Positions 1 through 56,628 of a DNA stretch of 56,628 bases are shown here, one piece after another; within the stretch, counting starts at the first letter, position 1, and each line of letters begins with the position of its first letter. Origin of the DNA: Abditibacteriaceae bacterium (lineage in GTDB: Bacteria; Armatimonadota; Abditibacteriia; Abditibacteriales; Abditibacteriaceae). The stretch spans positions 1 through 56,628 of the forward strand of contig JANMKN010000058.1 of the NCBI GenBank assembly GCA_031372065.1, in the 5' to 3' direction. The notes under the pieces are model-generated. The model worked only from the letters and a program-made list of their open reading frames with translations. It did not search any database and was not told where the DNA came from. A program made the position numbers and the translations under genes.

Positions 1-1
1 C

Positions 2-1747
2 ATTGCTTACGATGACAGCGCGACGGTGTATTCACTCACGATTTGTTTGCCGATTCGCCACGAAAAACGCATTGTCGGTGTCGTGAAAGCCTCGCTCAAT
101 GTCTCAGAGTTGTTTTCCAAAGTGCCTACTGTGCTTAAGGAAGAAGGGCTGCGGCATGATGTCGTGCAACGTGATCCTAATGCGTGGCGCATTTTGGTGC
201 GTTTAACCGATAAAAGTTATGTTCCCTTGACCCAGCATATTTCCGAATCCGCTGCGCAAGCGATTACCGGAGAACGTAGGTCGAATGGTTTTTTTGAAAA
301 AAATAATGGCTGGTTTTTGGCGCCCGTAGACAGTCCGAAGCAGGAAGAGGCCCCGCCGACAGAGGCGAGTCGCGATGAAAAAGACATGAATGGCCGTAAT
401 CGGCAAAACGCGCCTGCCAAAGACAGTGCGCGGCACAATAATACCTCCGGTCATGAAGACCTGATTGGCTTTGCCACATTGCATTTCCACCTCGAAAATG
501 TTGACCAAAATGCCTTGGAAAACCTAACGCCGATGTCTGTTTTGGTTTATAACGACACCGATCACGTTTTTCATCATATTTATGACCAATTGAAAATGCA
601 GGCTTTGGCCGGGGTTTTGTTGATAGTCGTTTTTATGGTGATGGGTTTGACGATTGCCCAACGAAAATTGGTGACGCCCCTGCGCCTTTTGAGCGGCGCC
701 GCCGAAGGTTTGGCTTCGACAGCCCGCATTGAAGAAGAAGGTGCGGCGCGCGCCGCCCAAGAAAAAGCGCGGCAATTAGTAGCGCAATTGAAATTAATCA
801 ACACGCGCGATGAAATCCAAGACTTGGCTTCCGATTTCGCCATCATGGCGCAGCGCGTGCTGTCCTACCACGAGCAACTCGAACGCGAACTCAGCGCCAA
901 GACCGGTGAAATTCAACGCGACTTAAAAATCGCGCGCGAATTTCAAGAGTCGCTCTTGCCGCGCGAGTATCCCGAAGTGCCCGAAGAAGGCCTGCAAAAC
1001 GCGCTGAGTTTGAGTTTTCATCATGTTTATCAGCCCGCGACCAGTGTTTGCGGCGATTTCTTCGATGTTTTTAAAGTTTCCGAAGGCCGCGCCGGAGTCT
1101 TCATCGCCGATGTCATGGGACACGGCGCTCGTTCGGCGCTGGTCACGGCGATTCTGCGCACGCTTCTGCAAGATTTGGCCGGACGCGAGGACGACCCGGC
1201 GCATATTTTGGAAAAAATCAACCATCACTTTTCGGGCATTTTGCGCGGCACCGGCCAATTCGTTTTTGCCTCAGCCTTTTGCATGGTGATAGACACCATC
1301 GGACACACTGTAGATTTCGCTTCGGCAGGCCATCCTTCGCCTTTGATCATGGATCGGCAGAATAGTCGGGTGGAACCGCTGCTGCCCGACGATTATGAAG
1401 ATGTCAAACACGCCAATGCCGCGTTGGGCGTAGATGGCGACAGCACTTATACGCGCCACACCCGCGTCTTGCGTCCCGGCGAGGCGTTTTTGCTGTTTAC
1501 CGATGGCGTAAGCGAGGCCCCAGCGCCCGATAGGGAAGAGTTCGGCACCGCGCGATTGTGTCGCTCGGTGCGCCGCCAGATTACGCATCCCATCGCGCGC
1601 ATTTGCCGGGCAGTTTGCGAAGATGTCAACGACTGGATGGCTGGGCTGCCCTCACCGGACGATATTTGCCTTATCGGCGTCGAAATCGGCCCGCCGCGAC
1701 AAAGTGCGATTGTGCTATCCCCAGAATTGGAAAAGGCCAGCACATAA
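2..1747 (+). CDS. Membrane-bound PP2C/SpoIIE-family Ser/Thr phosphatase with TM + HAMP-like linker; 5' end lies outside the window
   Basis: Frame is open from base 2. TM segment ALAGVLLIVVFMVMGLTIA, HAMP-like TRDEIQDLASDFAIM, and PP2C motifs CGDFFDV, IADVMGHG, LFTDGVSE, DDICLI. Confidence 0.9.
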   Translation: MAYDDSATVYSLTICLPIRHEKRIVGVVKASLNVSELFSKVPTVLKEEGLRHDVVQRDPNAWRILVRLTDKSYVPLTQHISESAAQAITGERRSNGFFEKNNGWFLAPVDSPKQEEAPPTEASRDEKDMNGRNRQNAPAKDSARHNNTSGHEDLIGFATLHFHLENVDQNALENLTPMSVLVYNDTDHVFHHIYDQLKMQALAGVLLIVVFMVMGLTIAQRKLVTPLRLLSGAAEGLASTARIEEEGAARAAQEKARQLVAQLKLINTRDEIQDLASDFAIMAQRVLSYHEQLERELSAKTGEIQRDLKIAREFQESLLPREYPEVPEEGLQNALSLSFHHVYQPATSVCGDFFDVFKVSEGRAGVFIADVMGHGARSALVTAILRTLLQDLAGREDDPAHILEKINHHFSGILRGTGQFVFASAFCMVIDTIGHTVDFASAGHPSPLIMDRQNSRVEPLLPDDYEDVKHANAALGVDGDSTYTRHTRVLRPGEAFLLFTDGVSEAPAPDREEFGTARLCRSVRRQITHPIARICRAVCEDVNDWMAGLPSPDDICLIGVEIGPPRQSAIVLSPELEKAST

Positions 1748-1787
1748 AAATAAAAAGGACACGCTCTGGCGTGTCCTTTTTATTTTT
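1746..1787. terminator. Bidirectional intrinsic terminator between convergent genes
   Basis: Inverted repeat AAAAATAAAAAGGACACGC-TCTG-GCGTGTCCTTTTTATTTTT with A/T tracts on both sides. Confidence 0.85.
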
Positions 1788-1798
1788 TCTTTCTTGAT

Positions 1799-2905
1799 TT
1801 AGTGCAGCACCACATCCGGCGCGCGATAAATCGGCGGCGTTTGGGGGGCGGGATAAGGCGTTTGATACGGTGGTTGATAAACCGGCGTGTTTGGTGTTTG
1901 GTAAACCGGCTCGTTTGTCTGTGTGTTGGTTTGGGCGTTGCGATTAAAACCAACCCATTGCAAGCCGCCGGAAAGCGAAAGCATATCGCCCTGCGCGCCT
2001 GCGGTTTGTAGATTCACCGCGACGGGCCAGCGTTTTTGCGGGTCGAAATCGTAAAGCGGATTGAGCCCTTTGGTCAGTTCGTCCACGATAAAACTGGGCA
2101 GGCGCAAATGAGCCACGGACAAAGCCAAATTCTCAGCGCGAACCTGATTCGATTGCACACTCAACAGCCCGCCGGCTTGGAACGGCAAACTGATGCCATA
2201 ATAATTGGCTTTGCCGCCTACCCAAGCGCGTCCGCCATCGAATTTCAAATAAGCGTCCTTGATCGAAGGCAAGCGTGGCACAATGAATTTTTGCGCTTGA
2301 TCGGCGCGCAGTTGCAAATTGAGTGTGCCGGGTTGCCACGATTTAATGTCGAAATCGCCTTGCAGCGCTTTGACAAAATCAAAGCGAATCTCGCCTAAAT
2401 TGGCATCCATGCGATCATAACCGACGCCTTGCATGGTGAAGTTAGTCAAGTTTAGTTTGACGCTGCCGATGCGCCCGTTTTGCCCGCCCAATTGTCCGCC
2501 CAAGATGCTGCCAAAAATATCACCTAAATCGCCGCCGAAGATATTGCCCAAATCGCCGCCGTCGCCGCCAAAAATATCGCCCAAATCGAAATTATTTTTG
2601 CGGGTTACGCTGCCGCGCAGATTCGCCTGATTGCTTTGCAATCCTTGCAGACGCTTCGTTTCGGCGCGCTGGGCCAAAGCCAGCAGATTATCCAGCGAGG
2701 CGCCGTCGAGTGACACGTTGAAGTGATCGAAATCGCCCGGCTGCCGCGCGCTTTTGCGCACCGCATCCACGCGTAGCGAACGCACCGGCCCCAGTTGGCG
2801 GCGCAGCGAAGTTTCCGCCGCGCGATTGAGGGCGTCATTTGTGCCGCCCACGTTTTTCAGGTCTCCTGTGGAAGAAAGTAAAGCTAAAAGCAAAAGCCAA
2901 TGCAT
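1799..2905 (-). CDS. Secreted LmeA/DUF2993-like (tubular lipid-binding) protein
   Basis: 368-aa ORF with hydrophobic N-terminus, beta-rich DUF2993-like pattern, internal DLGDIFGG repeats and a PVYQTP-rich tail. Family is recalled from pattern, not from a search. Confidence 0.55.
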   Translation of the reverse strand: MHWLLLLALLSSTGDLKNVGGTNDALNRAAETSLRRQLGPVRSLRVDAVRKSARQPGDFDHFNVSLDGASLDNLLALAQRAETKRLQGLQSNQANLRGSVTRKNNFDLGDIFGGDGGDLGNIFGGDLGDIFGSILGGQLGGQNGRIGSVKLNLTNFTMQGVGYDRMDANLGEIRFDFVKALQGDFDIKSWQPGTLNLQLRADQAQKFIVPRLPSIKDAYLKFDGGRAWVGGKANYYGISLPFQAGGLLSVQSNQVRAENLALSVAHLRLPSFIVDELTKGLNPLYDFDPQKRWPVAVNLQTAGAQGDMLSLSGGLQWVGFNRNAQTNTQTNEPVYQTPNTPVYQPPYQTPYPAPQTPPIYRAPDVVLH

Positions 2906-3025
2906 GAAAAATCACCCCTTGTCTAATTCAATTCTATTTCAATTGAAAGCTTTCTGCGGACGGGAAAAGTCGCGTTATGTTCTAAAGCGCATCTATGAGA
3001 GTGCATTATAGCGCCGTCTGATTTT

Positions 3026-3985
3026 TTGAAGCAAACTGGGATTGTGGCTACTGCATATTTCACGCACGCACTGTTCAAGGAACATCAAAATTTCGCCGGT
3101 CACCCCGAACGTCCCGAACGCTTGGAGGCCATCAATCAGAAATTGGCGGCGCAGGCATGGCAAGACAAATTAGGGCGGCCCGCTTTTGAAAGCGCGACGG
3201 AAGAAACTATCGCGCTATGCCATCCGCGCGACCATGTTACTCTGATTCGTGAAATGGCAGCGCATGGCGGTGGCATGATTGACGGCGATACCTTGGTTTC
3301 GCCACGCTCTTTTGAAGTCGCAGCGTTGGCCGTGGGCGCGGCGTGCGCGGCGGTTGATACTGTTCTGAAAAAAGAATCGAAAAATGCTTTTTGTTCACTG
3401 CGTCCGCCGGGCCATCATGCGGAAACCTCGAAGGCGATGGGCTTTTGTCTGTTCAACAACATCGCGATTGCGGCGCGCCACGCCCAGAAAACGCATGGCC
3501 TTGACCGTGTGGCGATTGTGGATTGGGATGTCCATCATGGCAACGGCACACAAGAGATTTTTTACGAAGACGCCTCAGTTTTTTTTGCCAGCGTGCATGA
3601 ATGGGGCATTTATCCGGGCACAGGCCGCGCCGACGAAAAAGGCCGGGGTAAAGGTGTCGGCACGACGATCAATTATCCGCTGCGCGCTGGTGGGGGCCGG
3701 ACGCAGTATTTGGACGTGTGGAACGATTTAGGTGAGAAAATCGAAGCCTTCCAGCCGCAGTTGATTTTGGTTTCCGCCGGTTTCGACGCGCACACGCGCG
3801 ACCCGTTGGCCCACATGAAACTCGAAAGCGCGGACTTTGCGGAATTAATGCGACACACCAAAAAGTGGGCGGGAAAACTGTGCGATGATCGCGTGGTTTG
3901 CCTGCTCGAAGGCGGCTACGATTTGCAAGGTTTGAGCGCTTCGACTGTGGCTGTCATCGAAGTTTTGCAAGACAACAATGAATAA
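3026..3985 (+). CDS. Histone deacetylase/AcuC-family amidohydrolase (start may be GTG 3044)
   Basis: Motifs HPERPERL, RPPGHHA, GFCLFNN, DWDVHHGNGTQ, SAGFDAH, LEGGY. Confidence 0.95.
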   Translation: MKQTGIVATAYFTHALFKEHQNFAGHPERPERLEAINQKLAAQAWQDKLGRPAFESATEETIALCHPRDHVTLIREMAAHGGGMIDGDTLVSPRSFEVAALAVGAACAAVDTVLKKESKNAFCSLRPPGHHAETSKAMGFCLFNNIAIAARHAQKTHGLDRVAIVDWDVHHGNGTQEIFYEDASVFFASVHEWGIYPGTGRADEKGRGKGVGTTINYPLRAGGGRTQYLDVWNDLGEKIEAFQPQLILVSAGFDAHTRDPLAHMKLESADFAELMRHTKKWAGKLCDDRVVCLLEGGYDLQGLSASTVAVIEVLQDNNE

Positions 3986-4367
3986 ATCCGCTTTGCTGTT
4001 GGACGATAATTTGATGACGACAGCGCGTGTGCGCTCGCAGTTGGAAAAGATGCAGTATCGCGTGCAAATCGCGCGGCGCTTGCCCGAACCATTAGCTGAA
4101 TCCGAAACCGCTGTTTCACAATCGCCGCAACTGGTTATCATCAATCTTGGCTCGCGCAGTTTGCCGGGCATCGCACTTATAACATCTTGTTTGCAACAAT
4201 TTCCGGCGGCGCGCGTTGTAGGGTTCTGCGGACACGCGGAAATCGAAATTCGCCGCGCGGCGAAACAAGCTGGGCTGGCCCGCATTCTAACCAACGACGA
4301 GGCTTTGCAGGATTTAGCCAAAAGTTTAGGAGTTCACACCGTTGACGACGTTGAAAACGCCACTTAA
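3978..4367 (+). CDS. Single-domain CheY-like (pseudo)receiver protein
   Basis: LLLDDN start, PQLVIINL, VVGFCGH, AAKQAG follow the receiver fold pattern. Overlaps the HDAC stop. Confidence 0.7.
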   Translation: MNKSALLLDDNLMTTARVRSQLEKMQYRVQIARRLPEPLAESETAVSQSPQLVIINLGSRSLPGIALITSCLQQFPAARVVGFCGHAEIEIRRAAKQAGLARILTNDEALQDLAKSLGVHTVDDVENAT

Positions 4368-4905
4368 TTTTTTCATCAAAACTGTTGTTTGCACCGCACT
4401 GGCGAGCATCCTTTCATGGGCGCCGTGCGGTTTTGTTGTGCCCGCACAAGCGGACGGCACCGAGAAAACCTTTGCTGTCGTGCCTTTCGAGACGCTGGGC
4501 GTTGGCAGCGAAAGTGGCTGCGCCAAGCGTGCTTTGTTTGCCATAAACGATGAAGCCGAATGGCAGCGCGTGTGGGGCGTGCATACGCAGAACATCGCCG
4601 ATGCGCAAAGCCTGCCGAAAGTTGATTTTTTGCGTCAGACGGTGATTGCCGTTTTGTCGGGCGAGCGCAGCGATGGAAAATCTTTGCAAGTGGGGCAAGT
4701 GGTGCGCGGAACGCAAGAAACGGTGGTTTATTTCCTGTTGAGCGACGAAAAATCGTGGTTGGGCGTCGCTGAAACGCAAACCAAAAACGATGAGCCGCAA
4801 ACGGTGCGACCCTATGTGTTCGTGGCGGTTGATAAAGTAAATTCGCCATTGCGCTTCGCGGACATCTACGGCGCGCAGAACATATGCAGCAAGTGCGCCG
4901 GATAA
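4342..4905 (+). CDS. Secreted PrcB C-terminal-domain-like protein
   Basis: Signal-like N-terminus. INDEAEWQRVW...LPKVDFLRQTVIAVLSGE...RPYVFVAV resembles PrcB_C. Confidence 0.6.
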   Translation: MTTLKTPLNFFIKTVVCTALASILSWAPCGFVVPAQADGTEKTFAVVPFETLGVGSESGCAKRALFAINDEAEWQRVWGVHTQNIADAQSLPKVDFLRQTVIAVLSGERSDGKSLQVGQVVRGTQETVVYFLLSDEKSWLGVAETQTKNDEPQTVRPYVFVAVDKVNSPLRFADIYGAQNICSKCAG

Positions 4906-4917
4906 TCACCAAAAACC

Positions 4918-4966
4918 GCAAAAGGCCGCTCTGGAATTGCATCCAGAGCGGCCTTTTTGCTTTTTT
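4918..4966. terminator. Bidirectional intrinsic terminator
   Basis: GCAAAAGGCCGCTCTGGA-ATTGCA-TCCAGAGCGGCCTTTTTGC between convergent genes. Confidence 0.85.
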
Positions 4967-4979
4967 GTGCAGCGTGGAT

Positions 4980-5564
4980 TTAGCGCGAGACTTTGTTGCC
5001 ACTGCCGCGCATTATCATGAAAACAATGCCGCCTAAAATCGCGCCGCCGATCAGACCGAAAGCGGCTTGCTTCATCGCAATACCAATAACGGCGGCAATA
5101 ATCAACACCACCAACGCGGCAATGCCCGCCGTGGACGAGCTGCCTCCGCCAGAAGTGGGCAGCGGTTTCGCGACGGGTTCAGGAGTTTTTGGCGTTTCGG
5201 TGCGCAAACCCAAAACTTGCGCTTCTTCTTCGGATTTCGCCGGTTTGCCTTCGACCACGCGCAGAAAATCGAGGTAAGCTGGCACGCTTTCGCCCGCTTG
5301 AAGTTTCTGCCGATATTCGTCATATTTGGCGCGTTTGGTTTCGTCGGTCAAAATGGAGCGAGCGCCGGGCAGTAAATCGAGCCACAACAAATACTCGCGG
5401 CGTTTTTGCGCGTTGCGATGGTCACGATTGGCTTGCGCTTCGGCATACAAATCGTTGATGCGGCCCCGAATCGCCGCTGTGGTGGCATCGGCAGGTTGAT
5501 CCAGCAAATTGTAATAATCGAGAAAGTCGTTGGGATTCGCGGCAAGGTTTTCTGGAAGTGGCAT
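4980..5564 (-). CDS. J-domain-like protein lacking HPD, with two C-terminal TM helices
   Basis: DYYNLL...A..I and ARSILTDETKRAKYD are J-domain helix I and IV signatures. Hydrophobic C-terminus. Confidence 0.7.
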   Translation of the reverse strand: MPLPENLAANPNDFLDYYNLLDQPADATTAAIRGRINDLYAEAQANRDHRNAQKRREYLLWLDLLPGARSILTDETKRAKYDEYRQKLQAGESVPAYLDFLRVVEGKPAKSEEEAQVLGLRTETPKTPEPVAKPLPTSGGGSSSTAGIAALVVLIIAAVIGIAMKQAAFGLIGGAILGGIVFMIMRGSGNKVSR

Positions 5565-5769
5565 GGCGGCGATGTCCTTTGCGATGGGAAGTCAGAATAA
5601 CGGCAAAACAACAGGGAACGATGCAACGGCAAGCATTTTAGCAAGATTTCTCTTCTGACAAAAGGCGAGACGGCGTAATTTGACCCTGCCAGAGAGTTCC
5701 TACCGCCTTTTCAGGCCAATATTGCGGTGAAATGGCAGCCAATCGAACGCCATGAAACGAATTGCCCGC

Positions 5770-6220
5770 TTCTTTTGCGAGCGGGCAAGGGCGTTTTTAG
5801 CTTGTGGTGGCATTCCTATCGCCTGTGAAGGGGCACTTTTGGTCTGCGAAGGCGCGTGCAACAGTTGTAGGGACAGGGCTTGTCCCTACCCTTTGGCGTG
5901 GATGATGTCGTTCAAAGGGGCACGGCAGGCCATGCCCCTACAAATCGCGTGTTTCGGCCCGTTTATCTCGTGTGGGCGCGCACTTATGTCTTGTGTGCCC
6001 TCACTTATGTCTTGTGGGTGCGCACTTATGTCTTGTGGGTGCCCACTTATCGTTTGTGGTCGCACACTTATCAATAAGTGTGGACATACAACACATAAGT
6101 GCGCACCCGCAAACCATAAGTGCGCACCCACAAGACATAAGAGTGCCTCCACAGAACATGGGAATGCCTCCACAAAGCATATGAGTGCCGCCACACGGCA
6201 TCGGAAGGCTCTCGCATGAC
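5770..6220. repeat. Intergenic 21-bp tandem array arranged as a large inverted repeat (centre 6072/6073)
   Basis: Units like GCACTTATGTCTTGTGGGTGC on the left and their reverse complements (GCACCCACAAGACATAAG) on the right. Centre CACACTTAT-CA-ATAAGTGTG. Confidence 0.85.
5865..5943. repeat. REPIN-like inverted pair of GTAG-type REP sequences inserted in the 21-bp array
   Basis: GTAGGGACAGGGCTTGTCCCTACCC (5867-5891) and, on the minus strand, GTAGGGGCATGGCCTGCCGTGCCCC (5941-5917). Confidence 0.75.
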
Positions 6221-6375
6221 AGAGGAGTGGAGTAATAGGAAAGCGGCCAAGCGTTGCAGATCGCACATAAACCGCTGAAGGCTATAAATTAGGCGCTGAT
6301 GCTATTTTCTATCGCTTCCAACCCTTTATGCGCTTTGAGGCGCTCTGCAATTTTATCCTGCCAAGCGCCGCTATC

Positions 6376-7119
6376 TCACTTTGAGAGCAGCGAAAAGGTC
6401 CTTTTGCCAGCGTTTGGCGTTTGTTCTATGGTTTTTTGCGTCAGGCCGTTGCTCAACATATTGGCACTTTGCGTGGGATTATTGCTGCGCAGCCATTTGA
6501 CGTGTCCATCGGCAAAGGCGAAGTTGGCACCATCCAAATGAATTTGCGCAGCGGGATAAGTGGCAACGCCAGCGGGCGAAGGCGCGCAGCGTTGGCCGAA
6601 TTGGGAAAGCGAAGTGCCGTCGCCACACTGATTGTAGCGCGCATCGCCTGTCGGCGTGCCCGTTGTGTTGCCGCCATCGCCCGCAATGACTGTTTGCGAC
6701 GATGAACCAAGCATATCTTCGTCCGCGCCCGTCCATTTGCCTTTGTAAAACACCATGAAATTGGCGTTATACCAGTAGTCGCTGTAACCGGGCTTGGTCG
6801 GGTCATCATCGCCTCCGTTGACATCAACGGGACATTGATAAACCTGCGTATTTTTGATGTAAGGTTGCAGCGCATCGGCCCAGCCGTAAGGCGGCACGCC
6901 TTTCGATGAACCGCTCGTCACCCTAAAAACTGGATAATGCTCATCGAAATCGTTGATGTATTGCTTGAAACCAAGCGCCATTTGCTTCATGTTGTTCTGG
7001 CAAGTGGGGCCATGAACATTTTCACGGCGTGCATAAATCGGAAACAAGATCGCGGCGATAACGGCGAGAACGCCGACAACGACCAACATTTCAAGCAAGG
7101 AAAAAGCGCGGCGTTGCAT
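6376..7119 (-). CDS. Prepilin-type N-methylation / DUF1559 / H-X9-DG domain protein
   Basis: RAFSLLEMLVVVGVLAVIAAILFP, CQNNMKQMALG, QVYQCP, HLDGANFAFADGHVKW. Confidence 0.92.
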   Translation of the reverse strand: MQRRAFSLLEMLVVVGVLAVIAAILFPIYARRENVHGPTCQNNMKQMALGFKQYINDFDEHYPVFRVTSGSSKGVPPYGWADALQPYIKNTQVYQCPVDVNGGDDDPTKPGYSDYWYNANFMVFYKGKWTGADEDMLGSSSQTVIAGDGGNTTGTPTGDARYNQCGDGTSLSQFGQRCAPSPAGVATYPAAQIHLDGANFAFADGHVKWLRSNNPTQSANMLSNGLTQKTIEQTPNAGKRTFSLLSK

Positions 7120-7221
7120 AAGAAGACCTCCAAAAATGCGTGCAACCTATTTGATGCAAAAACCGCCCCGAAAAGTTCGGATTCGTGATATGCTTTTGAA
7201 AAATGCCGCCGTGTTTTGCTT

Positions 7222-8343
7222 ATGTTCTCTGTTCAACACCTGCTCGACACATTAAACAAAACCTTCCCGCTGTCCCGCGCCGAAAAGTGGGACAAAGTTG
7301 GCTTGCAAGTTGGCGATGCGCGCCGCGCAGTGCAGCGTGTTCTCGTGGCGCATGAAGTGACCGAAACGGTGCTTCATCAAATCGAAGAAAACTGCACTTT
7401 GGTGGTTTATCATCCGCTGATTTTCCGCGCGCTGGAAACCCTTGATTTTCAAAATCACACCGCGAATTTAGTGGGGATTTGCATCGCGCAAAAAGTGGAT
7501 GTCATCGCGGTGCATACAGCGCTCGATAACGCGCCACCGCTTTCCGTCAAACAACCGGGCGCGCTCGGCGATGCGTTAGCTCATGAACTCGATTTGCAAA
7601 ATATCAGCGTTTTAGCGCCGTCGGGCCGCGAATCTTTGTGTAAAATCGCTGTTTTTGTGCCGCCAAGTCACTTGGAAGCCGTGCAAATGGCGATGTGGGG
7701 CGCGGGCGCCGGGCAAATCGGACTTTACGACGAAGCCAGTTTTCGTTTGCGCGGGCAGGGCACCTTTCGACCTTTGCCGGGCGCGAAGCCTTTTGAAGGC
7801 CAAGTCGGGCAGCGCGCAGAAGTGGACGAATGGCGTTTGGAAGTCATCGTGCCCGAAGCGCAAAGCGGCGCGGCCATCGCGGCCATGCGCAAGGCGCATC
7901 CTTATGAAGAAGTCGCTTACGATGTTTATCCGCTGCGCAACGCGATTCATCCTTATGGCTCGGCGCGCGCCGGTGAATTAGTCGCGCCGCTATCGCTTGC
8001 AGATTTCGCCGCGCAAGTGAAAGGTGCCTTGCGGGCGCCGAATGTGCGCGTGGTGCAGGGCGCAAAGCGCGACATCCGGCGTGTAGCGTGTGTGCCCGGC
8101 AGCGGCGCCAGTTATATTGATGACGCGTTTCAAAATGGCTGCGATTGCCTCGTAACGGGCGATATTAAGCATCACGACGCCCTCAAGGCGCAGGCTTTGG
8201 GGTTATCCTTAATAGATGCCACGCACACTGCCACCGAACGCGCCGCTGTGCCGCTGATCGCCGAAGTTTTGCGCGCTGTGGCCAGTTTGCAAGTGGACAT
8301 TTGTGACGTGGACACCAACCCTTTCGAGGCAATGCCAAATTGA
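7222..8343 (+). CDS. Nif3-like dinuclear metal-centre protein with inserted PII-like (YqfO-type) domain
   Basis: AEKWDKVGLQVG, YHPLIF, HTALD, GAGQIGLY, HPYEEVAYD, TGDIKHH, HTATE. Confidence 0.93.
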   Translation: MFSVQHLLDTLNKTFPLSRAEKWDKVGLQVGDARRAVQRVLVAHEVTETVLHQIEENCTLVVYHPLIFRALETLDFQNHTANLVGICIAQKVDVIAVHTALDNAPPLSVKQPGALGDALAHELDLQNISVLAPSGRESLCKIAVFVPPSHLEAVQMAMWGAGAGQIGLYDEASFRLRGQGTFRPLPGAKPFEGQVGQRAEVDEWRLEVIVPEAQSGAAIAAMRKAHPYEEVAYDVYPLRNAIHPYGSARAGELVAPLSLADFAAQVKGALRAPNVRVVQGAKRDIRRVACVPGSGASYIDDAFQNGCDCLVTGDIKHHDALKAQALGLSLIDATHTATERAAVPLIAEVLRAVASLQVDICDVDTNPFEAMPN

Positions 8344-8349
8344 ATTTTT

Positions 8350-9036
8350 ATGGATCGCAAATTATTTGATTTACAAGAAGCCGACAACAACATGGCGCGC
8401 TTGCGCCGCGAACGTGCGAAATTAGACGACGCCACTTCGCTGCGTGGCGAGCGCGATACCTTGCAAAACGCTGTCAATGCAGAAATAGTGCGTTTGCAAA
8501 AAATGCACGCCGAGCGCACCGACAAGGAACTGGAACTCAAAACCGCCGAAGAGAAAATCGCGCGGCAAAACTCTCGCTTGATGAGCGCCACGGCGACACA
8601 CGAAGTCACCGCGTTGCAGCGCGATATTACAGCACTAAACCGCGCGCGCGGCGATTTGGATGAAGCGATTCTGATTCTGATGGACGAAGACGAAACCGGT
8701 CAGGCCAATCTTGCGCAGTTGCAAAGTCAACTCGAAGACAAAAGCGCCGAAACCGCGCAAGCCGAAGCGCATTTCAAAGCCGAAACCGAGCGCATCGAAA
8801 ACGAAATCGCCGCCACGCAAGCCAAACGCGATGCTCTGGCGCAGAGTATCGAACCGGATGCGCTGGAAAAATATAATGACCTCGCCGCGCGGCATCATGG
8901 CGTGGCCGTCGCGCATCCTGAAAAAGGCAACTGCTCGGCGTGCGGCATGACGATTACGCCTTTTAATCTCAAGGACGCCAAAACCAAAGCGTGGCCCGAA
9001 TGCGACAATTGCGGGCGGCTTTTATATATCGAATGA
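8350..9036 (+). CDS. Coiled-coil protein with C-terminal C4 zinc ribbon (DUF164/CT398-like)
   Basis: Long heptad-rich helix followed by CSACGM...CDNCGRLL. This family is a usual neighbour of Nif3. Confidence 0.88.
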   Translation: MDRKLFDLQEADNNMARLRRERAKLDDATSLRGERDTLQNAVNAEIVRLQKMHAERTDKELELKTAEEKIARQNSRLMSATATHEVTALQRDITALNRARGDLDEAILILMDEDETGQANLAQLQSQLEDKSAETAQAEAHFKAETERIENEIAATQAKRDALAQSIEPDALEKYNDLAARHHGVAVAHPEKGNCSACGMTITPFNLKDAKTKAWPECDNCGRLLYIE

Positions 9037-9458
9037 AAAACAAAACACTCTGGCTGGCGCCTTTGGCTGTGTTTGGCGTCGGCATTATCATTTTGGGCGC
9101 GAAGAATCCGGGCAACGTGGCACAAACGCAGCCCGAATCGGCTGATCCTCGTTTGCGCACGCGTCACTACAAAACCTCGCTGACCGAAGCTTATCAAGTC
9201 GTGCTAACCGTGATTCCGCAATTGCGCACTTATGGCAAAGCGTGGCACATTGTCGCGCACGAAGAAAACGAAGTGCGCGCCGAAGTGCCGGTTTTGCTGT
9301 TTACCGACGATTTGATCGTCACCTTAAAAGAAGTGTCCGGCGGCGTGACTTTGGATGTGCATAGCGCTTCGCGCCTCGGCAAAGGCGATTTTGGCGAAAA
9401 TCGTCGCCATATTGTGCAGTTGTTGGCCGTGCTGGATGAAAAATTACTGTTGAATTGA
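9033..9458 (+). CDS. DUF1499-family protein
   Basis: ATGA overlap with the upstream stop. Motifs FTDDL and HSASRLGKGDFGENRRHI. Confidence 0.85.
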   Translation: MKNKTLWLAPLAVFGVGIIILGAKNPGNVAQTQPESADPRLRTRHYKTSLTEAYQVVLTVIPQLRTYGKAWHIVAHEENEVRAEVPVLLFTDDLIVTLKEVSGGVTLDVHSASRLGKGDFGENRRHIVQLLAVLDEKLLLN

Positions 9459-9490
9459 AAAACGAGGTCGTAATTTAGTCAGTTGTCAAA

Positions 9491-10066
9491 ATGGACATTT
9501 TTGAAGCAATTCACACACGTCGCAGCATTGCGCAGTTGCGTGAGGACGAAGTGCCTCGCGAAATGATCGAGCAGCTTTTGGACGCCGCTGTGCGGGCACC
9601 GAATCACAAACGCGTTGAGCCGTGGCGTTTTGCCGTGTTTACCGGCGCTTCACGCGAAAAATTGGCGAATGCGTTTCGCGAAAATTATCGGTTGGATCAT
9701 CCTGAGGCCATGCCCGATGAACTGTCTGGGCCGGGCGAAAAAAGCGCCAAGCGCGCTCTGGCGGCGCCAGTGACGATTGTCGTGAGCAGCGTAGCGGGCC
9801 AAAGCGAAATCGAAACTCTGGAAAATTATTCGGCGGCTTCGGTGGCAACGCAGCACATTCTTTTGGCTGCGCACGCGCTGGGCTTGGGCGCTTATTGGCG
9901 CACCGGCGAAGCGACTTACACCAAACCGCGTAATGCCATTAAAGAACTTATCGGTGCTCCGCCCGAAACGCAAATTGTCGCGTTTCTTTTGATCGGTTAT
10001 CCCGCTATTGAGGCTTCGCCCGGCCCGCGCGCAGCAGCTTCGCAAAAGACGACATGGTTTGACTGA
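9491..10066 (+). CDS. Nitroreductase family protein (YdjA-like)
   Basis: IHTRRSI, APNHKRVEPWRF, LLAAHALGLGAYWRTG, LIGYP. Confidence 0.92.
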   Translation: MDIFEAIHTRRSIAQLREDEVPREMIEQLLDAAVRAPNHKRVEPWRFAVFTGASREKLANAFRENYRLDHPEAMPDELSGPGEKSAKRALAAPVTIVVSSVAGQSEIETLENYSAASVATQHILLAAHALGLGAYWRTGEATYTKPRNAIKELIGAPPETQIVAFLLIGYPAIEASPGPRAAASQKTTWFD

Positions 10067-10138
10067 TTTTGGGTCACTACGGCTTTTGATTTGCATCCTG
10101 ATTTGTGCCTTACAAATCACATCTCAGGAGAACTGTTC

Positions 10139-10603
10139 ATGTCCGAAGATTTAATGGTCGGCGATCAAAAAGTGGAGCGCGCTTCCAAAGAGCAACTCGT
10201 AGAATTGCTAAACGGCGACCTGTCGCGCGAATATCAGGCGATCATCACTTACATTCAATACTCGGCCAGCGTGACCGGGCCATATCGTCAGGAACTCAAA
10301 AACTTTTTTGCGGCTGAGATTCCCGACGAAACGCGGCACGCCCAGTATTTGGCCGACAAAATCGCCGCTTTAGGCGGCGTTCCGTGTGTGACGCCCGAAG
10401 CTGTGCCGCAGGAAACCAATGTCAAAAAGATGTTGGAAAACATTGTCGAAGCCGAACGCACGGCGCGCAACAATTATTCGATGCGTGCCAAGCAAGCCGA
10501 CGAACTCGGCGAAGTTGGTCTTGCCAATCGCCTTGAAGATATGGCCGACGACGAATCGGGCCACTTGGATGAGACTTTGAAAATTCTCAGCGGCTGGGAT
10601 TGA
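10139..10603 (+). CDS. Ferritin-like/bacterioferritin-family protein
   Basis: AGGAG RBS before ATG 10139. REYQAIITY, DETRHA, LADKIAALGG, EAE, DESGH give the diiron ExxH pattern. Confidence 0.88.
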   Translation: MSEDLMVGDQKVERASKEQLVELLNGDLSREYQAIITYIQYSASVTGPYRQELKNFFAAEIPDETRHAQYLADKIAALGGVPCVTPEAVPQETNVKKMLENIVEAERTARNNYSMRAKQADELGEVGLANRLEDMADDESGHLDETLKILSGWD

Positions 10604-10614
10604 AAGCCAAACGC

Positions 10615-10651
10615 AAAAAGGGCATCAGAATTTGATTCTGATGCCCTTTTT
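10615..10651. terminator. Bidirectional intrinsic terminator
   Basis: AAAAAGGGCATCAGAAT-TTG-ATTCTGATGCCCTTTTT between convergent genes. Confidence 0.85.
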
Positions 10652-10652
10652 G

Positions 10653-10850
10653 TTATTCGTCGTTGCTTTTTGGTGGCCCAATGCGCGGTTTGGGAGTTGG
10701 TGTGGGAGCCGGGGCGGGTTTTCCGCCTTTGCCTTGCATCGGCACCTCTGTCGCCCCAGAAATTTGATGTTTGGTGGGCGCTGCTTTGGTCGCGCTATTC
10801 AATGTAAAAATCACCGCCAACAGCGGCAACAGGGAAAGAAATTTTTTCAT
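10653..10850 (-). CDS. Small secreted Pro/Lys-rich peptide (paralog 1)
   Basis: GAGG RBS, Sec-type signal MKKFLSLLPLLAVIFTLNSATKA, tail QGKGGKPAP...GPPKSNDE. Ends at a terminator. Confidence 0.7.
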   Translation of the reverse strand: MKKFLSLLPLLAVIFTLNSATKAAPTKHQISGATEVPMQGKGGKPAPAPTPTPKPRIGPPKSNDE

Positions 10851-10993
10851 CGTTCGTCCTCAATTCGTCGCAAACAGTCTGGCCTATCGGCATCTGAGCG
10901 TCAACTTTGTTGACAGTAAGATCACCTTTAGTTTTGCAACGCCCAACCGACGCTGCAAAAGCAGGCTTGTTTCATAACATATGCACAATACAC

Positions 10994-11033
10994 AAAAAAG
11001 CCGCGACTGAGAATCAATCTCAAACGCGGTTTT
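10994..11033 (-). terminator. Probable terminator of peptide gene 2
   Basis: Imperfect hairpin AAAAAAGCCGCG..TGAGA-ATCAA-TCTCA..CGCGGTTTT, giving a U tract on the minus strand. Confidence 0.55.
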
Positions 11034-11059
11034 CGAGTTGACGTTGCGTTAAAAGCGAC

Positions 11060-11248
11060 TCAATCCTCGTTGCTGTGAGGTGGCCCTTTGGGTTGAGTTG
11101 GCTTAGGCGTTGGCTTAGGCGCCGGCTTACCACCTTGGGCTTCCAATGATGGAATACGATGGTTGGATGCCTGCGTTGGAGGCACTGGCATTACAAAAAT
11201 GCTCAGTAAAAACAAAGCAAAAGGCAGGATTTTCGTTAATTTCGACAT
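11060..11248 (-). CDS. Small secreted Pro/Lys-rich peptide (paralog 2)
   Basis: MSKLTKILPFALFLLSIFVMPVPPTQA signal-like region. Tail QGGKPAP...GPPHSNED matches paralog 1. Confidence 0.68.
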   Translation of the reverse strand: MSKLTKILPFALFLLSIFVMPVPPTQASNHRIPSLEAQGGKPAPKPTPKPTQPKGPPHSNED

Positions 11249-11322
11249 GATTTCACACTCAACAGCCCCTACAGACGGCACAATGCGCCGTTTGTTTCAA
11301 AAGAAATTCTTATACTTAATAT

Positions 11323-13656
11323 GTGACTCATTTTAAGTATTACAAGGGCACACCGGCTTTGGGAAATACTTCGCCGGACGTCCTGCTGAAATTTCCATTA
11401 GCTTTTTTTCGCGCCTTTGCTTTGATCGTTATTGTTGTTAGTTTCAACGGTGGCGTGGCTTTCTGCGCCTTAGAGCGGCAATCGGCGGGCGAAGCAGCCG
11501 TGGAGCGCGGTGATTTCGAGGCGGCTGTGACGGCGTGGCGCGAAGAAGCGCGCCGCTACGAGGCCAATCGTAATGCGTCGGGTCGCATTCGCGCGCTGGT
11601 GAATTTGGCCGAGGCTTATCAAGAATTGGGCAGGCCGGAACTGGCTTTGACGACTTTGGAAATGGCGCGCGATGCGGCCACACGCAGCGCCGACAAACGC
11701 GGTCTGATAGCGATCAAAAACAGCCTCGGCAGCCTTTATACGCGTAGCGGAAAATCGGCTTTGGCCGAGCCGCTGCTCATGGAAAGTTTGGCGTTGGCGG
11801 AGCAGGAAAAAGACTCGATAGGCATCGCTTTGGTCGCCAATAATCTCGGTAATCTTTTCGCCAGTCAGGAACGCGACGCGCTGGCACAGCAGAATTATTT
11901 GCGTTGCACAGCCCTCGCAGCGGAATTGCGCGATTGGGTCTTGTCGTCGCGCGCCACATTGAATTTGGCCGCACTTTTAGCGCGTGAAGGACAAAACGCA
12001 CAAGCCTCCGGTTTTTGCGAGCGTGTTTGGAAAAATCTGTTTGATTTGCCCGATTCCCACGACAAAGCGCAGCTTTGTCTTGCGGTGTCCTATCTATTTC
12101 AAACACTGGCCGGACGCGACGAAAAACTGCTTGACAATGCCGCGCAGCCAGCCCGCGAAGCGCAGAGAATCGCCGAAAAAATCGGTGATTCGCGTTCGCT
12201 TTCATCGGCGTTCGGTTATTTGGGTGCGATTGCTGAAAAACAGGGTCGCCACGCCGAAGCCGTGCCACTGACGCGCCGGGCGCGGTTCCTCGCGCAGCAA
12301 ACGCAGTCGCCGCATTTGCTTTATCAATGGGAATGGCAAATGGCGCGGCTGCTCAAAGCGCAGGGCCAGACGGACGAAGCGATTGGCGCCTATCGCCGCG
12401 CCGTCGAGACGCATCACACGCTCTGCGATTGCGCCGGCTGCGGCGGCGACGCGCCCGCTTCGTTTCGTGAAACGGTTGGCCCGCTTTATTATCAACTGGC
12501 CGATTTGCTTTTGCAGCGTGCGAATTCTGGCATCGACGCGCAAAAAAATCTGGCCGAGGCGCGCGACACGTTGGAGATTTTGAAGACCGCCGAAATCGAA
12601 GACTATTTTCATGACATTTGCGTGACCGTCGGGCAGGCCAAAGTGCGCGATGTCGAAGCGGTTTTGCAAAACGCCGCCGCGATTTACTATGTGCCTTTGC
12701 CGGATCGCACCGAAATTCTGCTTGGCTTGCCGTCGGGCTGGCGGCGTTTTTTCATTGCTATGGGCGCGGGCGCGCTCAATGCCAAAGCGCGGCGACTGCG
12801 TTTGCACCTCGAACGGCCTTCGTCTGACCGTTATCTGATTTACGCGCAAGAACTTTACGAGGCGCTGATTCGCCCGCTCGAAGCCACGCTGCGCGCCGAA
12901 AAAGTCGGCACGCTCGTCTTTGTGCCGGACGGCGCATTGCGCGCCATTCCGCTGGCGGCACTGCATGACGGTCAGCAATTCTTGATTGAAAAATTTAACG
13001 TCGCTGTTGTGCCCGGCCTGACGCTGATGGACCCTCGCCCGCTGCCGCGCGGCAAGATTTCGGTGTTGGCTGGCGGCGTGTCGGAAGCGGTGCAAGGCTT
13101 CGATTCGCTGCCGGGCGTGTCCGGCGAACTGGGCCACATCCGGCAAAATTATGATGCGAAAGAATTGCTCAACGCCGACTTTACTAAAGCCGCCGTGCAG
13201 CGCCGAATTGCCGAAGGCGCATATCAAATTATCCACATCGCCTCGCACGGCGAGTTCAACGGCGACCCGCAACAAACCTATTTGCTGACCTACGATGGCA
13301 GGCTGACGCTGAATGATTTGGAGGACGTGATCCGGCCTCATCAATATCGTGGTGTGCCGGTGGAATTGCTGGTTCTCAGTGCCTGCCAGACCGCCGCTGG
13401 AGATGATCGCGCCGCGCTCGGATTGGCCGGCGTTGCGCTAAAATCGGGAGCGCGCAGCGCGCTGGCGACGCTGTGGTCGGTGGGCGACGAGGCCAGCGCC
13501 GAACTGATGAACCAGTTTTATTCGGCCTTGAAAAAAGACCCGTCGCTCTCGAAAGCGGCGGCGCTACGCATGTCACAAATCGCGTTGCTCAAAGACAAAC
13601 GTTTCCAACATCCGGCGCTCTGGTCGCCGTATTTATTGATTGGAAATTGGCTTTGA
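11323..13656 (+). CDS. TPR + CHAT (caspase-like) protease; exact start uncertain
   Basis: TPR helices, YQWEWQMARL, VFVPDGALRAIPLAALHDG, catalytic IHIASHG and LSACQTAAGDDRAALGLAG, LATLWSV, HPALWSPYLLIGNWL. Confidence 0.93.
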   Translation: MTHFKYYKGTPALGNTSPDVLLKFPLAFFRAFALIVIVVSFNGGVAFCALERQSAGEAAVERGDFEAAVTAWREEARRYEANRNASGRIRALVNLAEAYQELGRPELALTTLEMARDAATRSADKRGLIAIKNSLGSLYTRSGKSALAEPLLMESLALAEQEKDSIGIALVANNLGNLFASQERDALAQQNYLRCTALAAELRDWVLSSRATLNLAALLAREGQNAQASGFCERVWKNLFDLPDSHDKAQLCLAVSYLFQTLAGRDEKLLDNAAQPAREAQRIAEKIGDSRSLSSAFGYLGAIAEKQGRHAEAVPLTRRARFLAQQTQSPHLLYQWEWQMARLLKAQGQTDEAIGAYRRAVETHHTLCDCAGCGGDAPASFRETVGPLYYQLADLLLQRANSGIDAQKNLAEARDTLEILKTAEIEDYFHDICVTVGQAKVRDVEAVLQNAAAIYYVPLPDRTEILLGLPSGWRRFFIAMGAGALNAKARRLRLHLERPSSDRYLIYAQELYEALIRPLEATLRAEKVGTLVFVPDGALRAIPLAALHDGQQFLIEKFNVAVVPGLTLMDPRPLPRGKISVLAGGVSEAVQGFDSLPGVSGELGHIRQNYDAKELLNADFTKAAVQRRIAEGAYQIIHIASHGEFNGDPQQTYLLTYDGRLTLNDLEDVIRPHQYRGVPVELLVLSACQTAAGDDRAALGLAGVALKSGARSALATLWSVGDEASAELMNQFYSALKKDPSLSKAAALRMSQIALLKDKRFQHPALWSPYLLIGNWL

Positions 13657-13782
13657 CACAGTATTTGAAACACAAAGACGCCATGATAAGAAGAGGGGGG
13701 AGTGGGGGAGATTAGGAGCAAGAGCAAATGAGATTGTCATTTTTGTGTCTTTGCGTCTTTGTGTTGCAATTTTTTGCGTGAG

Positions 13783-15537
13783 TTAAAGCAAATTCCACGA
13801 CAGAAAAAAGTGGATGCCTTTGTCTTGCAAATCGCCTCCAGGCGAACTGATTTTGCGGAAGGGATGGCCCCAAAAAAGTTGGGCGTTGACGCGGCGGTTA
13901 GGCGTGTAAAGCAGGCCGAGTCCCGCGCTGCCGATGGTGTCGCTGCCGGTAAGTATCGGCGCACTGCTGACAGATAGATTTTTGCCGTGACCGAAGTCGG
14001 CGAAGGGCACTAAAACAAGAATTTCCTTGCCAGATTTGGCGAACACGATGGGCAAATGCAGTTCCGCCGAGGCAACGATGCCTTTGTCGCGCACCAATTG
14101 ATTTTGCCGGTAGCCGCGCACGCTATTCGCGCCGCCGATGGCGAACTGCTCCACCGACAGCAAAGGCCGGTTAGACCACTGACCATTGGCGCGCAACACC
14201 AATTGGCGGCCCGATTCATCAAGCACTCGAACAAATTGCGCTTGGCCGAGCCACGTCAAAAACCTGCCGTTCGGCGGCAGTGCGTTGTGCGTGGAACCGG
14301 AAAAATCGCCGCCCCAACTGAGCAGCGAACGCGCTGCGAAAACCTCGCGTGGCGCGCGATTTAAGAATTCTCCGCCGAAGCGCAGCGCGGTGGTTTGCGC
14401 TTTGCCGTTAAAGTCGCCGCGCGAAAAGGAAAACGGCACGCCGCCTAAAAAAGTTTGGCTTTGGCGATGTTCAACCATCAGCGAAAAGGCGGTTTCCCGT
14501 CGCGTTGTTTTGCCGAGCAGCTGCCGCACACCAACGTCCACGTTTTCCGAGCGGCTGGAAATGTCCAGCGATTTAAACGGCTCTTCGATGACCGCCGAGT
14601 CGCCTTTGGAATACGCGAATTGCAGATTCGCATTGCGGCGACTGGGCGGCGATTTGTAGGTCAACGCGAAGTCGCGCAGCGGCGAACTGAATTGATGGAG
14701 TCCGCCCTGCGTCAGCCCGGCGTTCCATTGCAGCAGGTCGTCGCGGCCCGTGAGATTGCTGCTGGCGGCGACCAATCGCAGCCGCTCCCCACCGATACTG
14801 GCCGGGCGATGATTATCGAATTCCAGCGCGATTTGATAGGGACTGTTTTCGTCCACATCCACTTTCAACAAGGCTTCTCCCAGACGCACGCCGGGTTGCA
14901 CTTCGGCATTGATGCGGCGCACATTAGGGTTTTCCCGCAGCACTTGCAACGCTTCGCGCACCGCATTCACGCTGAAAGGTCGTCCGGCGCCGCGCGCGAT
15001 TTTGGCGGCCAAATAATTGGTGCGATAGCGCTGGTTGCCGGTGATTTTAATCTCCGCTAACGTGCCTTCGATAATGGTGAAAGTAAGCACACCCTCGGCG
15101 GAGTTTTGCTCCTTCAGCAGGGCGCCAGAGTTGACGTAGCCGTGATTGACGTAGTGCAAAGTCAATTTGCGGCGCGCTTCTTCCAACTCCTCGGCGGTCA
15201 CGTCGCGGTTGGAGAATTGCGCGATGACTTTTGCCAGTTCCACCTGCGAAAAGGCGGTGTTGCCTGCGAAATGAAACTCGCGCACACGAACGCGCTCTGC
15301 CGTCGAAAGCTGCTGCGCCGGCCACACGCGGGCGCGTTCGATGGCGATGGGAAATTCAAGAGGCCTATCGCGCAGACGTATTTCCGCGTTGACCGGCAAT
15401 GGTGTGGGCGCGGCGAAGCGATATTTTGCGAAGTGGGCATCGCCAAAAGACGACTGCGCCAAGCCCGGCGCGGTGCGGAGAAGGAGTAGCAAACCAAGTG
15501 TCAGCGCAATTGTTGGATTCAAGAAATGGTTCTCCAA
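13783..15537 (-). CDS. ShlB/FhaC/HecB (TpsB) two-partner-secretion outer-membrane transporter
   Basis: POTRA GNTAFS...LTLHYVNHGYVNSGA, EQFAIGGANSVRGY motif, C-terminal LQDKGIHFFLSWNLL. Confidence 0.92.
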   Translation of the reverse strand: MENHFLNPTIALTLGLLLLLRTAPGLAQSSFGDAHFAKYRFAAPTPLPVNAEIRLRDRPLEFPIAIERARVWPAQQLSTAERVRVREFHFAGNTAFSQVELAKVIAQFSNRDVTAEELEEARRKLTLHYVNHGYVNSGALLKEQNSAEGVLTFTIIEGTLAEIKITGNQRYRTNYLAAKIARGAGRPFSVNAVREALQVLRENPNVRRINAEVQPGVRLGEALLKVDVDENSPYQIALEFDNHRPASIGGERLRLVAASSNLTGRDDLLQWNAGLTQGGLHQFSSPLRDFALTYKSPPSRRNANLQFAYSKGDSAVIEEPFKSLDISSRSENVDVGVRQLLGKTTRRETAFSLMVEHRQSQTFLGGVPFSFSRGDFNGKAQTTALRFGGEFLNRAPREVFAARSLLSWGGDFSGSTHNALPPNGRFLTWLGQAQFVRVLDESGRQLVLRANGQWSNRPLLSVEQFAIGGANSVRGYRQNQLVRDKGIVASAELHLPIVFAKSGKEILVLVPFADFGHGKNLSVSSAPILTGSDTIGSAGLGLLYTPNRRVNAQLFWGHPFRKISSPGGDLQDKGIHFFLSWNLL

Positions 15538-15545
15538 AAAGGGGC

Positions 15546-15745
15546 GGGCTTGCGCCCAATGGCATTAAGTTAAGCGATTCAGAAACGTGGCGTCCCTCCC
15601 TCCGGGCGGGACTGAGGGAGGGCATAACGGCGGCATAGCCGCCCTCAACCCCCACCTAATCCTGCCCGCAGTAAGCGGGCGCCCGCCCAAAGGGGAGGAA
15701 CTATGCTCTCGAAATCCTTAACTTAATGCCATTGGGCGCAAGCCC
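15546..15745. mobile_element. Non-autonomous MITE with IS4-like ends and an internal palindromic repeat
   Basis: Perfect 29-bp terminal inverted repeat GGGCTTGCGCCCAATGGCATTAAGTTAAG (15546-15574 / 15717-15745). No transposase inside. Confidence 0.75.
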
Positions 15746-15751
15746 CGCAAA

Positions 15752-18076
15752 TCACTTTCCACCACTCGGCAGCAATCCCGAAGGCCCCGGCGGAGCGGCG
15801 ATTTGGCGGCGCACGGTGAAACTGCTCGACTGTCCGCGCCGCAGCACGAGGCAGCGTTCTTGAAGATAGCTTTCTGCCGTGAGCGGATTAGTGGTCAGCC
15901 GCACGAGCGAGGCGCCGACGTTGGTGTTGGGCGATTGCACTTCGATATTGCCCGCTACACCGAACTGCGACGACGCGCTGATGTCGGTGTCCGCCGAAGG
16001 CAAATACACATTCGCCGTGATGCTGATGTTGCCGCCGCTACCGTTGATGGCGTCGGCTTTGAGCAGGCTTTTGTCGAGAATCACGAAGCGCGAATCAAGG
16101 GCGATGTTGCCGCCGTCGCCCTGCGCGAGACTGACGATGCTGCTACGCGAAAGCCGCACCATGTTGCCCACTTTGATATTGATGTTGCCGCCGTTCGATT
16201 GCGGCGCCGCTGTGCCAATGGAGCCATGATTGGGCAGCAGTAAATCGTTGGCGGCGTTCAGCTCAATTGTCCCGGCGTCGCCGTTGCCTTCGGAAGCGGC
16301 GGTAATGCTGGCGCCATTGAGTATGTGAATGTTGGTGGCATTCACGCGGATGTCGCCGCCTTTACCGCCATTTGTCGCCTTGGTGCCAGCGCTGAGGCCC
16401 GTTGCTTCGGCATCGCCCTGACCGTTCAAAATCACGCTTTTGGCCGAGATGATGACACTGCCGCCGTCGCCTTGGCCGTCAGTGTCGGAGGAGATTTCGC
16501 CGCCGTTGAAAAGACGCAGCGACGTGACGTTTATATTGACGGTGCCGCCGTTGCCTTGGCCATCGGCGTCGGTGGAAATCACGCCGCCGTTCACAACGTT
16601 TAGCGCCTGGCCCGTCACTGTAATGCCACCGCCGCCGCCTATGCCGGAACTGTCGGAAGTCAGGCCGGTCAAGCCTTCGCCGTTCATGTCGTCAATAAGC
16701 ACCTCGTTGGCGTTGATGACAATGTTGCCGCCCGCGCCGTCGCCAAAACCGTTGCTGGAAACGTTGCCGCCGTTGACGAGGCGCAGCGTGCCGTCGGTTA
16801 AAATGATCGTGATGTCGCCGCTCCGCTTTGCGCCGAAACTGGAAGTGGAAACGCTGCCTCCGCCCAGAATTTGCAGCGTGCGCGCCGCGATGGTGATGCT
16901 GCCGCCTACGCCGCTTTCGGGTTCGGTGGTTTCGGCGCTGATGCCGGTCACATCGGTGTCAGTTTGCGCGTCAATAATCACGTTGTTGGCCGAGATAATC
17001 ACGCTGCCGCCGTTGCCACTTCCATCGGTGTCAGCGGAAATTTCGCCACCATTAAGAAGGTGCAGAGCCGAAGTTTGAATTATGACGCTGCCGCCGTTGC
17101 CGGCACTTTCGGTGTCGGTGGTGATTACGGCGCCGTTGGCGAGGCGCAGCACCCGGCTCGTCACCGCAATGTCGCCGCTGGCGCCTCCGTTGACGGGCGC
17201 CAAAGTTTGCGTGGCAATTATCGCACTGTCGGGAACACCTCCTGCATCAAGAATGACGCTATCAGCCTGAATCGTTATGTGTCCGCTGTCGGCAACTCCC
17301 TCGGTGGCGGCCACGATGGAGGAGTTTTGCCCCATTTTTAAGTTGCTGGTCAGCGAAATATCAATGCCGCCGCCTTGCGTTATGGTGTTAGTTGCCTGAA
17401 GTTCGGCATTGCGCAGCGACAAATTTGTGCCGCGCACCATGATGGAGCCGCCTTCGGAAACTTCGAGACGTGCGCCGCCTTTTATGCGCACATCGCCGCC
17501 GATCAGCGAAAGCGATTTTCCAGCTTTCATTTGCAGCGTGCTGCCGTTGATTTCTATTGGCGACGGCTGCGGATTCAAAAAGCCAAATGCCGCTGGCGGC
17601 GCGCTGGTGAGAACACTGGCCGCCGGGTTCTGCGCGTGAAACACGCCGCCATCTTTCAAGCGCGCGAAATCCGCTGTGCTGGCGACAAACGAGCCGCCGA
17701 TATCCACTTGCGCGTGCGGGCCGAAAACCACGCCGCTGGGATTAAGAAAGAAAAAATTCACGCCGGGAATGGTGGAAGCCAGACGGCCATCAATGTTTGA
17801 AGCATTGCCGCCGGTTACGCGCGCCAAAATATTGGCGATGTTGTTTGGCCCGCCAAATGTTGCCGAGTCGCCCATCGCCAAATTAAAGTCGCGGAAGCTA
17901 TGAAACAGGTTCGGCCCAAAGGTTTGGCCGAGCGTGCTGGGAATTGAATAGTTGGGGCCAGTCAGCGATGTCGCCGCGCCCAACGTGCCGTCCGTCGCGA
18001 TTTGCGCGTGCGCGGCGGGCACCAAGGCAACGCAAGATAATAGGGTGATGAAGTGATTGGTTCGCGTGTTTCGCAT
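15752..18076 (-). CDS. Filamentous haemagglutinin-family (TpsA) exoprotein
   Basis: Signal AHA-Q, TPS domain NLFHSFRDFNL / NILARVTGG / FFLNPSGVVFG, and GNGGSVII beta-helix repeats. Confidence 0.93.
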   Translation of the reverse strand: MRNTRTNHFITLLSCVALVPAAHAQIATDGTLGAATSLTGPNYSIPSTLGQTFGPNLFHSFRDFNLAMGDSATFGGPNNIANILARVTGGNASNIDGRLASTIPGVNFFFLNPSGVVFGPHAQVDIGGSFVASTADFARLKDGGVFHAQNPAASVLTSAPPAAFGFLNPQPSPIEINGSTLQMKAGKSLSLIGGDVRIKGGARLEVSEGGSIMVRGTNLSLRNAELQATNTITQGGGIDISLTSNLKMGQNSSIVAATEGVADSGHITIQADSVILDAGGVPDSAIIATQTLAPVNGGASGDIAVTSRVLRLANGAVITTDTESAGNGGSVIIQTSALHLLNGGEISADTDGSGNGGSVIISANNVIIDAQTDTDVTGISAETTEPESGVGGSITIAARTLQILGGGSVSTSSFGAKRSGDITIILTDGTLRLVNGGNVSSNGFGDGAGGNIVINANEVLIDDMNGEGLTGLTSDSSGIGGGGGITVTGQALNVVNGGVISTDADGQGNGGTVNINVTSLRLFNGGEISSDTDGQGDGGSVIISAKSVILNGQGDAEATGLSAGTKATNGGKGGDIRVNATNIHILNGASITAASEGNGDAGTIELNAANDLLLPNHGSIGTAAPQSNGGNINIKVGNMVRLSRSSIVSLAQGDGGNIALDSRFVILDKSLLKADAINGSGGNISITANVYLPSADTDISASSQFGVAGNIEVQSPNTNVGASLVRLTTNPLTAESYLQERCLVLRRGQSSSFTVRRQIAAPPGPSGLLPSGGK

Positions 18077-18090
18077 GGTGATTTTGCTTT

Positions 18091-18154
18091 ATCGGGGCAC
18101 GGCGGGTGCCCTCAGGGCGGATGCGTGCTGGGACACGCCATAGCGTGTCCTTAC
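18091..18154 (-). repeat. REP/REPIN remnant carrying a GGGCACCC micro-element
   Basis: Minus strand reads GTAAGGACACGCTATGGCGTGTCCC, then a degenerate inverted REP interrupted by CGCCCTGAGGGCACCCG (18119-18103). Confidence 0.55.
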
Positions 18155-19080
18155 AAATCATTTTGTTCAGCAAGTTGTTGCTCGGCGCGGCTTTGAGCGT
18201 AGCGGCCCTGCTCGTTATACAGGTTCGCCAGCGTCCCGTGAACTGCGGCGGATTCGGGATAGGCGGCGGCTAAAGATTCGTAGGCGGCGATGGCGTCGTC
18301 CCACAAGCTGTGGCGCGCATAAACTTCGACGCGCAGCACTTGATTGAGGGCTTGGTCGCCCTCGGCGGCCAGCGTCTTGATTTCCTCCGTTACGACTGTC
18401 TGTTCGTCTGCGGTCAGCACGCGAAAAATGCCGTTGGCGTCGAAGCGCACGCCGTTGACCATCGCACTCACGCGCCAAATGTAGTCAATGCCCGCCTTTA
18501 AATGCGGCGCATCCGCCGGATAAGTCGCGGTGGAAGCGAAGACTTCGCTTTGCCAAATTTGCTCGTCTTTTTCGTCCCAGATTTTCAGCTTATACGAAGC
18601 CGCGCCGTCCACCGAGCGCCATTTGAAAACCGGACGCGCGAGAATTGCGGTGTTGGAAAGCGATTGTAATTCGATGTCGTGCGGGCCGCCACGGATGACG
18701 GTGCCGCCCGGCCTGCCGGTGGCGATGCGGCTGTGCGCGAGGTCTTTTATCTGCCGCAGCGCCACTGCGGGCAGCGCTTTGGCCGCCGGGCCGGATGCGG
18801 TTTTGCACGAATCCGGCGCGACGAGAGTTACGCTGCCGGGCGCCAGTTGATAACGCGCGCCGTTTTTAAAAAGCGCGATAGTCGCTTCGCCGTTTGGCTC
18901 GACTTTGATTTTTCCGCCGTCCGCCACGCTTTCCATGGCCGAGGCCTTGCTCCACTTGTTTTTGGCCGGACGAAAGGTTTGCACGTTGCCTTTCACTGCC
19001 ACCAGCAGGCCCACTTCGGCGGCGCTTGCGAACTTTGGCAGCGTCGTCGCCAAAGCTAACCACAACAATTTTTTCAACAT
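18151..19080 (-). CDS. Secreted FecR-like/Ig-like/TPR protein (DUF928-like) of the CHAT-TPS-CHASE2 cluster
   Basis: Signal peptide, RPVFKW...LKAGIDYIWRV, YARHSLWDDAIAAY. Position is typical of DUF928 genes. Confidence 0.65.
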   Translation of the reverse strand: MLKKLLWLALATTLPKFASAAEVGLLVAVKGNVQTFRPAKNKWSKASAMESVADGGKIKVEPNGEATIALFKNGARYQLAPGSVTLVAPDSCKTASGPAAKALPAVALRQIKDLAHSRIATGRPGGTVIRGGPHDIELQSLSNTAILARPVFKWRSVDGAASYKLKIWDEKDEQIWQSEVFASTATYPADAPHLKAGIDYIWRVSAMVNGVRFDANGIFRVLTADEQTVVTEEIKTLAAEGDQALNQVLRVEVYARHSLWDDAIAAYESLAAAYPESAAVHGTLANLYNEQGRYAQSRAEQQLAEQNDL

Positions 19081-20954
19081 GATTTTTCTCCCGTTGGTGC
19101 GTCCAGCGCAAATAACGCTATGTTCTTTTGACGGCCACGAATTTCGGTTTCTCCGGCGGGAAGCAACGCAAAGTCGTCGCCAATGGCTTGGGCAGTGGTG
19201 GCGCTGATGAGAATGCCGCGCGGCGTGGCGATTTGCTTGGTGAGACTTTCCAAGCGCGACGCCACGTTGACGGTGTCGCCGATAGCGGTTTGCTCCATGC
19301 GCCGCTTCGAGCCGATGTTGCCCAGCACTGCCGGGCCGCTATGAATGCCGATGCCGATTTGCAAATTCGCAAAACCGGTGCGCTGCCATTGCGTTTGCGC
19401 CGCTGCGACTTGATCTTGCATTTGCAGCGCCGTGCGCGCCGCGCACCGCGCGTGGTCGGGCTGCTCAATGGGCCAATTGAAAACCGCCATGATGCCGTCG
19501 CCGACGAATTTGTCGACCGTGCCGCCGTTGTCGAAAACGATTTCCACCATTTTTTCAAAGTAATCGTTCAAAAACTGCGTGACCTGCTCCGGCTCCAGTT
19601 TCTCCGAAATCTCGGTAAAGCTGCGAATATCGGAAAATAAAACTGTTACCACTTGACGCCGCCCGCCCAGTTCGACGGCGCCGGGCGTGCGCTGCAAGTG
19701 TTCGAGGACGGCAGGCGAAACGTAGCGCCCAAAAAGCTCTTCCGTCCATTTTTTCTGACTGTTTTCGAGACGCAAGCGCGCGACAGTCAATAAAAAACCG
19801 TTGGCCGCCAGCGCCGCCAGCACCGGAATCAGCGGCAACTGCCACGCGGCGCGCGTGAAGGCCAGCACACAAACTGCCGTCCAGCAAAGCGCCAGTGCCA
19901 GCAGGCCGGGAATCACAAAATAAATCTTCGGTAGCCAGCAAAACGGCGTCGAAAAGACAACTGCCAACGCGATACACAACCATATCGTCGCCGCGCCACT
20001 GCGCCGGATGCCGTCGCCGTTTAGAATGGTTTGCAACGCGTTGGCTTGAATTTCGATGCCCGCCATCAAGTGCCCACGCGAATTTTTGCCGCGTTGTGCG
20101 AACGGCGCCAGATGATAATCCTGAAACTCATAACCGGTAGTGCCGATGAGACAAATGCTGTTTTTAATTTGTCCGGCAAACGCGGCAGGATGCCTCAACA
20201 AATCGCGGTAGGAAATGCGCGAAAATGTGCCGTCCGGCCCGGCAAAGTTGATGATGCAGTGGTATTCGTCGTCCAAAGTCAACGTTCGCTTGCCTAAAGT
20301 GACCGCGTTCGGCGCAAAGCGCGGCTTTTTGCCCGTCGCCGTGGCCGCGACTTGCAGTGCGAGCGACAAACTGCCGTCCACATCGCGCAAGGTGCTTTGC
20401 CTTACCACACCGTCAGCATCAGGCGAGGTGTTGGCAAAACCCGATTGCCCGCGTCCGATAGTGAGCGCCATCATCAGTTGCTGATTGGGTTCTGATTTCA
20501 CGAAGCCATTTGGCAGCGCGCTGCGGCTAAACGAAAAAACCATTTCTGGCATTGTGGCTAACGCTTGCGCCTCGGCCTGATCGGGATTGGGATCGGCATA
20601 ATCGGCCAGTGGCAGCGTTTGCACGATGTCGAAACCAACGGCCTTGGCGCCGAATTCGTGCAAAATTTTGAACAGCTTGGCATGATGAAAACCCCAGAAA
20701 ACGAGCGGCTCGGCAAACTTAGGATCGTCTAACGTTGCGTTGTCAATGGCGATGATGACGATGGGATTTTCGGGAGGACGCGGCCCGCGCAGCAGGAAGC
20801 GCCAATCACGCGTCAGGTTTTCGAGCCGCGTGGCCGGGCGCGTCGCAGAAAACAATCCCGCGCCAACGAAGACGCTGGCAGCGATAAAAATCGTTGCACG
20901 GCCTTGCTGCCAGCGGTGGGATTGCCAACGGCGGAAAAGCAAAAGGCGCAACAT
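19074..20954 (-). CDS. CHASE2-domain class III adenylate/guanylate cyclase (start probably ATG 20954)
   Basis: IVIIAID, GAKAVGFDI, DADGVVR, three TMs, FGRYVSP, VLFSDIRSFT, DKFVGDGIMA, IGDTVNVASRLE. Confidence 0.93.
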   Translation of the reverse strand: MLRLLLFRRWQSHRWQQGRATIFIAASVFVGAGLFSATRPATRLENLTRDWRFLLRGPRPPENPIVIIAIDNATLDDPKFAEPLVFWGFHHAKLFKILHEFGAKAVGFDIVQTLPLADYADPNPDQAEAQALATMPEMVFSFSRSALPNGFVKSEPNQQLMMALTIGRGQSGFANTSPDADGVVRQSTLRDVDGSLSLALQVAATATGKKPRFAPNAVTLGKRTLTLDDEYHCIINFAGPDGTFSRISYRDLLRHPAAFAGQIKNSICLIGTTGYEFQDYHLAPFAQRGKNSRGHLMAGIEIQANALQTILNGDGIRRSGAATIWLCIALAVVFSTPFCWLPKIYFVIPGLLALALCWTAVCVLAFTRAAWQLPLIPVLAALAANGFLLTVARLRLENSQKKWTEELFGRYVSPAVLEHLQRTPGAVELGGRRQVVTVLFSDIRSFTEISEKLEPEQVTQFLNDYFEKMVEIVFDNGGTVDKFVGDGIMAVFNWPIEQPDHARCAARTALQMQDQVAAAQTQWQRTGFANLQIGIGIHSGPAVLGNIGSKRRMEQTAIGDTVNVASRLESLTKQIATPRGILISATTAQAIGDDFALLPAGETEIRGRQKNIALFALDAPTGEKSC

Positions 20955-21173
20955 AGGGTTTGGCACAAATGATACGAAAGTCTTCCTGTCTTCGCTGGTT
21001 GCAGTATATCTGCCCGGTTTGCGATTATTAGTCGAAATGCCATAGCAAAACACGATCTGTAAAAGGCGTTAAGACGATTGCAAGGCCTGAAAAAGCGCAT
21101 TTACCAATGATTGAAAACAGTCTGGTCAGTCCTCAAAAATCGCAGCATACTGAGGCTGACGAAAGAGTAAAGA

Positions 21174-21905
21174 ATGGTTTCTACTCCGGCGGACGACTTG
21201 CGCGGACGCCTTCCTGATTTGTATTTTGTAAACGCTTCTTCGGCGCAGATGGAGCAGCATAGCGCGCTGCTTGCGCGCCTGCCACAGGAAAAGCGCATTA
21301 TCGAATTTTTGCGCCCGCCCGGCAGTTTTCTCACGGATTTATCGTTGTGTGCTTACGATGCCGAGCGCCCCGGTTTATTGGCGAAAATCTGCGGCACTTT
21401 GGCTGCGCTCAACGTAAAAGTGCATACAGCCTCGGTTTTTACCTTGCGCGATGGCAAGGCGATTATTTTAGATACCCTGCAAATCAGCGATTCTTATCTC
21501 GGCCATGATCGGCGTTTGCCAGTTAGCAAGCAAAAAGAAATTCGGGCAGAGTTGGAAAGACTGCTTGACGGCCATTCTGTATTGGGGCAAACGCTCAAGC
21601 AACCTATTTTAAGGCGCGCTCCAAAGGTTTTAGAAGTGCGTTTCGAAAATGTCTCGCAAGACGGGCAGAAAAACGGGCAAAAAACTATCGCCATTCGCAC
21701 CACGAAAAATAAATTAGCCGTTTTTCGCATGGCCGCCGCGATGGCTTCTCTGGGCCTTGATATTGAAGCCGCGCAGATTCACCAAAGCGACAGAGAAGTG
21801 CAAGGCGTGTTCTTTGTCACCGGCCAATGGGCCGACAATCTCGATTACCAGCTGCGCTTTGAACTCCAAAGCAACAGTTTGCCGTCGGTTTTGAGCCATT
21901 CGTGA
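21174..21905 (+). CDS. Stand-alone tandem ACT-domain protein resembling the GlnD C-terminus
   Basis: ERPGLLAKICGTLAALNVKVHTASVFTLRDGKAIILDTL and a second ACT-like RMAAAMASLGLDIEAAQI...VFFV. Confidence 0.7.
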   Translation: MVSTPADDLRGRLPDLYFVNASSAQMEQHSALLARLPQEKRIIEFLRPPGSFLTDLSLCAYDAERPGLLAKICGTLAALNVKVHTASVFTLRDGKAIILDTLQISDSYLGHDRRLPVSKQKEIRAELERLLDGHSVLGQTLKQPILRRAPKVLEVRFENVSQDGQKNGQKTIAIRTTKNKLAVFRMAAAMASLGLDIEAAQIHQSDREVQGVFFVTGQWADNLDYQLRFELQSNSLPSVLSHS

Positions 21906-21963
21906 TTTCTCACCAAAGTTTTGGCATTCCGCGCCAAAGTTTCTGCTAAAATAGCCCGCGATT

Positions 21964-22563
21964 ATGAAACAAGAAGAAGTCGAACAATTGCTGAACGAAA
22001 GCGGCTCGCTATTGGAAGGGCATTTTTTGCTGGCCAGCGGGCGCCATTCCAATCGTTACATCGAAAAATTTCGCTTATTGGAACAGCCGCGTGTCACAAG
22101 CAAACTGTGCGGTGAAATCGCGCGGCGTTTCGAGTCGCGACGCATCGAATGCGTGGCCGGGCCGGTAACGGGCGGTATTATTCTGGCCTTTGAAACCGCG
22201 CGACATTTGGGCGTGCGCGCTGTTTACGCCGAGCGCGGTGACGAAGGCAAAGGTTTTGTTTTCCGGCGCGGTTTTCAGTTCAAGCCGGGCGAGCGCGTTT
22301 TGGTCGTCGAAGACATTGTGACCACGGGCGGTTCGGTTTTGCAGGTCGTCGAAGCAGTTCGCGCGGCAGGCGCTGAAGTGGCGGGTATCGGGCTTCTGGT
22401 AGATCGCAGCGGCGGCAAAGTAGATTACGGCGTGCCGGTTGTGGAGGCGCTTTTGGAATTGAACATCGAAAGTTATGCGCCCGATGCCGTGCCATCTTGG
22501 CTTTTCGATAAATACGGCCCTGCTGTCAAGCCGGGAAGTTCCAAACTCTCAGTCTCAAAATGA
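21964..22563 (+). CDS. pyrE: Orotate phosphoribosyltransferase
   Basis: LLEGHFLLASGRHS and PRPP motif VLVVEDIVTTGGS, VDRS. Confidence 0.95.
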   Translation: MKQEEVEQLLNESGSLLEGHFLLASGRHSNRYIEKFRLLEQPRVTSKLCGEIARRFESRRIECVAGPVTGGIILAFETARHLGVRAVYAERGDEGKGFVFRRGFQFKPGERVLVVEDIVTTGGSVLQVVEAVRAAGAEVAGIGLLVDRSGGKVDYGVPVVEALLELNIESYAPDAVPSWLFDKYGPAVKPGSSKLSVSK

Positions 22564-22798
22564 GTTTTATCGCACCACTTTGGATTGTAGGTAAATCTCG
22601 ACAAAGTATTATAAAAGTATTATATATGAGGCCAACTTCAAATTTCTCTGGACTGCGAAGCGGGCTTATGTCATAATAGTTGGCAAAAGTGGCGGGGTTT
22701 AGGGCGTGATAAACCCTAATTTTCAGGCCCACACTTATTGATTATTGGAAAACTCTGGCAAAACGCCAAAACTTCTTTGTTTCTCACGGAGTAACTGC

Positions 22799-24778
22799 AT
22801 GAATTCCTCGTTGCAAGAATATCGAACTGCCAAACTGCTGCGCAAGCATTTGGTATGCGCCCTCGCCCTTGCGCCCTTGCTGGTTTCGGCCAATTTGCAG
22901 CGCGTGCGCGCCGCTGAACTGCCCTTGCCCGCCGCGACTGTGCCCAGCGCCGTGCCCACACTGCGCGTGCCACTGGAAAAAGATGTTTTGCTGCCCTTAG
23001 CAGATGTAAAGCGCATTGTGCCGGACGACCACGACGTCGTGAGCGGCTACTTTCGCAATGGGCGCGCTGGCTTGCACGGCGTTACTGCCGGGACAACGTT
23101 TGTTCAGGTTTTCAGTAGCGACAACAAGCGTTCGTTGTTTGCTGTTCGGGTCGAATCCGGCCTTCAATCCAACACCGAAGCCATTCTCGAAGTGCCGCAG
23201 CCCGTGGTGCCCGACTCCAAGGCCGTCATTGCTTCGACTGCTGGTGTGCCGGACAGTGCGCCCGCCGAATCGGCTAAGGTCACGCCGATTACGACTGAGC
23301 CTGTGACTTTGCCTTCCGGCTCCAATTCGCCCGCTACCGCAGGTTCGATTGTGCCCTCTGTGGCGGCGCGCTCGAATCTTGCGATTTCTTTGCGTGTTGT
23401 GCCCGCAGACGACAATCCTCTGGAAGCGCTGTTCACCATTTACTTCGCCAATCGCGGCAGCAGCGCGTCGCAGGATGCAAGAGTGCGTTTTGTGTTGAGC
23501 GATGCCATTACTTATGTCACCAACTCGGCCACCAATGGCGGGCAATTTGACCCGATGTCGCGTTCGTTGACATGGAACGTTGGCACACTCGCCGCCAACT
23601 CGGATGCCCGTTCGGTTTCGTTCCGCGTGGCGCCCGTTGATCGCCCGCAGTCGTTTTACGCGGCGGCGACCATCGAAGACGCCTCGCAAGTCGTCGTTAC
23701 CAGCAACACGCTGACGTATGGCTTCACCAAAAGCCCGCTACTGACCGTATTCGCGCTGCCCGACCGCATTTTGGCAGGCAAGCAGGGCACTCTCATCAAC
23801 GATGTGAGCGATCCTGAAACGTTGGCGACAATTGACCGCTTGGTGCGTCTCGGCGTATTATCGCCGGATGGACGCGGACAAGGGCAGTTCATGCCGGGCG
23901 CCGACACCCTGCGCGCCGAATATACGGTGATGACGCTCAATGGTTTGAACTTGCGCGATCTGCGTGATGTGACCGCGATTAAGTTTGTGCTGGCGCAAAA
24001 GTCGAAAGTTACGCTGACGATTCTCAACAGTTTGGGCCGTCAAGTTCGCGAACTGCTGAAAGACAAAAACTTGGACTCCGGCGAACACATGGCCGTTTGG
24101 AACGGCACTTCTCCCGCCGGTGACGTGTTACCGGGTCGTTACACCTACGTTTGCACGGCCAAAGATGCCAAAGGCCAATCCACCACGCTGCGCGGTTATA
24201 TCAACGTCATGCCGCAGCGCCCGCTGGAACCGCTGGGCAAGCCCACTTTCGTTGATATCAAAGCCTCCGATTGGTATGCCGGTTATTTAGCCATCGCGCA
24301 GAACCAGCACTTGGTCAAAGGCAACGGCAATGGCACTTTCAAGCCTTTGCAGCCGATTAATCGTGTGGAAGCTACAGCGATCATTGTGCGCGCTATGGGC
24401 TTGGAAGATGCGGCGCTGAAAATGAAGAGTATTGACCCCGGTTTTCTGGATTATCAGAACATTCCCGATTGGGCCGTGCCTTATGTGAACATCGCCACGC
24501 AGTTGCGCACAACGGATAACAAAACGTTGGCGCGCGGCGTGCCGGGCAACCTGTTCATGCCGATGAAAAACCTGCGCCGCGATGAAGCCGCATTGTTCGT
24601 GCATCGCATGATTGATAACAATCGCGTGCAGAAGATTTCGATTTCGGGCGAAGTTGCCAGCGGCGCCACGGTGACGATCAATAACCAAACCGTGATGCCT
24701 GACACCGATGGCAAATTCTCACTCGTCATCGAACCAGACACCTCCGCCGCTTCAATGGCCGTCATGGACAAGCGTTAA
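22799..24778 (+). CDS. Secreted S-layer-homology protein with DUF11-like and FlgD-Ig-like domains
   Basis: GGAG RBS. SLH motifs FVDIKASDWYA..GTFKPLQPINRVE and FLDYQNIPDWA, FlgD-like GRQVRELL..GEHMAVWNG..PGRYTY, DUF11-like LTWNVGTL. Confidence 0.8.
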   Translation: MNSSLQEYRTAKLLRKHLVCALALAPLLVSANLQRVRAAELPLPAATVPSAVPTLRVPLEKDVLLPLADVKRIVPDDHDVVSGYFRNGRAGLHGVTAGTTFVQVFSSDNKRSLFAVRVESGLQSNTEAILEVPQPVVPDSKAVIASTAGVPDSAPAESAKVTPITTEPVTLPSGSNSPATAGSIVPSVAARSNLAISLRVVPADDNPLEALFTIYFANRGSSASQDARVRFVLSDAITYVTNSATNGGQFDPMSRSLTWNVGTLAANSDARSVSFRVAPVDRPQSFYAAATIEDASQVVVTSNTLTYGFTKSPLLTVFALPDRILAGKQGTLINDVSDPETLATIDRLVRLGVLSPDGRGQGQFMPGADTLRAEYTVMTLNGLNLRDLRDVTAIKFVLAQKSKVTLTILNSLGRQVRELLKDKNLDSGEHMAVWNGTSPAGDVLPGRYTYVCTAKDAKGQSTTLRGYINVMPQRPLEPLGKPTFVDIKASDWYAGYLAIAQNQHLVKGNGNGTFKPLQPINRVEATAIIVRAMGLEDAALKMKSIDPGFLDYQNIPDWAVPYVNIATQLRTTDNKTLARGVPGNLFMPMKNLRRDEAALFVHRMIDNNRVQKISISGEVASGATVTINNQTVMPDTDGKFSLVIEPDTSAASMAVMDKR

Positions 24779-24794
24779 GAGCTTTCCAAAGACT

Positions 24795-24834
24795 CAAAAA
24801 CCCGCCTCGAATTCGTTTTCGAGGCGGGTTTTTG
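24795..24834. terminator. Bidirectional intrinsic terminator
   Basis: CAAAAACCCGCCTCGAA-TTCGTT-TTCGAGGCGGGTTTTTG. Confidence 0.88.
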
Positions 24835-24853
24835 CGATTTATGAGCGCCGTTT

Positions 24854-25789
24854 TTAGTTTGCTTCGGCACACTTTTTGATTTGCGCAAAAGCGTGCCAAT
24901 GCACGCCGTGCACGACTTGAACGGCCCACCAATCGTAATACGCCGCCGGATACATATGCAAGGCATACCACGAAGTGCCGGTTAAAGTTGTGGTGCCATC
25001 GCCGTTGTCCTGCAAATCGAATTGGCCGCGTTGCAACGTGATGTGGCCGATGACTTCGGGATGCGGCGGCTGTCGCGTGATGTCGAAAGACATACGTTTA
25101 TGCGGCTGCCACTGCGTTATTTTTTCTTCGATGAGAATCGGGCCGCGCAGTTCGCATTCGCGCCGCGCGCCGACGCCTTGCCCTTTCAGGCGCGATTGAA
25201 CCGGCGGCGGCACGCCCAATTTAAAAATCCACGGACGCGGCAGCGCTGTAATGACAGGAAATTCGCCGATATATTTCCAAACCGCGCTCGGTGGCGCGTT
25301 GATGATAACCGAATCGGCCACCGAGGTTTGAAAATTCTGCGGCGCTAAAACATCGCCCAAAAGCAGCAGAAAATAAAGCGGCAAAAGATGCACTGACATC
25401 TTACGATAGCGTTCGAGAAGGGCGTGTGCGACAAAGGCGCCACAAGTAATCATTGCCCACAACAAGGGCGACGCCATAATCAAGCAAATAGAGCCTTCTT
25501 TCAAAACAAAAACCGAGCCAAACGCGGCTAATACAGTTGTTGCTGCTGTATAACCCCAATAATTCGCTGCCGGTAATTTGCCGCGCTGCCAGAAGAATCC
25601 ACTGACCGCGCCCATCGCAAAGGGCACGCCAAGCGACATGACCAACGAATAAAACTCGCTGTTCGATTGGCCAATAAAACCGCGCAATAGTTGCACTGTC
25701 AGCGGCACAACCAACACGGCAATCCACCCCGCCAAATTGCCCATGATGATGCCCAGCCAGATTTTGCGACCTGTGTGTTCGTTTTCCAT
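24854..25789 (-). CDS. Membrane protein with C-terminal SRPBCC/START domain
   Basis: About five TMs including EGSICLIMASPL, then INAPPSAVW, GVGARREC, RGQFDL...TTLTGTSWY. Confidence 0.8.
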   Translation of the reverse strand: MENEHTGRKIWLGIIMGNLAGWIAVLVVPLTVQLLRGFIGQSNSEFYSLVMSLGVPFAMGAVSGFFWQRGKLPAANYWGYTAATTVLAAFGSVFVLKEGSICLIMASPLLWAMITCGAFVAHALLERYRKMSVHLLPLYFLLLLGDVLAPQNFQTSVADSVIINAPPSAVWKYIGEFPVITALPRPWIFKLGVPPPVQSRLKGQGVGARRECELRGPILIEEKITQWQPHKRMSFDITRQPPHPEVIGHITLQRGQFDLQDNGDGTTTLTGTSWYALHMYPAAYYDWWAVQVVHGVHWHAFAQIKKCAEAN

Positions 25790-25994
25790 AATCCAAGTTG
25801 CCACCCGTTTGGTGGGGTTTTAGCCAAGAGTTCAACTCTCAGTAGCCGTCCTTCCGAACGATTCAATACACGCCTTGGGGCAGGCCGTCTGTTGGCGGCG
25901 TTGCGATGTGTGCTCCTTGCCAAAAGGGCGTCCTGATTCGCCCTCGCCGTCTGGAAAATCTCAACTTCTGCGTGAGGCATGGCAAAGGGGGACT

Positions 25995-26183
25995 CCCAAA
26001 CGACAAGTTTGGCACCCCACAGGGGAATTGGGAGGCCGAACTTGAGGAGTTCGAGGCCGCAGTCGTCGTTTTCCAGACCGAACTTCCCCCGTTCCGCGCC
26101 CCAATTGCCAAGTTCCGCGCCCCAATTGCCAAGTTCGGGGCCGAAAATGCTAAGTTCGGGGCCGAACTTGGCGATTGGGGCGC
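25995..26183. repeat. Intergenic 21-bp tandem array (about 9 units) with inverted symmetry
   Basis: Units such as CCCAATTGCCAAGTTCCGCGC, CCCAATTGCCAAGTTCGGGGC and CGAAAATGCTAAGTTCGGGGC. The last unit CGAACTTGGCGATTGGGGCGC is a near reverse complement of internal units. Confidence 0.8.
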
Positions 26184-26360
26184 GGTTTTGGGCAAAACCG
26201 TGAAAAATTAGCGTAAAATAGGCCGGCTTGCCACCTATCTGCTGGAAGGTGGGCGGGCAATCAGGATTCGATAGGTAGCACGTTGGGTTTTCCATAATGT
26301 TTTATGGTCCGCACTGTAGTCTAACGCGACTAAACCGGCGCGCTTTTTGTCTGAGGCTTT

Positions 26361-27137
26361 ATGAAATTGAAAAACTGTTTTCTTGTCCCGCTGTTTCTTG
26401 CTGCCGCGCCGCTTTTGCACGCCGCGCAATCGCCCGAAGTGGGCGTTGGCGCCAAACCGATTGACGGCGCCGAAGTAATAATTGATGGCACGCGCCCCAT
26501 GCTCGATGACAAATGGACTTACTGGCAAGGGCCGCGTTTTGCTTCGTCTCTGCCGGTGAAATGGAAAATCGTGGACGACCCGATTGATGGCGGCAGCGCT
26601 CTCATGACCGATGACCGCGCCGCCGATGGCGGCAAATATGGCGCGGCAGATATTGTGACGAAAAAGGCTTATCGCGATTTTCGCCTGCACATCGAGTTTT
26701 TCATCGCCAAACCCGGCGGCAATAGCGGCGTGTATTTGCAAAACCGCTACGAAATCCAAGTTCTCGACGGCGACAAAACCAAACATGGCATGGGCGCAGT
26801 TATCAACGAAAGCGAATCGCCGTATTGGGCTTACAACGGCGTGGGCCGCTGGAATGCTTACGATTTCGTTTTTCGCGCCGCGCGCTTTACCGATGGCAAA
26901 TTAACCGAAAAAGCCCTCGTTACCATGTATTTCAACGGCAAAAAGGTGCATCGCAACGTGCATATCAATCAAGTTTGGGGTGGCGCCAATTCCGGCGTAG
27001 ACGGCGGCAACGACGGCGGCAAAGGCATTTCCGACACGCCGCAAGGCCTCAAACTCCAATGCGAAGGCCACGATGTGCGCTATCGCAACGCGTGGATTAA
27101 AGAAATGAACATCGGAGAATCAAACACCGATTTCTAA
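26361..27137 (+). CDS. DUF1080 / 3-keto-disaccharide hydrolase domain protein, secreted
   Basis: YRDFRLHIEF, GNSGVYLQNRYEIQVLD, WNAYDF, LQCEGHDVRYRNAWIKE. Confidence 0.9.
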   Translation: MKLKNCFLVPLFLAAAPLLHAAQSPEVGVGAKPIDGAEVIIDGTRPMLDDKWTYWQGPRFASSLPVKWKIVDDPIDGGSALMTDDRAADGGKYGAADIVTKKAYRDFRLHIEFFIAKPGGNSGVYLQNRYEIQVLDGDKTKHGMGAVINESESPYWAYNGVGRWNAYDFVFRAARFTDGKLTEKALVTMYFNGKKVHRNVHINQVWGGANSGVDGGNDGGKGISDTPQGLKLQCEGHDVRYRNAWIKEMNIGESNTDF

Positions 27138-27231
27138 AACGAATTCGCAAAGCAAAAGGAGACGGCAGAAAAGTGTGTAAAATCATTTTTCTGCCAAATT
27201 GTTTCGCCTCCTTGCCTCTAAAATAATATTT

Positions 27232-28092
27232 ATGCCTTTAGAAATTGAACCCAACGCCCTGGAATCGTTTCAATTCGAGCCGCCTGCAACAATTCCAAAC
27301 CGCGAAATACCCCGCTGGCGTCATGGCGTAGCGCTTTTTGTTTTGATGGGTTTCATCAGCCTGATTGCCGTCAGCGGCTTTCGGTTGGCGGGCAAAGCTC
27401 TCAAACCTGACACGGCCATTTTGCCTTCTACATCGGGCGCATTGCTGTCACAAACTTCCATCGAATTGTTGTTTTTCGGCGTATTTTGGGGCGTGGCGTG
27501 GGCTTTTTCGCGTGCGTCGCGCGACGATTTGTTCTTGCGCTGGCGCGGCACATGGCAAAACATAGTGATAGGTTTAGGTTATTCTATCGGCCTCCGTTTC
27601 GTTATCGCGGCTGTTGCAATCTTTGTGATGATGGTCGCCTTGATAAGCGGCATCACGCCCGCTGAAATTACCGTCTTCGTAAAAAGTTTTAGCCCCACGC
27701 CAGAGCGTATGGTGAGCCTGAAAACGCTCGGCAACGATCCTGTTTATCTGTTTCTGATGGTGACGTGGGTGAGTTTCATCGTGGCGGGCTTGCGCGAAGA
27801 ATTGTGGCGCGTGGCGGTGATCGCCGCTTGCACCAAATTGCTAACGCCCAAGTTATCCGTGCGCATGGCTCAACTTTTGGGCGTGGTGATGAGTTCGCTG
27901 TTTTTCGGCATGGCGCATTATGTGCAAGGCTGGATCGCGGTTGGCATGACAGCGGTTCTCGGCTTGTCATTAGGCGCCATTACATTGATCCATCGCTCTA
28001 TTTGGCCCGCTGTCATCGCGCATGGCGCTTTCGATGCGCTGACATTTTTGCTGCTGCCGCTGGCGAGCAATGTGAAATTGCCGCATTCCTAA
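27232..28092 (+). CDS. CPBP (Abi/CAAX-like) intramembrane glutamic endopeptidase
   Basis: Multiple TMs. Motifs REELWR, FGMAHYVQG, SIWPAVIAHGAFD. Confidence 0.88.
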   Translation: MPLEIEPNALESFQFEPPATIPNREIPRWRHGVALFVLMGFISLIAVSGFRLAGKALKPDTAILPSTSGALLSQTSIELLFFGVFWGVAWAFSRASRDDLFLRWRGTWQNIVIGLGYSIGLRFVIAAVAIFVMMVALISGITPAEITVFVKSFSPTPERMVSLKTLGNDPVYLFLMVTWVSFIVAGLREELWRVAVIAACTKLLTPKLSVRMAQLLGVVMSSLFFGMAHYVQGWIAVGMTAVLGLSLGAITLIHRSIWPAVIAHGAFDALTFLLLPLASNVKLPHS

Positions 28093-28240
28093 CTGTCGCA
28101 TTTGGAAGGTTGTAATGGTGGAAATCTGACCCCAAAAGGCAATGCGTGGCAAATCACACAAACGTTATACCGCGTAAATAATTGATCAAATCTCTCAAAT
28201 TGTATTGCCGTTCGGCTTGTCAAACAGTAAAATCGCACCC

Positions 28241-29680
28241 ATGCGTTGGCGCGACTTCGATTCCCTGCCGCCACTTCCTTCTGAATTTTTCGATACGCCG
28301 CGCCGGGTTCATTTCATCGGCATCGGCGGCATTGGCATGAGCGCTTTGGCGTTCGTTTTGGCCTCGCGCGGCCATCAAATCAGCGGTTCGGACGTAAAAG
28401 AAAGCAAAACCACCACACAATTGCGCGAAGTTGGAGCCAAAATTGCCATCGGACAGCGCGCCGAGAACCTTGATTTGCTTGGCGCACCGTGCGAGGCGGT
28501 GATTTTTTCGTCCGCTGTTGCGCCCGACAATCCCGAACGCCAAGAAACCGAAAAACGTGGCATTCCTGTGTGGCATCGCGCGCAATTGTTAGCGTATTTT
28601 GTCAATTCGGCGAAGAAATCCATCGCGGTTTCCGGCACACATGGCAAAAGCACCACAAGTGCGATGATCGCGCACATTTTAACGGAGTGCGGCCACAATC
28701 CAACAGCGATTTTAGGCGCCGTTTATCCGCCTTTTGGCTCTAACGCACGCATCGGCGACCCCGATTTGGTCGTTGTCGAAGCCGACGAATCGGATGGCTC
28801 ATTCACGCTTTTGCATCCGACGATTTCGGTCATTCTCAACGTCGAACCAGAGCATCTGGAAAATTACGATGACAGCGAAGAGCAATTATGGAAAGCGTTT
28901 GAACAATTTGCGTGGCAGGCTAAATTTTGTTGTGTCTTGAACGCCGAAGACGAAGAAATGTGTTCTCGTTTGGAAACGGAAGAATTAGATCAAGAAAAGC
29001 CCTTAACTTTTACCTTTGGTGCAGAAAGTAATGTGCGCGCCAATCAGGTTGAAATGCAGGGCGGCCAAACCAAGTTTCAACTTGTTGATTGCAGTCAGGA
29101 AGTTGGTTGTTTCGCTTTGGGTGTTCCGGGGCATCATAATGTCTCCAATGCGCTGGCCGCAGTTAGTGCTGCGTTGATGCTTGATGTGATGCCCGAAGAA
29201 AGCGCCGCCACCTTGAAAGATTTTCACGGCACCTTGCGCCGCTTTGAACGCAAAGGCGAAGCGAACGGCATTTTAGTTTATGACGATTACGGCCATCATC
29301 CCACCGAAGTCGAAAAGACTTTGCTGGCCGCGAAAGAGTTTTTGGGGCGGCGTTTAATGGTGATTTTTCAGCCGCATCGTTATTCGCGCACGCAGCAACT
29401 CGGCGAAGCCTTCGGCCCGGCGTTTGGCGCTGCCGATGAAGTGATTATCACCCAACTCTATTCGGCCTTTGAAGAACCAATCGAAGGTGTCAGCGGAAAA
29501 ATTGTGCATGACGCCGTGCAACGGGCCTTCCCGGACAAGGCTTTGTCTTACGCGGAAACATTGGACGAAGCGCGGCGTCTGGCAGTAGAAAAAGCGCGGC
29601 CCGGCGATGTCATTCTGACGATGGGAGCCGGAGACATCACGACGCTGGGGCCTCAACTTTTGGACGCTTTGAAAGATTGA
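28241..29680 (+). CDS. murC: UDP-N-acetylmuramate--L-alanine ligase
   Basis: HFIGIGGIGMSALA, GTHGKSTT, EADESDGSF, DDYGHHPTE, FQPHRYSRT, MGAGDI. Confidence 0.97.
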   Translation: MRWRDFDSLPPLPSEFFDTPRRVHFIGIGGIGMSALAFVLASRGHQISGSDVKESKTTTQLREVGAKIAIGQRAENLDLLGAPCEAVIFSSAVAPDNPERQETEKRGIPVWHRAQLLAYFVNSAKKSIAVSGTHGKSTTSAMIAHILTECGHNPTAILGAVYPPFGSNARIGDPDLVVVEADESDGSFTLLHPTISVILNVEPEHLENYDDSEEQLWKAFEQFAWQAKFCCVLNAEDEEMCSRLETEELDQEKPLTFTFGAESNVRANQVEMQGGQTKFQLVDCSQEVGCFALGVPGHHNVSNALAAVSAALMLDVMPEESAATLKDFHGTLRRFERKGEANGILVYDDYGHHPTEVEKTLLAAKEFLGRRLMVIFQPHRYSRTQQLGEAFGPAFGAADEVIITQLYSAFEEPIEGVSGKIVHDAVQRAFPDKALSYAETLDEARRLAVEKARPGDVILTMGAGDITTLGPQLLDALKD

Positions 29681-29692
29681 ATCATTCACACC

Positions 29693-30775
29693 ATGACGAC
29701 TTCCAATCATTGGCAAGAACATTTACACGCGGGAACCGCTGCGCCGTTGGATGGCAACCGTTCCCTTCAACATTTCATGATCTCACTTTGTGAAAAATCG
29801 GGCGAAGCCGCCCAAGACCCGTTTGCTTTATCGGGCGCCACTGAAGTGCTGGCGGTGCTGGAAAAAGAAGGCGCGGCGCGGCGGTGTGAACCATTGGGTT
29901 TGCATACCACGATGAAAGTCGGCGGTCATGCGGCGTGGTGGGTCGAACCCGAAACCGAAGATCAATTGCGCACCGTTCTGCAAGCTGTGAAACAAGCGGG
30001 TGCGCCTTTGCAATTATTCGGCGCCGGGTCGAATCTTATCCCCTCGGATGACACTTTTAGAGGTTTGGCGCTGAAATTAGGACAAAAATTCGCCTGGTCT
30101 CGCGTCCAAGACAATCGCCTCATGGCGGGCGGCGCGATGATGCTGCCCAAACTCACGCACGTCGCCAATCAAAACCGGTTGGGCAACTTCGAGTGGGCTT
30201 GCGGCATTCCCGGCACGTTAGGCGGTTCAATTTGGGGCAATGCGGGAGCGCGCGGTTTTAACGGACGCGAATTTGAAGCTCGCGATTGCGCTGCCGACCT
30301 CGAATCGCTAATCGCTTTTGACCGTGACGGCAATCGCCATACTTTGCGCCGCGATGAAATCGATTTTTCGTATCGCCGCACATCGCTCGGCGAGCTGATC
30401 GTGACCGAAGCGACTTTCGCTTTGAAGCCGTTGAGCGAAGACGAAACCAAAAAACATAAAGAAGCCATCACGCAGCTTTTGAAAATTCGCCGCGAAACGC
30501 AACCTGTTAATGCGGCTTCGTCGGGTTGCATTTGGAAAAATCCGCAGATTGCCGAAGGCCCCTTTGCTGGATTGGGCGCGGGCGCGTTAATTGAAAAAAT
30601 CGGTCTGAAAGGCCATAAATCGGGCAACGCCTCGATAAGTGAAATTCACGCGAATTTTATTGTGAACAAAGGCGGTTCTACGGGCGAAGATGTGCGCGCG
30701 TTGATGGCTTCTGTTGAAGAAATTGTGTGCAGCGAAACCGGCGTCCGCCTCGAACGCGAAGCGCGCCTGCTTTAA
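29693..30775 (+). CDS. murB: UDP-N-acetylenolpyruvoylglucosamine reductase
   Basis: HTTMKVGG, GAGSNL, GIPGTLGG..GNAGA, FSYRRT, SGCIWKNP, HANFIVN, LEREAR. Confidence 0.95.
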   Translation: MTTSNHWQEHLHAGTAAPLDGNRSLQHFMISLCEKSGEAAQDPFALSGATEVLAVLEKEGAARRCEPLGLHTTMKVGGHAAWWVEPETEDQLRTVLQAVKQAGAPLQLFGAGSNLIPSDDTFRGLALKLGQKFAWSRVQDNRLMAGGAMMLPKLTHVANQNRLGNFEWACGIPGTLGGSIWGNAGARGFNGREFEARDCAADLESLIAFDRDGNRHTLRRDEIDFSYRRTSLGELIVTEATFALKPLSEDETKKHKEAITQLLKIRRETQPVNAASSGCIWKNPQIAEGPFAGLGAGALIEKIGLKGHKSGNASISEIHANFIVNKGGSTGEDVRALMASVEEIVCSETGVRLEREARLL

Positions 30776-30780
30776 ATTCA

Positions 30781-30924
30781 TTTCACCGCCGAGACGCAGA
30801 AAAAAGTGATAGCCACAAAAAGGTGCAAAAGACACAAAAAGAATGAAAAGTTTGTGTCTTTTGCGATTTTTCGTGGCCCATTCGTCGTTTCTCGTCTCTG
30901 CGCTTGCGCGTCACTGCGGTAAAA
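30781..30924. repeat. Nested palindromic intergenic repeats
   Basis: Inner IR GCCACAAAAAGGTGCAAAAGACACAAA / TTTGTGTCTTTTGCGATTTTTCGTGGC, inside an outer CACCGCCGAGACGCAGA...TCTGCG..CTGCGGTAA pair. Confidence 0.6.
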
Positions 30925-30933
30925 TCTACCTTC

Positions 30934-31935
30934 ATGTCTGATTCCAAAATTCGCCTCGCCCTTTTGACTGGTGGCGATTCCTCTGAGCGTCCTGTGGCAC
31001 TGAGCAGCGCCAAGTCGGTTTTCGGTGCGTTGTCGCCTGAAAAATTCGATGTCACGGTTTTTGATGTGGCGAAATCGGCCACGCACGCGGCGCAGAATAT
31101 TTATGATTTTCCCGGCAATGTTCAACCTGTGACGTGGGCCAATCTTGCGGCCACGCTGCAAAGTTTCGACGTGGCGTTGCCAGTTTTGCATGGCGGTTGG
31201 GGTGAAGATGGCACGCTGCAAAGCCTGCTCGAAATCGCGGGCGTGCCTTACACCGGCTCGGCCTCGCACGCGTGCGTTATCGCGATGGATAAGCAAGTCG
31301 GCAAAGCCGTGGCGCGCGATTTGGGCATTCCCGTCGCAGCGGGTGTGACGGTGCAACGCGTCGAAGAATTGCAAACCTTATCGTTCGAGGGGCCGTGCGT
31401 GGTCAAACCGCTGGGCGGCGGCTCGTCAGTGGGCGTGACGCTTTTGAAAAATCGCGTTGGCGGCGACATGAGCGAAGTCAAAAGTGCCGTCGAAATCGCC
31501 TTACTGGATGGCAGCGGCGCGTTGATTGAGCAGTTCGTGTCCGGCACCGAAATCACTTGCGCGGTTTTGGGTGCGGGCGATGAGGCAGAGGCTTTGCCCG
31601 TTTTGGAAATCGTGCCGCAAAGTGCGGGCGGTTTTTACGATTACGAAGCGAAATATTCCGAAGGCGGCTCGCTGCATTTGCATCCGCCGCGCTTGGAAAA
31701 AGCTGTTGTCGAAGCGGCTTCAAATTACGCCTTGAAGATTTATCGCACTTTGAATTGCCGGGGCGTGGCCCGCGCCGATTTTATTGTGGACGAAAGCGAC
31801 ACACCGTATTTTTTGGAGATCAATGTCTTGCCCGGCATGACCGAAATGAGCCTTGTGCCCGATGCGGCGCGGGTTCGGGGGCTTGAATTTCCGCAATTGC
31901 TGGAATTTTTGATCGAAAGCGCCCTCAAAAAATAA
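30934..31935 (+). CDS. ddl: D-alanine--D-alanine ligase
   Basis: GGDSSERPVALSS, LHGGWGEDG, AMDK, VVKP..GSSVG, FYDYEAKY, LEINVLPGMT..SLVP. Confidence 0.96.
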   Translation: MSDSKIRLALLTGGDSSERPVALSSAKSVFGALSPEKFDVTVFDVAKSATHAAQNIYDFPGNVQPVTWANLAATLQSFDVALPVLHGGWGEDGTLQSLLEIAGVPYTGSASHACVIAMDKQVGKAVARDLGIPVAAGVTVQRVEELQTLSFEGPCVVKPLGGGSSVGVTLLKNRVGGDMSEVKSAVEIALLDGSGALIEQFVSGTEITCAVLGAGDEAEALPVLEIVPQSAGGFYDYEAKYSEGGSLHLHPPRLEKAVVEAASNYALKIYRTLNCRGVARADFIVDESDTPYFLEINVLPGMTEMSLVPDAARVRGLEFPQLLEFLIESALKK

Positions 31936-32054
31936 TTTTTGCCCCGAAATTTTCAATTTGGCCCCCACAGCGAGCCAGAGCGCGCTAAAATAAGAAAACA
32001 CGATTTCGTGTCATCATCGTTTTCATCACAGCTTTCATCGCAGCAGGAGGCGCT

Positions 32055-33296
32055 ATGCCGCATCGCAGCCCACAAAAGTCGTCAGACAAATCGCCGCATC
32101 AACCCTCGCAACACAACCCGTCGTTACCCCCTCGTTTGCCATCCACGCGCACCGAAGGCGTGGAGCCTGAAGCATCGCCTGCCACGCCGCGTTGGGAGCA
32201 GCGTTATCGCGCGCCCTCGCAGCGTGAGCCTTTGCCCCGCGAACATCACGAGCCGCACGGAGTGGATGCGCGTCGTGCGCCGCGTTGGAACTTGCCCCAT
32301 GACTTGCCTGATAACGCCGAAGAAGTGGCGACTTCAGCAGAGCCAGCGCAATGGAGCGCCGCCGAACTCGAAGATTTAGCGCATGAAACAATGGCGCATC
32401 GTGGGCGCAAATTATCGCGTCGCCGTGCCCGCAAATTAGCAGCCCGCGCCCGGCGGCGTCACGTTGATGTGCGGCGCACCGAACCCAAAAAAAAGCGTCC
32501 TCCGCTTTGGCGTTTTTTTCGCGCCGTGGCTTTATGTTTGGTGGCTGTGGCGTGCGCAGAATTCGGCGCGGCGGCTCTTACTTCGCCGCGTTTTGCGGTG
32601 CAGGAAATTAGCAACGATGTGGTTGACATCACGCCGGAAGAGGCCATTGAAGGCGCTAAAGCCTCGCTGATGGGACAGAATTTTTTCCGCGTGCGCCCGC
32701 AAGCCGCCGCGAAGAATTTGGCGGCGTTGCCCAGTGTGAAAAGCGTTTCCGTTTCGCGCCAAATTGATTGGCCGCCGCGTTTGCATATCAACATCGAAGA
32801 GCGTCAGCCGTTTGCACGGGTGGATAACGGCGGCACGTGGTGGGTTGTAGATGAAAGTGGCGTGCCTTTTCGTCCCGCCACGGCGCAAGACGACAAACTT
32901 TATGCGGTCAGCAGCAAAGCCTTGCAGCCCAAACTGGGCGAGAAATTGAAGTCCGATAATTGGACGCCGGTTGTTGAATTTGCGCAGGCCCTTCAGCAAG
33001 ACAAGCAGCAAGGCCACGATTGGGCTTTGCGGGCGATTTACTTCGATGAACATGGCTTTGCCTCGCTGCGTTTGGGCGAGGCGCGTGAACGCACTTTGGT
33101 GCATTTAGGCACCGGCCCGTGGGACAAAAAATTAGAGCGCACGCGACAGGCGATGGCATGGCTCCAAACCAAAGGTCTGCAAGCTGAAACGTTGAATCTT
33201 ATGTCAGCCAATCGCCCCGTTTGGACGCCGCGTCACCAAGAACCAGCAGAAAATCCCAAAACGGCGGAGGCTGCTTCGGACAACCATCCAGCGTAA
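32055..33296 (+). CDS. ftsQ: Cell division protein FtsQ/DivIB with long disordered N-terminus
   Basis: Basic stretch, TM, POTRA LAALPSVKSVSV...WPPRLHINIEERQP, VDESGVPF. Position after ddl. Confidence 0.8.
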   Translation: MPHRSPQKSSDKSPHQPSQHNPSLPPRLPSTRTEGVEPEASPATPRWEQRYRAPSQREPLPREHHEPHGVDARRAPRWNLPHDLPDNAEEVATSAEPAQWSAAELEDLAHETMAHRGRKLSRRRARKLAARARRRHVDVRRTEPKKKRPPLWRFFRAVALCLVAVACAEFGAAALTSPRFAVQEISNDVVDITPEEAIEGAKASLMGQNFFRVRPQAAAKNLAALPSVKSVSVSRQIDWPPRLHINIEERQPFARVDNGGTWWVVDESGVPFRPATAQDDKLYAVSSKALQPKLGEKLKSDNWTPVVEFAQALQQDKQQGHDWALRAIYFDEHGFASLRLGEARERTLVHLGTGPWDKKLERTRQAMAWLQTKGLQAETLNLMSANRPVWTPRHQEPAENPKTAEAASDNHPA

Positions 33297-33350
33297 TTTA
33301 AAGCGGAAGAGTGCAGTTAGGCCCGCTTTTCCTGCTTTTGCAAGCAGATT

Positions 33351-33530
33351 ATTAGTCGGAATCACACCAAGATTAGGTGGAATCACACGAGGATTAGCCC
33401 TAATCTTGGTGTGATTAGTCCTAATCTTGGTGTGATTAGTCCTAATTTTGGTGTGATTAGTCCCAATCTTGGCGCGATTGGGACTAATCTTGGTGCGATT
33501 AGTCCTAATCTCGGCGTGATTCCGACTAAT
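33351..33530. repeat. Intergenic 21-bp tandem array with inverted arms
   Basis: About six CCTAATCTTGGTGTGATTAGT units, preceded by two inverted units. End IR ATTAGTCGGAATCACACCAAGATTAGG / CCTAATCTCGGCGTGATTCCGACTAAT. Confidence 0.88.
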
Positions 33531-33647
33531 GTTTTTGCAAGAGGTCTAATTTTTTCAGCGCCCGTCGCGAAATTTTTCGTGGCGGGCGTTTTATTTTTGC
33601 CTTTGTGTTAAATTACCGCTTGATAAATATAATTTGTCGGAGAACTT

Positions 33648-34403
33648 GTGAATCTTTTTAACTCCCTGCCGAAACTGCTTTTTCGCACTGTTGAGACGCC
33701 GCGCCGCTCGTCGTGGCTATTATCGCTGACAACGATTTGCTTTCTCTGTGGCGGCTTAGGCGCTCTGCAAGTGCGCGCCGTGCAGCAAACGCAACAACAA
33801 ACGCGCTTTGACCATACGCAAAAGACTCTGCAAAACGAAAATGCTTTGCGCGCTGTCGCGTCGTTGCGCCAGCAATTGCAAGCAGAAGAAAGCGAGCGGC
33901 GGCAAATGGCCTTTCAATTAGGTCATTTAAAAGCGGAAATTCGCCAAAACTATGTGCCAAAACAGGCCGTGCAGGAGTTGAATGACGAAATGCGCCGCAT
34001 TAAACGCGTGGCGGCTTTAACCGAAGTGCAAGGCGCGGGTGTGGTCATCACGCTTTCTGATAATCCTCAAATTCCCGAATTGGTTCACGATTTCGATTTG
34101 CAGCAAACCGTGCATGAATTGCTCTCGGTCAAAGCCGAAGCGATTGCCATCAAAGGTGCGGGCAGCGACGCGATTCGCATTACCACTTACACGCCGATTC
34201 GCTGTGTCGGGCCAGCGATTTTAGTGAATTTTCAACCTATGGTGGCACCGTATGAAATTATGGCCTTGGGCAACCCGACGAAATTGAAAAACGCGCTACA
34301 AATGCCCGATGGCATCAATGACCGCGCCCGCAAAGTTGGCCTTGGCGTGCAAATCAAAACTTCGCAGAATTTGAAACTTCCGGCGGCCAAAGACGAGTTG
34401 TGA
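33648..34403 (+). CDS. DUF881 (YlxW/YlxX-like) protein, copy 1
   Basis: TM, coiled coil, LTEVQGAGVVITLSD, LVHDFDLQQTVHEL, AEAIAI, IRCVGP. Confidence 0.88.
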   Translation: MNLFNSLPKLLFRTVETPRRSSWLLSLTTICFLCGGLGALQVRAVQQTQQQTRFDHTQKTLQNENALRAVASLRQQLQAEESERRQMAFQLGHLKAEIRQNYVPKQAVQELNDEMRRIKRVAALTEVQGAGVVITLSDNPQIPELVHDFDLQQTVHELLSVKAEAIAIKGAGSDAIRITTYTPIRCVGPAILVNFQPMVAPYEIMALGNPTKLKNALQMPDGINDRARKVGLGVQIKTSQNLKLPAAKDEL

Positions 34404-34511
34404 AACACGCTGTAATCGCGTCTTTATTCTATGCCGGAACGTGGCAATGCTTTTGGGCGTCCGCGCCGCGTTGACTTTTTTCGATTGTCACTCTTTTTCG
34501 CTGGAGGATTT

Positions 34512-35342
34512 ATGAAAGACATTTTGCCTACGCCGCGCGCTGCATCTCGCAATGCAGCGGGCCTTTCTTATTATCACGGGGCACCGCCTGTGCGCCGCCG
34601 TCCGACTTGGATTTTGTCGTTGACGGTCATCTGTTTTCTGTTCGGCGGCCTGATGGCGATGCAAGTGCGCGCCGTGCAGCAGGCGCGTGAAAATCGCGTG
34701 CAGGAAGCCAAAGGCAATGAAATCAGCAAAGTGCGTTTGGCTTCGATGCAGGAGCAAGTAAAAAAAGACCGCGACGCCAAAGAAAAAGCCGAGCGCGATT
34801 TGCGTGTTTTGGCGAACAAAGTCAAAGAAGGCTATGTTTCGAAAAGCGTCGTGCAGCAATTGACCTCGCAGTTGCAGGATGCGCGGCGCGTGGCCGGATT
34901 GACGCCTCTGACAGGTGAAGGCGTGACCATTCGCTTGAGTGACAATCCGCAAGCGGCGCAGGCCGGCGCGGGCGCGTTTTTGCCGGGATTGGTGCATGAT
35001 TTCGATTTGCAGCAGGTGGTTCACGAATTGCTGTCGGCTAAAGCCGAAGCGATTGCTATCAAAGGCGCGGGCGGCGCGCCGATTCGCATTACAAGTTACA
35101 CGCCGATTCGCTGCGTCGGGCCGACGATTTATGTGAATTTTAAGCCCGTCGCTGCGCCTTTTACCGTGATGGCGCTTGGCGAACCAGCCACTTTGAAAAG
35201 CGCCCTCGAAACACCGGGCGGCATTGTGGAAAATCTCAAACAACAAACGTTAAGCGTAAAAATCAGCACTGTGTCTGGCATGGATTTGCCCGCGATGGAA
35301 GGTATGCCGACATTTCGCGGCGATAAAAAAATGGCGTTGTAA
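34512..35342 (+). CDS. DUF881 (YlxW/YlxX-like) protein, copy 2
   Basis: GGAGG RBS before ATG 34512. AGLTPLTGEGVTIRLSD, LVHDFDLQQVVHEL, IRCVGPTIYVN. Confidence 0.9.
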   Translation: MKDILPTPRAASRNAAGLSYYHGAPPVRRRPTWILSLTVICFLFGGLMAMQVRAVQQARENRVQEAKGNEISKVRLASMQEQVKKDRDAKEKAERDLRVLANKVKEGYVSKSVVQQLTSQLQDARRVAGLTPLTGEGVTIRLSDNPQAAQAGAGAFLPGLVHDFDLQQVVHELLSAKAEAIAIKGAGGAPIRITSYTPIRCVGPTIYVNFKPVAAPFTVMALGEPATLKSALETPGGIVENLKQQTLSVKISTVSGMDLPAMEGMPTFRGDKKMAL

Positions 35343-35378
35343 GCTGGCAGTAAGTTCGTATTTGGGAGAAAGATTTCA

Positions 35379-35867
35379 ATGTTTCTTTTGCCGCTTTTGG
35401 CACTTTTGGCCGGATTTATTTTGTTTTACATTCCACTCAGCGGCTATTCTTTGGCCGAAAATGTGGCGCCTTACACGGCGATTGCGCTTTTGGCTGGTTT
35501 GGACACCGTTTTAGGCGGCTGGCGCGCTTGGCTCATTGATGAATTCGATGAGCCTGTTTTCGTTTCGGGATTTTTCGTGAACGCTATCTTAGCCGCTGGC
35601 TTAGTGGCTTTGGGCGAGCGACTCGGCTTGCAGGCCGGATTTGCCGATGGGCAGATTTCCATTATGATGATTGGCGCCGTTGTGGTTTTTTCGTCGCGTA
35701 TTTTTAATAACTTGGCCGTGCTGCGCCGTTTGTTAATTGATCGCTTGCGAACGCGCTTTCACCCTGTGGAACCGGACGAAGTCACAGAAAACCTCGCGGA
35801 TAGCCAGATGGAGATTAATGGGCGCGAAGATGCCGCCGAACGTCCCGCGCTGTCGGCTTCTTCTTGA
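35379..35867 (+). CDS. DUF1290 / small basic protein (Sbp-like)
   Basis: YTAIALLAGLDTVLGG.RA, FVSGFFVNAILAA, GERLG, RIFNNLAVLRR. Confidence 0.9.
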   Translation: MFLLPLLALLAGFILFYIPLSGYSLAENVAPYTAIALLAGLDTVLGGWRAWLIDEFDEPVFVSGFFVNAILAAGLVALGERLGLQAGFADGQISIMMIGAVVVFSSRIFNNLAVLRRLLIDRLRTRFHPVEPDEVTENLADSQMEINGREDAAERPALSASS

Positions 35868-36068
35868 GTCTCTTCACGTTTTTCGGCCCAGTCGCCGAAA
35901 ATTTCTTTCATTCTCTATAAATCCACGCATTTTTATCCGCAAGATAGCTGCGTTTGATAAGATTGTTAAAGCGCCACAAAATGCGGCTGTCTGGCCGTTG
36001 GCGGCGCACGACAATCCATTCAAATTTTTGGCGAACCATTTTTATGAGATCATTGCGGAGGCCGGGGC

Positions 36069-37673
36069 GTGGCGCGTGAAGAAATAGCGGTGGGGCTGGA
36101 TATTGGCACCACCAAAGTATGCACCGTGGTCGGGCATGGCGACGCCGACGGGAAAATCACCATAACGGGCATTGGCCTTGTGCCTTCGCGCGGGATGCGC
36201 AAGGGCGTGGTGATTGATGTCGAAGACACCGTGGCCGCCGTGCGTGAGTCCGTCGAACGGGCGCGCCATATGGCGGGCTACGATTTCCGCTCGGTAGCTG
36301 TGGGCGTCACGGGCGATCATATTCAATCCTCCAACTTGCGTGGCACGATTACTGTCGCAGGGGAAGATGGCATTATCAGCACCGCCGATGTCGAGCGCGT
36401 TTTGCAAGCGGCGGCTTTGGATGTGCCGCGCGAACGCGAAATTATTCACTCTCTGCCACGCTATTTTGCCGTGGATGGTCAGCGCGGTGTGCGCCGTCCG
36501 GTAGGAATGCGCGGGCGGCGCCTCGAAGTCGAAAGTCATATTGTCACCGGCACCGCCAGTTTTTTGCAAAATGTGGTGCAGTGCGTTGAAGGCGCCGATC
36601 TCAAAGTCGGATCGCTCGTTCTCGAACCGATTGCCACCAGCGAAGCCGTCGCCACCAGTGATGAAAGAGACCTCGGCGTGGCTTTGATTGATATTGGTGG
36701 CGGCACCAGCGACATCGCGGTTTTCGTGGAAGGCAGCATCGCGTTTTCGGGCGTAATTTCCGTTGGCGGTAACCATGTTACACGCGATATTTCCATCGGC
36801 TTGCGCACGCCCTTCGACATCGCTGAGCGCTTGAAAATTGAGCGCGGCGTCGCTTCGCCGAGCCTGATTGCGCACGGTGAAGCCCTCGAAGTGATGACCG
36901 CTGGCAGTGGCGAGCGTTTGCGCTTGCCGCGCGCCGTGCTGGGCGAAATTATCGAAGCGCGCATGAGCGAACTTTTTGAAATGGCGCGCGAAATGTTGGG
37001 CGATGCCCGCTTGCTCAATCGCCTGCCTGCGGGCATTGTTTTAACAGGCGGCGGCGCGCTTTTGCCCGGTGCGCTCGATTTGGCGGGCGAAATTTTTCAA
37101 GCACCGGCGCGTTTGGGCAAGCCGCAGAATGTCAGCGGTTGGAGCGAGCAGGTAGATTCACCGCAATTCGCCACTGCCGTGGGCCTTTTGCGTTTTGCCT
37201 TACATAAAAATATCCAGCCCGGCAATTTACCTGTCGGCGCCTTGGCGACATCGGGGCCTGCTATTTATCTCACATCGAATAAATCGGTGCCATCCACCAC
37301 GCCGCCTGCCGATTTTCAACGCCGCGTTTGGGGCGTGCCTAACCCAGATGAGGAAGACGAAACCAGTTTGCCGCTGGGTGACGGCCTTGGCCCGGCCCCA
37401 AAAGCAGGTGGCACTGCCGTTGTTGAAGGCGAGGCCAAACCAAGTGATGATCAACTTGCCGCTGGTCGAACACCGTTTGACCACGAAAATTCCACCAAGG
37501 CAGTCGCGGATGCCACTAATAAACAGCCGGAAAACGAACTTGATCGGGCACGCCGCGAGCGTGACACCTATTTTTACGAAGACGAGCAGCAGCGTGAATC
37601 GAAGCCACCCGCTACGTTCTGGCAAAAAGCGTTGCACAAATTCCGCGAGATTATCGGCTTTGAAGAGAATTGA
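36069..37673 (+). CDS. ftsA: Cell division protein FtsA with extended C-terminal linker
   Basis: GLDIGTTKVC, GMRKGVV, IDIGGGTSD, GGNHVTRDI, IIEARMSELF, GIVLTGGGA, and terminal amphipathic helix FWQKALHKFREIIGF. Confidence 0.96.
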   Translation: MAREEIAVGLDIGTTKVCTVVGHGDADGKITITGIGLVPSRGMRKGVVIDVEDTVAAVRESVERARHMAGYDFRSVAVGVTGDHIQSSNLRGTITVAGEDGIISTADVERVLQAAALDVPREREIIHSLPRYFAVDGQRGVRRPVGMRGRRLEVESHIVTGTASFLQNVVQCVEGADLKVGSLVLEPIATSEAVATSDERDLGVALIDIGGGTSDIAVFVEGSIAFSGVISVGGNHVTRDISIGLRTPFDIAERLKIERGVASPSLIAHGEALEVMTAGSGERLRLPRAVLGEIIEARMSELFEMAREMLGDARLLNRLPAGIVLTGGGALLPGALDLAGEIFQAPARLGKPQNVSGWSEQVDSPQFATAVGLLRFALHKNIQPGNLPVGALATSGPAIYLTSNKSVPSTTPPADFQRRVWGVPNPDEEDETSLPLGDGLGPAPKAGGTAVVEGEAKPSDDQLAAGRTPFDHENSTKAVADATNKQPENELDRARRERDTYFYEDEQQRESKPPATFWQKALHKFREIIGFEEN

Positions 37674-37701
37674 GATTTGGGCGTGCCCAAATCTCAATTC
37701 T
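37666..37701. terminator. Perfect 16-bp hairpin over the ftsA stop (terminator-like, weak U tail)
   Basis: AGAATTGAGATTTGGG-CGTG-CCCAAATCTCAATTCT. Confidence 0.55.
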
Positions 37702-37728
37702 TACATCCCTACTGCCTAAACTTTTACC

Positions 37729-39069
37729 ATGTCTGAACCGGCTTCGGCGTTTACACCTTTGCCTTTGCGGGCACGCAGCGTTTTAGAGTTGCTTGATACA
37801 TCGCTCAAGGTTTACAAGCAATATTTCTGGGTGTTGCTTGGCTGGTCGGCGCTGCTGAATATTTTCGGCGCCTTAGCCTCCACGGTGTGCAGCGTTTTCG
37901 GTCAGTTGCTCTTTACTCCCATTTTTTTAGGCGTGGTCGCGTGTTGTGTGGCGGCGGCGGTGCGTGGACAAAACGTTTCTTTTAGTCAGTGCTGGCAATT
38001 TGCCCAGGCGCGTTTTGGTGGAATGCTGGGTTGGTTTTTGGCGACCATGTTCATCACATTTGTGGTGTTGGGCGTGCTTTGTGGCGTGTTTATTGGCCTT
38101 TTTGCGTTGCTGGCGGGAGGCATTTTTAGCGGTAATTCCAGTGCGGGAACCGTGGTAGTCGTCGTTTACACCGTGCTGGCATCTGTAGTAATTAGCATTG
38201 TTGGCGCCGCGCTTTTCACTTGGGCACACATAGCACCGCTCGTGGAATGTATGGAGGAAAACAATCGCGAAAAGAAGACGCTGCCGCGCAGTTGGGCTTT
38301 GATGCAAGGCCACTGGATGCGCGCCACCAGTTTGATGACGATTTTATCGTTAGCCGCTGCTGTTTTACTCGTTATTATCTGGACGGCGGGCGCTTTAATC
38401 ATCGGCATAGATACGCTGCGCCAAGCCTTTGAAGGCTCTGTAACGCCGAGCATATTGCTCATCGTCGGCGCGATGATTTCCAGTTACGCTTTGGTCTTTA
38501 CATTGTTTACGCCCGCTTTCCTTATCGCGATTGTGCTGTTTTATCTCGATATTCGCGTGCGCAAAGATGCTCTTGACCTCGAATGGACAACGCACACAAC
38601 AGCGCCGCCTGCCTCTGCCGTAGCGCTATCGGCGGCGAATGCACACACGCCGTATGCTGTTTCTGGTTTTGAAAACCTGACTCCCGTTCAACCCGCTACT
38701 CAGCCGATCATTCAGCAACCCATACAGCCTCCGGCACCCCAAGTGCCGCCGTTGCAATATCAGCCGTCTGTTCCAAGCCAACCTTTGGCAGGCGCTCCTC
38801 TGGCAAGCGAACCGGCGCCCACAGCTAACGCTTTTGAAGGGCTGGATTTTGGCTCAACGCCGTTTGCGCCGCCCCCCGAAGCTGTGTCATGGCAATCGTT
38901 GGTGGAAGAACCACCTGCGGCAACGGAAAAACCTGACGCAGAGGCCGCAAATGCCACGACGGAAATCACTTGTCCGGCCTGTGGCAAGCAATCGCCCGCG
39001 AATTATTTGTTTTGCATGAGTTGTGGTGTGCGCTTGTCCGCTGCCCCGGCCAACACGCCCAAGTGGTAA
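37729..39069 (+). CDS. Multi-pass membrane protein with Pro-rich tail and C-terminal zinc ribbon
   Basis: PLRARSVLELLD, several TMs, RSWALMQG.W.R, LFYLDIRVRKDALDL, CPACG...FCMSCG. Confidence 0.75.
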   Translation: MSEPASAFTPLPLRARSVLELLDTSLKVYKQYFWVLLGWSALLNIFGALASTVCSVFGQLLFTPIFLGVVACCVAAAVRGQNVSFSQCWQFAQARFGGMLGWFLATMFITFVVLGVLCGVFIGLFALLAGGIFSGNSSAGTVVVVVYTVLASVVISIVGAALFTWAHIAPLVECMEENNREKKTLPRSWALMQGHWMRATSLMTILSLAAAVLLVIIWTAGALIIGIDTLRQAFEGSVTPSILLIVGAMISSYALVFTLFTPAFLIAIVLFYLDIRVRKDALDLEWTTHTTAPPASAVALSAANAHTPYAVSGFENLTPVQPATQPIIQQPIQPPAPQVPPLQYQPSVPSQPLAGAPLASEPAPTANAFEGLDFGSTPFAPPPEAVSWQSLVEEPPAATEKPDAEAANATTEITCPACGKQSPANYLFCMSCGVRLSAAPANTPKW

Positions 39070-39079
39070 AATCCCTCGC

Positions 39080-40195
39080 ATGAAACGGCTGGGTTTCCTT
39101 CTTTACGCGCTGACTGTTTTATGGTCGGTTTTTCCCGCGTGCGCGCAATTTAAGCCGCCGTTAAGTCGGCCCACATCCACGCCCACTCCTGCCACCATCA
39201 CCGCGCAGGAATATCGCGACCAACTCGATAAGCAAATCGGCGAACTGAAAAAAATGGAGCATTCTCCAGCGCGTCCGCTGGCGCCGTGGCTGCAAAATCG
39301 CGCCAAAGATTACATTATCAAGCGCGAAGACGGCACGACGCAAAAAGCCACCAGTGGCGAATGGGATCGGCGCGCCATAGAAAGCAAAGGCAATGCGCCG
39401 AAAGCAGACGTGCGTGCCATGCGCGAAAGTCTCGAACAACGCCGCGCCGCCTTGGATGACTGGACGCGCCGCGATGCCGATGGTCGTTATTTCGCGGGCG
39501 CCGATGTGCAAACGCGCATCAGACAACTGGAACGCACTGGCGTGATTCGCACCGGCCCTACGGCGACGCAAGTTTGGTGGGATGGCGTCAAAAAATGGTT
39601 CTTTAAAACCATCGAAAACTTTTTTGGCTGGCTTTCTCGCTCTTTGCCTTCGGCGCCAACGGGTTCGGTGCCGTCTATTGACCCGCTCTGGATTAAAGGC
39701 TTCTTTTATTTAATTCTCGCTGCGTTAGTGGGTGCCATTGGCTATTTTTTGGTTCGCCCTTTAGCTTTGTATTTGTCGCTGCATTGGGATGGATGGCATT
39801 TCTTTGGACGCCGTTCCACTGCCCGACGCCAAGTGGAATTTACCGGCGAAGATGCCGAACTTTTGCAAATGCCGCCCGATGAATTGCTCGAACGCGCGCG
39901 CGCTTTTGCCGCGCAGGGCAATTTTCGCGAAGCCCTGCGCCACGTTTACATTCGCCTTTTGCTGCAACTCGACGCGCGCGGTGTTTGGCGCTACGACACG
40001 CGCCGCACCAACTGGGAACACGTCGCGGCGTTGCGTCAAAACCCCGCGCACCAACCGTTAGCGCGCCCTTTAAGCGATTTAACACGCCGCTTTGACCGTG
40101 TGCGCTACGGCAACGCGCCATGCTCCGATGCCGAATGGCAGCGCTTCGAGCGCGATGCGATGGCTGTTGAAAGCTCGCTGACATCCAAAAACTGA
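39080..40195 (+). CDS. DUF4129-domain protein
   Basis: Signal peptide, TM, AAQGNFREALRHVY..LL..LD, RTNWEH, LTRRFDRVRYG. Confidence 0.85.
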   Translation: MKRLGFLLYALTVLWSVFPACAQFKPPLSRPTSTPTPATITAQEYRDQLDKQIGELKKMEHSPARPLAPWLQNRAKDYIIKREDGTTQKATSGEWDRRAIESKGNAPKADVRAMRESLEQRRAALDDWTRRDADGRYFAGADVQTRIRQLERTGVIRTGPTATQVWWDGVKKWFFKTIENFFGWLSRSLPSAPTGSVPSIDPLWIKGFFYLILAALVGAIGYFLVRPLALYLSLHWDGWHFFGRRSTARRQVEFTGEDAELLQMPPDELLERARAFAAQGNFREALRHVYIRLLLQLDARGVWRYDTRRTNWEHVAALRQNPAHQPLARPLSDLTRRFDRVRYGNAPCSDAEWQRFERDAMAVESSLTSKN

Positions 40196-40228
40196 AAAAT
40201 AGCTATGCTAAAGCAGCCGGGATGACAA

Positions 40229-40476
40229 CCGGAAAACTCCGATGCTTCTCCTGAAGTTTCGGGGGAAGCCCTCGACAACTCCGATGCTGCCCCCGAAGTT
40301 TCAGAATAGGCACCGGAAAACTCATGTGCTTCCCCTGAAGTTTCAGAATAGGCACCGGAAAACTCCGATGCCTCCTCCGAAACTTCAGGGGAGGCACTCG
40401 AAAACTTTAGTGCCTCCTCCGAAACTTCAGGGGCGGCACATGAAAACTCATGTGCCGCCCCTGAAACTTGCAGGCC
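40229..40476. repeat. Intergenic 21-bp array (about 12 units) with a 42-bp A/B higher-order period and internal inversion
   Basis: A units like CCGGAAAACTCCGATGCYTC alternate with B units CCTGAAGTTTCAGAATAGGCA. In the right half B flips to TCCGAAACTTCAGGGG. Confidence 0.85.
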
Positions 40477-40509
40477 ATCAAATTTCAAATCCTCGTTCAC
40501 AAAGACATT

Positions 40510-43500
40510 ATGAAAAAGAAATTCAGCGTTCTGTGGTTATTGTGCATGATTCTTGGCGTGGCGCACGCGCAAGATGATTTTGTGTGGCTCGAAAGCCAAG
40601 ATACGGCCTCAATTAGCGTCAAAAACGACAAAATTAAGACCGAAACTTCCGGTTGGGGCCACAAAGAGCTCCTTTCCGGCGAGAGCTGGTTTCAAGTGAA
40701 AGCCGAAAACGATGTCGAGAAAGCGGTGCCCGATGACGGTATTGTGCTGAGTTACAAACTTAACCTCGCCAAAGATGCCAACTACGAAATCTGGAATCGC
40801 ATCGGCTATGAATTCGTGCGTTCGCCCTTCGATTGGCGCTTGGATAATGGCGAGTGGAAGCGCATCGAACCGACGCAACTCACGACGGATTTAATGGCCT
40901 TAGCCGTGTGGACGGAAGTCGCGTGGCTCAAACTGGGCGCGCAAGATTTGAAAGCGGGCGTGCACACTTTGGAAATTCGCCTGCCGAAAACGAAGAATAA
41001 CAAAAACGAAACGCAGCGCATTCTCTACGCCAGCGACGCGCTTTTACTGAGCGCTACGCCGTTTTCGCCCAACGGCAAATATAAGCCGACCGAAAATTAT
41101 CGTGACGCCAAAGATGAAGCGGCCACGAAAAATGTGTTTGCTTTGCCCGAAGCCAAAACGCCGGGCCAGCGCGCCGAAATTGAACTCAAGGGCGACTGGG
41201 AAATCACGCGTGCCGACGAAGAATTGCCGCTCAAGCCCGACGAGGCGATGACTGATTTTCCATCGCAACCGCATTGGCAATCTATCGCTGTTCCCTCCGA
41301 TAAAAACACCGCGCGCCCCGATTTGTTGTTCGCCCATCGCCTGTGGTATCGCACCAAAATCAATGTGCCGCAAAACCAAAACGGGCGCGCCTATTTTCTG
41401 ACGTTTCCACACAACAGTTTGATGACAACCGTGGTCGTCAACGGCCAGATGTGCGGTTTCAATCGCACGCCGTTCGCGCGCTTTCAGGTGGACGTTTCCA
41501 AAGCGATAAAAGCGGGCGAAAACGAAATTCGCGTCGGGATTAAGGACGCGTGGTATGGCTTTACGCGCAACCCGAACGACCCGATGAAATTGCGCCGGAT
41601 GTTCAATTACCCGGCGGGCGAAGGCTGGTTCGGGCGCGGTTTTATGGACTTTGCCTATCCGGTTTGGAGCAATCCACAATCGGGCCTGCTCGAAGCGCCG
41701 GTTTTTACGGCTGCAGGCGCGGTTTACGCGAGTGATTTATTTCCCAAACCTTCGGTAGCCACCAAAGAAATGCGCGCCGAAATCACGCTGAGTAACAGCA
41801 CAAATCAAGAGCAACGCGGCGAAGTTCGCTGGCAGGCTGTGAGCGACAAAACCGGACAAATCGAAAAAACTTTCGCTACCAAACCCTTCACTGTCGGCGC
41901 GCAAAGCGAACAAGTTGTAAACATCGCCGATGCATGGCCGAATGCGCAATTATGGTGGCCGGACGAGCCGAATTTGTATCGCTTGCGCGCTACGGTTGCC
42001 GTCAACAATCAGTCCATAGATGTGAGCGAAACGACCTTTGGCTTCCGCGAATGGAGCCAGCGCGGAACAGACTTTTTATTAAACGGCGTGCGCTGGACGA
42101 TGTGGGCTGATTTAACGCCGCTCGACTCCAAAACGCCGGACGAATTTTTGAAAAAGTATCATGGCACCAATCAGCGCACCTTCCGCTTGATGATGCCCGG
42201 TCAGGGCGCCGGACAATGGCATTTTCTGGGAATGAATTTGGCCGACACTCTGTCGTTTTTCGACCGCAACGGCGTTGTCGTGCGCCGCAACGGGCCAATT
42301 GACGGCGAAGCCATCGGCTACGCTTTTAGCGAAGGCGACGGCGACCTGAAAAAGCTCTACAACACCGAAATGAAGGTAGATTTGATGAAAAACTGGCGTG
42401 AGCAGATGGTTCAGCAAGTCAAGGGCGAGCGCAATCATCCTTCGATTCACATTTGGACAATTGAAAACGAGTTCGCTTATATCAACCTCATCAACCTGCT
42501 GGGCAACAGCCCTTTGATGGACGAATACGAAAACGAAATTCAGAAAATTTCCGACGCGGTGCAAGCCGCCGATCCGACGCGTCCCGTGATGATTGATGGT
42601 GGCGGCGCCTTGAAAAAGAACACGCTGCCGGTGCATGGAAATCACTACGTTTACGCCGATAACGACCCGCGTTATCCGGCTTTGGCCTACGAACCCAACC
42701 CCGAAGGCGGCAGCCGGGGCCGCTGGATTTGGGACATGAAACGTCCGCGTTTTATTGGCGAAGATTTTTTCGCCAGCGGCATCAACCCCGCCGATTATGC
42801 CATGTGGGGCGGCGAAGGCGCCTTCACCGGCAAGGCACAAACTAAACCGGCTGTCAGCCTGATTTTTCGGATGCTGACCGAAGGCTATCGCTGGGCCGGA
42901 CAAAGCGCGTGGCAGTTTTGGATGGGGCAGGGTGATACCGAAAATAAAACTGTCGGCAACCCGTATATCGCGCAAGCGCTGCGCGCCGTTTTCGTGCGCG
43001 AGTGGGATTGGACGTTTGCCAACGGCCAAAACGTCAAGCGCACTTTTGGCATTTTCAACGACACTCAAAACGCCGAGCCACTGACATTCACGCGCACACT
43101 TTTAGTCGGCAACAAAGTGGCATGGACGAAAAAAACCGAACACAAAATCGCGCCCGGCACAAGCGAAAAGTTCACCGAAACGATTCCAATGCCGAATGTG
43201 ACACAGCGCAGCGAAGCGCAGTTGGTTTTGAAACTCGAAGCAGGCGACAAAGAAATTTTCCGCGATAGTAAGTCTGTTTCTATTTTAAAGAGTGCGGGGA
43301 TGCGGCCTGCCGCAGCTAATGAGCGGACACAGAAAGTTATATTGCCTCCTGCCCAGCAGAACACGCGACGAATTACAGCAGCTGATGTCAGGGCGCGGAT
43401 TGAGCCTCGGCTAAGCGCAGATGTCCTTTTTGACCCGTCGGGAAAAATCGCGCCGTTTCTTGCAGCGCGTGGCTTGGAATTCGTTGCGCTCAATTCGTTA

Positions 43501-45663
43501 GAAAACTTGCCGCAATACGCCAAAGTTTTGATTATCGGGCCGGATGCGCTGGGCGTCGAAGAAAGCACGTCGTCGCGCCTTGCAGCGTTTGCATCAAACG
43601 GGCGCAGCGTGCTGGTTTTGGAGCAGAAAAACCCGTTGAAATATCAAGGTTTGCCCGCTGAAATTGAAACGTCGCCTACGAAAAATGAAGGCAGCGTTGG
43701 CTTTATCGAAGACGAAAATCATCTGGCCTTTGCGGGCCTGAAAAATAAAGATTTCTTCACGTGGGGGCCGGATGGCAAGCTATATCGTAGCGTTTATAAC
43801 AAGCCGACGCGCGGCGCGAAATCGCTGCTTCAAGCCGGGCCGCGCCTCGGCCAATCAGCTTTAGTCGAAGTGCCGGTAGGCAGCGGTTTATTGCTGCTGT
43901 CGCAACTCCAAATCGGCGAAAAACTCGGCGCCAATATCGTCGCGCGGCAATTGCTGCACAACCTTTTGGCTTACGCTTCGAGTTATAAGCAAGAGTTCCG
44001 GCCTGTTGCCGTTGCCAGCGATAACGCGCAATTATTCAAAGCAATTGATGCCCTTGGTTTGCAGTATCAAAAAGCCGATGCGATTGCCGCTTTGGACGAT
44101 AAAAACATCAAATTGCTGCTGGTTTCGGCCACTCCGCAAGCCTTGAAAAATCTGGTGACCAATCAAGCGAAAGTCAATGCGTTCACGGCGCGCGGCGGCT
44201 ACGTTGTGTTTCAAGGTCTAACGCCCGAAGGCCTCGCCGATTACAACAAACTCGTCGGTTTTGACCACATGATCCGCCCATTTAAGCGCGAACGCGTGAC
44301 CTTTCCGGCTGTGCGCAACCCGCTGACGGCGGGCCTGACTTTGGGCGATATTGTCATGCTGTCCGGCGAGCGCATTTTCGGCTGGACGGCGGATGAATAT
44401 GTGGCCGATGACGCCTTTACTTACGTTGTGGATTATGAAGATGTGGCGCCGTTTGCCAAGTCGAACAGCTTTTTGTTCCCTAACGCCACCAACAATTTTT
44501 ATCAGGCCGATGCGTGGAAACTTATCAATAATTTTCCGGCTCCCAAAACCGGCGCGGTGGATATTGATATGGAATTTCCCAAGCCCGTTGCCATCAAAGA
44601 ACTAACGTGGGTTGGCAACACACTTTACAACGGGCAAACCAAAGTCGGCTTACTTTTCGATGGCAAAGACCCCGTCGCTTTTAAAACCGCGCCCAACGCC
44701 GATCCGCAAATTTTCGCTGTCGAGCCAGCACGTAGCGGCAAAAACATCACGCTGCAAATTCTCGAATGGGAAGACAATCTCGGAAAAAACCAGACCATCG
44801 GCATTGACAACTTTTTCTTGAAAGCCGCGCGGCCCGCCGACTTTTACAGCAAGGTCAAGCCGCTTTTAAATATCGGCGGCTTGATGCAATATCCGCGCGG
44901 CAACGGCGGTTTGGTATTGTGCAATTTGAACTTCAAAGACGCCGAAGCGGTGCCGCTCAATGCCACCAAAAAGCGCGCGGTTTTGGCGGCGCTTTTGCGC
45001 AATTTGAACGCGCCGTTTGCCGGTAAAACCATCATTGCTGGGGCCAATTTGCAATATGCGCCCATTGATATTGGCAAGCAATCCACGCAGTTTCGCAACG
45101 AGCGCGGCTGGTTTGGCGATAAGAATTTCACCTTCGCCGGTCTGCCAACCGGCACGCAAACTTTCGCGGGCGTGCAGTTCAACGTCTATGATTTTCCAAC
45201 ATCTCCCGTGCCCAATGCGATTATGCTGGGCGGCAATGGCGTGCCCAATAACCTGCCGGACAGCGTGAAAAACATCCCTGTCAATCGCAAAGCCGACGCC
45301 CTGTTTTTCCTGCAATCGGCGCGCATTGATAACCGCATGAACAACGACGACATCCAGAAAAACCGCAAATTCGAGATGGCGCGCTATGTCATTCATTACG
45401 CCGATGGCAGCAGCGAAACCGTGCCGATTTACAGCGAAATTGACGTGGAAAACTATCGCCAGAAGGTGCCAACCGCCATTCCCGGCGCGCAGATTGGCTG
45501 GACAAAACCCTACGACAACGGCGAATTCGCCGTCGCTTACGTCAAACAGTGGACAAATCCCAAACCCGGCGTGGAAATCAGCAGTTTTGACCTCGAATAC
45601 GGCCCCGATAAACGCGGCGTGCCGGTTTTGCTTGCGGTTACGGCAGCGAGTGCCAGCAAGTAG
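40510..45663 (+). CDS. Very large secreted GH2 (beta-galactosidase/glucuronidase-like) multidomain glycoside hydrolase
   Basis: Signal AHA-Q, LWYRT, LWWPDEPNLY, FGFREW, RNHPSIHIWTIENE (acid/base Glu), DPTRPV, IGED. Confidence 0.82.
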   Translation: MKKKFSVLWLLCMILGVAHAQDDFVWLESQDTASISVKNDKIKTETSGWGHKELLSGESWFQVKAENDVEKAVPDDGIVLSYKLNLAKDANYEIWNRIGYEFVRSPFDWRLDNGEWKRIEPTQLTTDLMALAVWTEVAWLKLGAQDLKAGVHTLEIRLPKTKNNKNETQRILYASDALLLSATPFSPNGKYKPTENYRDAKDEAATKNVFALPEAKTPGQRAEIELKGDWEITRADEELPLKPDEAMTDFPSQPHWQSIAVPSDKNTARPDLLFAHRLWYRTKINVPQNQNGRAYFLTFPHNSLMTTVVVNGQMCGFNRTPFARFQVDVSKAIKAGENEIRVGIKDAWYGFTRNPNDPMKLRRMFNYPAGEGWFGRGFMDFAYPVWSNPQSGLLEAPVFTAAGAVYASDLFPKPSVATKEMRAEITLSNSTNQEQRGEVRWQAVSDKTGQIEKTFATKPFTVGAQSEQVVNIADAWPNAQLWWPDEPNLYRLRATVAVNNQSIDVSETTFGFREWSQRGTDFLLNGVRWTMWADLTPLDSKTPDEFLKKYHGTNQRTFRLMMPGQGAGQWHFLGMNLADTLSFFDRNGVVVRRNGPIDGEAIGYAFSEGDGDLKKLYNTEMKVDLMKNWREQMVQQVKGERNHPSIHIWTIENEFAYINLINLLGNSPLMDEYENEIQKISDAVQAADPTRPVMIDGGGALKKNTLPVHGNHYVYADNDPRYPALAYEPNPEGGSRGRWIWDMKRPRFIGEDFFASGINPADYAMWGGEGAFTGKAQTKPAVSLIFRMLTEGYRWAGQSAWQFWMGQGDTENKTVGNPYIAQALRAVFVREWDWTFANGQNVKRTFGIFNDTQNAEPLTFTRTLLVGNKVAWTKKTEHKIAPGTSEKFTETIPMPNVTQRSEAQLVLKLEAGDKEIFRDSKSVSILKSAGMRPAAANERTQKVILPPAQQNTRRITAADVRARIEPRLSADVLFDPSGKIAPFLAARGLEFVALNSLENLPQYAKVLIIGPDALGVEESTSSRLAAFASNGRSVLVLEQKNPLKYQGLPAEIETSPTKNEGSVGFIEDENHLAFAGLKNKDFFTWGPDGKLYRSVYNKPTRGAKSLLQAGPRLGQSALVEVPVGSGLLLLSQLQIGEKLGANIVARQLLHNLLAYASSYKQEFRPVAVASDNAQLFKAIDALGLQYQKADAIAALDDKNIKLLLVSATPQALKNLVTNQAKVNAFTARGGYVVFQGLTPEGLADYNKLVGFDHMIRPFKRERVTFPAVRNPLTAGLTLGDIVMLSGERIFGWTADEYVADDAFTYVVDYEDVAPFAKSNSFLFPNATNNFYQADAWKLINNFPAPKTGAVDIDMEFPKPVAIKELTWVGNTLYNGQTKVGLLFDGKDPVAFKTAPNADPQIFAVEPARSGKNITLQILEWEDNLGKNQTIGIDNFFLKAARPADFYSKVKPLLNIGGLMQYPRGNGGLVLCNLNFKDAEAVPLNATKKRAVLAALLRNLNAPFAGKTIIAGANLQYAPIDIGKQSTQFRNERGWFGDKNFTFAGLPTGTQTFAGVQFNVYDFPTSPVPNAIMLGGNGVPNNLPDSVKNIPVNRKADALFFLQSARIDNRMNNDDIQKNRKFEMARYVIHYADGSSETVPIYSEIDVENYRQKVPTAIPGAQIGWTKPYDNGEFAVAYVKQWTNPKPGVEISSFDLEYGPDKRGVPVLLAVTAASASK

Positions 45664-45665
45664 AG

Positions 45666-45911
45666 GAACGCTATAGCGCCGCTGTCGGCTCTCCGGCCAG
45701 CGCCCGCTCCATCCGCAAGGCCAAAACCACCACTTTGCCCGATCAATTCGCCGCCGTTGAAGCCCTTTTCGCCGAGTTGGACGATTACATCGTGCAATTC
45801 AAGAAAAGCGCCGAAGGCCGCCGCTTCATCACCGAATGGTTCAACGCCCGCCGCATCAACGACCTCGGCCACCGCGCCGCCAAACCAAACACAGTAGCAC
45901 CGACGAGCTAA
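45666..45911 (+). pseudogene. 5'-truncated remnant of a helical hypothetical gene
   Basis: 81 open codons (ERYSAAVGSP...LDDYIVQF...WFNARRINDLG...PTS*) with host-like C-ending codons, no ATG or RBS, directly after the GH2 stop and followed by a terminator. Confidence 0.55.
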
Positions 45912-45929
45912 AACGCCACCAAAAAAGCC

Positions 45930-45967
45930 AAAGCCGATACAGGAAAATTCTCTGTATCGGTTTTTTA
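45930..45967 (+). terminator. Intrinsic terminator
   Basis: AAGCCGATACAG-GAAAATTCT-CTGTATCGGTTTTTT. Confidence 0.75.
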
Positions 45968-46098
45968 GTTACTTGATTAAACCCCTGAAAAATGAGAACA
46001 TTGACATAGCGCGATTTTCAGGAAACATCACTATAAATTTGTGTTCTGCGCACAATTTATGACCTGCATTATTCAAATCCTTGCGCGTTCTGCTGACC

Positions 46099-49000
46099 AT
46101 GCCTTCCCTTCAAGATACTCCTACAATTGAACGCTTGAGTAGCGAAACTCATAAGTTTGGGATGCCTGAGCTTGTTGACCTGACCGGCCAAGCCACTTAT
46201 CGGCACATGGACTATCTTGACCTATTTCGTGAGAGACAAGGGGAGGCATTAAAACCGGATGCCGTGGCGGAATTTCAGGGACGCCCACTTGTGTATTTAC
46301 TTGATGGATTCACAGCAGAATACCCAGAAGCAGAACTGATTAATCTTCAACAGCTTCTTGCCAATCGCAGCGAACACGCTTGTCTGGCTATTGTGCGGCC
46401 CGGCGATTTGGAAGTGCGGCCCATTAATCTTAGCCGCCAGCAGTTGGAACAAGGCAACGAATTCCAATTCATTCATGCGACAGATGCGGCGGCACCTACA
46501 TTTTTCCAGAGCCTTGCCACTGGTAAATTCACCTTAGAAAATCAGCCTAAAAAAGCCGATTTCGTTTTCCATGAAATCCATAGTTTGCTTTCCAAAGCCT
46601 CTGAAGCCTTGATAGGTAAGTTGCCGCCGTTACAGGTTTTGTCTGTCATTGGGCGCGCTTTGTTTTTTCGCTTTTTGATTGATCGTAATATTGTGCGGGA
46701 AAGTGAACGAGAGGCAATTTGCCCGCAAGCGCAGGACTTATATGATGTATTTTCTGATGCGGAAAAGGCTGCCCAGATCTCTTTGTGGATGGATGTAACC
46801 TTTAATGGCGATCTGTTGCCACTTGTGCCTGAACTTCCATCCGATGTTGATAGCCAAGTTCGTCTTAATGCTTATCGAACGTTTTTCCAAGGGGCTGGAA
46901 ATGCTACTAACAACAAAGTTTTCCTTCACCAACAAGCGATTTTAAAAAGCTGGAAATCGCTGGATAAATCGGAATTTCAGCCACACCTTCCTGAGATTGA
47001 TTGGGACGACCTTGATTTCGCGCATATTCCTATCGGCGTTTTAAGTCAGGTTTATGAGACTTTTAGCCGTCAATGGGACGAAGCACACGCCACAGAAACG
47101 GGCGTTTATTACACTCCAAAAAACATTGCCACTTTGATGGTTGAAGAGGCTCTCGCAGGGCTTGATAATCCTGCCGAAGCACACCTTCTTGACCCAGCTT
47201 GTGGGGCCGGTGTTTTTTTGGTGCTGGCTTTTCGACATCTGGTGCAAAAGTGTTGGGAAAGAGATGGTAAACGTCCCACGACCAGCGTCATTCATAACAT
47301 TCTTTACGAACAACTGTGCGGCTTTGATGTAAGCGAATCGGCCTTACGATTGGCTGCTTTAGCTCTGCACATTATGGCTGTCGAATTAAATGGCACACAG
47401 CGCCCGCCGATTAGCCTCAAACTTCCGCGCCGCTTGCAAGATGAAGTGCTTTACAATTGGGGAGACAAAGAAGCCAATGCGAAGCGGCGTTTCGTGTCAG
47501 GTAGTCTTGGCCCAAATGTTCCTGAATCGTTTAATCAGCAGTTCGATGTGGTGATTGGAAATCCGCCGTGGACACGATTGCGCGCCTCCTCTGAAAATGC
47601 CGAAGAAAAGAAAGAAGAAAAGGCTTACAATGACGCCTTGAACAAGGAGTTCACTGCTACGGCCCGCCGCGTGTTGAAAGCGCGCAATGTGGACGAAGCC
47701 AATGCCTACGAGAATCCAGACAACAATCCTGATTTGCCTTTCCTGTGGCGCGCTGCTGAATGGGCAAAGCCGGATGGGATTATTGCGCTGGTTTTGCCCG
47801 CGCGCATCATTCTCAAGCAAGCTGGCAAAGGCAAATCCGCCCGCGATGCAATCATGCGCGGCTTTCAAGTCAACGGCATCATCAATGGTTCCGATTTAGA
47901 GAAAACACACGTCTGGCCCAATATGGATTTGCCGTTCATGCTGTTGTTTGCCCGGAACGCAAAACCGGAAGGCGAGCATCATTTCTATTTCGCTACACCA
48001 GTTCGAGAGAATCATTTGGCCGACCAAGGGCAGTTTCGGCTTGACTACAAATCCGCCGAGGCCGTTTCTGCACAGCAAGTGATTGATAAACCTTGGCTGT
48101 TGAAAACGCTGGGAGTGGGGGCAGTTTTAGATGTTGAAATAATCGAAAAACTTAAGCTCCACCGTAGCATGAAAGCTCTTAGTGAGCATTGGAAGAAGCC
48201 ATTGTTTTCAGGGAAAGGTTTCAGTATTGAACCTCGAAAGAAGTCTGAGGCACCAGAATGGCTAAAAAAGCTGCCTGTCTTGAAATCGCCTGTCGCAAGC
48301 TTTCGTGCTTCCCTTAATGGTTTGGACACTTTTGCTGAAGTCTATGGGGCGCAAGAACCTCATCATATGGCGATTGAAGAAATATATAAATCTCCACTCT
48401 TGATAATACGCAAGAAGCGTGGAGAAAAACGTGAAGCACCTCAGTCATTTCGCGTTTATGGAAAATCAATTTGCTATTCGCAATCATATTACGGATTTTC
48501 TGCGTCTGGTCATGCAGACGGTGAAAGTCTAATTTCTTTGCTCTATCTCATTACAAATAGTGTCCTTTTTCAACACTTTTGTTTGGCTTGTAGTTCAAGT
48601 ATCGGAGCACAACATAGAATTATTTTGAAAGAAGATTTGGATGCCTTTCCGTTTCCTTCTGTTTCGACAATTGAAAAACACAAACAGCATATTCTTGAAC
48701 TGGCTGATGCGCTCGAAAACTCATCCACCAAACCGTGGGGCGAAATTGATAAATTCATTTTTCAGCTTTACGGTTTAGATGAACACGACGCCCAAGTGGT
48801 GAAAGATACCGTTAAATATGGTGCGCCTTATCGTTCGGCGCGGCAACTCGCGGAAGCAGCACCGAAACCTGCCGAAGCCAATGCTTTTTGCGGCTATCTT
48901 GAAGAGATAATTCAGCCATTTTTTGATGTCGTAGATCAACGCGTCAATGTGTCGTTAGTGCCACCCTTGCAAAGCACTTGGGATTTGCCGATTGCGCCGT

Positions 49001-49245
49001 GGCGATTTTTGGCCATTGGCTTTGCTGGCGATAGCATTCCAACGCCGCCCAATTTGTTGGCGCAACTGATGGAGGAAGCGAATCGCACTGCGGCCAGTCG
49101 CGTTGTCATGCATATTCCCGAAAGCGGCTTGCTCATCGGTCTTTTAAATCAGCAACGCTTTTGGACATTAAGCCGCGCTCGTCTTTGTGGCTTGCATATT
49201 TTACGGGAGCATATGGACGCTTTTCCAATGCCGAATTTAAAATGA
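46099..49245 (+). CDS. Large gamma-class N6-adenine DNA methyltransferase with TRD (Eco57I/Type IIG-like)
   Basis: LSQVYE, GVYYTP, motif I LDPACGAGVFL, motif IV VIGNPPW, C-terminal EIDKFIFQLYGL. Confidence 0.9.
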   Translation: MPSLQDTPTIERLSSETHKFGMPELVDLTGQATYRHMDYLDLFRERQGEALKPDAVAEFQGRPLVYLLDGFTAEYPEAELINLQQLLANRSEHACLAIVRPGDLEVRPINLSRQQLEQGNEFQFIHATDAAAPTFFQSLATGKFTLENQPKKADFVFHEIHSLLSKASEALIGKLPPLQVLSVIGRALFFRFLIDRNIVRESEREAICPQAQDLYDVFSDAEKAAQISLWMDVTFNGDLLPLVPELPSDVDSQVRLNAYRTFFQGAGNATNNKVFLHQQAILKSWKSLDKSEFQPHLPEIDWDDLDFAHIPIGVLSQVYETFSRQWDEAHATETGVYYTPKNIATLMVEEALAGLDNPAEAHLLDPACGAGVFLVLAFRHLVQKCWERDGKRPTTSVIHNILYEQLCGFDVSESALRLAALALHIMAVELNGTQRPPISLKLPRRLQDEVLYNWGDKEANAKRRFVSGSLGPNVPESFNQQFDVVIGNPPWTRLRASSENAEEKKEEKAYNDALNKEFTATARRVLKARNVDEANAYENPDNNPDLPFLWRAAEWAKPDGIIALVLPARIILKQAGKGKSARDAIMRGFQVNGIINGSDLEKTHVWPNMDLPFMLLFARNAKPEGEHHFYFATPVRENHLADQGQFRLDYKSAEAVSAQQVIDKPWLLKTLGVGAVLDVEIIEKLKLHRSMKALSEHWKKPLFSGKGFSIEPRKKSEAPEWLKKLPVLKSPVASFRASLNGLDTFAEVYGAQEPHHMAIEEIYKSPLLIIRKKRGEKREAPQSFRVYGKSICYSQSYYGFSASGHADGESLISLLYLITNSVLFQHFCLACSSSIGAQHRIILKEDLDAFPFPSVSTIEKHKQHILELADALENSSTKPWGEIDKFIFQLYGLDEHDAQVVKDTVKYGAPYRSARQLAEAAPKPAEANAFCGYLEEIIQPFFDVVDQRVNVSLVPPLQSTWDLPIAPWRFLAIGFAGDSIPTPPNLLAQLMEEANRTAASRVVMHIPESGLLIGLLNQQRFWTLSRARLCGLHILREHMDAFPMPNLK

Positions 49246-49973
49246 GCGTTTCTGGTTTCTTTTCCAAAGGCATAAAACTATATGAATTGCCTCATCGTAA
49301 AGCGGAAAGGCAGTTACTTGTAGTCAATGACGCGGTGCGTTATGCATTTCGGCTTTTAGGAGCAGATCCGCCAAATGGATTTGTTCTAAACACAGCTTTG
49401 GAGAATGAAATAACTCGACAACTTCATTGGATTCTGGAAAATCGCTTGATGCATTCGAAGGAGGTCAATGGCTTTAGTGTATTGTGGTTCAAAAACGTGA
49501 GTCGGGCACCGGAATTGACGAATGTAGATGGTAAACATCCAGATAAAAAACCCGATCTCGTTTTTTCTTTACAGCGCGACAAAATGCCAGTATTATCCAG
49601 TCACGATGCAGTTTTTGCTGAGTGTAAGCCAGTAAATAAAGTTACTCACAAAATTCTGCCTAAATACTGTAAAGATGGACTAATCCGATTTATTAATGGC
49701 GACTATGCGTGGACAATGCGAGAAGGGTTGATGATAGGTTATGTAAAAGATGGCTTAACCATTCACGAGCATTTGGCAGATGAACTCGCTGAAGAAAAAC
49801 TTCATAGAGAAATGGGAAACCCAACCCCGCCGTCACAAGTTTCTGGCTCAGAGCCTACCGAACACGCGCAAGCACTTTATGTAACTACACACCAAAGAGA
49901 TTTCGATTGGACGCCAAATCGCGGCAAGGCGTGTGAAATTCGTATTTATCATTCGTGGCACTCCTGCGAATGA
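49242..49973 (+). CDS. Putative PD-(D/E)xK endonuclease partner of the methyltransferase
   Basis: ATGA overlap with the MTase stop. ENEIT...KKPDL...FAECK...YCKDGLIRFINGDYA...MIGYV. Confidence 0.65.
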   Translation: MSVSGFFSKGIKLYELPHRKAERQLLVVNDAVRYAFRLLGADPPNGFVLNTALENEITRQLHWILENRLMHSKEVNGFSVLWFKNVSRAPELTNVDGKHPDKKPDLVFSLQRDKMPVLSSHDAVFAECKPVNKVTHKILPKYCKDGLIRFINGDYAWTMREGLMIGYVKDGLTIHEHLADELAEEKLHREMGNPTPPSQVSGSEPTEHAQALYVTTHQRDFDWTPNRGKACEIRIYHSWHSCE

Positions 49974-50022
49974 CAGCAATTTGGGGCAGGGTTGTCAATG
50001 GTTTAGAGGTGAAAACAGAAGC

Positions 50023-53000
50023 ATGAAAAAATTATTTTTGGCGATGCTCTTTGCGGTGTTGTTAGTGGATGTCGCACAGGCGCAAGAAATCAAGCAAGGG
50101 CAATGGGATGGCAAAACGTTGGCGGCGAAGTTGGAGGGGGCTTATGAAGACCCGCATCAGGGGCCGCCGACGTTTGGCATTTTGAGTTATTTCAACTTGC
50201 CGTGGCGTGGCTACATGGATACGTGGCCCGCTGCGCGTTGGCTCAACTTTCCCGGCGTGGGTTGGACGGGTGATGCCAAATATCACGAAGCGCAGGCGCA
50301 ACTGATGAGCGAGTGCGGCGTGCGTTTTGTGCGTATTGAAGTCGGTTGGGGCAGCCTCAACTGGGATGACGAATTGTCGCCCGATTTGAAAGCGCGTCTC
50401 GCTAAACAACTGGCGCTGTGCAAGCAATATGGTCTCCGTCCTTCGATTTTGCTGAACGCGCATCATGGCGTGCCGTGTCCGTTGCGCGGCTTTGAAACGC
50501 AGCTTTTAGCCGATGCCGAAAAAGGCGCGCGGCAAATCCAAATCGCGCCGCAAACTAAAGTGCGCGAAGGCTACAGCGGCCTTGTCAATCAGGGCGATTA
50601 CAAAGCGGCCTTTCCGCTGATTACCAAATTTGAAAATGGCATCGCCACTTTGTCGGCGCCGTTGCCCAAAGATTTAAAAGCTGGAAAATTGCCGTTGCAG
50701 GAACTGAAATATCAACCGCTGCAAGGCGCGAAATTAAAAGATGGCACCCGCCCTGAAGGGCACCCGGTCTCGGCTTCGCAGGAAACGCTTGAGGGCTGGC
50801 TCAAATACATAAAAGCGGTTGGCACTTTTGTGCGCGACCAATTGAGTGATGGAGGAGTCAATCGTCAATCGGGGCACCCTCTGGGTCGAATCAACAATCG
50901 TCAATCGAATGATTCGGGCTTTGATATTGAAGTGTGGAACGAACTCACTTTTGGCTCGGATTATTTGGACATCAACAAATATTACGAGCCAAAACGCGAC
51001 CTCGAACCGCTGCTTTATCGCAAGACGCGCGCGTGGTCGCCGCAAATGCGGCCCGATGCAAAATTAGAATTTGAACAACGTGGCTTTGAAGTGCTTTTGC
51101 CGCTAACGATTGACTTTTTCAACGACCCAAAAAACAATTTTAAAAACGTGGCGGTCATCAGCGGCTTTAGCAATCAATGGCCGTGGGGTTCGGGCGCCAC
51201 GATGTGGGACGGGCAGGGCGGGCTTTCCAAACACTACTATACTGGCAGCAATTTGCGCGAAGTTTCGCCGCAAACGCCGCTGGGCAAAAAAGATTCGGCG
51301 ACAGTGAATGCTCTGGATGAAATGGACGGCCAAAAAGACCCGAAAAACCCCGAATGGCACGGCATTATTGCGGGCACGAATTTCATTCCCAACGTGACTT
51401 TATCGCTGCCCGAATGGATGTTTGGCGCCTTTCAAACCGAAACGGTGCAACGCGATTTGTTTCCCGATTCGCGCCTTGCCAAAGGCATCGGCAGTGTTCC
51501 ATCGGGACGCTATACCAACAACGGCGACTGGAAAACGCCGCGCTACTGGCAAACCGAAGTCAACTATGACCGCAGTGCGTTTATCGAGCGCGTGAAAAAA
51601 GAAAGCGGCGCCAAAAACGACGATCCACGCCTGATAAAACTCAACGATTGGACGAACTCGAAATTCATGCTGCGCCAGTATCTTTTCCAGTGCCACAAAG
51701 GGTTCGAGCGCATCTTTTTGTTTTCAACGGCCTTCGATGATTTTTCTATTGGCCTGTTGCCGCAAGCGTTTTACAAGGCGCTGGACGCCAACAATTATCA
51801 ACTGAATGAAGCCGTCCGCCAAACTGTGCCGCAAGGCTGGTGGGCGACCAAATGGGTAACGGACTTGATGAAAACCAGCGCGTCGCTGGATGCTACGCGG
51901 CCTTTGCGCGTGGACGAATTGGTCGAATATACACCGCGCCTCGTTTTCAAAGGCGACGGAACGGCGGCGCATCCCAGCAAATATCACCGCGATTATTTTG
52001 CATTTTTGCCGTTTCAACTTTCGCCGCAAAAATACGCTGTCGCGTTTTATGTCGCCACGCCCAACGCCACGCAATCGTGGGACGAAACTAAGGACGCGCT
52101 CGATGCGGCGCGCTACGATTTGCCGCCGCAGGATTTCGATGTGACAATCAGTAACATCGCCGGACGCGGCGCGAAAATTTCAGCCTTCGACCCGCTGAAA
52201 AATCAAACTGTGCCTGTCAAAGTGTTAAATTCATCGCCGAATACTTTGCAAGTGCGTTTGGCTTCAACCGATTATCCGCGTTTTCTCGTTATCGAAGAAG
52301 CCCAGTCCGGCCCGCAAATTATCGTGCCGCAAATCAGCGCCGCGCCGGGCAAAATCACGCTGAAGTGGAAAACCAACATCGCGCCGGGCGCGGTGCGCGT
52401 CACTTATGGCCACGATTGGATGAATCGCGATGTCAACGAAACCAAAATCGTGCCGCGTAAAAATCAGCGCGATTTTGAAATCACTTTGCCCACTGGTGCT
52501 GCCGACATTGTAGCCGCGCGCGTTCGCATCGCGGCCAATGGCCTTTCGACAATGTGGCCGCGTTGGGACGAAGACCCAGCAGGCCAAATCACCATGCCGG
52601 ATGCCAAACCTCGCCCGAAAAATCAATCTCTTGCACCCTCTGCAACGGCGACTTTGCCTGTGATGAATTTTGCAGCACCAACCGGCATGGCGCTGCCACT
52701 AAGCGAAACTATCGGCGATCTGCTGCTAAATTTGCCTGTTGGCATTTCGCGCCAAGACAACGGCAATGAGCGCATTTTTGTGTGGGGCAAAGTGCCGCAG
52801 CAAATCCTGTTGGGCGCCCGTTTTGTGCCGCGCGGTGCCAAAAACGCCGACGATTATCTGCCGTTCGCTTCGCCGATTGACAGCGTTACGCGCCGCCGCG
52901 TGAAATTACCTTCGGGCCTTGAAGCCTATTCAGTAGATTTCGGTTTCGATGGCACGGCGCATCCCGGTTTAAACGAGTTGCAACAACGCTTTTTGCTAAT

Positions 53001-53109
53001 GCCGCGCGGCGATGATCTGGTTATCCTCAAAGCGTTGGGCACGTCCGCTGCGATGGCCGCGCAAGTGAAAACTGTTGAGGCGATTTGGGCCAGCGTGCAA
53101 AAGGCTTAA
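50023..53109 (+). CDS. Large secreted clan GH-A-like glycoside hydrolase
   Basis: Signal AQA-Q, GVRFVRIEVGW, IEVWNE (acid/base), HYY, WQTE (nucleophile). Confidence 0.65.
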   Translation: MKKLFLAMLFAVLLVDVAQAQEIKQGQWDGKTLAAKLEGAYEDPHQGPPTFGILSYFNLPWRGYMDTWPAARWLNFPGVGWTGDAKYHEAQAQLMSECGVRFVRIEVGWGSLNWDDELSPDLKARLAKQLALCKQYGLRPSILLNAHHGVPCPLRGFETQLLADAEKGARQIQIAPQTKVREGYSGLVNQGDYKAAFPLITKFENGIATLSAPLPKDLKAGKLPLQELKYQPLQGAKLKDGTRPEGHPVSASQETLEGWLKYIKAVGTFVRDQLSDGGVNRQSGHPLGRINNRQSNDSGFDIEVWNELTFGSDYLDINKYYEPKRDLEPLLYRKTRAWSPQMRPDAKLEFEQRGFEVLLPLTIDFFNDPKNNFKNVAVISGFSNQWPWGSGATMWDGQGGLSKHYYTGSNLREVSPQTPLGKKDSATVNALDEMDGQKDPKNPEWHGIIAGTNFIPNVTLSLPEWMFGAFQTETVQRDLFPDSRLAKGIGSVPSGRYTNNGDWKTPRYWQTEVNYDRSAFIERVKKESGAKNDDPRLIKLNDWTNSKFMLRQYLFQCHKGFERIFLFSTAFDDFSIGLLPQAFYKALDANNYQLNEAVRQTVPQGWWATKWVTDLMKTSASLDATRPLRVDELVEYTPRLVFKGDGTAAHPSKYHRDYFAFLPFQLSPQKYAVAFYVATPNATQSWDETKDALDAARYDLPPQDFDVTISNIAGRGAKISAFDPLKNQTVPVKVLNSSPNTLQVRLASTDYPRFLVIEEAQSGPQIIVPQISAAPGKITLKWKTNIAPGAVRVTYGHDWMNRDVNETKIVPRKNQRDFEITLPTGAADIVAARVRIAANGLSTMWPRWDEDPAGQITMPDAKPRPKNQSLAPSATATLPVMNFAAPTGMALPLSETIGDLLLNLPVGISRQDNGNERIFVWGKVPQQILLGARFVPRGAKNADDYLPFASPIDSVTRRRVKLPSGLEAYSVDFGFDGTAHPGLNELQQRFLLMPRGDDLVILKALGTSAAMAAQVKTVEAIWASVQKA

Positions 53110-53177
53110 ACACAAAGGACACTAAGGAAGTGGGAAATCTTTGTGTCCTTCGTGAAATCTTGCTGTCCTTTGTGTTG
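53107..53177. repeat. Short palindromic intergenic repeat
   Basis: AACACAAAGGACAC...TGTCCTTTGTGTT ends. Similar ACACAAAGAC motifs occur at 13668-13766 and 30812-30877. Confidence 0.5.
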
Positions 53178-53193
53178 GACAAGAGGAGAAACT

Positions 53194-53907
53194 ATGTCAC
53201 TTTTTGAAGACGTTATGCAGTTAGCTGTGCAAATGCCGATGGACGAGCGTGAACGCTTGGGCCGTGCGCTGGGCTTGAAATTGGAAGCGGCGATGCCCGC
53301 GAATCGCGGTTTGCCATTGATGAATCGCAACGCTGACCCCTCGAAAACCGATCCTGTTGCGTGGCGCAAAGCCGAAACCGGGCACGCGGTTTTGAACACC
53401 AATTTAGGCGGCGCGGTTAATGCAACAGGCGCTCCGGCTATTGCCGGAATGTGGAGCGAATTTGCCGATGAGTGGGAAAGCGAAGGCGAGGATATTCCGG
53501 TGCCGCTGGCTTCGTCGCTGCCCAAAGGTGCGCCGGTTTTGGCGCATACCGATATTTGTGTGGCATTGGCGCTGGGCCTTCCCGAAGCCGTGCAATTTTG
53601 GCAAACGCCGAATGTCGAAACACGCCTTGCCACAGCGACATATTTAACGCTGCTGGACGCCGCCGAAGACGACGACCAACTGGCCGCGTTGCGCGCTTTT
53701 GTGCAGCCGTTTGCCGTGCTGTCGCTTGGCCCGATGGCGTCCTCGAAATCGGTTGAACTGATGCTTAATCACAACTTGGAAACCGGCCTTGCCCCGCTGG
53801 ATGCGCTGATTGCGGCGACGGCTTTGGCCCATGAAATTCCGATTGTGACGTGTAATCCTGCACCGTTCCAAGGCATCGCCGGATTAGAAATCGTGCGCCC
53901 ATTTTAG
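53194..53907 (+). CDS. Antitoxin-like N-terminus fused to a degenerate PIN (VapC-like) domain
   Basis: GAGGAG RBS. PIN C-terminus DALIAATALAHEIPIVTCN..F..I.GL. N-terminal EDVMQLAVQMPMDERERL and a GMW motif. Confidence 0.75.
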   Translation: MSLFEDVMQLAVQMPMDERERLGRALGLKLEAAMPANRGLPLMNRNADPSKTDPVAWRKAETGHAVLNTNLGGAVNATGAPAIAGMWSEFADEWESEGEDIPVPLASSLPKGAPVLAHTDICVALALGLPEAVQFWQTPNVETRLATATYLTLLDAAEDDDQLAALRAFVQPFAVLSLGPMASSKSVELMLNHNLETGLAPLDALIAATALAHEIPIVTCNPAPFQGIAGLEIVRPF

Positions 53908-53941
53908 ATCCATTTTAGATTGGGTTGAGAACAAACTGGCT

Positions 53942-54511
53942 TTAACCATTTGGCTTGGCGCGAAGCGTGGATAATTCGTAGCGTCGCAAAACTTCGTAAG
54001 CGGTAATGCCAAAGGCCACGCTGATGTTCAGCGAATTTTTCAGGCCGCGCATCGGCAAATGAACAACCGCGTCACAGCGTTCCATCGTTGCTTCGCTCAG
54101 GCCGTCCACTTCGTTGCCAAAAACCAGCGCAAGAGGAAATTGCAAGTCGAATTCCCACAGCGGCACGCTGCGCTCGTTGAATTCCATCGCCAAAATCTGA
54201 CAGCCGCGCGCTTTGACAATATCCAGCGCGCCTTCGGTGGTTTCGCAGTGCTGCCACGGCACGACCTCGACGGCGCCAAAGGCAGTCTTCGATAAATGGC
54301 GATGCGGCGGGCAAGGCGTATAGCCGCATAGCAAAAGTTCGCCGATGCCTGCGCCATCGCTGGTGCGAAAGGCCGCGCCGACGTTGTGCGCCGAGCGAAT
54401 GTGATCGAGAACACCGTAAACGGGCAGGCGCGGCAAGGCAATGGCGTCTTCGGGTGTGATACGGTCTGAGCCATGTTCATGGCGCACGAAATAGTCTTGC
54501 GGCTTAGTCAT
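53942..54511 (-). CDS. TrmH/SpoU-family RNA methyltransferase
   Basis: LDHIRSAHNVGAAFRTSD, LVFGNEVDGL, LPMRGLKNSLNISVA. Confidence 0.93.
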   Translation of the reverse strand: MTKPQDYFVRHEHGSDRITPEDAIALPRLPVYGVLDHIRSAHNVGAAFRTSDGAGIGELLLCGYTPCPPHRHLSKTAFGAVEVVPWQHCETTEGALDIVKARGCQILAMEFNERSVPLWEFDLQFPLALVFGNEVDGLSEATMERCDAVVHLPMRGLKNSLNISVAFGITAYEVLRRYELSTLRAKPNG

Positions 54512-54542
54512 AACCGGCCAAGTATAAGCAAGGCGACGAGAA

Positions 54543-55409
54543 TTAAAAACTAACGCTGAGATTAACGCCCAAATTGCGCCCGCCAGTGGGCTTGCCAACG
54601 CCTAAAATGGTGGCACTGTAGCGTTGCCAATTGTAAGTGGCGGCCAAATGTGAGCGCACGCCATCGTGCAAAAGACTGCCGCTCCACGCGCTGCCAAGCG
54701 ACGCATTCACGCCCCACGGATAAAGCACGCGCTTTTCGAAACCGCTGTAACTCAAACCCACATACGGCGCGATGGGCAGGCCAATTTGAGGCTGTAAACT
54801 TTTGCTGAGGGTGGCGAAATAGGATTGGCCGTAAGGCGTGCCAATGCGGTCGCTGCTGGTGCCGAAAATCAGCGCCGGACGCGTCCTCGTTTCGCGCAGC
54901 GCGCGGTAATTGCCGACGATGCCGAGTTCGCTCACGCCCGCGTTGTATTCGAGGCCGAGGCGCAAATCGGGTGTGATTTGCCGCGTTAAAATAGTGCGAT
55001 ATTTGGCACGCGGAATTTGATTGGGAATGAAGCGTTGCGATAGCGACCAAGGCCGCGCCGTGTTGTCGGCTGTCCCCCGGACAGCGGTGCCCTCACCGGG
55101 TCAGCCCGGTCACGAAGGCACTAAAGACGCCGATTGTTTAGGTTTGAGTTTTGGCTTAGGCGGCGCGCCGTTGTTGCCTTCCAATAAGGCATCGAACAAC
55201 TGCGCGTAGCGTTCGGGGTCGGTTTGGAACAAGGTGCGGCACGCTTCATCGCGCAGATGATAGGTTTTGCCGCCGTATGCGACAGTTAAAGCGTCCGGCG
55301 CCGTCGAAAGGCAGCCTTCGATGTCGGTTTGTGGCCCGTTTTGCTGCGCCCACGCGCCTGTGGCAAGCAGAAAAACGCCAAGTAGGGCGCGCCAGAATGA
55401 ATTTTTCAT
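54543..55409 (-). CDS. Predicted 288-aa double-selenocysteine protein: signal peptide + YHS-like domain + UPGU (Sec100, Sec103) + outer-membrane beta-barrel-like domain
   Basis: The 99-aa ORF (55409-55110) and the 140-aa ORF (54965-54543) are in the same frame. The only stops between them are TGA 55112-55110 and TGA 55103-55101. Hairpins follow, and the protein ends in NLGVNLSVSF. Confidence 0.7.
55069..55110 (-). promoter_or_regulatory. Candidate bacterial SECIS-like stem-loops
   Basis: On the mRNA: CGGUG-AGGG-CACCG begins 11 nt after UGA1, and GCUGUCC-GGG-GGACAGC begins 15 nt after UGA2. An alternative ACCGGG-CUGA-CCCGGU hairpin puts UGA2 in its loop. Confidence 0.5.
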
Positions 55410-56080
55410 GGCGCGCTTTGGGTAGATGATCTTTCCATCTCGCTTTTGATAGCGGCTTCGATGTCTTGGTGTTCGCTTTTCGAGCCGAAACGCTTTATCA
55501 CTTTGCCATCGCGTCCTATCAAGACAAGGGCGGGCACCACCGAGACTTTATAATCCTGCCACAGCTTGGAAGTCGCCAAAAGTTGCGTGTAAGTCAGCTT
55601 TGTCGTGGTGCGTTCGACTAATTTGCTGTCCTCGTCAAGCGCGAGGCCGACGACACTAAAGCCTTGTGCGCCATATTTTTCGTGCCATGTTTGCAGTTGC
55701 GGCAGTGCGGCGACGCAAGGTTTGCACCATGTCGCCCAAAAGTCGAGTAAAACCACGCCGCCTTTGAATGCAGACAGCGCGACAGTTTGTTTTTTCAAGC
55801 CGCGCAGCGAAAAAGCGGGCGCCGGTTTGCCTTCGCCGGTATCGAGAAACTCTGCGGGGTTCTTTAAAAACTCAATTTTGCAATTATTGTTGCAAAAGGC
55901 GTAGTCTTGACCTTTTAAAGTGGCGTGCGCCTTGACTTCTTCAACGCCCGCGCCTTCACGCGGGCCACAAACGGCACAAATCGCTAAATCGGCATCGGCT
56001 GCGTGTTTGGTTTCGGCAGCTTGCAACGGGCTGAGAGCGAAAACGGCAAAGAAAGCGGCTAAATTCCATCGTTTCAACAT
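55406..56080 (-). CDS. Secreted YHS/TRASH domain + TlpA/ResA-like thioredoxin
   Basis: Signal LQA-A, CAVCG...YAFCNNNCKIEFLKNP, then PAPAFSL, LLDFWATWCKPC, cis-Pro VPALVLIGRDG. ATGA overlap with the downstream gene. Confidence 0.9.
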   Translation of the reverse strand: MLKRWNLAAFFAVFALSPLQAAETKHAADADLAICAVCGPREGAGVEEVKAHATLKGQDYAFCNNNCKIEFLKNPAEFLDTGEGKPAPAFSLRGLKKQTVALSAFKGGVVLLDFWATWCKPCVAALPQLQTWHEKYGAQGFSVVGLALDEDSKLVERTTTKLTYTQLLATSKLWQDYKVSVVPALVLIGRDGKVIKRFGSKSEHQDIEAAIKSEMERSSTQSAP

Positions 56081-56203
56081 AAAAAGTAGTTTGACAGAAC
56101 ATCTTCTGCGCCGCTACAAGGCAGTTTTCCTAAAAGTTGCGTGACTGAAATCTCCATGAAACAGCAAACGCGCATCTTTAATACAACGTTAAAGGAGGCT
56201 GCG

Positions 56204-56628
56204 ATGGATTATTTTGCCCCGAATTCCCGTTATCTTGCTGAATTTCACCATTGGTCGAACGCTTTGGCGCCGCGTTCGTGTGTTGTGGTCAACTGGCTGG
56301 CCGATTTAGGCGCTGTGCCCGAACCTGACGACGCTGTGCGCGAACGTGCCCAGCGTTTTTCGCAGCGCTTTAACTTAATCGAGGTGTGGGCGTGTTATCG
56401 TGATGAATCGCTGAACGGCAAAGCCGAACAGATGATTAACAATGGCGACTTGCAAGCCTTTGTAGCGTGGTTTTTATGGATGAACTTCGTGGATACCGTG
56501 CCACGCCGCTTCCTTTTGCCCGGTGGACGCGACAAGATAATCAATTGGGTGAAAGCGCAACTCAATCGTCCCGAACTAACGCCCCGTGAAACCTTAGTTG
56601 AACTTTATTGGCGCGCCGATTTGATGCG
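56204..56628 (+). CDS. Hypothetical protein, 3' end outside the window
   Basis: AAAGGAGG RBS before ATG 56204. Frame MDYFAPNSRYLAEF... is open to the window end. Confidence 0.6.
   Translation, partial: MDYFAPNSRYLAEFHHWSNALAPRSCVVVNWLADLGAVPEPDDAVRERAQRFSQRFNLIEVWACYRDESLNGKAEQMINNGDLQAFVAWFLWMNFVDTVPRRFLLPGGRDKIINWVKAQLNRPELTPRETLVELYWRADLM

Follow-up and report, generated by a model that had tools for sequence, protein, structure and literature searches.

The window analysed here, a stretch of 56,628 nucleotides from an Abditibacteriaceae bacterium (Armatimonadota; GCA_031372065.1, contig JANMKN010000058.1), carries on its minus strand at 54543..55409 a frame of 288 codons that is interrupted only at residues 100 (55110..55112) and 103 (55101..55103), by TGA in both cases, in the context V-P-S-*-P-G-*-P-G-E-G, and that ends with a Phe codon followed by TAA. 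An earlier note on this DNA had singled out these two in-frame TGAs at CxxC spacing and supposed that standard annotation would split the gene, and translation of the region bears out both points, as calling with table 11 yields a 99-aa ORF (55110..55409) and a 140-aa ORF with a TTG start (54543..54965). Read through, the product would comprise a predicted Sec-pathway signal peptide (residues 1–21, 55347..55409, with cleavage probably after A-W-A), a YHS-like domain (residues 33–75, 55185..55313, with conserved Cys 33 and Cys 57), a segment with the UxxU motif that is predicted to plug the lumen (residues 93–120, 55050..55133), and a 12-stranded β-barrel with a terminal Phe (residues 121–288, 54543..55049), all on the minus strand. 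The note had given the upstream part a signal peptide and a YHS-like domain. The former stands, insofar as the N-terminus is hydrophobic and signal-peptide-like by sequence and hydropathy (best 9-residue KD 2.82), and the latter must be toned down, as the match to PF04945 is weak (E 5e-4; 20.5 bits, under the cut-off of 30.3; best relative E 1.2e-8) and the domain is optional in the family, being present in 10 of 72 distinct loci. What the note overlooked is the gene immediately upstream (55406..56080, minus strand), which overlaps the start of the barrel gene in an ATGA and encodes an exported protein with a YHS-like domain and a TlpA/ResA-like redoxin (WCKPC), of the kind that is the family's recurrent partner. 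No sigma-70-like promoter was found at the locus, and terminator-like matches there occur at chance level only. A TrmH/SpoU-family methyltransferase gene lies directly downstream (53942-54511, minus strand), followed by a gene for a PIN-domain protein on the plus strand (53143-53907), and a 1054-aa ORF with a GNPPW motif, which we take to be DNA methyltransferase-like, precedes a 270-aa ORF at 46081-49973 (plus strand).

Pairs of in-frame TGA-x-x-TGA with more than 80 open codons before and more than 150 after occur five times in the whole genome, and the window pair is the only one of the five that a strong hairpin follows (−11.2 versus −1.6 to −5.7 kcal/mol). Both TGAs are covered without a single difference by contigs of two further runs of the same study, and this, together with the retention of the pair in relatives, rules out an assembly error. 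The linker behaves as the note had assumed it would: it is conserved, and residues 94–148 evolve as coding DNA, with differences at codon positions 1/2/3 of 6/6/26 relative to locus L012 (18 synonymous, 11 non-synonymous) and 12/11/26 relative to L013 (19 synonymous, 14 non-synonymous). The pair is also widely kept. Nine genomes among 61 relatives have a family match, with the read-through forms UPGU, UPSU, UTGU, and CPGU and a stop-free CAGC form, and a search of metagenomes with a database homolog yielded 76 loci, of which 71 have the UxxU form and one the CxxU form, three are cut by a contig edge and one has a frameshift. Across 301 genomes of the phylum there are matches in 49, at 64 places, with two TGAs in 44, one TGA in four, no stop in 16 and TAA or TAG in none; the motif residues were read in 31 of the 44 two-TGA matches, the other 13 not being read, and all 31 are UxxU. 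Of the 149 new representative proteins listed, 13 have a stop-free motif (11 CAGC, one CALC, one CVGW). The positions had been expected to hold TGA or Cys and never TAA or TAG, and so they do, except for the CVGW protein P0130, with Trp at the second position, and P0140 and P0176, which have no Cys there. Cys replaces the first residue in the two CxxU forms, L016 and L076, and in the CAGC form L021, and it replaces the second in the CAGC and CALC homologs. In a midpoint-rooted tree of 86 barrel sequences the nine CAGC forms make up one long-branched group, and the CALC form, both CxxU forms and the CVGW form are nested within UxxU clades. The TGA pair persists down to about 35% identity.

These data bear directly on whether the barrel is a gene of its own, either beside the upstream ORF or as the remnant of a pseudogene with nonsense mutations, an explanation that draws on hundreds of database proteins of 158–177 aa, all called hypothetical, that begin just past the motif. 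Indeed, a homolog search returned 544 proteins, and among the 120 listed the length is 158–177 aa and the barrel alone is covered. As the note had proposed, the barrel lacks a start and signal peptide of its own: of 71 loci, 6 have ATG as codon +5 past the second UGA and 31 have no ATG, GTG or TTG within 22 codons, and a signal-peptide-like hydrophobic stretch follows the second UGA in none of them, the best 9-residue KD over the next 40 residues being at most 1.56. Since starts are not conserved and a signal peptide is absent, a separate barrel gene is disfavoured, and the preservation of the pair to about 35% identity, the continuous Cys homologs, the covariation of the hairpin and the co-occurrence with sel genes described below all speak against two genes or a pseudogene, which we judge extremely improbable. 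The two TGAs very likely encode selenocysteines in one read-through protein.

The hairpin lies at 55069..55085 (minus strand) and has a 7-bp stem and a loop that begins with G (55076-55078), 22 nt past the second UGA and 31 nt past the first. We used the bSECIS criteria given in section 5 of PMC13188914, namely G at loop position 1 or 2, a distance of 16–37 nt after the UGA and an MFE of at most −7.5 kcal/mol. The window hairpin, at −11.2 kcal/mol and 22 nt, falls within these limits, as do those of 55 of 69 distinct Sec forms, 45 of which have the loop exactly 22 nt past the second UGA, so the bSECIS-like element that the earlier note had looked to is found. Control windows from the same genes pass in 48 of 202 cases, with scattered offsets; the 14 Sec forms that fall outside belong mostly to one clade with a weaker stem, and the CAGC form L021 falls outside as well. 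The first loop G is invariant in 66 sequences, seven of the eight stem pairs show changes on both sides, and covariation reaches 0.417 compared with at most 0.187 for slid pairings, in a comparison that favours the structure because it was derived from the same sequences. One hairpin could serve both UGAs, since its loop lies 31 nt from the first, still within the 16–37 nt range, and a single downstream SECIS for both UGAs has been proposed for UXXU hydrogenases in the available part of PMC13582414. A single hairpin at a fixed distance, combined with natural UxxU, CxxU, and CxxC variants, would make this family a clean system in which to test one bSECIS for two UGAs.

The host genome (G000) encodes the machinery that such decoding requires: selA, selB, selD, and tRNA-Sec(UCA) are all present and all score over curated cut-offs, with selA, selD, and tRNA-Sec(UCA) clustered on contig C287 and selB on C44, so the note's expectation of Sec machinery proved correct. 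In the phylum, selA is found in 38 of 40 two-TGA genomes, and the other two, which are 86% and 92% complete, have selB, against a baseline of 29/61; we give no P value for this co-occurrence because kin are not independent. Two genomes that are 98% complete and lack selA, selB, and tRNA-Sec carry the CAGC form. A perfect anticorrelation of sel genes with the Cys form was considered and rejected, as G113 and G277 have stop-free matches only, yet possess selA, and the link between sel genes and the TGA pair therefore runs one way. In a genome of the same genus (G002, 79% complete) a partial selA match interrupted by TAA (C8:669523-669951) goes with the absence of a barrel match, possibly a joint loss. 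Sec decoding is probably in general use in G000, given that three AhpC/TSA-like genes (C351:59035-59439, minus strand; C355:33182-33568, plus strand; C65:5285-5629, minus strand) and one CMD-like gene (C129:12380-12628, minus strand) likewise contain an in-frame TGA with a hairpin downstream and are likely further selenoproteins. These genes led us to reject the idea that the genome owes its Sec trait to the barrel alone. The selD gene carries a TGA of its own, and the hairpins at selD and at the TGA-containing redoxins resemble that of the barrel gene; the four molybdopterin genes of G000 contain no in-frame TGA. Two crude genome-wide TGA scans of G000 gave mostly noise, and one such scan pointed to a possible heavy-metal-associated domain with UxxC on the minus strand of C193 (context H-*-P-V-G-C).

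Two other ways of reading the UGAs were weighed. A code 4 or 25 in which UGA means Trp was rejected, because TGA terminates several family genes and homologs have Cys. Alternatively, read-through could be real with one or both UGAs read as Cys by means of a SelC*/tRNA-ReC, given that tRNA-ReC-like tRNAs are reported in five of five Armatimonadota genomes with UXXU hydrogenases (PMC13582414, available part). In G000, however, there is a single tRNA-Sec(UCA), a single tRNA-Cys of the ordinary kind (72 nt) and a single selB over cut-off, and no second selC-like gene was found in it by blastn, nhmmer or pattern search (genome 94% complete; 150 of 714 Rfam candidates scored), and we consider decoding as Cys very improbable. 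The Sec reading of the TGA pair is strongly supported by the sequence comparisons.

What is constant in the family is a unit of signal peptide, P-x-U-x-x-U-P-G-E and barrel, and minimal members consist of signal peptide, UxxU and barrel and nothing more. AlphaFold, run with an alignment of 150 rows, models 12 strands across residues 121–287 with a pLDDT of 87, and a single-sequence fold of a minimal member gives a pLDDT of 35. The terminal Phe (F288), which the note had read as the signal of an outer-membrane barrel, is present in 99% of the 150 rows, and the product is predicted to be such a barrel, as that note had it, here with 12 strands. Fold searches point the same way: KdgM (Z 16.3, rmsd 2.4, 154 aligned), COG4313 Pput2725 (Z 16.1, rmsd 2.8, 168 aligned), EstA (Z 15.8), and FapF (Z 15.7, rmsd 2.6, 170 aligned) are tied within one Z unit and are all 12-stranded outer-membrane barrels, and FapF is the best Foldseek match (E 2e-4). 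At the sequence level the barrel is matched by no Pfam family in 150 members, YHS alone being matched, in 4 rows, and no PDB sequence matches better than E 0.79. Likewise, the window protein matches no NCBIfam family at E up to 0.1, and at E up to 1 seven of eight homologs match none and the eighth matches through YHS only. Residues R126, R134, R138, E154, D187, R188, K203, D249, and H254 are invariant or nearly so, and by strand parity most of the invariant residues would face the lumen or the outer mouth.

The position of the UxxU motif relative to the barrel is suggested by where the structural alignments begin, as plugged barrels align from residues 93–102 and open porins from 117–122, which would place the UxxU segment (pLDDT 76–81) in the lumen, a placement taken from the alignment ranges and not from the model coordinates. 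In Pput2725 an N-terminal stretch of about 14 residues enters from the periplasm and occupies the lumen, according to the available text of PMC4493636. A different topology is that of an autotransporter, with the linker threaded through the barrel and the UxxU motif and the YHS or TlpA domain displayed on the cell surface. Autotransporter barrels are indeed tied or nearly tied in the fold search (EstA, with AIDA-I at Z 14.6 and NalP at 14.4) and align from residues 99–102, but a passenger is missing from many members, others have an exported TlpA encoded by a gene of its own, the linker is modelled as non-helical and no Pfam autotransporter match occurs in 150 members, which leaves surface display quite improbable. 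The plug could also be a gate, in which the Se-Se bond locks or frees the segment and TlpA opens or closes a small-solute channel. This segment aligns with those that occlude COG4313 and FapF, which fits such a gate, as does the bare composition of the minimal members; two Sec kept across two phyla are not obviously needed by a simple gate, and we regard this function as unlikely.

The TlpA-like CxxC redoxin is the recurrent partner of the barrel family. In 72 distinct loci it is fused to the barrel in 34, upstream in 11, downstream in seven and absent in eight, the contig being too short in 12, so that 52 of the 60 scorable loci have it either fused to the barrel or next to it. A second set of genome loci shows a TlpA motif within the flanks in 10 of 21, and the Cys forms of the barrel are likewise coupled to TlpA. 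Seven of the 34 fusions have His-rich linkers. By a rough pattern count, about 25 of the 34 (for example L045, L059, L061, and L067) have an additional Cys-rich N-terminal domain, CxxCW...CxxxC, before the redoxin. The wider neighbourhood was scanned in 36 picked loci (35 distinct), covering 123 of their 133 ORFs. Metal or metalloid genes (heavy-metal ATPase, CusA/CzcA, CDF, cupredoxin, ArsR, or ArsC/ACR3) lie within about 3 kb in 8 of the 35 distinct loci and in none of the other 27, a count made without a random control, and a ninth locus has a TolC-family gene nearby. The window neighbours that were checked (TrmH-like, PIN, and an ORF of no family) include no metal gene. A pattern scan of genome contigs gave one true relative and two copper ATPases that share YHS only. 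In one clade a protein of 545–600 aa is encoded directly upstream (L048:354-2042, L049:10-1809, L059:327-2000, L095:417-2051); none of the four matches Pfam, the three that were scanned against NCBIfam match no family there and one has a His/Met-rich N-terminus.

Based on these data we put forward a hypothetical mechanism, to which as a whole we give about even chances, in which the selenols of the barrel protein would be reduced by the TlpA-like redoxin and the resulting selenolates would bind a soft metal, such as copper, in the pore. Specifically, SelB and Sec-tRNA would read both UGAs, probably with the help of the one hairpin that follows them at 22 and 31 nt, and from the conservation of the sequence we hold read-through at both to be nearly certain. 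The product would then be exported and inserted into the outer membrane, a step made highly probable by the models, and residues 93–120 would probably, to judge from the structural alignments, become a lumenal plug as in the COG4313 and FapF barrels. The overlapping or fused TlpA would reduce the Se-Se bond, which the fusions and gene coupling make somewhat likely. Finally, the selenolates and the invariant lumen residues would form a metal site for metal uptake or handling; this is the weakest step and we consider it rather doubtful. The YHS-like Cys domains on barrel and partner, the His-rich linkers and the metal-gene neighbours count in its favour, and the many invariant Arg and Lys residues, which fit an anion better than a cation, count against it. 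We see a parallel in Bradyrhizobium, where the cysteines that bind copper in ScoI and CoxB are reduced by TlpA ahead of copper loading. There, TlpA acts in the periplasm to hold a pair of metal-binding thiols in the reduced state; here, its client would be a pair of selenols within a pore of the outer membrane. Diselenides have a low potential and are hard to reduce, and hence TlpA may not reduce the Se-Se pair. If it does service the motif, an undescribed redox or metal-handling route would exist at the outer membrane.

The cationic lumen (R126, R134, R138, R188, and K203) raises the alternative of a catalytic relay, in which electrons would pass from TlpA to the Se-Se pair and on to an anionic substrate in the pore (selenite, arsenate, polysulfide, disulfide or peroxide), so that reducing power is exported across the outer membrane. 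The CxxC, CxxU, and UxxU spacings are typical of redox motifs (PMC13188914, Table 1), 34 of the 72 loci have a fused TlpA, KdgM, the top match in fold, transports acidic substrates, and ArsC/ACR3 or ArsR genes are neighbours in two loci; among the metal neighbours, however, cation systems outnumber oxyanion systems, and we rate such a relay as unlikely, if by no means negligible. A broader form of the proposal, which we advance tentatively as somewhat unlikely, is that the family are redox-active porins in Armatimonadota and Acidobacteriota, in which periplasmic TlpA would feed a diselenide in a small pore and a heme-free selenium relay would act at the cell surface to reduce or capture metals and metalloid anions. 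If true, such a porin would be a new route for thiol-level reducing power across the outer membrane.

The catalogued UxxU selenoproteins, namely the Prx-like/SelL-type redoxins (PF00578), the metal-binding protein NF041115, the FmdB family, and UXXU forms of Group 4 [NiFeSe] hydrogenases, likewise carry a Sec pair spaced as in CxxC and have relatives with CxxU and CxxC, but here the motif precedes an outer-membrane barrel, and neither the window protein nor the barrel part of eight homologs has an NCBIfam match. At E up to 0.1 the HMMs NF041115, NF041027, NF049945, and the SelL-related NF040769 do not match the window protein. Sec in an outer-membrane barrel also has precedents, in the GSU2204/MtrB-PioB family (NF041027) and the FCYXU type of TonB-dependent receptor (NF049945; both PMC13188914, Table 1), which have one Sec, in contrast to the two Sec, the 168-residue 12-stranded barrel and the absence of CXXCH and of an HMM match here. 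Compared with COG4313 Pput2725 and FapF, identity is 9–11%, the strands and loops here are much shorter, and the plug carries a Sec/Cys redox motif, with a TlpA partner and no Pfam match. The KdgM/NanC porins, of similar size and with the best fold score (Z 16.3), are open channels without a plug (PMC4493636, available text) and align only from residue 121. The YHS (seleno)protein NF041384 likewise combines a YHS-like domain with Sec but has a GxU motif with one Sec; the window protein does not match it and a triple-YHS Cys homolog scores 22 bits where the cut-off is 70. The Geobacter porin ExtI has been linked to the reduction of selenite but is no selenoprotein itself (PMC5877670, available part). 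The family is not among the 119 prokaryotic selenoprotein families in Table 1 of PMC13188914, compared by name, domain and motif. A literature search that included the available parts of PMC9312934, PMC12013277, PMC13582414, PMC13326102, PMC4493636, and bioRxiv 10.64898/2026.09.15.751765 found no description of the barrel family, an earlier mention being possible; the four supplements of PMC12013277 contain none of six motif words, and the bioRxiv preprint presents less-characterised selenoproteins in a figure and in its supplements. Neither UxxU motifs nor outer-membrane selenoproteins are new by themselves; what is absent from the literature checked is a small plugged barrel that unites the two and has TlpA as its partner.

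Motifs with two Sec are seldom found, and the catalogue of PMC13188914 (Table 1) lists none on a small porin-like barrel. The family adds a widespread selenoprotein, with a member in 49 of 301 Armatimonadota genomes, and many relatives look acidobacterial, as the names on barrel-only proteins (Thermoanaerobaculia, Pyrinomonadaceae) suggest carriers in Acidobacteriota. The hundreds of hypothetical barrels in databases are likely truncated selenoproteins, and many genes called as TlpA likely represent the first half of a longer fusion gene. The barrel also has a distantly related paralog subfamily, seen at L134, L135, L136, L139 (second copy), and L140, in which CPLU or UPLU directly follows the signal peptide, and at L139 this paralog adjoins a UTGU member.
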